64,000 bases of DNA from Podarcis cretensis (lineage: Eukaryota): positions 27,156,001 to 27,220,000 of the forward strand of contig OX638160.1 of assembly GCA_951804945.1 (NCBI GenBank), in the 5' to 3' direction. Shown here in pieces: positions 1 to 64,000 of the stretch (the stretch's first letter is position 1; every line of letters begins with the position of its first letter). The notes below the pieces were generated by a model. That model did not search any database. It was not told the origin of the DNA and saw only the letters and a list, made by a program, of their open reading frames with translations. The translations under genes were made by a program, and so were the position numbers.

Positions 1-639
1 GGGAAGGGAAGTTGGCAATGTCTCTGTAGGTCTAGGCTCCCCACCCGCTAGTCATGTATGTAACCAAGAAATGATCTGTATGTTGCACTAGCTATAGAGA
101 TGCCAATCCAATCTACCAAAGTTCCAATGCTCTTTTTTAGTGCTGTGACAAAAAAAATTTCTGCATTTTTTTTACCATTCGCCATTAGTTAATGAGAGAA
201 AAAAATATTACTAATGGGAAGAGAAAGCTTCAGCAAATTATCCAGAAGTTATCTGGGCCTAAGGATTTCTTCACAGGGAGTCCAACCCCATCCAGAACGG
301 ATACTCCCCAACTCCTGGACATGTCAGTCATTCACTCAAAAAGTCTTTGACAGTTTTCAGATGTGGGGGGTTATTGTGTTGGTTTTACTAGTCGTAATAG
401 TTTAAGCATATCTAATTATTTTATGTGTGTGTGTGTGTGATTGGACAGACTAAAAGTAAATATTTAGGCTTTAAAGGTGGGACTTTGATGTAAGGGCCTC
501 TGTGCAGGACCAGAAAACCCGTTAACAAGGCTCATATTTTTATTTGCAATTAAAACAAATAGTAGTTTGTAATTATTTTGTGTTACTTGTTACAGCCTTC
601 TTAGTTGGAAAACTTTATGTATTTGTATTTAACAGCTGA

Positions 640-1008
640 GGGATGCAGGTGGCGCTGTGGGTTAAAGCCTCAGCGCCTAGGACTTGCCGATCGAAAGGTT
701 GGCGGTTTGAATCCCTGCGGCGGGGTGCGCTCCCGCTGCTCGGTCCCAGCGCCTGCCAACCTAGCAGTTCGAAAGCACCTCCGGGTGCAAGTAGATAAAT
801 AGGGACCGCTTACCAGCGGGAAGGTAAACGGCGTTTCCGTGTGCGGCTCTGGCTTGCCAGAGCAGCGATGTCACGCTGGCCACGTGACCCGGAAGTGTCT
901 CCGGACAGCGCTGGCCCTTGGCCTCTTAAGTGAGATGGGCGCACAACCCCAGAGTCTGTCAAGACTGGCCCGTACGGGCAGGGGTACCTTTACCTTTACC
1001 TTTACCTT
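640..1008 (+). mobile_element. Sauria SINE, full length
   Basis: tRNA-like head with A box (GGTGGCGCTGTGG) and B box (GGTTTGAATCC); diagnostic core CCTGCCAACCTAGCAGTTCGAAAGCA...GTAGATAAATAGG; (ACCTTT)4 tail; ~13-bp TSD tatttaacag(c/t)tg at 626-638 and 1009-1021. Confidence 0.93.
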
Positions 1009-1907
1009 TATTTAACAGTTGTGTCTCTAACTTTGGACACTGACATTTATCTGAGAATTTTGCAGGAAACTAGGTTTCTTCAACCACTGGGGAAACTGAC
1101 TAATTTCTCATAAGGCTGTATGGAAAATACTTAAGATGTAGACAAAAGATTAATTGAAGAGAAATTAATGGTTCCATTTTTGGAATCTAAGCAGGAATGC
1201 CCTCCCCTTGAACTTTGGAGGCTGCTGAAATATATCCATGTCAGAAGGCGGAGGGATGCAACGTTTTCAGTCAGATTGTTTTGTCAAATAAATTTTTATT
1301 AGTTTTCCAATATTTTCAGTCAGATTCTTGCCTGTGATAGAGAACAGCCTCTGCATGCATGGCTCTTCCCTCTTTCAAATTTGGAACTGTTTTTAAAATA
1401 TCTTACTGCTAAACAAACAAGCTTTTCCTACCTCCAACCCGCTCATTTTATGATCTCCCTGGCTGTTAAGTTATTTTCTGAAGTGAAAGGTAAAGAGATG
1501 GGCACTTCTTTAAAAGGCTTATTATGTGCTCTAATTTTAGAGTAGAAAATAAATAATAGTGTTAGTTGTAGAGATGCACGGGCACTTAAATGTTGCCTTT
1601 GTTGACAAAATAAATAGGAGCGGAGGCCCATATCTTTACAGTTGTCCTTCGTGAACTTTACACAGTGAAGTAAGCCATTTAAAAACATTTCTAAATGTTT
1701 TTAATGATACGTAAATAAAATTAAATGTGCATTTAAGCTGACGCAAGGCACATGTGGGGTTTGGGGTTTGTTTGTTTTTTTAATTCATTGTTTTTAAAAA
1801 GGCTTCCTGAGGTGGTGTTATTTTACCCTCTTAAGGTGTTCTAATCTGTTCTTTGAAAAGGTTAAAAATACCCCAGAGGCTGTTTCTGAGGTAAAGTGCA
1901 TAGGTGC

Positions 1908-1930
1908 GGGGGGGGGGGGGGGGAGGGGAG
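1908..1930 (+). repeat. Poly-G / G-run tract with G-quadruplex potential
   Basis: G16 followed by AGGGGAG. Confidence 0.85.
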
Positions 1931-1974
1931 TTTACACACAAGTGTTGTCTCCTTTGTAATGGGAAACACCCCTC

Positions 1975-2154
1975 ATGAATTCTCAGGACATGAAGCTCCC
2001 CCTCAGCCCTTCTGTTTCAGAAGAGGTATGTGATTCAAGGGCAGGGGAATCATCCACCATCTTGAGTTCTGTAGCAGAGGGACCAGATGCCATTTTCAGC
2101 GAGGTGTCTGAACCCTCTGTTGGAAAACCTGAGGAATGCAGTAAAGAAATCAGC
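1975..2154 (+). other. Candidate unannotated coding exon (acidic, Ser-rich, 56-60 aa) ending at a phase-0 GTAAGT donor
   Basis: ATG at 1975, or CAG|GAC acceptor giving a start at 1987. Open to AGC|gtaagt at 2154/2155 and phase-compatible with CDK14 exon 5616. No expression evidence. Confidence 0.4.
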
Positions 2155-4879
2155 GTAAGTCTATAATACATAAATAAGACCCAGCCTTTTCCTGGTCATT
2201 TGAAGTAACTGCTGTTCTTTCGTCCTTTAATTCAAATTACAACCACTCATTCAGAAGCCTTGCATATCCTACAAGCATGGATTGAGATATTGGGGGGGGG
2301 GGTAATAATTTTTGCACCCTCTACAGCCACCTTTAAAAAATGAGAGTTGATCAAATCTTGCATGTGTCTCCTTCTGGGTTCTTCATAACAGTATACAGTG
2401 CTTTGTAGAAGGGCTAAGTATATTGGGTGCTGAATAGTGAATTCCACAGGTCCTTAGGCCTGTTTTCCTATTTATATATATGTACCTGTCTGAAAAAGTT
2501 GCATCAGGGATTATTATTATTATTATTATTTGCTGTATTGAATAATGTGAAGATCAAAACAGGGATTGCTTGATAAATAATATATACAAATGGTCAAACA
2601 TATACAAATGGTCATGGGAATTAAGTAGTTAATTAATCAGTTAACAGTTTAAAAAGTTTGAGAAACTTTTGACTAACTGGTTAACATTTTCAGCTGTCAA
2701 CTTTTTGACGTATACTAGCGAAAAATTACAAGCAAAGTATTTGGTTGAAAATTAAAATCTGGCTTTCACAGAATTTTCCTTTCACGGTCGTTTTCTAGCG
2801 CTCTGGAACAACATTGTTATTTTCAAACTCTAATACTTGTTTATGAGAAAGGTAGTGATGTTTGTTTTTATGAGATACCATGAGGTTCCATGAGATTCAA
2901 GCTGGTGTTTCAGGGCAGCCAATAGTAGAGAAAAAAGCAGAACAGGAGTGGGAGCCATTTCTGCTACTAAATTGTTAGCTCCCATAAAATATTTGAGCAA
3001 ATAAAGCAGACTTAATTTTCAAATGTATATAAACCTCTGATTTATGTCAGTGGAATTTCGTGATAAAGATTATTTCAGAATTCTGGACATTTTGGAGTAG
3101 TGCTACGATTCCTGAGATTCGTCATCATTGCAAAGCAAAATACATACATAGTGGTATTTGTTGAAATAAATGTGTGTTTTAAGAAATGTTTGCTAAAATA
3201 CCCCTTTGCATACTATAAAAGTGCTCTTTTTAGAGTTGATCTGCCAGTGAAAATTGATCCTTAAAAAAAATGTACTGTGTCCTTCTGGTACAGGCAGCCT
3301 AGTCCTCAAAAGCATCTCCTGCCCCTAGTGATTCTGTGTCTTAATGGAAAAGAAACCCACTCACTGCATTTGGGGAAAAAATAATGCTGTTGGGCAAATT
3401 CAACATGCTTCATGCATTACTCATGAATCAGCTTAACTTTTAGCTAGTTATTCTCTTTTTAGAACTTTTAGCTAGTTGAAAGTAGCAATTTTTAATTTAC
3501 AGGTTAACTCAAATTAATCTAGGGAGTAACCATTGAGGAACCTTGTTATCTTTGGTTCATATTTAAATCCTGGATTATGAGTACAAGATGAGATGATCAT
3601 GCTGTAACAAACATTTCTGTTATTAAAACTAAAGGGCTAAATGTCATTAGCCACAAATGACATAGTGACTACCAGGCAACCCTGTGCCCTGTTCACAGGG
3701 TTGCCACTGGTTCTCAAATCCAGCATTGAGACTCACAGTGTTCAGTAGCTAATTGGCATGTGGAACAGGACCTTAAAGAAAAATATTGAGTACTTTTCCA
3801 GTATTCTGTAGCTGTTGCTAACAGTCACTGTATTTCTTAGAACTAGTCTAATATGAGTAATTTCAGTGATAGACAAATAATAAATATTTAGTTGAACAAG
3901 CCAGCGTGCTTAGCAATTGGCCAGAGTTATTTGTAAACCAGAATACCTATTTCATATACAGTGCTAATCCAGGATTATTTGAAATGTATCCCAGGACAGA
4001 AAATAATGTAAAATGTACAAAAATGTTATGTTTTTATCTCCTCGAAAGGACATGTAAAGTGAGAGGGATAGTAGGGAGACCCAAAGGCTAATTTTAGATG
4101 CATGGGGTGGTGTATTCATCTAGTCAATTAAGAGGAAAAGACAATCATATCAAAAGTCCAGTGTTTCATGATGTTTTTCTTTGACAACCAGGAGTTGCTA
4201 TATTGGTTAAGATTATGTTTTACTTTAAAAGGGTGAGGCCAAGACGGAGAAGTATGGTTTGAAGATGAAAGCAAGCAAACTAGGAGTTCACCGGCAACCA
4301 ATGCCCAAGCGCCCACAGAAACCTAGATTTGACCCTGGTTTTTATGCCCACATCTTTCTAGCCTGGGAAGCAAAATGTATTATTGCAGTAGAAGAACACA
4401 TTGCAGTCCTTCAAAAGCACTTCAGGAGAGTGCAGAGCAGGGCTGCTAAACCTTAGGAAGGAAATACGGCCTAGGGCAAAGTTGAGTGGCTTGGACCATA
4501 GGTTCCCTTCCCCAACTTGTCAAGAAACATTTGAAATAAATGTTTAGAAATCAATTCATGCTCAAAAACTTGGCTTTGATTCCCCATCCCGTTAATGTAT
4601 CAAAGCTTTTCGCAATGTTCTGGTTGCCTTGAGAACGAAGGACTTCATTGTTATATGCCAAGGACAATGATAAGTTCCATCTAAATATGAGCACTCCAGA
4701 TGATCAATGCTGATTTTAACAGTATCTCTGGAGATATTGGAAAGTGTTAGTTCATACAGTATGAAATTTGGATTTGCTGCCTACTGAGCAAGTTTATAGC
4801 ATTTACATATACATTGCTAAATGGCTTGTGACCCAACTATCCGATGGAGTGCTTGTCCCTGTACCAGCTAACCCAGACA

Positions 4880-5230
4880 TAGAGGTCAGCGGAGTGGGCC
4901 CTAGACAGTGATCTATCAACAGGGATGGGTTTCTGTAGTGGTGCCTGATTGTGGTATTCCCTTCCCCTGGTGGAGTGGTTGGTTTCTTATTTTGTTGGGC
5001 TTCTGGTGCCAGATAAAAACACATCTGTCATCAAGACCTTTGGAGGAGCTGATTAGACTACTCAGGGCCTGGAGTACAGGGATTATTGTGTCTGCTGATG
5101 TGCTTCTGTTTGTTTCCCTTTTTTCACATTTTGGTTTTACTGTTTGAAATGGTTAATTTATTTGTATTTTATAATTGTAAACTGGGACACACCCAGATGA
5201 ACAGTGGTTTAGAAGTTCAATTAATAATAA
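4880..5230 (+). mobile_element. Degenerate L2-type LINE 3' end
   Basis: Resembles the L2 ORF2 terminus (gggtttctgtagtggtgcctgattgtgg...gccagataaaaacacatct), followed by a T-rich UTR and an aataataa tail. Confidence 0.5.
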
Positions 5231-5615
5231 AAAAATTACTTTGGTTATGCTGTCTAGTGAATAAAGCATGCTCAATTGGACATCTTGGTACAGCTGTTCT
5301 TTAATCTCATCTTTACAGAAATTCTGCAACAAATCCAAATTTCATTCTTCTGCATGGGCTAAGTCTTTCTGACAACTCCACTGATATAGGAATACTGTTG
5401 AAATAGGCAGTGACCATCTGGAGCGCTGAGTGATATTTAAATGGATATCGTTAGACATTGCCCTTGGTACCTGACAATGTCAGGCATTATATATCCAAAG
5501 TATAATCTCATTAGTTTTGGTAATAACAGTTGTTCTTCATAGGGTTGGCTCAACACAGTTAATGGTAGTGTGTGAGTGCTGAAAATTTTATCTCTCCGTT
5601 TCTTTTCTTACTTAG

Positions 5616-5710
5616 CCAACAAGTCCCAAGTTTGGAAAAGCAGACTCTTATGAAAAACTGGAAAAACTGGGAGAAGGCTCATATGCCACAGTATATAAAG
5701 GGAAAAGCAA
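5616..5710 (+). CDS. CDK14: CDK14 exon (95 nt): [31 protein letters not shown](K), Gly-rich loop
   Basis: Polypyrimidine tract and cttag|CCA acceptor; AA|gtaagt donor; phase 0 to 2. Missed by the ORF track, which reads another frame. Confidence 0.96.
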
Positions 5711-8081
5711 GTAAGTACATTTTTATCATGTACATTTACATACTTGTGATGCAGACCAGCTGCTTCATAAACAATTCCACTATTTTAAAATAAAATATAT
5801 TGTGAGGTAGGAGTAGTAAGTAACCATTTTGAATTGTTTTTTAGATTGAACTTTAAATCTAGTGTTTTTAGTATGTAGAGAGAATGAAGAAGAGTATTCG
5901 ATACAAGCCTCTTCCCATTTCCCATTATTGTTGTGCTAAGTGTAGGATATTACTAAGTGCAGTAATGCCAAAAGAGCAATATTGGCAGGCCTGTGACCTA
6001 CAGTTATGTTTTGGAAGAAAATGCTTTTAGTTTTTTTGAACCATTTATATAACACTTTCAGTTCCAGTTGTGTTGTAGTATTGGTTTCTGGCTGCAGCCC
6101 ATTATTTTTCATAACTAAGAGGTTATACACAAAGTAAATTTTCAAGAGAAAAGCCAATTATTAGAAAAGTTTTATGTTAATGTTACTTTATCATAGTGAG
6201 GTGGTAGGTGTGCATCTGCCCATGTATGTCATGTATATACATATGTGGGCCCATTTCATGCAGCTGTTTGCCCACTCACCCAAAAAGAAGGAAAACTTTG
6301 TAAAAAAATGTGTCTGCACATGTCCAACTATCGGCACGTAGGGCATGCCTCAGTCTTACTTGGTGGGTGTTCTCATCTGCTTGCTTGAAATCAGACCACA
6401 TGCTAAATTGCAACATGCCTTTCCAAAGCCTTTCAGACCCATAAAACATAAAGGGAGGAAGCACAGCTCCAGCATGTTTTTTACATATGGCTTCTCTTGT
6501 CAGCCTGAAGTCAATAAAGAAACAGCATGGTTCTTTCCTTTTTAAATAAAAGGTTGCAAGTCAGTGTAAGCCTTTCCTCAGCTGAAGCTGGTGGAGCTGG
6601 AGAAGTGAAGGTCCTAGACAAGAATATATGGGGACAGAGACTGGTTGTGGGGGAACAGAGGAGGAAGGCCATGGAAGTTAAGGATAAAGAATATGTGTTT
6701 CATTTGATAGGAAGCTTTGGGAAAAGCATTGTCTGGTCTGAATTAATAGGGTGATGAAAGCTTTTTGTATCAGAGTTCTGGATAGAAGTAAGAAGACAAG
6801 AATAGACATAAGAGGAAAATACTGTAGTAATCAGGGTGGGCGATGTAACATTTCAACTATACACATCTTTTGTCTTGATTATATTAATTAGTCCAAAAGA
6901 TTATAAGAACTGTTATTCTTCTCAGGTTCTTTCCACTATAGTGGCCCTACAAACAATGGCTATTTAATAATCAAATGCTCAAGAGGTACGCATCAAGTAA
7001 ACCAGTCTGGATGGTGTCTGCTTATTAAACTTCTATCCCACCCTCCCGAAGGAGCCGAGGGTGGCAATCAAGGCAACAAAACAAAGCAATTGAAAATAAA
7101 GAAATCTAAAACATTTTTTAAAAAAATTAAGAACATCCAAAAACATGGAAAAAACTATTGGGAAATACTGATCAGATTACATTCCAAATAAATGTACTAG
7201 CAGATTTTAATAGGCTGTGTAGTTCATTTTCAGCATCTCAAATTATCCTTTATTGGCTGTAAGGAAATACTGTGATCGCCACATCTGCACGTTTCACAAA
7301 GCATGAGGGGATTTAGAATTGCATCAGTAGAAACAGCTGGAAAAGCAAAATCATACCAATATTGCTTTTAACTGAATCAGTTTGTTTTCAACTATCTGAA
7401 AACCTGATTGAATAACTATTCACCCCACACCCCCCAAAGGTATTTTAAAAATCTTAACAAAATTATTAGGTCAGTTCTTAATTCGTAATGATCGGTCATA
7501 TAAATAATAACAAAGGTCAGTCCTCAAGTTATCCATGATCAGTTGAATCTTGAAGCCTCTCTCAAATTACAGCAAAATTGTTCTATCCAAAAAGCTATGG
7601 GGAGGTGAATCATATAGCAGAGATACTCAGTGTTGTGAAGTAACCCAAAATTATTTAGAACTTATCAATCACAACTCACAGAAACATTGACAACTAGGGA
7701 GCAAGCATGTCAGCACATTTCACCCAAAAATAAAAAAAACTGCTTATAAGGGCACCTGCAAATTTTGCTTCATAAATTTCTTTTTATGAGGACTAGATAG
7801 ACCTACAATTTAAAAAATGAAAGCTCAGAATGTGGGGCGAATGAAATTCATTAGTTCATTACTCTAACTGTGTAAAGCATTTTATTGAATGCTATAATTT
7901 GGGATAAATACCTGAGATAAAGATTTGATAAGTTGAATATTTCAAAGCTGCTAGTATTTTGCTTTTATGGGTGGCAGAAGGTGGACCAGAGAAATAGGAT
8001 GTTCTGTACATAGAAAAACCTATTATTGAAATGTGCTAAACCTAATTTTGTTTGTGTAATGTTTTGTTTGCATTACTCCAG

Positions 8082-8161
8082 GGTAAATGGAAAGTTGGTG
8101 GCGCTAAAGGTGATTAGACTTCAAGAGGAGGAAGGCACTCCCTTTACAGCCATCAGGGAAG
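8082..8161 (+). CDS. CDK14: CDK14 exon (80 nt): VNGKLVALKVIRLQEEEGTPFTAIRE, catalytic Lys and PFTAIRE helix
   Basis: ctccag|G acceptor; GAAG|gtacac donor; phase 2 to 1. Confidence 0.97.
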
Positions 8162-9107
8162 GTACACTTGTTTCTTTATTTACTGCTCTTGGTTTTCTCT
8201 TCCTCCTTTGTAATTGCAACATACATCTTTTCAGCTTCTTGTTGCTGGAAAACCTTGGGTTTCTCAAATTATATGGTTATGTTTCTTGTAGGAGGAGGAT
8301 TGCTACTTAAAAACCAAAAGCACCCTGTTGTGTGGGAGTTGACATGAAATAAAACAAATCTGTGCTTCTTCATTGCTAGCTTATATAAGAACTGGTATCA
8401 GGTGTACATGACAGTATGTATGCATTTGCGGAGGTGCAGAAATGCCAGTGGGAGTTCACATTGTTGGTTAAGAGAATTGCTTGCTGTGAAGTAGCACCCT
8501 AACTGAGAATAAATTTCACTTGGCTGCAGTCCATTAATAGCTCATATGTTAAGTCACACAAAAGTACTGGAAAATATATAGAAGTGCAAGTTTCAAGAAG
8601 CAACCTCTGAAGTAGTGTGTATTGCTAGTTAGAAGATTAAAATTTGTGTTTAGAGGGTTTTACCATACATGTTCAGGACATGTGTCTCTAACCATGTCTA
8701 TAAGATACATCCCTGTGCTTGGGAAGTAAGTCCTTCTAGAACAGGAACGCTTGAGGGAATTTAGCTCAAATGTTGCTTTAGGGGTAGGGGTGGGGAACCT
8801 TTTTGGAGCACTTTGAAGTCCTGACTTTGACACTGAAAGTACCATGTATGCCTGAATCAGCAGGCTTCAAGCTCTACCATCTATCCCCTGTGTAGAGCTG
8901 AAGCCTACTTTCTACATTCATTGGATGCATGAGGGTTGTGCACCCAATCCGGCAGGCTTTGGTTCTGCTGCTGAACATTTTGGCACAATAAGCAAATATT
9001 GTACCTTAAAAATAGATTTATGTGTTGTGTTCTGAATCAGCAACATTCCTTCTAGGGCTCAATTTTCAGTCTGATTTGCATAGTCAGTTTGATAGCTTAA
9101 TAGAAGT

Positions 9108-10220
9108 GTTGTTGTTGTTTAGTTGTTCAGTCGTGTCCGACTCTTCGTGACCCCATGGACCAGAGCACGCCAGGCACTCCTGTTTTCCACTGCCTCCCGC
9201 AGTTTGGTCAAACTCATGTTCGTAGCTTCGAGAACACTGTCCTCTATCGTCCCCTTCTCCTTGTGCCCTCCATCTTTCCCAACATCAGGGTCTTTTCCAG
9301 AGAGTCTTCTCTTCTCATGAGGTGGCCAAAGTATTGGAGCCTCAGCTTCATGATCTGTCCTTCCAGTGATCACTCAGGGCTAATTTCCTTAAGAATGGAT
9401 GCGTTTGATCTTCTTGCAGTCCATGGGACTCTCAAGAGTCTCCTCCAGCACCATAATCCAAAAGCATCCATTCTTTGGCAATCAGCCTTCTTTATGGTCC
9501 AGCTCTCACTTCCATACATCACTACTGGGAAAACCATGGCTTTAACTATACGGACCTTTGTTGGCATGGTGATGTCTCTGCTTTTTAAGATGCTGTCTAG
9601 GTTTGCCATCACCTTTCTCCCAAGAAGCGGGCGTATTTTAATTTCGTGACTGCTGTCACCATCTGCAGTGATCATAGAGCCTAAAAAAGTAAAATCTCTC
9701 ACTGCCTCCATTTCTTCCTCTTCTGTTTGCCAGGTGATGGGACCAGTGGCCATGATCTTTGTTTTTTTGATGTTGAGCTTCAGACCATATTTTGCACTCT
9801 CCTCTTTTATGCTCATTAAAAGGTTCTTTAATTCCTCCTCACTTTCTGCCATCAAGGTTGTGTCATCTGCATATCTGAGGTTGTTGATATTTCTTCCGGT
9901 GATCTTGGGATTCATCCAGCCCAGCCTTTCGCATGATGAATTCTGCATATAAGTTAAATAAGCAGGGAGACAATATACAGCCTTGCCGTACTCCTTTCCC
10001 AATTTTGAACCAATCAGTTGTTCCATATCCAGTTCTAACTGTAGCTTCTTGTCCCACATAGAGATTTCTCAGGAGACAGATAAGGTGATCAGGAACTCCT
10101 ATTTCTTTAAGAACTTGCCATAGTTTGCTGTGGTCGACACAGTCAAAGGCTTTTGCATAGTCAATGAAGCAGAAGTAGATGTCTTTCTGGAACTCTCTAG
10201 CTTTCGCCATAATCCAACAC
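9108..10220 (-). mobile_element. Bov-B (RTE) LINE, 3' portion with decayed reverse transcriptase
   Basis: Minus-strand ORFs give FIDYAKAFDCVDH, GVRQGCILSPCLFN, NNLRYADDTTLMAESEEELK, WCWRRLLRVPWTARRSN and VHGVTKSRTRL. Frameshift near 9905, premature TGA at 9370-9372, (CAA)n tail. Confidence 0.95.
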
Positions 10221-10412
10221 ATGGATCACTGACTTGCCGTGGTGAAGGGGCTTGAATAACTCAGAGAAGCTATGAGCTATGCCGTGCAGGGCCACCCAAG
10301 TTGGACAGGTCATAGTGGAGAATTTTGACCAAACGTGATCCACCTGGAGCAGGAACTGGCAAGCCACTCCAGTATCCCTGCCAAGAAAACTCCATGGACA
10401 AAGACAACAGGC
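10221..10412 (+). mobile_element. Bov-B 5' (Bov-A-like) segment, inverted relative to the RT segment, same insertion
   Basis: TGGATCACTGACTTGCCGTGGTGAAGGGGCTTG...GCCACTCCAGTATCCCTGCCAAGAAAACTCCATGGACA resembles the recalled Bov-B 5' region. The TSD AATAGAAGT at 9099-9107 and 10413-10421 encloses both parts. Confidence 0.85.
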
Positions 10413-13400
10413 AATAGAAGTAGTAGTCGTTTTTTGAATAGTAGGGTGCTCCACCAGTAAGCATGTGTCTGTAAATTAAGATACATTAAAAAGGTCTTAC
10501 TGCTTGGTGGCTTCCAGGACAGACATAATGTTCAGGATGTCAACATTGATTTAGTATTCTTTTTTGACCCAAAGATTAACCCAAAGATTTTTTTCAGCTC
10601 AATTTCAGCTGAACGCGATCTTAATTCTGACCAGCATTTTTTTTATGTTAGAATTCTAATTTGCACCCCCCCTTAAAAAAAAAGCAAAACACACACATAC
10701 TTGTGAATAGTCTTGTATAGGATGGGCTGTAAATTGCTTTGAGTTCATGTGGACATACTCCCAAGTAAGTGGATATAAAATATATCCACTTATAAAAATG
10801 TATATAAAAATGTAGCCTTAAATGGCTTCAGTAGATATATTTTGTTTTACAACCCTAGAAGTTCAGCCTCTTTAGGGCTTTTGTATACTAAAAGCTAAGT
10901 ATCAGTATTTGTTTCCCACACTTGTTTTACAAGCTTTCTGACTCTTTCTCGCCAAAGTTCAGACAGCAAAAAGTTGCTGCAGGCTAAATAGCTATAGTTC
11001 AATAAACTTTTCATGTTGTCTGACAAAAAAACCCAACAGCACTTGTAAGCTGAAGCTTTGAGTGGAGAATAAGAAAAACTTAATGAACAATTGCCCACTC
11101 AGAATTTCAGTGCCATCATTAGCATGATGATACAAATCTCCTGGAAGAGTAGGGATACTAAAATTATCTTTTTCTTTTTCATCAAATTTTTAATCAGCTT
11201 CCTCATACTTTCAGGATTCTTTTCCCAACCTATTTGCCGTTATCTCTCCAGAGACAAAATGCAGAATGAAAAAATGCAGTACATGATAATTATCTATGTT
11301 CTTGTAAAAATGTTTCTTTCTCAGCCTTAGATAATTCAAAACTAAATTCCACATTGTATAAACTCTGGGTAGAAAACACACCAAGCATAACCTGGAAATT
11401 TCCAAAATATCCTTTCTAAGAACATATATAATTAATCACCAGTCAAAGAGGTTCTTACATATTAACATGCTAAAAATCTAAACACATTTCCTGGGATACT
11501 ATAACAGTGTTCAATAGATATATTCTGTCACCAATGCGACACAAATGTCAGTCACAATGAGGATAAATGATGGGGATGCAGATGAAAATAGTTTGTTGAA
11601 ATTGTATCTGTTACTTAATAGCAATTATTTGTTTCAAAAGGCAGTCACAGCTTAAAATAAGATGGAGTTGCATAAAATTAAATATAACTTAGCTATTTTC
11701 AGTTTCCCTTTGCTCAAACATAAAACTGGTGGGTGTTGCTTTTGCATGGCTTCATAGTTAGGCTTGGAATTACTGCCTTGTTTGTTTTCCCATTAAAATT
11801 TTGCACCACTATATAACTAGATCCAAACATCTATAGTTTTAACCTTTTTATTCAGATGTATTGTTCATGCCCATGATTGGTGCAATTTATTCTAGATGAA
11901 CACATTATTATTATTATTATTAAAAACACATTAAAATGTAGCCACCTTGAGGTGGCCAGTGGTTAAGAAAGTTCAAAAAGTGATCTGGATGAGGGCTCTA
12001 CCTCAGTAAGGCAGTTAGAACCAGTTGTACCTGTTGCCACCTCACTAAGTATCCAGGGAGTGAGGTTCCTATGGTAGCCAATCCACGTAGGTGACCAGAT
12101 CAGAGGTGGAGGTGTCAGAAGATTGGACTCCAGTCCCATCTCCAAGGACTTGTCACTGCAAGTGTGAACAGACCCAGCCCCTGCTGTAGGAGCACTTGCT
12201 TGCAAACTCAATCAGAAGGGGCACATCACATATTCAGACAATGTCTTTGCTTAAGCCAATCCATGTATCCTAGATTTTGCATTTTGAACGTGTCACATGT
12301 GTTTTGAGCTGATGCAGAGATTGCATGGTGAATTAGTAAAAAAAAACTTGCAGGATTTCTTGAAAGGAGATTCTGAGTCTTTTGTCCAAGGATGTGAGCC
12401 AGGACATGTGCTAAGAGTCTTACCCATAGTGTGAGAACTTTGTTGTTTAGTATTTTAAAAAATCACAAACATTGCCTAGAAAAAAATGGTTGCTTTCTGG
12501 TTCATTTTTCAAACTTCGGATTTTGTCTTCTGTGTATTCTCCAAGTTTGTTTTCTTTAGTGTCCTCTTTTCTTAGGCATGTATTTTATTTATCAAAGCCT
12601 TTGGCAGAACTAAAAATTACTTATCTTTTTCTTCATGGATTTTGAGTTGTGTAGTTGCTTTAAACACACATTAATGGTGTTTATTATCCGCTTATATAGA
12701 GCATTTTTATCCCACTCTTCAACAAAAGGGCTCACGAAAGTGATGTATATATAATCATTTACAACAAGACAGCCTCTGTCCACAGACTCACAATCTAAGT
12801 CATGACACAAAAGGGAAAAAAGGATGGGAAGGAAGAGGACAATAGAAAACTTAGTTGCCAGTTTTTGAAGTAAAATACTGTACTTCTTATAATAACCATT
12901 TGGAATAGAAAATATTCAGGAACTGGAGGAGCTCTAAGGAGTCTTTCAGTAGAACTGATGGAATGGTCCCGTTCCCATATATCCCATAACTGCAGCCAAA
13001 TTGAATGGCAACCCCCCTCAAATAATAATATGGTTAATGATAATAATGTTGTAGTACTGGAAGGGATGCAAAACAAACATTGCTCAGGAATTGCCTTTGG
13101 CTTGCTTTTGGCATATTCAGCCCTTTTGCCTTCTACACTTCACATGTTATTTGGCATTCAATGTTGCTAAAATGTAGGTAACCTCCAGAATATAGACTTA
13201 GATATAATAGCATAATCCTTATTGAGCGATAACGATTCCTTCAGAAGCACAGAGAAAATTGGTATTCAGCGTAGTTTTACTCAGAGTAGTTTTACTCAAT
13301 TGAAATTAAGAAGAATAAATTAGTTCCATTAATTTTAGTGGGTCTGCTTGGTTGAATACCACCCAATATGTTAGTGTAATACTGTCTTTGGAATGATTGC

Positions 13401-14434
13401 ATGAACCTGGGTAATCCAAACTTGATGCAAGACTAATTTGTTTCCTCTAACTAAGCTCCTAATTCTTGTTACAGTTCTGTGTGTAATGTGCTGTGACCTT
13501 ACTGTCAAACTGCATTCATTAAGATGAAGAAGATAAGCTTTTGAAGTTGTATGAGCTTTGATTTGATGATAAGATGTGCAGTGCAAAAGTGGGAAATGCT
13601 TTTCTCTAAAAGGACAGCTGGGGTAGAGGGGAAAATTTGGATTTTTGCCAGACTATCTTTCCATAGTTTCATTACTTTTGCAAGTGAATATTGACTTGGC
13701 TATTATTGACAATTGTAACTGCAACATGTGTTGGTGGGGGTGGGGAGCAAGGGAGAACATGTGAACCTCCCACTTAGAGTGATGTTTAGTATGGATAAAT
13801 TGACTTCTTGCCCTTTGCTGTAACTTCTTTATTCCTCTGTTTCCTCTAGCTATCCTAACATCTAATAGCTGAAATTGTACAATATTGAAATAAACAACGA
13901 CTTATCGTCCTATAGAAACATGCATCTAGATTCTAGACAAACAATAAGGGCATTCATCCCAATGTTAGATTCTTGCATCATATGCTAGAATGCTTGCTCA
14001 AAACTCTTTGGGAATTGAATTAAAATGAAGCCATCTGTTTATCTTTACATTTGCTGCAAGAACAAAAACGCCATGTCAGATTAGCATTACATAACAAGTT
14101 TGCTAATGGGGTATACGTGTTTGTGCTGTTTTTAAACTTTGTTAAAAATAATTTATCCAGTAATATTGTATTTTACATAGCGTAGCTGTGCCTATTAAGT
14201 TGGTTTCTGTACTGCTTGTGCTTTCCAGTTTATTTCACTCTTGTTTTTTATGTGATGGAAAATATCTACTTCTACCTGTCAGCTGCAGCAGCTACCTCTG
14301 ACAGAAAACTCTTGCTAAATCAGCTCATTTATAGCTTCAAAACCTAATGGGTTTGCCTCTTGAATGATTTGTGCTGAAGTTTTTCACTTGGTTTCTGAAC
14401 CAGAATACCATTGGCTTGTTGTTGTTTTTGATGC

Positions 14435-14697
14435 AGTGAAGTTAAGAAGTAGAGCAGTGGGTCGTCAGCATATTCCTGACAACATACTCCAAAACTCTGA
14501 CCCCACTCAGGAGCTTCATGTAGATATTAAGCAGCATAGAGGATTAAATCAAACCCTGAGGAACACAGCATTGAAGTCTCCATGGGGCTGAAGTGCACAC
14601 CCCAAGCATCACCCTCTGGAAACAATAATCCAAGTAAAACCAGAATCACTGCAAAGTAGTTCCAGCCACCCCCAACTCTGACAGTCACTCCAGAAGA
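14435..14697 (-). mobile_element. L2-type LINE RT fragment, decayed
   Basis: Reverse strand reads ...ELGVAGTTLQ*FWFYLDYCFQRVMLG...CCVPQG...MLLNIYMKLL, followed by a frameshifted YADD-like motif (rc of gtcgtcagcata). Confidence 0.75.
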
Positions 14698-14888
14698 GTG
14701 AAGTGGAAGTACTGGTAACCATAGGAGAAAGTGATCCTGTTCTCTTGGGGTTTGCTATACAAGAGGTAAGGGGAAGCTGAGTGTAGTCAGACATGCGCTC
14801 TAGACTTGAAGAAGGTTGATTTCAAAAAGCTTAAGGAGCTACTGGGTGAGATTCCATGGTTAGAAATACTCAAAGAAAAAGGAGTCTG
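14698..14888 (+). mobile_element. CR1 LINE ORF2 fragment (end of endonuclease/linker)
   Basis: Reads EVEVLVTIGESDPVLLGF...SQTCALDLKKVDFKKLKELLGEIPWLEILKEKGV; homologous to the minus-strand CR1 piece near 60280-60330. Confidence 0.75.
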
Positions 14889-15389
14889 AGTTCACCCCAT
14901 CCCCAACCACAATGTGGATATAATAATACTGACTTGCTTGACTATATGGAATACAGATTACCCAATAATATGCTTAGAATAATTTGAAGCACTATATAAA
15001 TGCTTCATTTGCATTTGTATTGATGTTGGGTTCTTTTTATAGTTGTAATCTTTTGTGTGTGGCTAGCACTGAGTTTATATGGTGGAGGGCTTCCAGTAAC
15101 TAATATAGATACCTAAAGTGATGAGGATAGATAATAAAAGATCAGGGGAAAGAAAGCCAGTAGACAGGCATCAGAGTGTGATGTGCTCAGTATGTTTAAG
15201 TTTTAATGACCTGTTTGAGGTTATAGAGAGAAAATAACGATCACCAAGAAGAGGTAAGGGCCTGAGGTGATACTTTAACAGTGAAGAATAGAAAACTCAT
15301 AAATAGGAAAGCATGCAGTTATGTTAAGCCTGTTGCCTGCTTTCTATTGAACATTTACTGGATTGATTTTATTGTACATCATTAGAAGT

Positions 15390-15428
<39 letters not shown>

Positions 15429-15430
15429 AT
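15390..15430. repeat. (GT)n microsatellite
   Basis: About 16 perfect GT units with an imperfect extension. Confidence 0.95.
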
Positions 15431-15577
15431 GTATATGTATGGTTGGCATCCGTCTGTATCAGCAGACAATGGAAGACTGTGCCTTTGGGAGTGAAGCCTG
15501 CTGTGGCTGTAGAGATTGATAAGGGAGAGACATGTTTTGTTGTATCAGAGGCAGATGAAGACATCTGATTGTGCTGA

Positions 15578-15614
15578 TGTGTGTGTGTTTCATAAACACA
15601 CACACACACACACA
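15578..15614. repeat. (TG)5TTT-CAT-AAA(CA)n inverted microsatellite hairpin
   Basis: Perfect 13-bp stem with a 3-nt loop. Confidence 0.85.
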
Positions 15615-16649
15615 CCTCTCATGTCAAACTATATTATTAATCCATCCCTCAGTATGAGACCTTCTGGAAATAATATATAGGAACATAGGAAGCTGCCTTA
15701 GACCACTGGTCCAGCTAGCTCAGTATCTGCTGCACTGACTGGCATATGAAAGCAGCAAAAGCATTTCCCCCCTTCCCCTTCCCCTTTATATAGCTGTTGA
15801 TTCTATCTTGTAATGTAAACATCGCTCTAGAAATTTTGACTTAAAGGATGGCCCTATCTTGAGCTAGGGGACAAAGTATATAAAAGAACAAAAACCAGAA
15901 AAGTATTACTTGGATATGACTGTACATTATTGTCTTTGGATATACATTTATATTATGAGGGATGTTGTTCGTTTTCTGATGTATGTGTGAGTTGACAAGT
16001 TACCACTGGCATTTCGGCTTCTGTAGTGACACATGGCTTGTCATGTCACATTGGTTAAATATACTATATTTTAGGAATATTAAATGTGCACATTAAATAT
16101 GCATTACAGTGTGAGTATTAAATATAGATTACAGAGAAAAATAAAATATGTGCAAAACCTTTTACAGGTTTAATAGGAAAAGGTTTTTCTGTTACTTTTC
16201 CATAGACTTAATATAATTTTTATGTGAAGTGACTGATTTGGATAATCCAGTGTTAAAACACTGAATAAAGTACTTGCATTCTTAAGGGTTAATATAGCAA
16301 ACTGAATCAACTGATGGTATGCAGGGCAGATAATATTACATTAACATGTTAAACTTGTTCTAATAATACACATTAATTTATTTGAAAAATTTATTCACAC
16401 AGGAGAAAAAAGCTAGAAAGAACAACATTTTCCCTTTTTTATACTTTACTCATGGGGTAGGGGGGAAGGTGAAATGCAACTCTATAATTCTGTGTGGGTT
16501 CAGGTGAAATAAGTATACTGTAGGTTGTATGTGGAGACAGATTATGCGTCATTCAGAGCACCTACAAAATATTACTAGTATTGAAATCATTTTTGGGTGA
16601 CTTTATTGGTTAACTATATTTTCCTTTAATTATGCCTTTTTTCTTTCAG

Positions 16650-16744
16650 CTTCTCTTTTGAAGGGCCTAAAACATTCTAATATTGTGCTGCTTCATGATA
16701 TTATTCACACAAAGGAAACATTGACACTGGTATTTGAGTTTGTG
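16650..16744 (+). CDS. CDK14: CDK14 exon (95 nt): (A)[31 protein letters not shown], gatekeeper/hinge
   Basis: ttctttcag|CT acceptor; GTG|gtaagt donor; phase 1 to 0. Not in the ORF track. Confidence 0.96.
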
Positions 16745-19700
16745 GTAAGTTAACATTTTTATGTACTGTGATCTAAACCAGGGCCTCAAAAAGCAAAATG
16801 GGTGCCATTTAGTTAAAAAATACTCAGATTATTTAAATAATAGTCCCTTGCTGCCCATTGAGAGAGACTAGAATGTAATCTAGTGCGTTGAGTCTGGAAA
16901 CCTGTGAGCCTGTCTAAATCTTGCTCCCAGTCCATCATTAAGTTTGGTCAGCTAGGATGTGGACCAGACCTTTTTAAGATCTAATTTTCAGTTCAATTGG
17001 ATAAAACAGACACAAATAGTATAACGGACAAAAATTCAAAGATGAAAAACAAAACTATAAAATAGGCGCATAAAATGAGTAGTTGCATATGACTTTAAAT
17101 AACAAAGTTCAGACTTACTAACTTTATCAGATCATCAAGTTGCAGATTTGCCAGGCTTGTCTTGAAAATGATACTAGCTATTGCTTTTGATTGTCTGCAA
17201 ACATTGTATACATGAATATCGCTTCAGTGTATGTTATGAATTGTGTTAGGGCCCATGAGAAGCCAAAAGGCAGGATGTAAATATTTTAAGTATACTGTTA
17301 CAGAAGTATTGACAATAGCAGACATTATTGTAATGTTATTGATTCTTCAGTAATTTTTGATAAGTGATAGCTTGCCAAATGATTATAGACCATTTTTATT
17401 TGAGCTTATTGGGCTCATGGCTATTGTAAGACTTAAAAGGGGATGGAAGGGAAGCAGTATACAGGATTAAATTCTCCCCAAGTGACTTTTGTTTCACCTG
17501 GCAGCTTGTATTTTAATAAGCAGTGTCAGAAAAAGTCTGAGGAATGTAATTTATACTTCATAGCATATACTCTCTAACTTGCATTTCAGCTATTAATTAA
17601 AACTTCAATTTGCACAATGTAATGATCTAATTTTGTGTGGAAAATTGCTTTGTGAAGTCTTGGATCTGAACTCCTAATTAATCATTCTGCGTTTTCCTAA
17701 GACAAACATATGGTATTTGTGTAGAACCACTTCAGCATTTAACTGGTGTATTGTAGAATGTACAGTCACAATTAACCCCAAATTTCTACAGATTGAGTTC
17801 AGGATATTATAAGAAGCAAATGAATCTCAAATAGGGTTGGTTTTTAGATAGTATGTTATGAAAAGTCCATTTACCTTGCCTATTTACATATAAATGATAC
17901 ATTTTAATAATACGGTTATTTCTCTGTAAAACAACTGGTGCAGAACAGTTGCAAGAATGACACTGGAGACATTGACATAGCTAAATGCTTTTGTCTAATG
18001 TATAAATAAATGGGAATTTTACTGTTATTTAATTTCAAACTGAGTAACCAATGACAAGTCATAGCTTTTAATCTTATGTAACAGTAAACACATTTTGCAT
18101 AACTTTTAAATGAATAAAATGTCTTGCCTTATGTCACTGTATATCTTTTGGACAGCCAAAAAGTAATAATGATTGCAGAATTATCCATTGGTGCAATGCA
18201 AATGCAAATGCCTCTTGCTGGCTTCCATCCTTTGCTCATGTTTTGCTGGTAGAACAGTGAGCATTCATTTTCTCTAGAAAAGTACACACACTGGAAGCCC
18301 TGGGTAGGCAGAAGGATGAAGAGGCAACATTTCTCTGAGACAGGAGCATTCAAAAAAGCATTTTCTGTAGCAAAGACATGTTCGTAGCTACAACATCTCT
18401 TTGCATATGGCCTTTCTGCCTGTAATCAAAGGGAGACAAGCTGAGCTATACCAGGGAAAACTGATGCCTTTTTCTCCCTTACTGATTTCTCTTCCCTGAT
18501 TTTTGGCCTCTCTGAACTATCCTTTAGCTGGAAAACTGTAGTGACAAATAAAAAAGAAATGTAAAATTTTCCCACATGCTGATATAACTTATGTGAGGAA
18601 ACAAACAAAAAACCCTGACTATATCTCCCCATCCTCTGTAAAACTCTTTTGAATTATAGTACTTAAAATATTTTAGCCAGGATCCTGAACAAAGAGGATC
18701 TACTTAAATCTCACTGAAGACAATGGGCTAGTTTGTATGTTGGCATTATGAGTTACTTTTGGGTTTACATGTTACCCATTCTCTTGTGCTGCCACTGACT
18801 TCTGATTTTATGACAAATCACAGTTTGCTGTTGGACCTGGGCAAGACAGATTATAGTTTTTGTAAACTAGCCTTGTAAGAAAGGCCACAAATACTAGGAA
18901 AACAATAAAAAGGATGGAGTAGAAATAAAGGAAATTATTTATTGTACAAAGCATTTTGGACCACTCTGGTCCTTTATCATGGAAAGCTACAATTTAGAAA
19001 TATATATAATTACAAATCTGAATATGACTTAAACTCTTCATAAAACAATATGTTAACACCATGAAGCATTCCAAAAGCAAGTTTAGAAAAAATACACCTG
19101 TCAAATGAAAGTATGAATGTTTAAACATTTTAAAGTTCTCATGGATTAACCACTGTAAATACTTGTATATACAAGTTACGAAGATGGGTTACTTAACTAG
19201 ATATATAGAAGTTCAGTATTTTGTGGTACCATCTCCTCTTTCATTGTACTATACCAACAACTAAAACCAGATTTATCTTTCAACCCATCCTGTTTCAAAC
19301 AGTTGTGTCTTAAGATTAGGTCTTAGAAGACACACAAAAACAGTGTGTTGCTTTGAATCATTTGGAGAGGCATTCCTTAGATAATTTGGCAAAGAATACA
19401 ATTGCTACTAAACTGGCAGACAAAGTTGAGGCCATCGTGCTGGCATTTTGGATTATGAAAAAGTGGTGATAAGGATACAAATATTACAGTTCACATGATA
19501 AGAATCCTGTTCACGATATACAATGAGAAATTAGATTTCTGTTGGAAGAAGGTTTTGCCTTAGGTTATTTAATTCAGAGAGAACACGATTCTCTGTAGAA
19601 CAAGGGCCCCCTATACTGCACCATTCTATATACTTCTTAATACCTGCTGCACAGGAGATCTGTAGTTTCAGTATGTAATTCAACTTTAGAACCACTTTCT

Positions 19701-19854
19701 AAGAATGGAAGATTCTTTTTGGCTCCATTTGTGGTCCAGTTGAAATCCTATATTAGAGATTTCATGGATTTAATAATAAACATGAAAATTTGAAATAATC
19801 AGCTCAAATTATCTGTTAGTGACTTTGGATGTTGCTGCACTGATGAGGATAATT

Positions 19855-20130
19855 TTATTGTTTATATGCCACTCATCTGACTGGGTTGCCACAGCCACTA
19901 TGGGCGGCTTCCAACAAATTATAAAACCAAAGTAAAACATCAAATATTAAAAACTTCCCTATATAGGGCTGTCTTCAGATGTCTTCTAAAAGTCAGATAG
20001 TTGTTTATTTCCTTGACATCTAATGGAAGGGCGTTCCACAGGGCGGGCGTGACTAATGAGAATGATCTCAGAGCTGGATCTCAGTGTCTGGGCTGAACAT
20101 TTGGTGTGGAAACGTTCCTTCAGATATACA
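19855..20130 (-). mobile_element. L2-type LINE 3' end
   Basis: gggttgccacagccactatgggcggcttccaaca...gggctgtcttcagatgtcttctaaaagtcagatagttg...gggcgttccacagggcgggcg is a typical antisense lizard L2 terminus. Confidence 0.75.
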
Positions 20131-21440
20131 GAGCGAGCAATGTAGAGCAAGTTTTAGATTTGCAAGAAAATAAATTTACTACCCCATTATATTGTAGCCC
20201 TTACAGAATTAGTTCTCTCTAGAAATTACTTGCCTTCCATCAGAAATATTACTGGCAGGAGTCAGGCACATACCCAGTTGGAAAGGTTGACCCAGGGGTG
20301 TGGGTGTGTGCAAAAATCACGCCTCTCCACTCTGACACTGAGTGGCTATTAGCCTGTCTGCACATGCCCCAGACCACTCCTCCACACAGTGGTGGTTGAG
20401 GCACGCCAGCTCCTCTGGGTTCCTCAGCAGACGAATCCAGTTGCTGGCATGGGCCATGACAGCAGCCTGCAGGGGCCTCTCCCCAGTCTGCCAGCGGTAC
20501 TATTAGAAGTGTGAGTTCTCCACCCACCAGCTGGGCTCTGAGGGAAGAAAGACTGAGAGAGTGGGTAAAAGTTGCAAGAGGAAAAAGGAAGGAATGGGAG
20601 GAAGGAGGCAGAAGGGAAAGCAGCGAGCAGAGGGAGGGAAGAAGGCAGGCAGGCAGACGGATTGACAGAGGAGAAAGAGGATGAGGTGGCTGTGGTGGAA
20701 GTCACTGGCAGAGTGCGAAAGGCAACAAAAAGCAAGTTTCTGGTGTCTCCTGGCTTTGGAGGTGCTGATACATCTCCTTTCCAAGGGTTCAAGGAAACCT
20801 AGGTACGCCTTCAGGGATTAGGCCTAGGGCTGTCCATTGCAACAGAACTGGCTAATATGTAAGTGGGACAATTGAGAAAAATAAGGAAGTGGGCTTAGAG
20901 GGGACAGTACAGAAATGAGTTTTTTTATATCACCTTTTTAATACCTCAGAAGTATACCTTGTAAAAAGATTTAACAAGTTTTTCAAAATTGGTAGCATAA
21001 GGCAATGTAACCAGGGATGATGTAGTGATATTTTGAGCTTCAACATTGACCCACGGGCGAGGTAGAAAGGCATCAAAGTAAGATGATAAATATGGAATTC
21101 CCCACCCTCCCATTTTAGATGATAAGAATGAAGAAGCGATCTGGCACTTTCAGCTTGAAAAACTAGTTTGTTAAAAAGCTGTTACCAGGAGGCAAGCATT
21201 TTTCATAGGATCAAAAGAGGAAGGACCTGAAAGAGAAACAGGAGTCTCATTCTAAATGAAATAAGTAGACTAGTTCTATGTGCAGTGTTACTATAGGACA
21301 ATCTGAGGATGGAGTTAGCACAACTTATAGTGTGTTAGTTTTGGAATCAACCCAGGGACTTTCAGCAATATGAGCCAGTGCATTTATACAAAGAGTAATT
21401 TTCGCACCAGTTGTGGCATAGTTGTACTATATATGTATAA

Positions 21441-21535
21441 GAATCATAGAATTGTAGAGGGTCATCTAGTTCAACCTCCTGCAATGCAGAAATCTCAAGT
21501 AAAGCATCCATAACAGATGGCCATCCAACCTCTGC
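21441..21535 (-). mobile_element. CR1 LINE 3' tail fragment
   Basis: gaatcatagaattgtagag...gtcatctagttcaacc (rc of the ATTCTATG tail); collinear with the copy at 59531. Confidence 0.8.
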
Positions 21536-24095
21536 ATGGAATCATAGAAATATATGAAGTAGGGGATATGGAAGGAATGGGATGGCAAACTTTGGTGTCA
21601 CTTTTCTGCATGGAATAGTTTAGGCATTTTGGTCAGCACAAAGTCAGACATGCCCTTAATGGCTCTGTCACTTGATTTAATACCCTATTCTAGTGGGACT
21701 GAAGCTAACAGGCAACATAGCAAGATGGACTTGCCCCACACTGGATGCTGCTGCAATTCTATGTGCAAATGTTTTATGTGATATTTCGGCTATATATAGT
21801 TAAAAGGATCTGGGTAGAAGTATCATAATGCAAACAGATGGCTCAATGTTCATTCATTTATCAGTGTCATTATTTGATGGATGAGAATGCCATTCTCTTA
21901 TTGTCCATATAATGGCAAAGATTCAGATAAGAGAATGATTGTCTCTTCTTGAACTTAATTCTGTTTTGGGGCTATTTGTTGGGAAAGGGGATATCCTTGT
22001 GCCCCTGAAACATGAAAATTTGAGACAGAAATCTGTCATCATTATGGGAAACTCTACAGGCCAAGGCCTTTCATTCTCTCTCTGGCTGTCTAACCCATTC
22101 CATTATAAAATACAGACTAGAGAACTTCAGAGATAAAACATTTTATCTCCCCCTTCCCACCCATTACTCTTGGCTTCCTGAGTTAAAATAACATTTCTGT
22201 TCATCTTCTGTATGGAGGGATAGCAAAAATTCTAGGAATTATCCTTCATTTTCAGAGAATTATGTGGTTGGTCATGATTCAGGGCAGCAAGGAAGCTGAT
22301 AGGGCCAACCAAAGCTTCCTAGGATAGAGGTTACTTCCCCAAAGAAAGGATGTTCATAGAGCAGTGTTGACATTCAGTCCTCTAAACCTTGCTGTAACCC
22401 TTTCTGAGGACAACCTGCTGTCTTCTCAAATTGTTAAATTTCTTAGGGTCTTATTGTGCATGACTCTAAAAAAGCAGGACTGGCTATGGTCAGTGCCTGA
22501 ATGGGAAACTGCCTTGAGCTGAGGTGATGAAAGAGAGGTGAAATGCAACTATAACAAATAACTTAGCATTTTGTGTTCCTTGCTTCTGTAATTTAAAGGC
22601 AAACTTCATTGCTAGAATTATTTTAAAAGCTTTAAAATGTTTCATATTTTGCATTCATATAAATGGTACAAGTAGATAACACTGATGTTCTTGTAAAAGA
22701 GTGGAAAGGTCAGTACCAAAATGCATAAATATTGACTAAGACTTCAATCACATGCACATTTTGAGGAGAATAAGCACCCTTGAATTCAGAAAGCCTTGAC
22801 TTGTTAAACAAATTTACTATAAGTTTCTATAACTATTGTGTCAGTCAAATGTGTACATTTCCAAGTACGTAAAAGTAATAGATAAAACAGAATAACAAGA
22901 AAACAATCTTTAAAAAGCAAGAAAATGATGGTTATGAATGACAATTTTAAGGGTCAGAATGGAAGGCTTTAAAAAACAACAACTCTGGAATTAACCTATT
23001 TAGTAGAACAAAGAATGCAAGGGACTTTCGCACTTTCACATACTTGTGAACTTTGGACAGGTTTATACATGATTACAAGAATGAACTACCGTAATTGTAT
23101 AAATACATTAATATGGATGCTTATTTCTAGTGAATAAAATCTAAAATCTAAGTGTTTACTGAGTGATCATTTTAATACTATGATGAAGCCATTTCACATC
23201 AGGGCTGAGCCAAAACTGATTTCAATCCATGCAAGGATGATGCTAAAATGTTACTGGTTAATTTAAAACACCATAATTGGTTACTTTAATATTTTATGTT
23301 AATTTTAATTATTACTTTAAATTGCAATTTATTTCATAAATGAGAATGACTACAAATAATCCTAAAAATGTGGGATTCTGTCTTGTTATATTTCTACTTA
23401 GAGTAACTTCTTTGTAGAGTATGGTTGCATGCAATTGTTGCAAATATGTTATTTCAGCTATATCTTTTATTGTTCTTTGCATTGTATTGTCTGCTTAAGA
23501 ATTTCTTAGTGACAATAGGGAAACTATTCTTGTCAGAAGAACCTCCGGAGCGTAACTAATGTGTGCAATCTCTTTAGCAGAAAAGAATGGCTTGCAACAG
23601 TCTTGCTGCCTCAGTGAAACAATACATTCTGTCTGCTGCATGATGTCATTGCCAGAAGCTAAATAGTACAGTTTTTGTTTTAATGGAAGAGCTCTTTCAC
23701 ATTGCTGGTTTGACATGATGGGAATGTGGTTGGAAATGCTTCCTGTTCATTCACAGGCCCCAGGCTGTCCATGCATTTCAGCTTCAGAAATGACAGCTGA
23801 AACCAATTAGGTACAACTATGGGACAGCTAAGTCACATGTAGATTTATCATTGCTGCGAAAGAGAGGAGGAGTGAAGAATATTTCATTGAAAATATAAGT
23901 GGCTAATTAATAGTGAATGATTTCTGAGTAAGGAGGAGGCTGGATATGAGCTCCTTTTGTGAGATTTGTCCCTGAAGTAATGAAATCTAGCTATCTATAT
24001 ATCCAAATATCTCTCCCTCTCCCCTGCCCCTCTTTCTAAAGATAGACCTGTTTGTTTTTTATTGCAACTGTTGAACCTATACTCAATGATATATG

Positions 24096-24119
24096 AATTG
24101 ATTGATTGATTGATTGATT
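24096..24119. repeat. (GATT)n microsatellite
   Basis: About 5-6 units. Confidence 0.85.
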
Positions 24120-25476
24120 ATAAATAAGCATTTTCAGTATAGAGATATAGTGTCATATAAAGGGAACTTTAGAAAATGGGTTTCAAACTCTTCATCGCCA
24201 TGAACTTTTGGGGGCTGGATCTATACAATGTGGAGAACGTGTGGCTACTATGAAAAGCAGAGAATCTATATCACCACTTCATCCATCTCCATTGACAAAA
24301 CAAAACAAATCCTGCTCCACTTAATTTGCTATAGTTTACAAGGGCAAGGAATCTCTTAAGACAATAGTTATTCTGCATTATGCTATGTATTTCCTTGTCA
24401 TACTTGGACCATTATCTGTTAAGTTTGGATTGGTGGCAATCATTACTGACACCCCCCCAAGGGTGGAGGACCTGTTTGAATTGCCCACCCTTGGAGACTG
24501 GTGGAACCCAATGGCTTCCTAAATGTCCTGGGGCATTTTCCAGTAGAGAAAACTGTTGAAGCCCTAGTCTCACTATGGAATGGTGTGATGAAATGGACTG
24601 TTGACACAATCACTCCCAAACATTCTCTCTAGCATTGTAGAGCCCAAGTGGCTCCTTGGTATTCTGGGAAGTATGGGTTATGAAGCAAGCTGATAAAGAT
24701 AAGCTGTGGGTGATAGGCGAGGGTGTGAGTGAGGTATAAAAGTGTAGGGGAAGGGCAGCTGGCAAAGAGGTGGGTGAGCGGGCAAACAGGAAAGGAGCCT
24801 CTAGTCAGTAATATCAGCAAGCAAATGATACAAACCAGGAAATGTATTGGGCGGCTTTGTAAAGGAAACAAAACATTCAAAATATTGATTGTGTTTTCTT
24901 TTTACCAATGAAACTGAAACCCAAACATGTTGGGCAGCATGGTTATAGATGTAGAATAATTAACTTGGTTTTTATTGAATGAGCAGATGAAGGTACTAAA
25001 CTTCCTTTCAGTGTTTAGGCACTATTGCACAACTTACAGAGAATTTCTATGAACGACATAGGTTTCTCTAGAATGGCAGTTGTTAAATCATTTCTCTTTG
25101 GAAGCAACTTCATTTATATTTAACATTAAGTAGAGCTTCTTATGCTGCCCTTAATAGCATATATATTTTTCTAGTAGAATGTAGGTTTGCAAATTTCATT
25201 CTGCATTCCAGCTACTATAGGCATATCTTTCCTTTTATGGTTTTAATGTATGAACAATTTCTACTGCAGACAGGAATGTGTGACATATAAGACTACAGAG
25301 ACATATGTGATTTTGACCTCCTGTTGGAACATGCATTTCACTGCAGTGCATTTAGAAATGTAAATAAGGAAATAGAGGTTTTTATAACTACAACATTGTT
25401 TTAATAGAGAGACTGCAGTGAATGAAAAAATAATATTACAATAAGATAGTGGTGAGTATATACATAGAATAATATA

Positions 25477-25735
25477 ATGGTAGAGTTGGAAGGGACCACA
25501 AGGATCATCTTGTCCGTACCCCTGCATTGCAGGAATCTTTTGCCCCATGTGGGCCTTGAACCATTTGGGATGCTTCTAGTCTGCTGTAACTGTAATTAAC
25601 TTTCAACACTGGAGCAGACCTATCTAGCCTATCTAGTCCAGCATCCTGTTCACACAGTGGCCACCTGGATGCCTGCAGGAAACCCTCAAGCAGAACCTGA
25701 GCACAAGAGCGCTCTCCCATCCTGTGGTTTCCAGC
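25477..25735 (-). mobile_element. CR1-tailed SINE remnant (~25477-25562) and CR1 3'UTR fragment (~25620-25735)
   Basis: tagagttggaagggacc...cccctgcattgcaggaatcttttgccc followed by a B-box-like ttgaacc; then ctagtccagcatcctgttcacacagtggcca. Confidence 0.65.
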
Positions 25736-25948
25736 TAGAAAATGAGATGCATTTTAGAGTTTTATAAGCAATATTATTAGCTACATAACAAGATGGAACC
25801 TGAAGGTCATGTTAGCATAGCACATATTCCCCTTATTTGCTGCATCTGGTGGAAATACTGGGTTTTGAGTAGAAAATTTGTTACATTTCTGTAGCAATAG
25901 TAGTAATTAATCCCTCCTTCTTCCTTTTCTTGGATTTCTCTTTTCAAG

Positions 25949-26011
25949 CACACAGATTTATGTCAGTACATGGACAAACATCCTGGAGGACTTCATCCAG
26001 ACAATGTGAAG
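25949..26011 (+). CDS. CDK14: CDK14 exon (63 nt): HTDLCQYMDKHPGGLHPDNVK
   Basis: Long pyrimidine tract and ttttcaag|CAC acceptor; AAG|gtagga donor; phase 0 to 0. Confidence 0.95.
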
Positions 26012-29000
26012 GTAGGATACCACTTTCCAAATAAGCATTATTATATTAGGATTGTTTGTGGTAAGAAATGATACAGTGATAATGCAAGCAGACTCGTGAT
26101 TGAAGAAAGTAAACTGGCCCTTTAAAAATATTGCTTTTACTGCTGCTTGTAAGCTGGATGTTAGCAGGCACAGCTGACATTAGTTTTTGTTATTTGGATA
26201 TGAGCTGGAAACTTGATCTGGCTACCTACTGGGAAATCAGCCAAATTATTTCAGCGTAAAGTAGAATCCAGTTAGTCATCTTAGAGACCACCCAGGTAAT
26301 ATTTGTTCAGTGGCCTTGCTTTTTGATTATTTTCATCAGTGAAATAATCAGAAACACACTGTATCATAGAATATATACTTCAAATTGTTAAATTTAGGAT
26401 TGTGATTTATTTCTCTATGTTAGGGTCCTACATGTAGGTTTTTTAAGAATGAGAAAAGGCTGTGGTCCTAACAGATTGATTGCATTATATAGATGTATTC
26501 ATATTTTTTAAAAAAGAAAGTGTGTCTGTGTTGTAATGCCCCAGGATTAATTTCTGGTTCTGCAACACAGTACTTGTGGGATTTCTGGAGGCAATCAAGT
26601 GAGTGTGTGCATGTGGAAACATTAACACTGGAATATAACCCTTGTGGGAACATTCAGCATTATGCTGCAGAAATCTGTGATCCTGCTCCAGCTTATATCC
26701 CTGAATGTTACATTTATTTATTTTATTTGAGAAATTTGTACTCTGCATTTCACTGAAGAGACCCAGGGTGATGAACAGTAACACTGCAATCACAGTAAAC
26801 AATAAAACTTGTAAAACAAAATCAATCAATCAGGATCATATAATTAAGAATAAATAACACCACAAAAGCAAAAATAGGGTTTCATGATGCATTACATTCC
26901 TTTCTGAAAGCTTGGACCAAAAGGTGCATCTTTGCTTGTCATGAAATGTAAACAGCGTGACACACCTCAGAGGGGAGCTTTCACCCAAAGCTGCAAGGCC
27001 AGTACAGAAGAAAGCTCCCTTCTGGGCTCCAGATCACCAAGACTACTTCCTCTACAAAAGCTAACATGGAAGTGTTAACATGGATATCTTAAACTGGATA
27101 ATCAAGTTTTAAAATGTGTGCATGCACTTGAAGGATCACTTTGAGTGTCAGATGCTTACACAAGAGTTTTCAGCTCTCTGGCATCTCTCAATACGGCCAA
27201 GACATTCTGCCAAAAAAAGTGTGCATTGCCTAAGAAATAAGTGTTTATGTGGACGCACAAGATCTTGCTTATTTTACTTTATTTTATTCCTTGTTTGTCA
27301 TTGTACCACCCAGGGGAGGTAACAATAAATGTTTCAAAATAAACATTGTGCATTCCTTGTTAAAGGCCTCAAGTTGTTTTTTCCCCGTAGACCTTCAGAA
27401 GAGGCACTAGAAATTTATACTGATACTTTTAGTGTATTCATGCAACACATTTTCACTTCTAGTTTGGCTACTTAGAAGAGTTGTATAACCATGTCTATTT
27501 ATTTTTGTGTAAAAATAAACAACGTGGTTTTTTTTCTTTTGGGATTGTGTAGCAAGAACGCTGAATACACAGAAACATAAACTTCCTTTATTAGTAGCCT
27601 TAGTGTCTCAGGGAAACCTCTGTTCTAATTAGGAATCCATTTTTATTTCTCGTTTTCCATCTGAAAGTAATGGATTCCTCTAGGGTTTACTTTTAGAAAA
27701 ATAATTGCAGGTGAAATTTCCTTCTGACATAACTGCCTTTCATCACATGTCTGCTGTAATAACTGAAATGATTCTGAGTTGTTTGCTCTTTGTATATCAA
27801 TCTAATATATATAATAATAAGCATTTAAAAATACTGTAGCTTTAATAACCTCAAAACCATACCATAAATTGTTGGGTTGATGGGACAGATTGGAGTTTGG
27901 TTGATGCTTTGTTATACTATGCATTATTATACCATGATACACTGTAAAAACAAACAAAAAAGGGATAATAAATAAATAAATTGCTGGGTTGTACAATACA
28001 CACATACTCCAATTATTACCATTTAGGTTGCGTCACTGTACGTGTATAATAATGAAATATCTGGGCCCAGTTAAGATGTAATGAGAAAGCATGGTTTCCT
28101 GCTATGTGAATAAGCGACAGAAAGCCCTTCTCCTCTTTCACACACCTGAGAAGCATCTGCTTCCATTCTTAATCAGTTCTCTTCATGGTCTGCAGTTGGG
28201 AAAAGCTTCTAATAACCTTCTGTCCTAAGATTAAAAGAGGTGAGACTGTGGTTTCCTGTTACCTCTAAACTAGGCCAGTGTGTGTATATGTAGATAATAT
28301 TTTTACTCGTTTTTTTGAACCGTTCTTTGGGCATTTCGTTTCAAAACCAAAAGCACAATTACATCATAAGAAAAGAGTAAGACATCTTTGTAGAAGTGTT
28401 CCAAATGCTAGTTCCATGTTGGAAGGTAGAATGTGCATTCATGAGTGGCTACAATTAAAGAGCTCAGTCTTGGAATTTTTTAATTATTATTTTTTTTTGA
28501 AAGGTAAGACTTTCAACTTCTTGGTCAAGAAAAGCAGAAGCAGCATTTCAACCAGCACAGAATCCATTTGAGGGGGAGTTTCAGCTTTCCCCTTGACTTA
28601 GGAATGGTATCGCTGTGAAACTCTTGAGGGCTGTTGGAACCTTACTTCCTAATGTATAGCCACATATCTATATCTATTGAGATAGATATAAAGGCATAGA
28701 TATAGTTATAGATATATTGCTTCCTAATATTGATCTATATATCTGTGCTGCAGCTAAGAATTGGCTAGATAGTTCATGTCAATATTTATTCATAAAACTT
28801 TTTCTATTTCTAGGATAATAGGGAAATTGCAATGAAGTTGTGAAATTTTACATAAAAAGCTTTTTTATTTGGTGAATGTTATCAAAATTCTAAAGTCCCA
28901 CATGTTTCTCTGTCATGAACATTATCCTTTAACTACGTTGCCTAAGTAATATCTGTTCTTGAAAAATGGATAAGTTAATGACCAATTTGGAAATTAACAA

Positions 29001-30542
29001 CCAGAGTGAAAGCCTTAGGGTATTTGCCATCTTATAAATATTTATATTTTTATAGGCATAAGTAATTATGCTTGAAATTACCCAAAAGCAATGAGGGGAA
29101 ATTACCCAAAAGCAATGAGTGTTCAGAACAAGCGAGTAATTCATTAACATTTATTATACATCATTTTCATTTAAATAAAAAGAAGTATTTTAATATGCCT
29201 GTGTAAATACATGTGGAGTATAATCTTTCTGAGCAGCAGTTTTTCAGTGTATCCTGTAATTCAAATTAATGCATTAATGGAGGGTTTACTAATATACCTG
29301 CTTGTTTTATTGTATCAAGAGTTACCCTCACCCCCTTTGTTTAGAATGTGTATGTTTTCCTTCCTGAAATCTCCCTAAGGTATATTCATGCATAACACTG
29401 CCAAGATGATTGACACATAGCAGCATGATATGTATTGCTCTTCATATTTTGGGAAAAGAAAGTAATTGTCCTGCATAAAAAGGAATTTGGAGAATATTTA
29501 ATATGCTATATACTGGGTATGCTGTATACTGGGTGTGTGTCTTACAAGTGCATGTGTAGACAGTAAAATAAACAGATGTTATTCTATACTGGTGTAACAC
29601 ATGCAGTTTAACCTGTGTTTATTAATAGACTTTTAAAATCAGATCAGTTTGAATGCATGCAGGTGAAATTCTTACAACAGCAGCACACTTTTTCAGACCT
29701 ACATCAATGAACAGGATTGAGCAGAAATCTAGGATCCATTCTGGAAATATTCATGATTCTATATGATTTCTTTATAATTTTATCCATTTACACATCTTTG
29801 AAATGTCTGCTTTTGTCTCAGAAGGTGTGATGTCTGTGGTGCATGGCTGGGTTTTTCCATTAATTACAGTGGATATACTAAACAGGATTATTTGGCATTT
29901 AATGTAGTTGATAAGTTGCAGTTTTCCATTACTCTTTAGAGGGTAAGCAGGTGCAGAAAAGGGTAGGATAATGTTATGCTAAATTAAGGCTGTCTCTTTC
30001 AGATGGCATTGAGAATCGATTTTTTAAAATAAGCTTTTCTGGTGATCAATCATCAACTAAATCATCATGATTTTACACTGATTATTTTATCTCTTCCACT
30101 TAGACATTAATGAACTATGCATGATCATTAAATAAAAATGCTTCCCCCTAAGTTTTTAAGCATAACTACCTGAATCATCCTTACAGTATATTTCCATAAC
30201 TGAACCCTCATCCCTCATGATGCATATACTGTATATATGCAAGGTTTTTTAAAAAGAAAGGCGATCAAGAATTGTCTGTGCAAGTTTTTTTCCTTTAGCA
30301 TTTTCATTAAATTTTGAAAGAGCCATTGATTGTGATGATGTGTGAAGGAGCCTTTTAACCTCATTGATCAAGGAGGACAGTTTCTTCCTTCTATTAACAT
30401 TATGCTAGCAGATCAGGAAGGTGTATTATTTTGCTCAGTTAATTAATCATACTTGTCAGAACATCAGCATTGTGAAGGAAACGGGAAAGATTGATAAGCA
30501 CAGTAAATAAAGGTATAAATGTGTACTTTTCGAAATATAAAG

Positions 30543-30830
30543 TTACAGATAGGTAGCCGTGTTGGTCTGCCATAGTCAAAACAAAATAAAAAAATTCCTT
30601 CCAGTAGCACCTTAAAGACCAACTAAGTTAGTTCTAGGTATGAGCTTTCGTGTGCATGCACACTTCTTCAGATACACTGAAACAGAAGTCACCAGACCCT
30701 TCTATATAGTGAGAAGGTGGGGAGGGGTATTACTCAGAAGGGTGGTGGGAATGGGTGATTGGCAGATAGCTGTGATGAGCCTGTTGACGACTCTTAACGA
30801 CTGCAATAGGTCTTACTGCAATAGGTCTTA
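30543..30830 (-). mobile_element. Truncated Penelope-like element (pseudo-LTR end)
   Basis: ggtagccgtgttggtctg...gtagcaccttaaagaccaacta...gagctttcgtg...cacttcttcagat is the typical reptile PLE terminus. ~15-bp TSD ttt(c/t)gaaatataaag at 30528-30542 and 30833-30847; 15-bp tandem duplication at the truncation point. Confidence 0.85.
30638..30675 (-). ncRNA. Minimal type I hammerhead ribozyme motif
   Basis: Minus strand reads GUAU-CUGAAGA-A-GUGUGCAUGCACAC-GAAA-GCUC-AUAC: CUGANGA and GAAA boxes, stem II, palindromic AGCU replacing stem III, UC cleavage site, 4-bp stem I. Confidence 0.8.
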
Positions 30831-33800
30831 TATTTTGAAATATAAAGATCTTAGTGGTGTGGTCTTACTGTAGGATGTTTCCATATGGAAAAGTCCTGAA
30901 AGGAGTTGGTTGGAAGGACACCTTTTTTGTGAAAGCAAGTGTGATATCTGTCCCTTGTAAGAATGTAGTTATGCTATAGAGTTCAAAATCTGGAAACCAT
31001 GTCTTTAGCAAATTCTGCCCCTGAAATGTCCACTATCTTAGAAGGCCCAAAATGCTGTTGTTCTGAGAATTGTTATTAACATATTTCATGTCCTTTCAAA
31101 GGCTAATTGGGCTGTAAGAATATGTTTTCCTTAAGACAAACTAGAATGCACCCTGGTCAAGTAGGGATCTGCACCTTGGTTTCTTCAGGGATGTGGTGGC
31201 AAGCTAGTTTTGTCATTGGAGATCACCACCATCATCATCGTCATTTGACACTTGGGCTAAAAATCAATTTTCAAAAGTTGTCTATCAGAATTTGTCTTTT
31301 TATTTTTCTTTCCTTTTTTGGTGAAAATTGGAAATGTCACCCAGCAGTTATAATTCTAGTCTTACTTCTGTGTTTGAAGGCATGTCATCCTCTTTTGGGG
31401 TATCACAGCAGCTCCACTGCTCTCTTGGCATCTGTAGGTTTAGATGTTGCCTCTAGAATGTGAGCCAATGAAGTCAAATGTGGCTGTTGTGTTTTCTTGG
31501 CAATTGTCCACTTATAAATATATGTTGAATTTGATAGCATGGTGGTCACTGTTCTGAGTCTGTTCAGCAAAACTTTAATCTTGCACTGGGTCCTGGGTAC
31601 CACTAAAGATTAAGCGCAGGGTAACTGCCCTTTACTTTGTTCTATGACCATCTGTTTTAGGATATAGTTTGTGGGGTTTATGTATGTAGTGTTTAAGGTG
31701 ACCACTTAACCCATCACCAAAAAGAGGACAAAATATTATAGATCTGAAAAACAAAACAAAACAGACATGCTTGTTTATATGTATAGATGCACATTTAAAA
31801 TTACTGTGTGCTTGCTCAGTCTTCTGTACAGGTGCTAACTGTTAAAGGGCAACTTCAAGATCCTCTGCTCTCTCTACTTCTCATTCATTATCTTAACTTT
31901 GAATTTATAATTTATTTTACTGAGGCCTTTACAATAGAGGATTCTTTCAAAGGCAAGCCTGTCCCTAATGGTGTTCCATATTATATTTACAATTTCACTG
32001 CTCAAACTATTTCCAGTGGCACACTTTAAAATATTAACCCACCTCCACATTTCAGTTTTCCATTTTCTGTCACCTTTCTTATGTACGCAATTACTGTGAG
32101 TATAATAAGTAAGTCTCAAAATTGTTGAAAATCTCTTAAGTCATAAACTGGAGAATTTTGTAGTTTGTAGTCTGAACGAGTGGAAAGAACCTTAGTTCTT
32201 GCTGAGAGAGCTGATACGTCTTTATTGGAGAAATTGTTGGTTTTAATGTGTTTGCCCTTACATTTTAATCATTGCTAACACATTGATATCACACTCCATA
32301 AACCTCTAAATTGATTTGACCTTCCAATGGCACCATCGCTCCCAGGACTCATTATTGGAAAGCAGTACCTCAGTTAAAGTGCGATTGTCAAGGCAAAACA
32401 GCAAAAGCATGCTTTTTGCATGGCCATCAAGTGTGGTGTTTCAGTACTTTAGATTGTTTTACAGATTAACTAAACAGTTTGATTGCACTTCAAAATGCAT
32501 CAAAGCTAACATTATGTGAATCTGTTTTTTATTTTCCCCATGATATATATCTGTTCAGCTAGACCTTTGGAGGCAATTACTGTCATTAATGTTATATAAA
32601 GTTTTTAGTTTTTTCCGCAAGCTGTATTTTATTAATGAATGGTTTAAATATGGTATATTGTTGTTCAATGTTGAATGTATATGTTGAAAAGCATTATAAG
32701 ATCACTATGTGTGTGATATTTGGTAGTCTAGAAATTTTGTCAATAAATATAAAAGCAAGTAGGCTTCTATATGTGTAACATCTCTTCCAATGTTGTCTGA
32801 ATTGTCTGTGTGTTTCTCTTTTTGGAACTCTTTTGACCATCCTTTCCCTTACCAGTGGGACATCCTGATTATTTTCAGAGTTTCCCATAAAATTGTTTTG
32901 GAGGCATCCAAAGCCACTTTGTCATTGCTCTAAATACCAAACTTACTGGCAATTTGAACCTCACTTTGTCCAGGCATACCAGCGGTGCCTTACTTGAGTT
33001 CAACTCAACATTTATAAGATTTCTCATTGATGATCACACAGAAACAAGGCCACTTCACTAAATGAAGAACTGGAATTTGGCAACAACATAATATTCTCAC
33101 AATATTGAAGTTAACATACAAGGTACAAGGTGTACAGCGGTGTATTCTAACATAACATTGTACAATATTTGTTCAATATAAATAGTATTCCACCAAACAG
33201 GAAGTTTTGTTCATTTGTCTTTACTGTGTGGCTTGCCATTTTTTCAGACTGATGACTTGAAATAAAAAACCTAGGTGTGACATAATTGAAATTTTACAAC
33301 TTTGCTTCAGTACTGCAGAGCACTTCACATATGCACTCCTGCGCAGGTAGAGTAGGTTTTTAGTGGATATGGTTAAGCTGCTTTGTGGGGAAAGTTCCTC
33401 GAAAAGTGATCTATGTATAAATAAATAAATATGGCCTATTATGTTCTCAGTTAAAATAAACTTTGATGATTCCTAGGATCCAGAGCAACCTCCCTGTACT
33501 GGGAGTTGAGAAAGCTATTTTTATAATGTATAATCTAAAATTTAAGATTTATACTAGCCAGCTTCATTTCATTGTTTAAAAATACAATGTGTCAAAAATG
33601 CCACCTGAACCTTTATTTTTTCCTAATTTATTTCTGTACTTGTTACCCTTGTATTTCCTCAGTTTCTTTCAGAAATTAACAATATACTATCATGTGAACA
33701 GGCAGAGAGGAAAGGACATTTAATTAAATATTCAGCTTTAGTAACATGACATTTCTGTACTTCATGTTGCCCTTTGGTTTATTCAGTAATCATATTCCAT

Positions 33801-34682
33801 AAATTCATACAGGTGCTGTGTTGATAGCTAATTAGGAACTACTTCATGCCGGTATATTGATTCTGAGATTTTTTAATGGTCTAATATTCCTACACAAACA
33901 AGAGGACATCACTGTTTGCAAATAGCTTAACGGCTGGGTGAAGTAAAATGTTTGTGTTATGTCTATGATATATTGCAATTATCTTGTCATGTAATAATAA
34001 CCTTACGACTGTTTTTACAAAAGATTTGCTACTGAAGAGTAGCCTTAATATCTGGCATGCTGAGGTGAAATCAGCAAAAAGAAACTCACAATTTTGCCAG
34101 CATGCAAACCTAATATTTGATGTAGTCCTCTGACAAGTGACTTTCATATGAGATTTGAAATTATAAGAAAATACAAAGTGCACAGTGAGTTCCTATATAT
34201 ATTAGCATACTGAGAATATATCTAATCCCACAGTTAGCCTATCTTTAGAAGTATTGTGAATAAGTGAAAATTCCCTCTTTGGTCACATTTTGAGTTTTTG
34301 AAAATAAACTCTTGTATCAAATATTTGAGAATAAAAGCCTTTGGGATTTATATATTTTTGATATCCTATTTCCACTACTTTCATATATATTTTTTGTCCC
34401 AGCACTGTGTTCTTCTCCTTTCCTCTTCTCCATATGCTGTTGTTTTCTTTAATTAGTGAAGATACACATCTGTCTTCAGGCTACCACCTAATCTCTGAGG
34501 CCATATGGGTAAACAGAATATAATTGTGGCTTTATAGGGATTGACTCTACTGTTTGTAGTTATTGTTAAGGATTGTTAAAGCAGGTGAATAGAGTTGGAT
34601 GCAGTGAAATGGATGTTTCGTACCTCTACATATTAAACATTGCTTAAAAATAAATTCTGGTATTTTAAAATCACACCTGTAG

Positions 34683-34940
<258 letters not shown>

Positions 34941-36787
34941 TAAAAGATTTTCTTATAAAGATGTGGGAAATGTTTCAGCTATCTTACTCTTAGTCACAAG
35001 CTGACTCTGGACACAGTGATGATTGATAAAATAAAATTCATAGAAATACTTCATATCCTACTGAATGACAAGAGCATGGAAAGAAGTAACCTGTCTCAGT
35101 ACTAGCTAGAAAGTTTGAAATCCTACAGTTTACAGCTGAGTACAGTCTTTCTTATTAGCATGGTATTTAACTTGAAGGAAATTATTTGTTATTGCAAGTA
35201 AGTAATATTTTCTCCATACAGTTATGGGTTCAGGAAGACACTGAAGCATTTTAAGCATATTTAGGATGTTTCTTGGTCGCTTCTTAATTGAAAGACTAGT
35301 CTCCAGCAAGATACTTTCATGCTGTCAATGGAGTGTTGAGTCTTCCCCTTATTATTTTACATTGTGTTTAATGAAAATCTGTAGTTAGACTTGGGTAGAA
35401 AAGAGAAGATAAATGTTTTTAATTGAAGTTATATTATTTCCTTATACAGTATCACGATATTTTGAAATTGAATACAAGATGAGTTGACTTTTTTAGTGAA
35501 AACTATAATAAAAATTTAAACTACCAGATAAAGCTATATAGGGTCATGATCCCACATTGCCATAATGAGAAATAGTAAAGCAAATCTGTCTCTTCAGAAG
35601 TATTAATATTACAAAGTTATATGCAAAGTTGCTCTTCCACCAAAGACATCAAATGATTTTGCTGCTCTTGGAATATATTTCGCTCATGTTTCTATTTTCT
35701 TAGAAGGTTGTTGCACAAGGATTATTGTGAAGCTATTATCCTTATTATGCACACAAGAAATAGAAATGTAAATGTAGCTGGTTGATTTCGGCAGATAGGA
35801 TGTCAGTAAAGCATCTTCTTTTCTTCTGGAGAAGGCTTATTTTTTCAGAGTAATAAATACGAAATCACTAAAGACCTTTCAAACCTGAAGAGATGGCCTT
35901 CAGATCTGGTACCACAAGTTTATAAAACTCAACAGTGCAACTCACAGTTTTAATTCAGTGTCCCAGGGACACTTCATCTTCTCTGAGCTAAAAAAAAATA
36001 AATCATACTCAGAGCTTAGACCTTTGGAAAACCATTGTTTTTGTATTAAAAAATTACAAAATTCTCACGTTTGCTGGTATATTGTGTTGTAGCTGATGGA
36101 TTTGTAAATATAGATAATAATCTCTCACCAAAGAAACAGTTCAGGGCTGTGTTTACCACCATACAGCAGCACTCTAAAATAGCATTTATGAAGATGAATC
36201 TATTTATCAAAGACAATGAAAAAACAGATGGGATTTTTAATAAAATTAAAAATTGAAGAAAGCATGAGAAAAATTGAAGGCTGTGTTTGGTGTGCTTTTT
36301 GGAAATAATTGTTGCACAAAGGAGAGCAGTCGTGTGTGTGTGTAAAATCCCATCACTGATCTACCACCAAAGTCCTGTGGGATAGGGTAGAAGATTCTGG
36401 AAGTGGCCTTTTCCTCTCTCCCTGCCCTCACTGAAGTGTTTTTATTTTCCCTGCTACTACTATACCATCTTCAGTGATGGAGTTGTTCAGAGCCATTTGG
36501 GGAGATATGTCTGGGAAACAAAGGGACTTGGGAGCCCACAACCTGCAACTTCCTCTGACGTGTCACCAACACGCCCCATATCTGGGCCCATCACCAGCAG
36601 AGCACCTCTGGCTGACCAGTCATTGGTAGACCTTTCCAGCACCTCAGCAAGGAAAGCTCCAGTGGTGAGCCTCCCTGCCCACCCACACAGTGGGATGTTG
36701 GCAACTTCCATTGGCCATTCATCTGCCCTTCCCAGAAGATTAGGATTGCTTGCTAAGAAAAGTGGTATTTTTTCCTTTTTATTATAA

Positions 36788-37130
36788 GGCGCTGGGGGTT
36801 AAACCACAGAGCCTAGGACTTGCTGATCAGAAGGTTGGCGGTTCGAATTCCCGTGACGGGGTGAGCTCCCGTTGCTCAGTCCCTGCTCCTGCCAACCTAG
36901 CAGTTCGAAAGCACGTCAAAGTGCAAGTAGATAAATAGGTACCGCTCCGGTGGGAAGGTAAACAGCGTTTCCGTGCACTGCTCTGGTTCGCCAGAAGTGG
37001 CTTCGTCATGCTGGCCACATGAGCCGGAAGCTGTATGCCGACTCCCTTGGCCAATAAAGCAAGATGAGCACCGCAACCCCAGAGTCGGCCACGACTGGAC
37101 CTAGTGGTCAGGGGTCCCTTTATACCTTTA
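36788..37130 (+). mobile_element. Sauria SINE, second subfamily, slightly 5'-truncated
   Basis: Same core as the 640 copy, with B box GGTTCGAATTCC and a short ACCTTT tail, but a divergent 3' half. Confidence 0.92.
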
Positions 37131-38944
37131 AGTTGAAATTCTAAAGGTTCTTAAAATATGGCACGAGTTCTCCCTGTTACACAGTTAAATGAGAAGTAAA
37201 TTGAGCTGATTTGGGTGTGAATTTGATATACTTTATCTATTTCCCAAAGCAAAGCTAATGTGCTGGCTGTAGCCAGCAAATAAAACTAATGTTTTAAGTT
37301 AACTAATCACACAGTGAAACTTGAACTGCAGAGCTAACTGCCTTTGACCTTTCTTCACATTTTTTTACTTGATTGTTTATAGATTTAAAGTCTCCAGTGC
37401 TTTTGCATAAGGTTGCTATTTTGGATCGTAGAGCAGATTGAGAATTATAAACTTTTTAGAGATCTTTTGTTGGAATGGGGGCATGATGGAATGTTGCAAT
37501 AAAGGAAGCTGCTCATTTTTGTTTCAGTACAGTGTATTTAAAATTATGCTGAGTAAGAGGAGAATGTAAAATGCAACATGTATCCATGAAGGTAGTGGTT
37601 TTTAAAAAATAGATTACAGCATTCTTGATCCTAACAAGCTACATGACTAGTAACTTTGCAGTAAATATTTATATAAAATATGGTGTTTTCTTATGAAGCA
37701 ATTTTAACAAGCTACCCTAACTGCTTTTCTGGTAGAAGTATGCATCTAATTCCAGTCACATCTGGCCATAAGTTTCATGTGGTGACAATATTTGTTTATT
37801 CATTCATATAAAATCTTCTGTCCTACCCTTTTGGTGCCTTTGTGCCACTCAAGGTGAGCTGCAATAATATAAAATCACAGTGCAATAAAAATATATTAAA
37901 CTATAAAGAATCAAGCAATAAAAATACATAAAATATACACCAGGTAAAACACACATCAAAGTCAAGTTAAAAGCAGCAGCCGCAGGTAAAAATGACCTTA
38001 ACTGGTTAAAGCTGGCCAAAATAAAATAATAAATTAATGCACCATTAGCAAACTATTCCCATTCCCCCCAAAACATAAAAAACACTCCTGTTGCAATATG
38101 TCAGTGTACTTAAGAATTCCACTGGGCAAGGATGTAGGAAGAAGGAAGTTGGACTTGGCTGTCCTGGCACAAAATGATTGTTTTGTTGATGTGTGTCTAT
38201 GAGTGTTTGTGGCTGAAGTGAGCCAAAACACGAGGGCGGCTTACATTTTCCATTGTTTATTTAGATTAATAGATTGGCTGGCTGGTATTTCTTGAGCCTG
38301 GCAATTCCCAGTTGTTCTTTCTCCTCCAGACATGTCATGTAGAGGAACAGCAACTTGTCATGCTGATAGAATTCTGATGAAAAGAAATACAGATGAGAAG
38401 GAAAAGGAGGTTGAAGTTCTGGAAGCCAAACCTGCATTTTGGATTTGTGCAGTTATTGTTGAGCACAGATGCCTGCTGTGTAGGCGCTACTTGTAACTGG
38501 TACTTTATTTTATTTTGTAAAAGATGGTTGTACTAGTTATTTTAGGCCTTGGCTGCAAGCTCAGTAGCAGTTTGTGGCTGCAAATAATATACAGGCACTT
38601 GAAAAACAGGCTCTACAAAGCAGAAGTACATCAGTGAGAAACTGGGACTGTGCCCAAAGAATATTGTTGGCCTCGCTGTAATAGCTAGAAAGGGTAGAGT
38701 TTTAACATTGCCACAGATAATTTAAGCTCTGCATTTAAGAGATTTTTCTACAGTCTTCATGCTCTGCTAGTTTTCCTTTAGCCTTGTAAACTGGGATTAT
38801 TTAGCAGCATCACCTTTAACCCTCAGTCAGACTTCCAGGTATGAATACAACTTGAGAAGATTCCGTAAAGTTCTTCAAACATTTCTACTGAGATGAGGAA
38901 CTTGGGCAGGAAGCTGTGTTAACAAAATGCCTATCTTGTATTAA

Positions 38945-38945
38945 G

Positions 38946-38978
<33 letters not shown>

Positions 38979-39145
38979 CTGAAGGTGGTAAACATGGTTC
39001 TTCTCTCCATTTCATCCTCACAACAACCCTGTGAGCTAGGTTGGGCTAAGAGATGGTGACTGGCACAAGGTCACCCAGTGAGTTTCATGGCTGAGTGGGG
39101 ATTCGAACCCTGGTCTCTCAGGTCATAGTCCAGCACTCTAACTGT
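38945..39145 (-). mobile_element. MIR-like/CORE SINE with (GATT)n tail
   Basis: atcctcacaacaaccctgtgag...gactggcacaaggtcacccagtgagtttcatggctgagtggggattcgaaccc (CORE-like plus rc B box), adjacent to (GATT)8. Confidence 0.8.
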
Positions 39146-41680
39146 TACATAATAATTCTTATATTGTATATCGCATGAGCACCTTTTCTACTTCTGTTCT
39201 TCAGATAGTACTAATCAAGGATCAAAACGTACACTGTGCCTTAAAATTGCAAACTAGTTCTGCTTTGAACTCTGCACAGAAAAGACAATGGCCTAACCTT
39301 TTTAAAGTCAAATATCACATTCACAGCTTTCCCCTGTAATTTTTCATTTTTAATGAGAAATATGTTTCCTAAATGTTACAATGTTGATTCTTGTTACCTG
39401 ATGTATTGCTCATTTTCCATATTAAGACTAAAATGGCCTTGAGTATTTCATTGCATTAGTAAAGGCCCTCTGGGGAACTAATGAACTATTACTTGATTTA
39501 TTTTAGTCCAATTGTTCCCAGACTTTCACTTCAGTCGGTTATGGTCCTATGCATTTAAATAATTAGCTTCTGGCCCATATGCATTCTCCTTATTTTTTTG
39601 CCTATAATTCCTTTTGTTGCATACCCAGTTATGCTGTTACTCAACTATTTGCAACTCAGAGTTGTCTTTAAATTATTTGTTATTACTCTGAAATACTAAT
39701 CAGAATGTATTAGTGCATCACACTCACATATTTGTTGCGTAATTAGCAGAAGTTATCTTCATAGAGAATATTTACATGGTAACAAAGTTAGGTTCATTAA
39801 ATGAAAAACTAGAAACAGGAAAGCAAAGTGAAAATCAGCCAGCTGTTAAATTGTATACATATACAATTTCATGATGCTTCCAGTTTTACAATAACATTGA
39901 TAGGATATTAGTATTGCTGAGGAAGAGCGGCTTTTTAGTATTAAACTCTGTACTATAATGTGTGGTTTATATTTGAAGGACAGAATTGTTATTTAGTGGA
40001 GTTTTCAAATATGGCCTCCAGAGCAAAATGTTGACAGAACATATTTAAAGTATAAGAGGTGTTTTATTTTTGTTTTTTAAAAAGTATGGTGCTATTGTGA
40101 ATAAAATGCATGCATTTTCTTAATAAAAAATCAAAAACTGATTTTTAGCTTCTAATTATTAATGGGGAAATAGGCTGAAACACCTTGGGTTGCCCCTGCA
40201 AGCAGGAAATCTCTAACCATCGTCTCCATTTAGTCTGAGCAGGAAAAGTAGCAGATTTAGAACAAGCTGGGATCCAAAATCATGGTTTGAAGATTCTAGT
40301 GTCTTCCAAAGCTGGTAACCATAGTTCTAGAGGCTTCCTGGTTTGATTTCTCTTGCTGCAAAGGCGTGTCATGCATGGATTAAGTCCCATTAATATCTTA
40401 GTTTATAGAGCTGAGATAAGATTGTCAGAACATTGCTACTGTAAACTTGGGCATTTGGAACATGGTTTTTTTGTCTGAGTTTCTTCTGGCCTTGTGGTCA
40501 GTCTAATGAAGGCCACTTTATTCGGCAAGTCTGCATGTTACTCCACTCAAATTATGAATTAGTGAATTTTTGGAATTTTGAAACTCCTGAAAGATTATTC
40601 TTCTGACCTGTATCAATATAGCCCCCCTAATCAGCTGTCAATACAGTTATCATATTCAAGCTATGCATGCTTGTATAATATAATAATTTCTTTTCTTACA
40701 TCAGTGTAACATACTTTTACAGAGAGTATGTTACAGCCTTTTCTGAGTATTTAGGAATATAAGTCATTTGAGAAATACGGATGTGCGGTCTTTTCTAATC
40801 CTGTGTCTTCATACAGAATGAGCCATTTGAAACATTTAAGTAATCAGAATTTTAAAACTGCAGTTGTGTACATCATGAGGGTGAAAGGGGATACCACTTG
40901 ACTTTTGAATCACTAGGAAATCTGGATATTAGAGATGAAATATTTTACTGAGTGTTGTGCCCTTTCCTGTAACATGCATCGATTGCAGCATGAATATTTG
41001 AAAATTAGTACACAAAGGTGGATGGCAAGCATTCGTAATTGATTAATTCTGAATAATGAGTATCCCTTGCATTCTGTGCTTACATTCATTAGCACAGATT
41101 AGAATCACTACTCAACATGTAAAGTTATGTTGAAGGTGTGGAGAATAGCACACATGCTTTTAACTGCATTATTTATGTTCACAAAGGACTGTTTAAAGTG
41201 ATTAGGAAGAATTTAATTGGCATTAAATTATCTTGGGTATGCATTGTATGTAGAATTTATTGCATGGCAGAAGTACACAAAGCAAAACATAAACAGCACA
41301 GCTGCTTCACCTATAACTTTATCAGTTTTGTGTTGTGTTAACGATAGCCATGGCTATTAGGTGATGTGCCTTGACTTCTGACAACTGGCTCATGGTTGTC
41401 TTCTTACTGTAAAGAATTGACATGGGCAGGGTGCTGTTTTGGTGACTTTTTTTAATCTGGCAAAAAGAGCAAGATCTGAAATTCACCTTACTGGATTGTC
41501 ATGAAACTATCCCTATAGATCTTCAGGCCAAAACAGAAGAAGTAATAATATGCAAATATTATATGCTCACCTGGCTATCTTTCCCATTACCTTTTTACTT
41601 TATGTTCGCTTCATAAAAGTTATAATGATCGCTAATACAAGCAGCACTGACTTTTGGAAGAGCATGTGGCTTCCTGTAGT

Positions 41681-41694
41681 GTAACCATGGAAAC
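41681..41694. promoter_or_regulatory. RFX X-box-like palindrome GTAACCATGGAAAC
   Basis: One mismatch to GTTNCCATGGNAAC, in repeat-free sequence. Motif match only. Confidence 0.4.
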
Positions 41695-43231
41695 AGACAA
41701 GGAATCCTTAAACAAAGTGATCACACATGCTGTGCTAATTAATCCTGTCCTACAGCTTTTCCTCAGCTGGAGGAAGCAGTTAGATAAATTTTGCATGAGT
41801 TTGCATGTTTGGATGTACAAACAATATGAAATATGTTGCCATGTCTAGGTTATCATTCACAAGATGGGGAAAGCCAACAATGCTGTAATTTGTCATTCAT
41901 TTGTAACTTGTGCTGTGCCCCAGAAGATGTGGGGTTTTAAAAAGATTTCTGAGAGGAATAGTGTATCTAAAAGGCTGAACTGCCAGTGTTTGATGTTCTG
42001 CATAACTGCTGAAGGATGCACAATTATTTTAAACATGTAGGCCCAACCTTATTATTATTAAACATGTTGCAATGAAATAGAAGAAAAGCTTACAGTATTA
42101 AAATATAGAATCAATAAAGTAAAGTTAATTGATAGCATGAAACTGATAAAAAAAGAAAAAGAAACAAAGCATAATCAGTTCTTTAGAATTCAGAACATCC
42201 CAAAGTCACATTGTATCTTTTGAAGAATTTTTTGACATTTGGGGAATCACATTTGCTGCAAAAGTATTTTGTCTTTGTCCTGTTTGTTTTGACCTCAGGA
42301 AGGGTGTCAGCTTAGACATTAAGGTGTATCCCCACATTCTATCTATCCATTGATTAATGCTAGCTGTTTCCTGAGACCTTTAGTTATTTGCATGCAATAT
42401 TCTGGTGGCAGCTGCTAGATAGGAAAATAATTCTATGCAGTTTTTTATTAATTCATCCATATAATTTAATAGGCTCAGCCTTTATAACTGCCGAGAAGTT
42501 ACGCCTTTCTAGAATATTTCATGCTCAGTTCATCCTACCTGGTCATCTGCATGCTCTGGTATTTTTCTTTTTTCTTTTTGCTATTTTCAAAACATGTTAC
42601 CAAACATAGCATAAATATAAACTGCAGGAGTAAAAACCCATCTTCAAATTTACAGCAGATAAACTAGCTTTCGTTTTTTTCTAAACAGAATTCATATTCA
42701 TCAACTGGTTCCATAAGCCTGTGCCTCCTCTCTTACTCTGAGAAAATAACTTTTGAATTTACATTATGAACCACACAACACACTAAGGAGAGCATGGCAG
42801 CAAAAAGGACTGGTGAGGTGCAAAGCTACTGAGATTTCGCCACTGGGATTCTGCATGCACACGCTTTTTGGTTTAGCATGTCATGTGAACAGGCCATTCT
42901 CTCTCCATCCCTTAAACTGTGGTGGCTTTTAATTTTTGTCACAATTTTTAACCATATTCTATCAAATTCTAAATCTGTACCAATGCCTTCTTGTAATATA
43001 AAAGAGCAGTCACAGAATCCAATCAAATATTGATTCCTGTAATAATTTGTATAATCTTAATCACTCTTTGCCAACTATTAAAGATCCTTTAACTTAAGAT
43101 GCCAGGGGTTGAACCTGGAACCCCTTGCATGCAGGTATTTTAATTATCACAATGCTTTTGAAATTATAGTGGCTGTGCTGCTGTTAAAATACATCTGAGC
43201 CTATTAAATACCTTTTGAAGAGAATCACAAT

Positions 43232-43556
43232 GACCTGGGTTGCACATCATGCTAAACCAAACCACGCTCCTGTGCCACACTGAGCTAAGCCATAATTTTA
43301 CATAACATGCTGTCCAAACCCAGGCTTGTGGTTTAGCTTTCTCCAGACTAACCACAAACTGTAACCAAAGTTTGTTCTGTGGCTGCAGCTTGTGGTTTGT
43401 CCAGAAGAGCTAAACCACAACCCTGGGTTCAGATTGCACACTAAGCCAAACTATGACTTATCTCAGTGTGACATTGCAGCAAAACAACCAAGGAAGAATT
43501 AAGCACTGGGATCTCTTCTGTGCTATGTCATGATTTGGCTTAGTGTGAAACAGGTC
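43232..43556. mobile_element. Long palindromic non-autonomous DNA element (MITE-like)
   Basis: Termini gacctg...caggtc. Inner arms cccaggcttgtggtttagct...aaccacaaactgtaacca and tggctgcagcttgtggtt...agctaaaccacaaccctggg are ~80% complementary, as are cacactgagctaagccata and tatgacttatctcagtgtg. Confidence 0.75.
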
Positions 43557-44357
43557 TATGTGAGCTGGGGCGGGGGGCGGATTACTTCAGTTTACTTCCG
43601 AGCTGATAGTTACTCAGCCACCTCTGTTTACTATTAGAATAAATGATTTTAGAAGGAATGATGTTGCTCTTCTCAGATATGCCTAGAGTGGAATTTTAGC
43701 TTCACAAGTCCTATGAGGTAGATTTTGCTGCAGTATAGTGACTTGCTGTTCTGTTTGTTTCACAGTTGAAAAGGAATTTGAATTATTTCATCCAAGACCA
43801 GCAGTCTTACTCTTAGCACAGAGCAGTATGTTAAATGTTCAAGGTTAAGGGTAGATGGCATATATTTTTTCTAGCAGTATGCAGATATACAGCATGTGCC
43901 TGAAGCTTTACATGTTACTCAGTGTATAAGCTATTTAGCTCTCTGTTTAATCCACTAGTTGTCTTGAGTTACACAGGTTATGTTCCCTGCTCTAAATGCT
44001 AACATTTAAGGATTCATCTCTGAGTTTTTTATTAAATAGTTTTAAAAAACTGTGCCTAATACTTTCTCTTTTTAAACATGAAAAACTAGATCCTAAAAAA
44101 CAACAACATGACAGCCCTATAATGACTGAAACAATAATGCAGTCACTTCATATTTCATGATCTGTAGCTTTGTTTTGTGATGTGTTGAATGATAGAAATG
44201 GATATGTTTTTTCTCTGATTAACTTAACACATGGCCAGAAGAAACACAATCTACTTTTTCAAGTAGACTCATATTACACATACCTTTTAAAGATCTAACG
44301 TGACCTTTATTTCTTTATATGCTGATTTTCTTTGTTGTGCTTGTATTTGCTCTTTAG

Positions 44358-44478
44358 GACTTGCAAGAGCCAAATCTGTCCCTAGTCATACGTACTCTAA
44401 TGAAGTGGTTACCCTGTGGTACAGACCTCCAGATGTCCTCTTAGGCTCAACAGAATATTCCACCTGCCTTGATATGTG
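44358..44478 (+). CDS. CDK14: CDK14 exon (121 nt): (G)[39 protein letters not shown](W), activation segment
   Basis: tctttag|GA acceptor; TG|gtaaga donor; phase 1 to 2. Confidence 0.97.
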
Positions 44479-47254
44479 GTAAGAATACAGCGCGTTTACA
44501 GGATCCATATGTTCTAACTTGCTGTGACTTCGATTTGTTAGACACACAGTGGGCTTGATAAGCAAAGATTGCAATCTTGTTCATCCTGACCAAGGGATAA
44601 GTCCCATTGAACTCAGTGGAACTTATTTTGGAGTACATGTGCATAGGAGTTCTCTGCAAGATAAAGCAGTACATTGTTTGTAGACTAAAGTTTCCAGATA
44701 CTGTTTCTGTAAGAAACCTCTATGCTCTCTCACCAATGGTTAATTATCGTATCTTAGTCTCATACTTCAACCAAAAAAGACTCTAAGATGGACTTACAGT
44801 TAAAAACAATAAACAAATTAGATAATCCCTGCCCTCAGGTTTACAATCTAAAAGATGTAGCACAAAAGGAAAAAAAGACTGGGTAAACTCAGGTACTGGT
44901 TCTTAGAGTTAGAAACTTCTATACTACTGTCTTGGATGGGAGCAATTTGGGTAGCTTGACTGAGTAACTCCTGCTAGGTGGCAGATGAAGAAGTAGCCAA
45001 ATACAGCTGCTGTCTTACAGATGAGATAAGCCTGCTCATCTTCGTTTCCTCCACTCCTGCCCAATGGAATGGCTGCTGTCAGGTCAGGTTGCAGTTGAGA
45101 AGGAGCCAAAGTTAGCTGATATCATAGCAGAATGAATGGAATAGCCATGCTTCCCTTCTCTTTTATTGGTGTATATGTTTATAAGTAGTCACAGATTTCA
45201 GACAAGTAATGTGACTGCTTTTAGTCTTCCTTTACATCTTTTAAAAAAACTGATTTTCTGGATAATTTTGCAGCACAACAAATACTTGAAGGGAATTAGA
45301 CAGAATACATGTAATCGAAGATCCAGTAACATTGGCAGGGCCAGCCCAATATATTTTTCTGCCTGAGGAAAAAGACAAAATGGTGCCTGCCTCATCCCAC
45401 ATATAGAAGCTGACCAGACTGGCAGATTAATCTTATTTCAGCATTGAAGGCAGTAGTCTAGCTCTGTCCTCCAGCGCTTTGCTGCCACTCCTTGTCCCAC
45501 ACCACTGCCACCTGAGACAAGTTTCTCACTCTGCCTAATGACAGGGCCTAAACATTGGTACACAGTTGTGTAAAAACAATGAGCATTAAGAGAAAACAGT
45601 GTTACCTGGGACATTGAGCATATCATCAAGCAAAAACAATGCCCATTTCTAATATTTCAACTGTACAGGAATTTTTTTTTAGTAAGTATGTAGTATGGGA
45701 ATTAGTTGCACTTTGCCTCCACCGGCAGCTTCTCTGTTGGAAGGAAGGAGGATTTTGGTTACACTGCCTAGCACTGGAGTGCTATCTTCTGTTCCTTCCT
45801 GATGACAGATGCTGCATCAGCTCTGTTTTCATGTGTGACTAGAGGGAAAAGGCAAAGGTCATGCTTATCTACCCTGTGGCCAGGATCCTCCAGTGGCTTG
45901 GTTGTAGAGTAGCAGTGCCTCTCACTTTTTTCTGTAATTCAACAAAGCAAGGCATAATACCCTTTCCACCACTGGCTGAATGAAGCAGTGGCCCTTACCT
46001 GTTGAAAGAAAGGCTGAAGTATAAAGGGCAGACTTATTGCAACAGCAGTAGATTCCCCCCCCCCCCCCGCCGATGTATAATGTAAGAGTAGAATTTAATA
46101 GCAAAAGGGCATGAATGAGGGCTACTGAAGCCTGGTGTGCTACTGAAGCCTACTATAAGTTACCACCTGTGTCCAGGCACTCTTATCAGAGCTGAGCATG
46201 CTTCTGGTATTCGAAGCTCATCTGAAAATAAAGGTGACTGGAAAGATAGAGTTCTGTACTCCAAAATGGCACATCTTGGTGTTAAAACTGCCCCCCCCCC
46301 GCACTTTCTACATAGATAGAATTATGGATAGCATTTGCTGCCATCACATCTAGTTTGTCTCTAATTTTTTTGCTGCTGGGAGTAGGGGCTGTGTGTGATC
46401 CCTGGGTTCCTTAGGAGGAAGGTTAAGGATATAAATCTAATAAATAATAATTTTGAAAATTCATATTAATGGATGTGTAAATTCTGATTTTATACTCAGG
46501 AAGAAGATGCTCTTTTGGGGTGGTGTGGAAGATATTAAGGATTTAATTTGACTGTGTAGCATTATTCAGATAAAAATGATCATCAAATTAAAATTTTATT
46601 ATATAAATGCAAAGGTCATGGTTCTGACAGGAATGCAGCAGTAATTTTGAAACATTAATAGAGATGCTCTAATTTAGTACATAATTGATGTCTTTCTAAT
46701 ACCAAATGAAGACTTCCCCTTCAACCGCTATGTATTACTATTGCCAAGGTGAAAACTGGTCCTAGCAGGGGAACACAAAAATAATGTATTTAATAACGGT
46801 CATGAAATATTGATGTTCCCTGATGTAGGACCTTTAACACAAGTCAAAAAGATATATAAAGGGTGCTTTTCAATAAGAATGCTTTGTTCCAGATAAAAAA
46901 TGAGGCAGTACTGATTGCATCTATCAAATATATGAATCCAATAAAATGACAAATAATTCATCTTCTGGAAAATACTGAGCAAATCACAAGCTGAGGTTGC
47001 AGTGAAGAGCAGACAGATCAAATAGCTGACAGATGAAAAGTCTTCCTTTTCTGAGTGTCTTTGTTGATATGCAGAGTAAAAGTATTATGCTGTGTTCATC
47101 TAATGTTAGCACCAAGATCTGAAACACTTCATGGACGTGTTCATTGATTTCAACAGAATTTATTATATTGGATTCTGGAGATTATACTAATGCTACAAGT
47201 ACTTCATATTTGTTGTCATAAATATATATTGTTCCACATATAGATTGCCAAGTA

Positions 47255-47608
47255 CAGTGGTGCCTCACAAGACGAAATTAATTTGTTCCGCGAGTTTTTT
47301 CGTCTTGCGATTTTTTCGTCTTGCAAAGCACGGACTTTGGAAAAGCTTCAAAAATCACCAAAGTCTTCAAAAACCTCAAAAAAGGCTACCACACCGCGTG
47401 CTATGAGTTGCTCCTCGAAATGAATGCACAGTTTTAAGAGAAAGGAAACAAACTTCCAAGACAAAGGAAACAAACTTGCAAGACGTTTTCATCTTGCAAA
47501 GCAAGCCCATAGGGAAATCCGTCTTGCGAAGCAATTCAAAAAACGAAAAACTCTTTCGTTTTGCGGGTTTTTCGTCTTTTGAGGCATTCGTCTTGCGAGG
47601 TACCACTG
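47255..47608 (-). mobile_element. Tc1/mariner (pogo/Tigger-like) MITE, family B with TCGTCTTGCGA subterminal repeats
   Basis: TIRs CAGTGGTGCCTCACAAGACGAA and TTCGTCTTGCGAGGTACCACTG, flanked by TA. Internal 22-bp tandem duplication at 47441-47484. Confidence 0.9.
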
Positions 47609-48600
47609 TATACATTGTGTATTGGATGAGTTTCACTTTATGCTTGGAGAATAACTGATATACCTCTGTTGGGAAATTTCTTATTGTGTCAGACTGGCTA
47701 GTGGACCTAGGCCCAGGTCATACTTTTCCTGTAGCATGTGACTACCCCCTCTAATTAGAGTTTTTTACTTTGAAAGCTTCAAGATATAGGGCACTGTACG
47801 GCTGTAAGATGTTATTTGTGAGGCACCTTCCATTGTGCCAGTGGTCCTAAGTTTTGCAAGACATTAAGTTCATTTCAGCTTTGTGATTATCTGTGTTGTT
47901 TGTTACAAAAAAGCCATACAGCCTTACACACTTTATAACTACTGTCTGGTGAACACCACACCTAGGTTGGCTCCTAGCAGAGCTTCAAATTGTGCTTCTC
48001 AAATGGCATCATTGTGCAACATGGAAAATTCATTTGGGGAATTGGGTGACTGCTATTCCAAACAAAAGGTCAAAAGTCCCAAGGCCAAGCCCCAAGGTTT
48101 TATAAGTAAGTTCCTGAATGATTTTAGTTTCTGATTGCTGTTAAACATTTACTATACCATCTTTATAAGTGCCTGTTTGACTAATAACTTTTAACTAATG
48201 GTTACCTAATCATCTAAATTTTCCATCTGAACTATCTGTCTGTGAAGAATGACGCCAGCTTTGGCTAATGCCATAGGAGAGTAATTCCCAACTGGTGGTC
48301 TGCAGATCCCAGGGGTTCCATGTAACTCAACCAGGGGGTTCACAGCACCATTCACACAAAAAAACTACCATAGAGATATCAAAAGTAGGGGGTCTATGGC
48401 TTGGCCTTTGGAAAACAGAGGGGCCACAGTACTTTGCTAATTGGGAACAACTGCTGGGCACTTGTACAAACAAAGTATCAGATTAAAGCAAATTTTGCTC
48501 CTCACCAATAAGATAGACAATAAAAGACAAAAGCCCCGAGGGAAAGGTATGCTAATGCCTTTGAAACCGCTATAGCTTTGTGTAAGAGCTTTTGGTTGTA

Positions 48601-48842
48601 CAGTGGTACCTTGGGTTACATATGCTTCAGGTTACATACGCTTCAGGTTACAGACTCTGCTAACCCAGAAATAGTACCTCGGGTTAAGAACTTTGCTTCA
48701 GGATGAGAACAGAAATCGTGCTGCGGCGGCGCGGCAGCAGCGGGAGGCCCCATTAGCTAAAGTGGTGCTTCAGGTTAAGAACTGTCTCAGGTTAAGAACG
48801 GACCTCCGGAACGAATTAAGTTCTTAACCTGAGGTACCACTA
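48601..48842 (+). mobile_element. Tigger-like MITE, family A with CAGGTTA(A/C) repeats, copy 1
   Basis: TA|CAGTGGTACCT...AGGTACCACT(A)|TA; 242 bp; near-identical to the 57073 copy. Confidence 0.92.
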
Positions 48843-49630
48843 TACCCATTTCTGATCATTCTCAGATTAGACGAACTGAAATTAATGGACATGATTAATT
48901 TAGGTCCCTTAATTTCAGCGGATCTACTCTGCATAGAACTTAGTTAGATACAACCCTTTGGTTTGAAATTGATTGGAATTCTTACTTTATTTAAAATATT
49001 TATAACCCATTCTTCATCAGAATGTGGTATTGGAAAATCAAAAGATTTTAAAATAATTTCCAATCCAACCTGTAACACAGTAAAAGAGCAAATAAAACAA
49101 CCGTAGAGTCAAAAGCAGGAGGAGCATCAAGCTTATGACAGCTGATTCAAGTCCCCATAAAGGCCTGTTGAAATAGCCCTTTAACAGACGCTGAAACTCA
49201 TTAAGAGTTTGTGCCAATCATATATAGAGTGGCAGGATATTCTGCATGTGGTGCCATCACAGAATAGACCCTTTAGCTTATTGCTGCATCATAAATGTCC
49301 TTAGGCTGCAGAACAACCAAGTGGGTTTCAGCTGCTGATCTTGAAACTTGGCCAAATGTATACAGAAGAAAAGAAGCTCCTCCATGGATCTAGCTTTGTA
49401 AGTCTTTACTAACACCCTGAATTTGGCTTGGGAGCAGATTGGTAGCCAGTTCTATCAGATTCAGAGTGACATGATTCCAAAGAGCCAACCTAGTCAGCAG
49501 TCAAAGCTGCTGCATTTAGCACTGACTGAAGCTTTTGAAACAGCATCAATGACATCCCTACATAGAATACATTACAAAACTCCAGTAAGAATATTAAAAT
49601 TTGACCGGGGTTGTGTTGGTGTTGTATGTA

Positions 49631-49828
49631 CAGTGGTACCTCTGGTTAAGTACTTAATTCGTTCCAGAGATCCGTTCTTAACCTGAAACTGTTCTTAACC
49701 TGCCGGAGCACGATTTCTGTTCTCATCCTGAAGCAAAGTTCTTAACCTGAAGCACTATTTCTGGGTTAGCGGAGTCTGTAACCTGAAGCGTATGTAACTT
49801 GGAGCGTATGTAACCCGAGGTACCACTG
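49631..49828 (-). mobile_element. Tigger-like MITE, family A, copy 2 (inverted, ~44-bp internal deletion)
   Basis: TA TSD and intact TIRs; reverse complement of copies 1 and 3, lacking the GC-rich core. Confidence 0.92.
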
Positions 49829-51839
49829 TATGTCCATTTATAAGGGAGGGAAATGGTGAAGGGATCAAATTTACATTGTACATTTTCATATTGCAAACAT
49901 GCAAATGATAGTGTGGGGGAGGAAGTGACAGTACAATGCCTATAGAAAGACAGGGCTATTTTCTGTTGGTGGGAAGAAGTTTAGCTAGTAAGGGAATAAA
50001 CCAAACTGCAGAAAATTGCACAACATTGCTACCTAGTTCTTGGGTGGCTGGGGTTATGTGAATGGTAATGTGAGTTGCTTGTATAATATGATCACTTGTA
50101 TGGAAGTTTTGATAGGGAAAGAAATCATGTCTCCCCCTCACATATTTATGCAGATCTCGGCTGGTTTTTGCATAAAAAGAAAAAAAAAAGTTGTCAGCTA
50201 TTAGATTACAGTGACACTGTTGGATTACAGTGAAATGCTTCTAGTTATATGTCTTGATGAGTTGAAAAGGAGGCATAGGGACAAGTATTGAAAAGTAATA
50301 CAAATATTAACTACTGGGCAGTTTCTGGGAAGCAGGTGGCAGTGGCTGTAAGCTATTTATGCACTTCATTTGTCATTGGAGGGCATTGGGAGAGTAACCA
50401 AAAACTAATGATTCATGTACAGTATTAACATTCTCCACTTTTCTCTGCAAATAGCCACTGGCAATTTTGATAATATTAATGAAGACATACATGCATTAGT
50501 GGTTGTGGCTAGCAGTAAGAATCAATAGGGAATGTTCTGCAATTTACTACTGTCAGTATGTAGAGTGGTAATATGCTGGATGAATTGTGTGACATAAGAC
50601 AGCATCAAGCATTGCTGTAGGCACAGTATTCCCCCCCCCCTTTGTTCAGGCAATTAGTATATTTTATTTAGCATAATCTCAGGTGTAGCATTTGAAAACT
50701 TGGATGTTTTATGTCAACAAATCCTGATGTTTTAATACTTTGAGGCTAAAAGGCATTGGTGGGAACTAATACTTGATCTCAACCCCCCCCCTTTTTTTTT
50801 TACCTCTACTAGCACTTTCCTTCCTACAATCCTGAGCACATGCCATGTTTCCAAGCTGGCATTTGTGACAAGGGTTGCTTTGTCTGGTTTCTGTCTTGCC
50901 TTCTCTGCCCGTGGTAAGAAGACAGAAAGTGATATAGGAAAGACATGTTTTGTTGCAGCTGGGGCAGATGCACCATGGTGTTTCTCTTCTCTGCGCTCCT
51001 CCCAAAAGTCATTCTTCCTTTGGTCATTACTTTGGATATGGGACTACGCATAAAGATGCACTTATATACACAGCTGCATTCAATTCAATTCCCTCTCATG
51101 TTTGTTGGCTCTTGAAAGTGCTGGCACCGCATATCCCCAAAATTAGTTTAACACAGAAATATGTGTTAGTAATAATGGATATTTGCAAAACTTGCAAAAA
51201 AAATATTAAGTATTTCTGGTAAACAGTCAGTTAAGGAATTTATACTTGGGAAATTACTTCTTAGTCCAAAAACTAATATTTGAGCTGAGGAGATTTCTCT
51301 TTACCTTCAGTACTCACCCTAAAGAATTGCTAATCCATAAGAGGTCAGGATTTTATGATAACTATCAAGCTATTCTTAATTAAACTTCTGGAAAGATGCT
51401 GACACTGAACTCTTATCAGCTGTAATCAGCTGAATTAACTTTCAGCAGAATGATCTTCTGAGATTAGGTTGAGGCATTTTATCTCAAGAAGCATCCTTTG
51501 TTCCCACATTTTGGATGGGCAATTAATCCTGTTTTATTGAAGAACATTTTCTTCAGTCTATGAAGAAACCAGTCTCTGGTTTTTCTTCAGATCATATAAA
51601 TCTTTCGCCTTCTACTATGACCTGAGAATATATTAAGGTCCTTAAAAAAAAAAAAAGTATTTGGAATGTAAAATTGCTTAGAGTTGTATCTTTATCCTGA
51701 AGCAAACCTTTACAGAATTAAAGTTTTCCAAACAAGTGGCTCAATAGCTTTGAGTAGTGATTGTTGGGAGAGAACGCACTGTAGTCCATAGGATTTCCAT
51801 CTAACTTAGCACAAGACATGTCTATCTCAGGGCGGAATT

Positions 51840-51950
51840 GAAGGACCTTACCTTGGACCTTAGAGACACACTGGGGATGCTGCTTGTGAGCTGCCTATCA
51901 ACTTCCTTAACTGAGCTGCCTGAGGTTGTCTTCAGCATGGTGCTTGAGCT
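51840..51950 (+). mobile_element. L2-type endonuclease fragment
   Basis: RDTLGMLLVS...STSLTELPEVVFSMVL resembles the recalled lizard L2 APE region (RLGILLVYRPP...SLTELAEVVS). Confidence 0.5.
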
Positions 51951-52194
51951 TCTCTGGATCTGTAGAACGGTTTTCTGGGAACCTCCTTGCAATGAAATTG
52001 TTTGGGAGAAAGTTAGATATATGATGGAGGAAGACTCACAACAAATTCGGTCAAATACGGGCTAGAGGCCACTTTCAGATCTACTCTCACCTGCACCTGC
52101 TTATTCAGTGCCTTGAATTTCTTTTCAGTTGTACAGCTTGACAGTGTAAACAGGATTCTTAAATCAGTGAAGTTGTCCATATATGTGCACTTTT

Positions 52195-52310
52195 GGTTGT
52201 AGCCAACTAAAGTCTACTCATTTTAGACCCATTGAAATTAATGAACTAAAGTTACTTATGTCCATTATTTCAGTGAGTGAACTCTGAATATGACTGGCAT
52301 TGGATACAAC
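52195..52310. mobile_element. Short palindromic MITE-like repeat; related copies near 13260-13360 and 48860-48956
   Basis: gttgtagccaa...ttggatacaac termini with internal cattgaaattaatg / cattattttcagtg arms. Confidence 0.55.
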
Positions 52311-53704
52311 TCAATTCATGTTGGCTTAGAAGGCAGTGGGAGGTGGAATGACTGATTTGATGGAAATTGTCAACTCTTTTTGTTGCAAGGGTTCTCGTCT
52401 ATTCTGCCAAAAACAGTGGAGTTAAGTAACCCACATCTTTCCAAGCCCTATCTGACAGTTTAACGGCCAGGTTTAGTTTTTTTAACTTTCCATTGCCTAC
52501 TGATCGCTCGACACTCTTCCCAACCCTGATTAACTTCAGGGGCCTTGGAAGGATGATTCAATCTCCATTTGTCACAGCCAGTGGTTAGGGATGGTGGAAG
52601 TTGTGGTCCAACAATGTCTGGAGAGACAGCTTAACAACTCCTGCTTTAAATCTTTTGTGCCAAAGTTTCCCAACACCCCCTGCTTTAAAAAAAACCCAAC
52701 AACCACTGGAGGATTTTAGAGAGTAAAATTTCACAGAACCTAAAGTCTTTCCTCTTCTTGTTGCATCACATGACATCTTTTCTGAAACAATTTACATAAG
52801 TGTTGTTAGTAGAGAGTGCATCCTGTTGTCCAGTAGTTCCACAATCAAAATTCTCATTTAAACACCGTCCATTGTGTTGATGTCAGTTTCAGTTCCATCA
52901 TTGCTGTGGTAAATGCAAGGCTTCTAGAAAATTAAGAGGAACAGTGGAACCACAGTATTAAGATAGTATGACCATATGTTCCCACCAGCACATGTAATAG
53001 GCTTAGTTATGCTTGCTGTCATGAGAGAGCAAGGCACACATTTTTGCATCATATGGTTGTCACTCCAGCTTCAGTTGTTTTGTTGTTTTGTTTTTAAGGC
53101 AAGGGTTCTATTACATTCTGCCAAGAAACAGTATTAAGATAGCTGATTGTGATGTTAGTTTGAGGTTAATTCAACAACAACAACAAAAACATTAGACACT
53201 AGCATGTTTTAAGAGCCTGAGGATACTGCTTTCCGGCAAGCCAGGAAGATGCAGGCAGCTATAGACAGATTTGGCACACCTTGTTTCAGGTTGCCCAGTT
53301 GTAGGGCCTTTTTGCGGGGAGATAAGTATCAAGACTTGGTTCTGGACCACTCTTTGTATGTAGGAGACATCAGTGCTATAACTGGCTCAATGGAGGTTGG
53401 CAGAAAAGGTGATCCTCAAGACCACATTAACACCATAATGAACAATCCTCCAAAATTAGAAGATTTCCCCCCTTCCCCTGTATTACAGTGTTGGGCTTTT
53501 AGATTTTTATTTACTGCTATTTTTTTGTAAAGCCCCCTTGTGAAACACCAGTGATCTACTTCCAGCCAATATAGACAACATCGAAGTAGATGAGACAATG
53601 ACAAGGCAACTTTCTATGTAAAGTTATTTGCCCTGTTTTAGTAAACCTTATATTTGATCATTGATCATTTGAACACAGCCTGTAATGTCTGACCAGGCCT
53701 TAGG

Positions 53705-53832
53705 ATAGGATTGGAGAACCTATGGCACTCAAGATGTTGTTGGATGTCAGCTCCAGTCAGTGTCACTAAAGGTCAAGGGTGATGGGAGTTGTAATCCAGC
53801 AACAACTGGAGAACAATAGGTTCTCTACCCCT
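53705..53832. mobile_element. Short hAT-like palindromic MITE
   Basis: ggagaacctat...ataggttctct TIR-like ends; agatgttgttgga / tccagcaacaact arms. A half copy lies near 52585-52645. Confidence 0.6.
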
Positions 53833-54115
53833 ACTTTAACAACTACTTACTTGTGGCTCATCATTCAAGAAATTTGCAGTCTGAATTTACATTTTCAAGA
53901 ATTGCCATTTTACGAAGAGTCAGTTTACTAAATGATTCACACACAAAAAACCACCTTTACATTTCTCTATCAATGAAGTTTACCATTCGACATTCATAGA
54001 TATTTAGAAGTTCCTAGGATCACTCTAATATTTAAAATGAATTAAATGGCCAGTGTTGGGATGCATGAACAGAATTTGAACTACCTGCTTTCAGGATACC
54101 TATGTCTGCAAGATG

Positions 54116-54146
<31 letters not shown>
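54116..54146. repeat. (TC)n(AC)n compound microsatellite
   Basis: Direct reading. Confidence 0.9.
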
Positions 54147-55657
54147 TATATGAATACATTATTAAATCACAGTTTTAAATATTGTCTGTGTTTGACAAAG
54201 ACACATTGGGTTTAATGAAGCATTTACCAAAGTAGGTGACGAATGGCAGCTTCATCAATTCAATTCCTTCCATATGCCCTAGCCAGTTACAGAGAATAAT
54301 GTCAATCCCATTTTTTAAGCACAAGGAACGTAACTAGGGATTAGTTGTGTGCTCTTTGTCATACTTTAACAATATGCTTCTTTTCAATCTCAGATATCTT
54401 AAACAAATCTTTTTTAAGACTGCAGTTGATGAAACTAGATTGTGCACTAAAATTTAGCTATATATTCTAACTGGGTTAAAAAAACAAGTCACCTATATTA
54501 CTAAATGAGTTTTAATTAAAGGGCTCTTTGCCAAATGTGACTTATAAATATTCAGTTAGGATCTCTTAATTAATGAAAGCAGATTGCATGTTTTAAAGAG
54601 ATGGTGTTTCACTACTTTGGCACACTTAAAATGTGTTACTTTCCAAGTATATCATTGCCATTTGAAAATACTTTTGAGAATTATTTTCATTCTAGCAATT
54701 ATGTCATGAACTATTTAAATGTTGTTGGAGTACTGATATGCATATTTACTTTTGGTTGTAATGATACATATTTAGCCCACATGGAGATGTAGAAAAACTT
54801 TTAGTTGAGGCATATGTTATCCAAATGTCGAACCCTATTGTGTAAGAACATCAATGCTTAGGTGAAATCAGGAATAGTACAATAAAACACAACACAATGC
54901 TGCTGTTATAGGTAAATAAAGTTGTGGTCAAGGATAAATATGATGGCATACACAGCAATAATAAACATGCTGCCTCTTTTGTTGCTTTTGCTTTCATTAT
55001 TTGCAAAGAGGGCGTCAGAAACTATAATACTCGGTGGTAAATATCTTTACTGTTCAGTGGTAAAACAGAACATGCAGAGTGTTCTGTATAGTCAGAAGTA
55101 ACCATCTGGTTTGTTCAGAACTAAAACTGTGGCTGGTATCTAAAGCAATGTTTTAGACATAGCCAGTGAAATTCTGACTTAGTGTAAAAAGCAAAAGAAA
55201 AACCACTTCATACACAAACAGCTTTGAAACAGTTTGCCATGTGACATGAAAGGCTATTTGAGAAGCACCAGCACAAACCCTTTGGGCACATGTAACCGGT
55301 TGAGCAGTTCTTTGAATCATGTCCTAGGCCCTATTAGGGATTTCCTGTTTATATGTTGTGCATGTACTGCAGGGTGACTGCATTTCATTTTATTTAAGAT
55401 GTTACAAACCATGGGGTGTTTCTGCCATTGTGCAATCATACAAACCCCCAGAACAGCTTTTAAATTTTGCAATTCACACTCAAACAAACTGTTTTCAAAG
55501 AGACAGTTCTGAGTCAATGTCAGACATTCAATGTAATCTGTCTTGCATCTTTTTGCAGCAAGGAAAAAATCTCTTGAAAACCAATGTACAGGCTGTGTAC
55601 CAGTTTCTAATATGATATTTCCCCCCCAAAAAATATTTTAAACTTTTTTCTTTCCAG

Positions 55658-55751
55658 GGGAGTTGGTTGTATCTTCGTCGAAATGATTCAAGGTGTTGCT
55701 GCTTTTCCAGGAATGAAAGACATTCAAGATCAACTTGAAAGAATATTTCTG
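55658..55751 (+). CDS. CDK14: CDK14 exon (94 nt): (W)GVGCIFVEMIQGVAAFPGMKDIQDQLERIFL
   Basis: ttttttctttccag|G acceptor; CTG|gtaaat donor; phase 2 to 0. Confidence 0.96.
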
Positions 55752-57072
55752 GTAAATCTCCTTCCCACTTCCCCTGCATTTGATTATTGCATGCTGACAA
55801 CTGCCTCCTCTACCCAAATATAAATAGCAGGAACCTTATATAAACCACACTGAAATGAATGGAGTTTCCATGATGGAAGTGGCTGGAGCATTATGTCAGA
55901 ATCCCTTGAAATCCAGAGTTTGTTTAAATTAGTCAGCCACTTCAAACAAAAATACTGTCAATAATTATCTAGCTAGATATATTGTGTGCATCATTAGAAT
56001 TATCCATTTGACAGTTACTAAAAACGGGACTACTCTGCTTAAAAAGGATTACTTCCTTCCCCCATTATTTAGTGAATTGTGTACATGAAGTTTGTTAATC
56101 ATTTTTGAAATACCTGTAGGTGTTTGGGTGATATCCGAAGAGCCAAATGTTTGCCTCTTTCCTTACTTGTTTGTGTTTTCCTTGTCGGAGGCAGAAGTCA
56201 TTTTGGGCAGAAATGGAGAGAGAGAGAGATTGGACAAATCAAAGAGAAGGAAAGATTGGATAAATTAGTTTCCCCTTTGTTTGGCTTTTGCTGATTTGCC
56301 ACAGCACTTTGGGGCAGAAACCAGGGAGGGAAGGAGCATGGACAAATCACAGATTCTAAATGTTTCCATGGGAAATAATAGAAATCATCAGCTCATTGTG
56401 AGAATGCTTGCCTAACAATTCCTGGGTACGCATTGTGTGGAACCTGTGTGTACAAAGGTAGTTGTTTAAGATAACCAATACAAATTAATTACTTGACAGT
56501 GAGACCATACACAGCTGTAGAGGCTGAACCAATAGCTGCATTTCCCCTGAATTCTGAACATTACCAGCAATAATTATTTTTCCAAAAACTTGAGTTCAGA
56601 CCATTATAATTTTGGTGACACTACTTGCCCCCTAGGGATAGCTCTGTATACTAAAACAGTGGTTCTCAAGCTTTTCTTTTTTTATCTACTGTGGTTCTCA
56701 ATGAACTTTTTTTGATCAACACATCAGAGCATAACTCATATTTTAATAACATTTCTTAAGCATTTGCATGGTTGTCAAAACCAGTACTGTGTTATAAAAA
56801 TCACAGGCTAAGAAACCCCCTTCAACTGGAAAACTAGTTGACTGTACCAGCGTCGTATTTTGAAACTCAGAATATGAGTTTCTGAGGGATCTAAGGGTTC
56901 TGAGCCAGACCCTTGTTAGAATGGTCAGTAATCAGACTTTGATCAAAATGGTCTCCATTTCCATTATCAGAAGAAGAAAAATCAAATACGGAGCCAAAGT
57001 AAAGATATTCTCAACTGTTCCATAGCCTTTCCATAGGCCACCTGCATAGAGTTCATGGACCAAATGTCTGTA

Positions 57073-57314
57073 CAGTGGTACCTCGGGTTACATATGATTC
57101 AGGTTACAGACGCTTCAGGTTACAGACTCCGCTAACCCATAAATAGTACCTCGGGTTAAGAACTTTGCTTCAGGATAAGAACAGAAATCGTGCTCCGGTG
57201 GCGTGGTGGCAGTGGGAGGCCCCATTAGCTAAAGTGGTGCTTCAGGTTAAGAACAGTTTCAGGTTAAGACTGGACCTCCGGTATGAATTAAGTACTTAAC
57301 CCGAGGTACCATTG
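57073..57314 (+). mobile_element. Tigger-like MITE, family A, copy 3
   Basis: TA|CAGTGGTACCTCGGGTTA...TAACCCGAGGTACCATTG|TA; 242 bp. Confidence 0.92.
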
Positions 57315-59530
57315 TACTAGAAAAAATACCTAGTTACTCCAGTCTATGATTATGAATAAGACTTGCTCTTACACTGTTCATCTCTTCCACTGTTTTCATA
57401 AGAAGTGATGAGTACAGTGATTTGTACAATTAATAGCATCCTTATTTACATTTTCAGCTACCCTGGTTTATCTTATACTTTTTATTTCCCTTTCAGGTCT
57501 ATATCAAACTAGATCACTCTTTCTCCCTTTTGAGTCTAGATCAAACTGAGAATGTTTCTGGTATATGGAGTATGCCAAAATAGCATCATATAATGTAATG
57601 TACATCACAGGTTTTGTTTTTTTGTTTAAATAATGAATTTCATTGGAGGTGAATTATCAAATAAACTGTCTATAATTACTTGGTTTAATCTTTTATGAGG
57701 CCATTTACATTTGTAAATCTGGAAAAACTCTTGTAGTCACTATGACATGTTGGAGTTCAAAACACTTTGTTCTGTGGGATTGATCCAGTTAACTGTTTAA
57801 GCATTATTGAGTCACCATAGTCCTGTTTAATTTAGTTTTGGCACACTTGTTTCAACATATTAACAGAGTTGGTTGAACATTGAAAGAAATGTGAACGACT
57901 CCAATGGCCAATTAATAAAAAGCGTACATTATAGTAATATTTGCAGTAATAGAGTTTCATCCATAGAAATAATACTTGCCCTAGACAAAATGCAGACATG
58001 AACATTGTAAAGACTTACTAACATACCGTAATTAATCAGATGGGCAGAAATGTCATGATTTTTGCTGCTGTTTTATATGCCCTATTCATTAGTTCTACAG
58101 ATGTATACAAATAATGCAGATTAGTTATCATGGATCCTTATGAAGTCATTTTTATAATTGATAGATTCTTTGTGGTGTCTTAGTTGGGTGCATTTGTTTT
58201 TGTTAGTGTGCGTGTATTGCCAAATACCCAAGTGGGACCTTTGTAGGTGTGCATTCTCTGGAATGCTATGCTGTAATTGTCTAGTCTGCCTGCCCCAGAA
58301 TCGCAACATACTAGAATATATTTCTTGGCCTTAAATTCATTTTTTCTTCCTTCATGAATGTAAAGAATATCAAAGAGCTTGATTTATTATCTCTTATGGA
58401 AACTAATGCTTATAGTGGCAGAAATGTTCATGCATTTTCTCTCGAATATTGAGCTTGACAATAAGCTATCATATTGTGCCTTGCAAAGAGGGTTGATGAG
58501 GCATAGACGGAATTGTCACTCAAAATACTGAGTCAACATACATAATATATGCTGCTAGTAGTTACATCTGTCTCTTTTGCCTTTTTAAGCTTTTCATATA
58601 AGCCAAGAATTAATCTGAAGAATGCAATTTCTTCGTGATCTTTACTGTCACTTGTATCTAGTTTATGGCCTCTGTTATGCCATTGGTAAATAGAAAACAG
58701 AGTGATGATTTGCTGTAATTATTGCAACAATACTCATATGTTCTGTGTATAAATTTTCTAAAACAACACCTTAAAAATCACAATAAAAATTACATTGACA
58801 ATAAATAACTTTCAAATCTCATCCAGTTAGCACTAAAGTAACCCAGTACAGTAAATGTCTGAGGAAACAGGTTTTTAATTGACAGCAAAAGGCATAGAGT
58901 AAAGGGATTACGGTAAACTTACTGGGAGAACTTTCAAACATTGGAGAAAGCTTCTTCCAGAGGTAGAAGACATTAGTAATGGAAGCAGCATGGGGCACAT
59001 TGCTATTTCTTATAAGGTTTGTTTATTTTCTTGTGGTCCTGTTCAGAACTATCTTTTGAGGAGAAAAAAACCTATTGGTCAGTTTCTTAAAGAACCTCTA
59101 CAAGCACTAAATTACAGTTTTTCTTGGCATATTTTTCTCTCATTACTGCTATTCCCAACCATGTTCAAGACATTACTGCCTTTCTCGCTGGGTCTAAAGC
59201 AGTGTGAAATATTGCAGAAATTGGGGAACTACTTTTACCCAAAGAAACTGCTGTATATTTGAAGTAGTGTCATGTAAACGATTAATTGTCACAGGATTGA
59301 ATTGAAGATACTCTGTGAATCCACATATGGCTGTCTGAACTTGGCTCGCTTCTTGAAGGTTGCAACTGCACATTTATTTTAAATAAATAATCTAAATTTC
59401 CATGCATGCCCGCTTTAAACTATCTTGCTTTGCTCTGTTCTCCTAATTGAAGAAAACTGTGGGAAGATTACTAACTGAGAGAGTTGCTGATAATCTGCAG
59501 TTTTGAAACTGAACGAATAGGTTCTTATTA

Positions 59531-60330
59531 GAACCATAGAATTGTAGAGTTGGAAAGGGCCCCAAGGGCATCTAGTCCAGCTGCCTACAATGCAGGAATT
59601 TCAGCTAAAGCATGCATGACAGATGACCATCCAACCTCTGCTTCAAAACCTCCTGTGGGAGTCCGTTCCACTGTCGAACAGCTCTTACTGTCCTGATGTT
59701 TAGTCAGAATCTACTTGATTCCATTGGTTCAATTCCCAGCCTCCAGAGCAGGAGAAAACAAGCTTTCTCCATCTTCCATGTGACAGCCCTTTAGAGATTT
59801 GAAGATGGCTATCACATCTTCTTTCACTCTCCTCTTTACCAGGCTAAACATACCCTACTCCTTCAACTGTTCCTCATAAGGCTTGGTTTCCAAACCCTTG
59901 ATCATCTTGGTTGATGCAGCCTAGAATAGCATTAGCTTCTTTTGCTGCTACATCATGTATCTCCACGCAGAGGACCTACTGCTTGCTTGTTCTCCCTCTT
60001 GCCTTGAACATAGCTGAAGAAAACTTTTAAATTATTTTTGGCCTCTCTTGGTAGCCTGAACTCATTCTGACCTTTGACTCTCCTGATCTTCCTCCTGCAA
60101 CTGTTGGCAAGTTGTGTATACCCTTCCTTCTTGATTTTCCCATTCTTCCATTTCTTAAACATGCCCTTCTTAAATCTCAGTTCATCTGTAAGTATATGCA
60201 GCCACACTGATTTCTTTAGATGCCTCCCCTTTTTCTTTGAATTTTCTACATTTGTGCTTTCAATATTTCACCTCATCCGTCTTGGAATCCTTTCTCTTTC
60301 AGTATTTATGACAATGCGATCTCACCCAGT
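59531..60330 (-). mobile_element. CR1 LINE, internally deleted (3' end joined to the pre-RT linker of ORF2)
   Basis: CR1 tail at 59531. The minus ORF 59953-60207 (WL...KKGMFKKWKNG...CRRKIRRVKGQNEFRL...FFSYVQGKRENKQAVGPL) matches the CR1 ORF2 linker. Confidence 0.85.
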
Positions 60331-61524
60331 ATGTTGAAACCAACCATCCTTATGAAAAGCTCTTGCAATAATATGCCTTTTAAAATTTCGATAGTGCTGC
60401 ACTATCCTGTGTGCCGTGCTCCCCTTCCCTCCCCCCATTATTTTTAGTGGTTTCCAATGTGGTGCTGTTTGATGGCATGCTACTTTAAGAATAATGTGCC
60501 TTTCTAATTTCAATTCTCTGCCTCCCTCTCCTGGTCAAAGTGAAATATTGCATGGTTGCTGTTATATACTGCAGAGTGTGTATGCGGGCGGGGGGGGGGA
60601 TGCATAAAACATATTTGCAATTCTTCTGTACTTTCACTTTCATGTGAGGTAGCTTTGGCTAATGTAGAGCTACTGCTGAGCAGAAATTTGGAAATTGCAT
60701 TCAAACTCTAGTCTTTGCACACTGATCACTAGCCATATCTTCCACAAACACTACTTTAATAATTATCAGACTCTTCAGGCTACTTTCTATTATTATACCC
60801 AGTCTGTCTTTAATGTGAAAGGTGATGATTAAGGAGTAACAGTCGTGGTGTTGCTGATACATTAATATGTTTTAAAATGCAAACGTTAATTAGGGCTTCT
60901 TTTTCAAATTAAGTAACAAAAAATCAGGGTAGCCATCTATTCTGTATACGAAACACAGTTCTCTGTCTGAAGGAGTTGTTTGTTTTAAGGGCTATCCTCT
61001 CCAAGTGCAGTTTAAAGATTAAAGAACTGTAAGACGGAAGAACAGGACCATTGAAGGGACCCAATCTTTGGCAAAAAAGAAAAGAAAAAAAAATGCAAAC
61101 AGAAAATAAGGCGTAATAAAAAAAAAGAATTTGTGGAACGTATTGCTACAAACATACAGACACATTGTGGCTTAGATGCTGAAGTCTCCCATTGCAGTGT
61201 TCCCCATGGTTATTGGTGCTGATTTTGATTTCTTTAATAAGGTAGTTTTCAGTAGTGAATTAATTAACAGTAAGCTTCTTTGTATCAGGTAGTACATAAA
61301 CAATGACTTGGTATTCTGGTTAATAATGACCTGATGAACATGGATGTCCATAAAATTTAAATGATTAGTTCTTGTTCTTTTGTAGTAAATCCTGAAATAG
61401 TAAATCTTTTAAAACCTTGAGCAAACCAATACATTATTCTTAAGTTAAATCAATCATAAAATATTTTACATGAAGTGGCCATCTGTATTTTAAACTAAAT
61501 GTATTTGGCTCTGTTTACTTGTAG

Positions 61525-61588
61525 GTGCTTGGAACCCCAAATGAAGATTCATGGCCTGGAGTTCATTCTCTGCCCCATTTCAAGCCAG
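61525..61588 (+). CDS. CDK14: CDK14 exon (64 nt): VLGTPNEDSWPGVHSLPHFKP
   Basis: tttacttgtag|GTG acceptor; CCAG|gtaggt donor; phase 0 to 1. Confidence 0.96.
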
Positions 61589-61719
61589 GTAGGTTTCAAG
61601 ACCTTGCCATCAGATTTCATATTTAAATACCATTTCTATTGCGAAAAGATTCTGGCATTATAAACAAAGGTGCCCTTTCAGATTTCAGCTGATGAGTATG
61701 CTGCAACCTGCTTCTAGCT

Positions 61720-61866
61720 ATATAGGAAGCTGGTCTTGGTTTGTCATTGATTAGCAATGATTCTCCTGGGTTTCATACAGGAATCTTTCCCAACCTGGAG
61801 ATGCCAGGGATTGACCTTGGCACCTTCTGCATGCCCAGTAGTTGCTCTGTCACTGAGCTCTGACCC
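61720..61866 (-). mobile_element. tRNA-derived squamate SINE, decayed; fragments of the same family at ~15678-15745 and ~43097-43133
   Basis: taggaagctg...cctggagatgccagggattgaccttggcaccttctgcatgc...ctctgtcactgagct (rc of a tRNA-like head). Confidence 0.65.
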
Positions 61867-62868
61867 TTTCCAAGTTACTGCGCAGTCACTGTGCTTTGTC
61901 TTGGCCATTCTTTCCCCAAGCTTCAACCGGAGAAGTGAGGCTGTTTATATTACTCTATAGGCCTTGCTCAGGTTAGTGGTGCTACTCCCTACAGGATCTC
62001 AGGAAAGTCATCCTCACCCTGTTGGTTTATAAATCCTAGTGGCAAACATCAAAATTATATGCCCCTCTTGAGATACCTTACTTCTGCAGAAAGATACCCT
62101 GGCACCGTCAGGGTGACATAGCGCTAACTTAGCCATTGGCCAGTTGGCATCTCAACTGCATACTGAAAATTTATCTCAGTAAAATTGACTTGCATTTTTT
62201 AGTTTCACCTATTCTTTGTATAAATGACATAATGTAACGTAACGTCTGATGTCCAATCATTTACTCTCCAGAATTTCACTGGGTTTAGTTTAATGTCATC
62301 TTAGTCATTTGTTTTTATCTGAATGCTGATAACTTCCTGAAGAGGAGCCCCTCTTTTGCTGAAGACTGCCCAAACTCCCTTTATTACTAGGTACATGTGG
62401 TCATGGTTTCAACTAAGCACACAGAAAGTGGAAGTTGGTATAGAATCCCGCTTCCTAAGAATGTCAACCTTCTAAGTTAAAATGTTTGATAAGTTGTTAT
62501 CCCTGCTCTTGTCCCTGAATGTCATCTTGGAAATGTGTTTGTTGTAAGCCATAATACATTTTCATTTCCCCTGTTTTTTAAAAAAATCCACTCTCTTACC
62601 TACTCTCTCCCAATTTTGCTATAAAATTGACAGTCTTCTACACTTTATAAATATAAATATAAATTTAAAGTATTTGGTCTTCCGACCCCCTGGAAATACA
62701 AACTAGCTAACATTTCAGAAAATATGATTTAAAAATAAATGTCTAAATTTAAGAATACAAGCTAGGTTACTTTGAAAGGCACTCATTTTAGTACATTGCT
62801 AAGGCTGCTACTGTTGTTTAATTCTGTAAAAATGTGGTGGTGTTTTTCCAGTGAAGAATTTGAGTTTA

Positions 62869-64000
62869 GACTTCCGGGTTAGCGCCAACATCTAATGGCG
62901 GATTCCCTCCGATCTCCGGAGGGAATCGGCTCAGTAGGGATCGGGTTCTGCCGCGCCGGCGACGCGGGGACCCTTAAAAACCACAGGCGCGGATGCCTGT
63001 GGACGTGGTGACTCGGCGGGCACCATTAGCGCCCCCCCGACCCGCAAAGGAGCCTTTTTAAAGGCTGCGGAACGGGGGACGGGGAGCGGCGCGGTGCTGA
63101 GAGTCTTCTGCTTCCCCTGCTGAGCGAAGCCGCATGCCATGGATGGAGAGCGCTGACTTTTTCCTTTAAATATTCGGATTAAAAGCAACAACCCGTGAGT
63201 AATATGGAAATTGGACTTAAAAGGGAAATTTTTTTTTAAAAAAATCGGTACGATCGGGGGAGGTGTAAAAGGAAGTCCGCCCCCCCCCCCCGCTTTGTAG
63301 ATAAACTAAAGCAAGGACCAGCTAACTAAAGTTGGGAGAAACATCTTTGTCTTTTTTGGAAGAAAATTATTACATTCGCGATTGGACAGTACAATTGATT
63401 TTGCTGGAGGATAAGATTCGGTTTAAATTAAAGTGTAACCCCCCGGGACCCGGGAGTGATCTGTGAGAGAGCCTGCTGAAAAGATACGGACTTTGACAGC
63501 TGTCAAACTAGCTGTCAAAGCTGGGAAATAAAAGGAAACATTGTTTTTGGTGACTCTGCTGGCTAGATTTTCTCTAAATTGGACACAAATAGTCGGGAGC
63601 AAAGGAAAGCAAGTTACTTTGGTCTATTGGATTGAAATTGGAAAGATACTAAGTAAACAGAATCCCCCTAGAGGGATTCTTGAGATATTGCAAGAAATGG
63701 CTGTAAGTGGAAAAATATTTGCTGAGCTGAATAGGACTTTTTATCTCCTGGGAAAGCTCCAGGATCAGAGTGATATGTTGACAACAAGGGCAACAGCATT
63801 GAATGATACAGTAAACAATCTTATGGGAACAGGAAGAGACTCGACACAAGTCTTTGTTTCTGAACCAAGAGCCCTTGAAGTTGCAACAGAAGCTGCTGCA
63901 GCTGGGGAAATGAAGTTTGATAAACTCCGAGAGACACATGAGGACTTGCTGGAAATTGAAGGTGAAGCTACAATGTTGCAGAAGACAAAGCTGGACCAGA
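62869..64000 (+). mobile_element. 5' end of a young L1-like LINE (CpG-island 5'UTR and start of ORF1), running off the window
   Basis: Abrupt switch from AT-rich intron to CpG-rich DNA starting GACTTCCGG...AATGGCGG (ETS- and YY1-like motifs typical of non-mammalian L1 5' ends), followed by an A-rich open frame to the window end. Confidence 0.75.
63697..64000 (+). CDS. Putative LINE ORF1 N-terminus, partial (MAVSGKIFAELNRTFYLLGKLQDQSDMLTTRATALNDTVNNLMG...EDLLEIEGEATMLQKTKLDQ)
   Basis: Frame open from 63532 to the end; ATG in strong context (gaaATGG); heptad-like Leu spacing. Absent from the ORF track because there is no stop in the window. Confidence 0.6.
   Translation, partial: MAVSGKIFAELNRTFYLLGKLQDQSDMLTTRATALNDTVNNLMGTGRDSTQVFVSEPRALEVATEAAAAGEMKFDKLRETHEDLLEIEGEATMLQKTKLDQ

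Follow-up and report, generated by a model that had tools for sequence, protein, structure and literature searches.

The intron between the third and fourth coding exons of a lizard CDK14 gene holds an open frame of 60 codons that ends at a splice donor in phase with the next kinase exon. A first-pass annotation read this frame as a candidate exon missing from CDK14 gene models, either an alternative first exon or a cassette of 39 or 168 nt. The locus therefore raises three questions: whether the exon is real, which kind of exon it is, and whether it is translated. The window is the whole 64,000-nt stretch of the Podarcis cretensis assembly that was analyzed (G000:C12:27156001-27220000 in a 1.51-Gb genome), and positions given without a prefix are window positions.

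A spliced exon in intron 3 of CDK14

The host gene is CDK14 (PFTAIRE-1). Kinase exons in the window match named CDK14 proteins (98%–100% for the exon searched, with tblastn in agreement) and contain the PFTAIRE motif. Coding exons 1, 2, and 3 were found ~79, ~69, and ~2 kb upstream of the window, and their peptides are identical, by eye, to those of the lacertids Zootoca vivipara (P0122) and Podarcis lilfordi (P0173). The candidate exon sits in intron 3, which is 7,344 nt long and ends at exon 4 (5616). Coordinates of the features are collected in Table 1.

Table 1. Features of the candidate exon and the neighboring CDK14 exons, in window positions
Feature	Positions	Strand	Remarks
Upstream part of the exon, likely 5′ UTR	1321..1974	+	Continuous with the open frame in contigs; 12 ATGs, 11 of them ending before 1975
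G-run 5′ of ATG 1975	1907..1929	+	~10 nt shorter in organism A
Out-of-frame upstream ORF, 24 codons	1959..2033	+	Overlaps the main frame; strong start context, G at -3 and +4
60-codon open frame	1975..2154	+	Reads in phase into the kinase exons; weak start context at ATG 1975; 14 Ser, 9 Glu, net charge -8
Acceptor-like site, unused in contigs	1980..1986	+	Poor pyrimidine tract; X2 and X3 contigs pass through
In-frame donor-like site, unused in contigs	2026..2031	+	Top score in the intron (rough matrix); X2, X3, and X4 contigs pass through
Used splice donor GTAAGT	2155..2160	+	Joint 2154>5616 in X2, X3, and X4; no change listed in organism B contigs
Intron of the alternative transcript, GT..AG	2155..5615	+	3,461 nt; joint in contigs
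CDK14 coding exon 4	5616..5710	+	Start of kinase domain, glycine-rich loop; phase 0; acceptor partner of the alternative exon
CDK14 coding exon 5	8082..8161	+	Carries the catalytic lysine and the PFTAIRE helix; X3 and X4 contigs join it to exon 4 at the depth listed for 2154>5616

The region is single copy in its own genome (a search with 1900-2250 gave a single DNA match, and the protein search likewise a single match), which makes a retrocopy unlikely and leaves no sign of a transposon origin. An exonized transposable element was considered but is not supported, as dispersed copies of the exon were not found in a search that skips very common words and that old decayed elements could escape; within 1020-1900, that search gave other genomic copies only for a 40-nt piece. 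Two repeats lie nearby. An AT-rich dispersed repeat of 40 nt (1275-1317), with at least seven other copies at 90%–97% identity, sits at the 5′ edge of the transcript contigs described below. A GC-rich high-copy repeat (638-1008), which we take to resemble a Sauria SINE, lies ~310 nt upstream of the transcribed region and has very high depth in every run of one of the run comparisons.

The landmarks given in the first-pass annotation were all recovered, namely the ATG at 1975, the 60 open codons, the donors AGC/GTAAGT (2154/2155) and GAG/GTATGT (2025/2026), the acceptor before 1987, the TAA that lies in frame at 1957, and the exon that begins in phase 0 at 5616. Its description of a GC-richer island also holds: the GC content of the open frame is 48%, whereas windows of 180 nt across the intron have a median of 36%, and the value of the open frame is reached by 6 of 312 overlapping intron windows (1.9%) once the exon and the high-copy repeat are left out. 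The other two frames of 1975-2154 have four stops each. Scored with a rough donor matrix, the donor at 2155 ranks 19th of the 462 GT sites in the intron, and in 28 of 300 shuffled introns an ATG frame of at least 60 codons is followed by a donor of this quality or better. Judged by its sequence, the feature stands only slightly above chance. It is lifted above chance by an independent splice joint, 2154>5616, found in three sequencing runs (X2, X3, and X4).

Fifteen runs were listed, none of them on record as RNA; eight were compared, and the RNA type assigned to a run is the tool's guess. X2, X3, and X4, none with a tissue on record, are runs of a related lizard (organism A; one species, one study), and the evidence consists of assembled contigs, which cannot show start site, strand, or level. 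The GT..AG joint 2154>5616, which the first-pass annotation had named as the junction to look for and which is the downstream splice expected of an alternative first exon, is present in contigs of these three of the four organism A runs. In X2, a 565-nt contig spans 1609-2154 and joins 5616 with 30 nt beyond, and a second contig spans 1321-1625. X3 has contigs at 1500-1685 and 1754-2154, the junction contig being 1,489 nt long and starting at 1754. X4 has contigs at 1327-1601 and 1652-1913, and its junction contig of 5,589 nt starts at ~1996. Contigs of X3 and X4 continue from the joint through the whole 95-nt exon 4 and carry the 5710>8082 joint at equal depths. The joints indicate that these runs are RNA.

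There is a minimal probability that the joint is an assembly artifact, or that the runs are not RNA, and that the open frame arose by chance. The guessed run type and the 28 shuffled introns with a similar frame and donor would fit such a reading, but the base-exact GT..AG joint is identical in three samples and falls at a donor predicted beforehand. It also accompanies the known joint of exons 4 and 5 and has a depth of 0 in the DNA-like run X13, in which 29 of 30 bins are covered, introns included. An exon ending at 2154 in intron 3 is real and spliced.

In X2, X3, and X4, nothing outside ~1321-2154 is covered except repeats and a patch at 4923-5151, a pattern that speaks against intron retention in general. 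The patch consists of short intronic contigs in X3 and X4 at a depth of ~3.4 and adjoins the window with the highest GC content in the intron (4832-5011, 52%); it is perhaps pre-mRNA or a second minor exon. The fourth organism A run, X1, has no contig on the exon, and X14, a small RNA-like run of 15 million letters labeled as the same species as the window, covers the repeat only; both blanks are uninformative. Two runs of a second relative (organism B), X5 and X8, cover 2042-2302 and 2083-2250 and are unspliced across the donor (0 of 2 with the junction), and these contigs may be pre-mRNA or DNA. Their cover comprises the 3′ part of the exon and then 100–150 nt of the intron, as a different start, a retained intron, or DNA may produce.

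The kind of exon and its use

An alternative first exon within intron 3 is the best-fitting and most likely kind. This option of the first-pass annotation gains from the 2154>5616 joint and from contigs that read through the in-frame TAA at 1957 with no listed splice. The exon is larger than that annotation described, extending ~650 nt upstream of its ATG and including a stronger-context ATG at 1959 and a second in-frame ATG at 1990. Both in-frame ATGs (1975 and 1990) remain open through exons 4 and 5, as is expected of a coding first exon.

The other option, a short in-frame cassette between exons 3 and 4 (1987-2025 or 1987-2154), is very unlikely. Its acceptor and both donors are in phase 0, and the donor at 2026 is the best in the intron on the rough matrix. 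A cassette would use both an acceptor and a donor of its own, but contigs are unbroken over the 2025 donor in all three runs and over the 1987 acceptor in both runs that cover it. The pyrimidine tract of this acceptor (0.60) is the lowest of those compared, against 0.70–0.90 for eight real acceptors, and among the listed joints there was neither 2025>5616 nor any other at 2025 or 1987. For these reasons the cassettes of 39 and 168 nt were rejected as main forms; a rare form would drop out of the contigs, and a cassette could be a minor product.

We also considered a long internal exon of ~830 nt, with an acceptor near 1320, that would be spliced behind exon 3 and whose stops would direct the full-length message to nonsense-mediated decay. 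Such a poison exon is improbable. CAG sites at 1317-1323 have moderate pyrimidine tracts (0.70 and 0.65), and two runs begin at 1321 and 1327, but the contigs that begin there align from their first letter, and X2 has no listed loose upstream end. The 5′ edge of the contigs at ~1321 adjoins the 40-nt dispersed repeat (~1275-1317) and may for that reason be an assembly break. No joint or loose end into 1321-1987 was seen among those listed, from which contigs with conserved exons may have been filtered; a contig reaching into exon 3 could be lost in this way, and the zero depth of exon 3 in X3 and X4 is accordingly no evidence. Contigs of X3 and X4 that run unbroken into exon 4 fit an abundant form better than a decay target.

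The X2 contig breaks off exactly 30 nt inside exon 4, which is what a merging of two upstream paths would produce, and from this we infer that both CDK14 forms occur in X2. The X3 and X4 contigs run on unbroken, and this assembly behavior hints that in these two runs exon 4 is joined mainly to the new exon. Because two contigs cross the exon 4 boundary unbroken, the new exon may be the main CDK14 form in some tissue. A motif scan found no TATA or GC box near the exon. CpG is depleted (observed/expected, 0.23), and the scan returned a single cyclic AMP response element (CRE) half-site, a single CCAAT, and a single MYB-like site, none of which exceeded chance in the tests made.

Translation and predicted product

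The new first exon is probably translated, in our cautious estimate. An ATG frame of at least 60 codons behind the used donor arose in 76 of 5,000 local shuffles of 1755-2154. The frame is kept in organisms A and B, the latter covered from 2042 only. The sole indel seen in it is a 12-nt in-frame deletion in organism B that removes four whole codons (2116-2127), whereas four of the five indels in 1321-1974 are not multiples of three. Substitutions in one contig number 3 of 180 positions in the open frame and 15 of 366 upstream, a difference that is not significant (Fisher P = 0.20). All four codon changes in the relatives are non-synonymous (L8P, S27A, and D38G in A; G36E in B), compared with 78% of possible changes by chance. 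The relatives are close (~2%–4% DNA difference), and numbers this small cannot settle selection, four changes having almost no power to show neutrality.

A less probable reading, but one that deserves weight, is that the first exon is real and serves as a non-coding or poorly translated leader. Upstream ATGs would capture ribosomes, little kinase would be produced, the 60-codon frame would be incidental, and transcription would reflect promoter leakage or a damping of CDK14. The start contexts point this way: ATG 1959 is strong, its frame runs to 2033, past both in-frame ATGs, and ATG 1975 has neither G, although ATG 1990 has G at -3. No change is listed at ATG 1959 in the X2 contig, and 11 further ATGs lie in 1321-1958. 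The uniformly non-synonymous changes, the unspliced organism B contigs, and the failure of protein searches to find a homologous peptide would also suit a leader. Against it stand the rarity of such a frame among the shuffles, a GC rise (48% against 36%) that covers the open frame and not the upstream part, the frame-preserving indel, and the low power of four codon changes.

Protein searches with the 60-residue peptide covered cluster representatives and at most 15 members per cluster, so that an annotated lacertid isoform could escape them. Among longer proteins there were 33 candidates, none at E ≤ 0.01; among proteins of similar length there was no candidate, and an exact look-up did not find the peptide. 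A HMMER search of 1.84 billion representatives gave one match, a Ser/Glu-rich tandem repeat of a fly (E = 8.7e-5), which was rejected as composition bias. A sturgeon CDK15 protein showed no likeness to the peptide. The peptide is in none of 229 fetched proteins. The exon 4 motif is present in 132 of these proteins, of which 124 have the normal junction of exons 3 and 4, two begin at exon 4, and six differ; none of the 132 resembles the lizard peptide upstream of it. Literature searches, including Podarcis with CDK14 and the motif at the end of exon 3, found nothing on this exon within a scope that left out most subscription journals.

The acidic stretch had been described as a module. A function for it is not supported: there is no sign of amino acid constraint, and no homologue was found. 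The peptide has the look of a spacer under loose constraint that is probably disordered; relative to the charge-hydropathy line it lies on the disordered side by a narrow margin (0.457 versus 0.461).

The reading that we favor, somewhat guardedly, is an alternative first exon driven by an internal promoter, yielding a CDK14 of ~401–406 residues with an intact kinase domain and an acidic front end. Transcription would start inside intron 3, no further downstream or upstream than the stretch from ~1321 onward allows and probably from several sites, and the first exon would be spliced in frame to exon 4, a splice observed in the related lizard. Ribosomes would start at ATG 1975 or 1990, either because the message itself has its 5′ end close by or because they scan leakily beyond 1959. 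The predicted product has 60 or 55 new residues followed by 346 residues of lacertid CDK14. Exons 1 to 3 would be lost, with 126 conserved residues of net charge +9 replaced by 55–60 acidic residues of net charge -8. Among the lost residues would be the basic stretch KKLRR and, at the end of exon 3, the serine motif RRHS, which in human CDK14 are presumably nuclear-import and 14-3-3 sites; these roles were not confirmed in the literature searched. Alignment of lacertid CDK14 (P0122) to the structure of CDK16 (PDB 9r2i) begins at the first residue of exon 4, from which the kinase fold is predicted to be fully kept. The alternative junction places a serine before the first proline of exon 4, as does the normal junction. 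Location and partner binding would be expected to change, and the main effect would probably come from the removal of exons 1 to 3, not from the new peptide.

Comparison with other CDK14 and CDK16 forms

Internal start exons are common in kinase genes, and alternative first exons of CDK14 are already known; those with a clear position join exon 3. Table 4 and the associated supplementary material of one mouse survey list Pftk1 as one of the kinases for which a mutually exclusive first exon has good support, and the same source reports a second 5′ cluster 114 kb inside the gene and a single-tag cluster 17 kb further (PMC1431701). Judging from its spacing, the mouse alternative exon as given there would be the exon of P0098 and P0136 that joins exon 3. 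As far as that source describes the mouse form, it resembles the lizard form, together with P0098 and P0136 (mammal and bird) and P0126 and P0128 (bird isoforms X2/X3), in having an internal start exon, a different N-terminus, and an intact kinase domain. In the four named proteins the N-terminus is attached to exon 3, whose 82 conserved residues are retained, whereas the lizard exon is spliced to exon 4, with loss of exon 3. The novelty of the lizard exon is that it removes exon 3 while sparing the whole kinase domain; the principle of an alternative first exon is not new.

Two proteins share the lizard arrangement more closely. In Sinocyclocheilus P0046 and Crotalus adamanteus P0165, 19 and 2 foreign residues, respectively, are joined to exon 4, giving a similarly truncated kinase. 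Both are single predictions, and their N-termini have no sequence likeness to the lizard peptide. The snake protein, with its two residues, may be a prediction artifact or may reflect an internal start gained independently in this intron.

Human CDK14 isoform d (NP_001274066.1) and its 340-aa orthologues are, like the lizard form, short CDK14 proteins with a foreign N-terminus. We rejected isoform d as a parallel internal first exon, as its N-terminus is exon 3 in another frame and exon 4 is skipped. Through this skip it lacks the glycine-rich loop, which the lizard form retains. The frame-shifted exon 3 forms the N-terminus of the 340-aa isoform d proteins (P0138, P0152, P0081, and P0085), and the same shifted frame is open in lizard exon 3 (locus L002 8026-8271). 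Conservation of the shifted frame may only reflect that of the main frame.

The consequences of losing the N-terminus can be approached through CDK16 (PCTAIRE-1). One CDK16 study describes the N-terminal extension as a PCTAIRE feature and reports that binding of cyclin Y and 14-3-3 requires the region just before the kinase domain, which contains arginines and a regulatory serine (PMC13168255). The partners named for CDK14 in another paper are likewise cyclin Y and 14-3-3 (PMC11734941). Since the CDK16 region is needed for this binding and CDK14 has the same partners, altered location and activation of the short form are plausible by analogy. CDK14 exon 3 does not align to the CDK16 extension, and a like role in CDK14 would be an analogy only.

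The N-terminus of PFTAIRE kinases is conserved across vertebrates, and its role is poorly worked out compared with that of CDK16. A natural form that drops exactly exons 1 to 3 and retains the complete kinase domain would be a ready-made test of the N-terminus in cyclin Y and 14-3-3 binding and in location, and the exon is a candidate for the birth of a coding first exon within an intron. A broader scenario is speculative, and we consider it doubtful. In it, a young lacertid first exon, derived from intron sequence, would now be the main CDK14 start in at least one tissue and would strip the conserved basic N-terminus to give a differently located or differently cyclin Y-dependent PFTAIRE kinase, and the older upstream first exon of amniotes would have been recoded by frameshift in the same lineage.

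A counterpart of that amniote exon, matching the N-terminus of P0098 and P0136, was found ~20 kb upstream of exon 3 (locus L004, G000:C12:27133522-27133593). The matching frame has a stop and no ATG. In another frame, an ATG is open for 24 codons, with the same three final residues and a GC-type donor in phase 0. This exon looks either recoded by compensating frameshifts or decaying.
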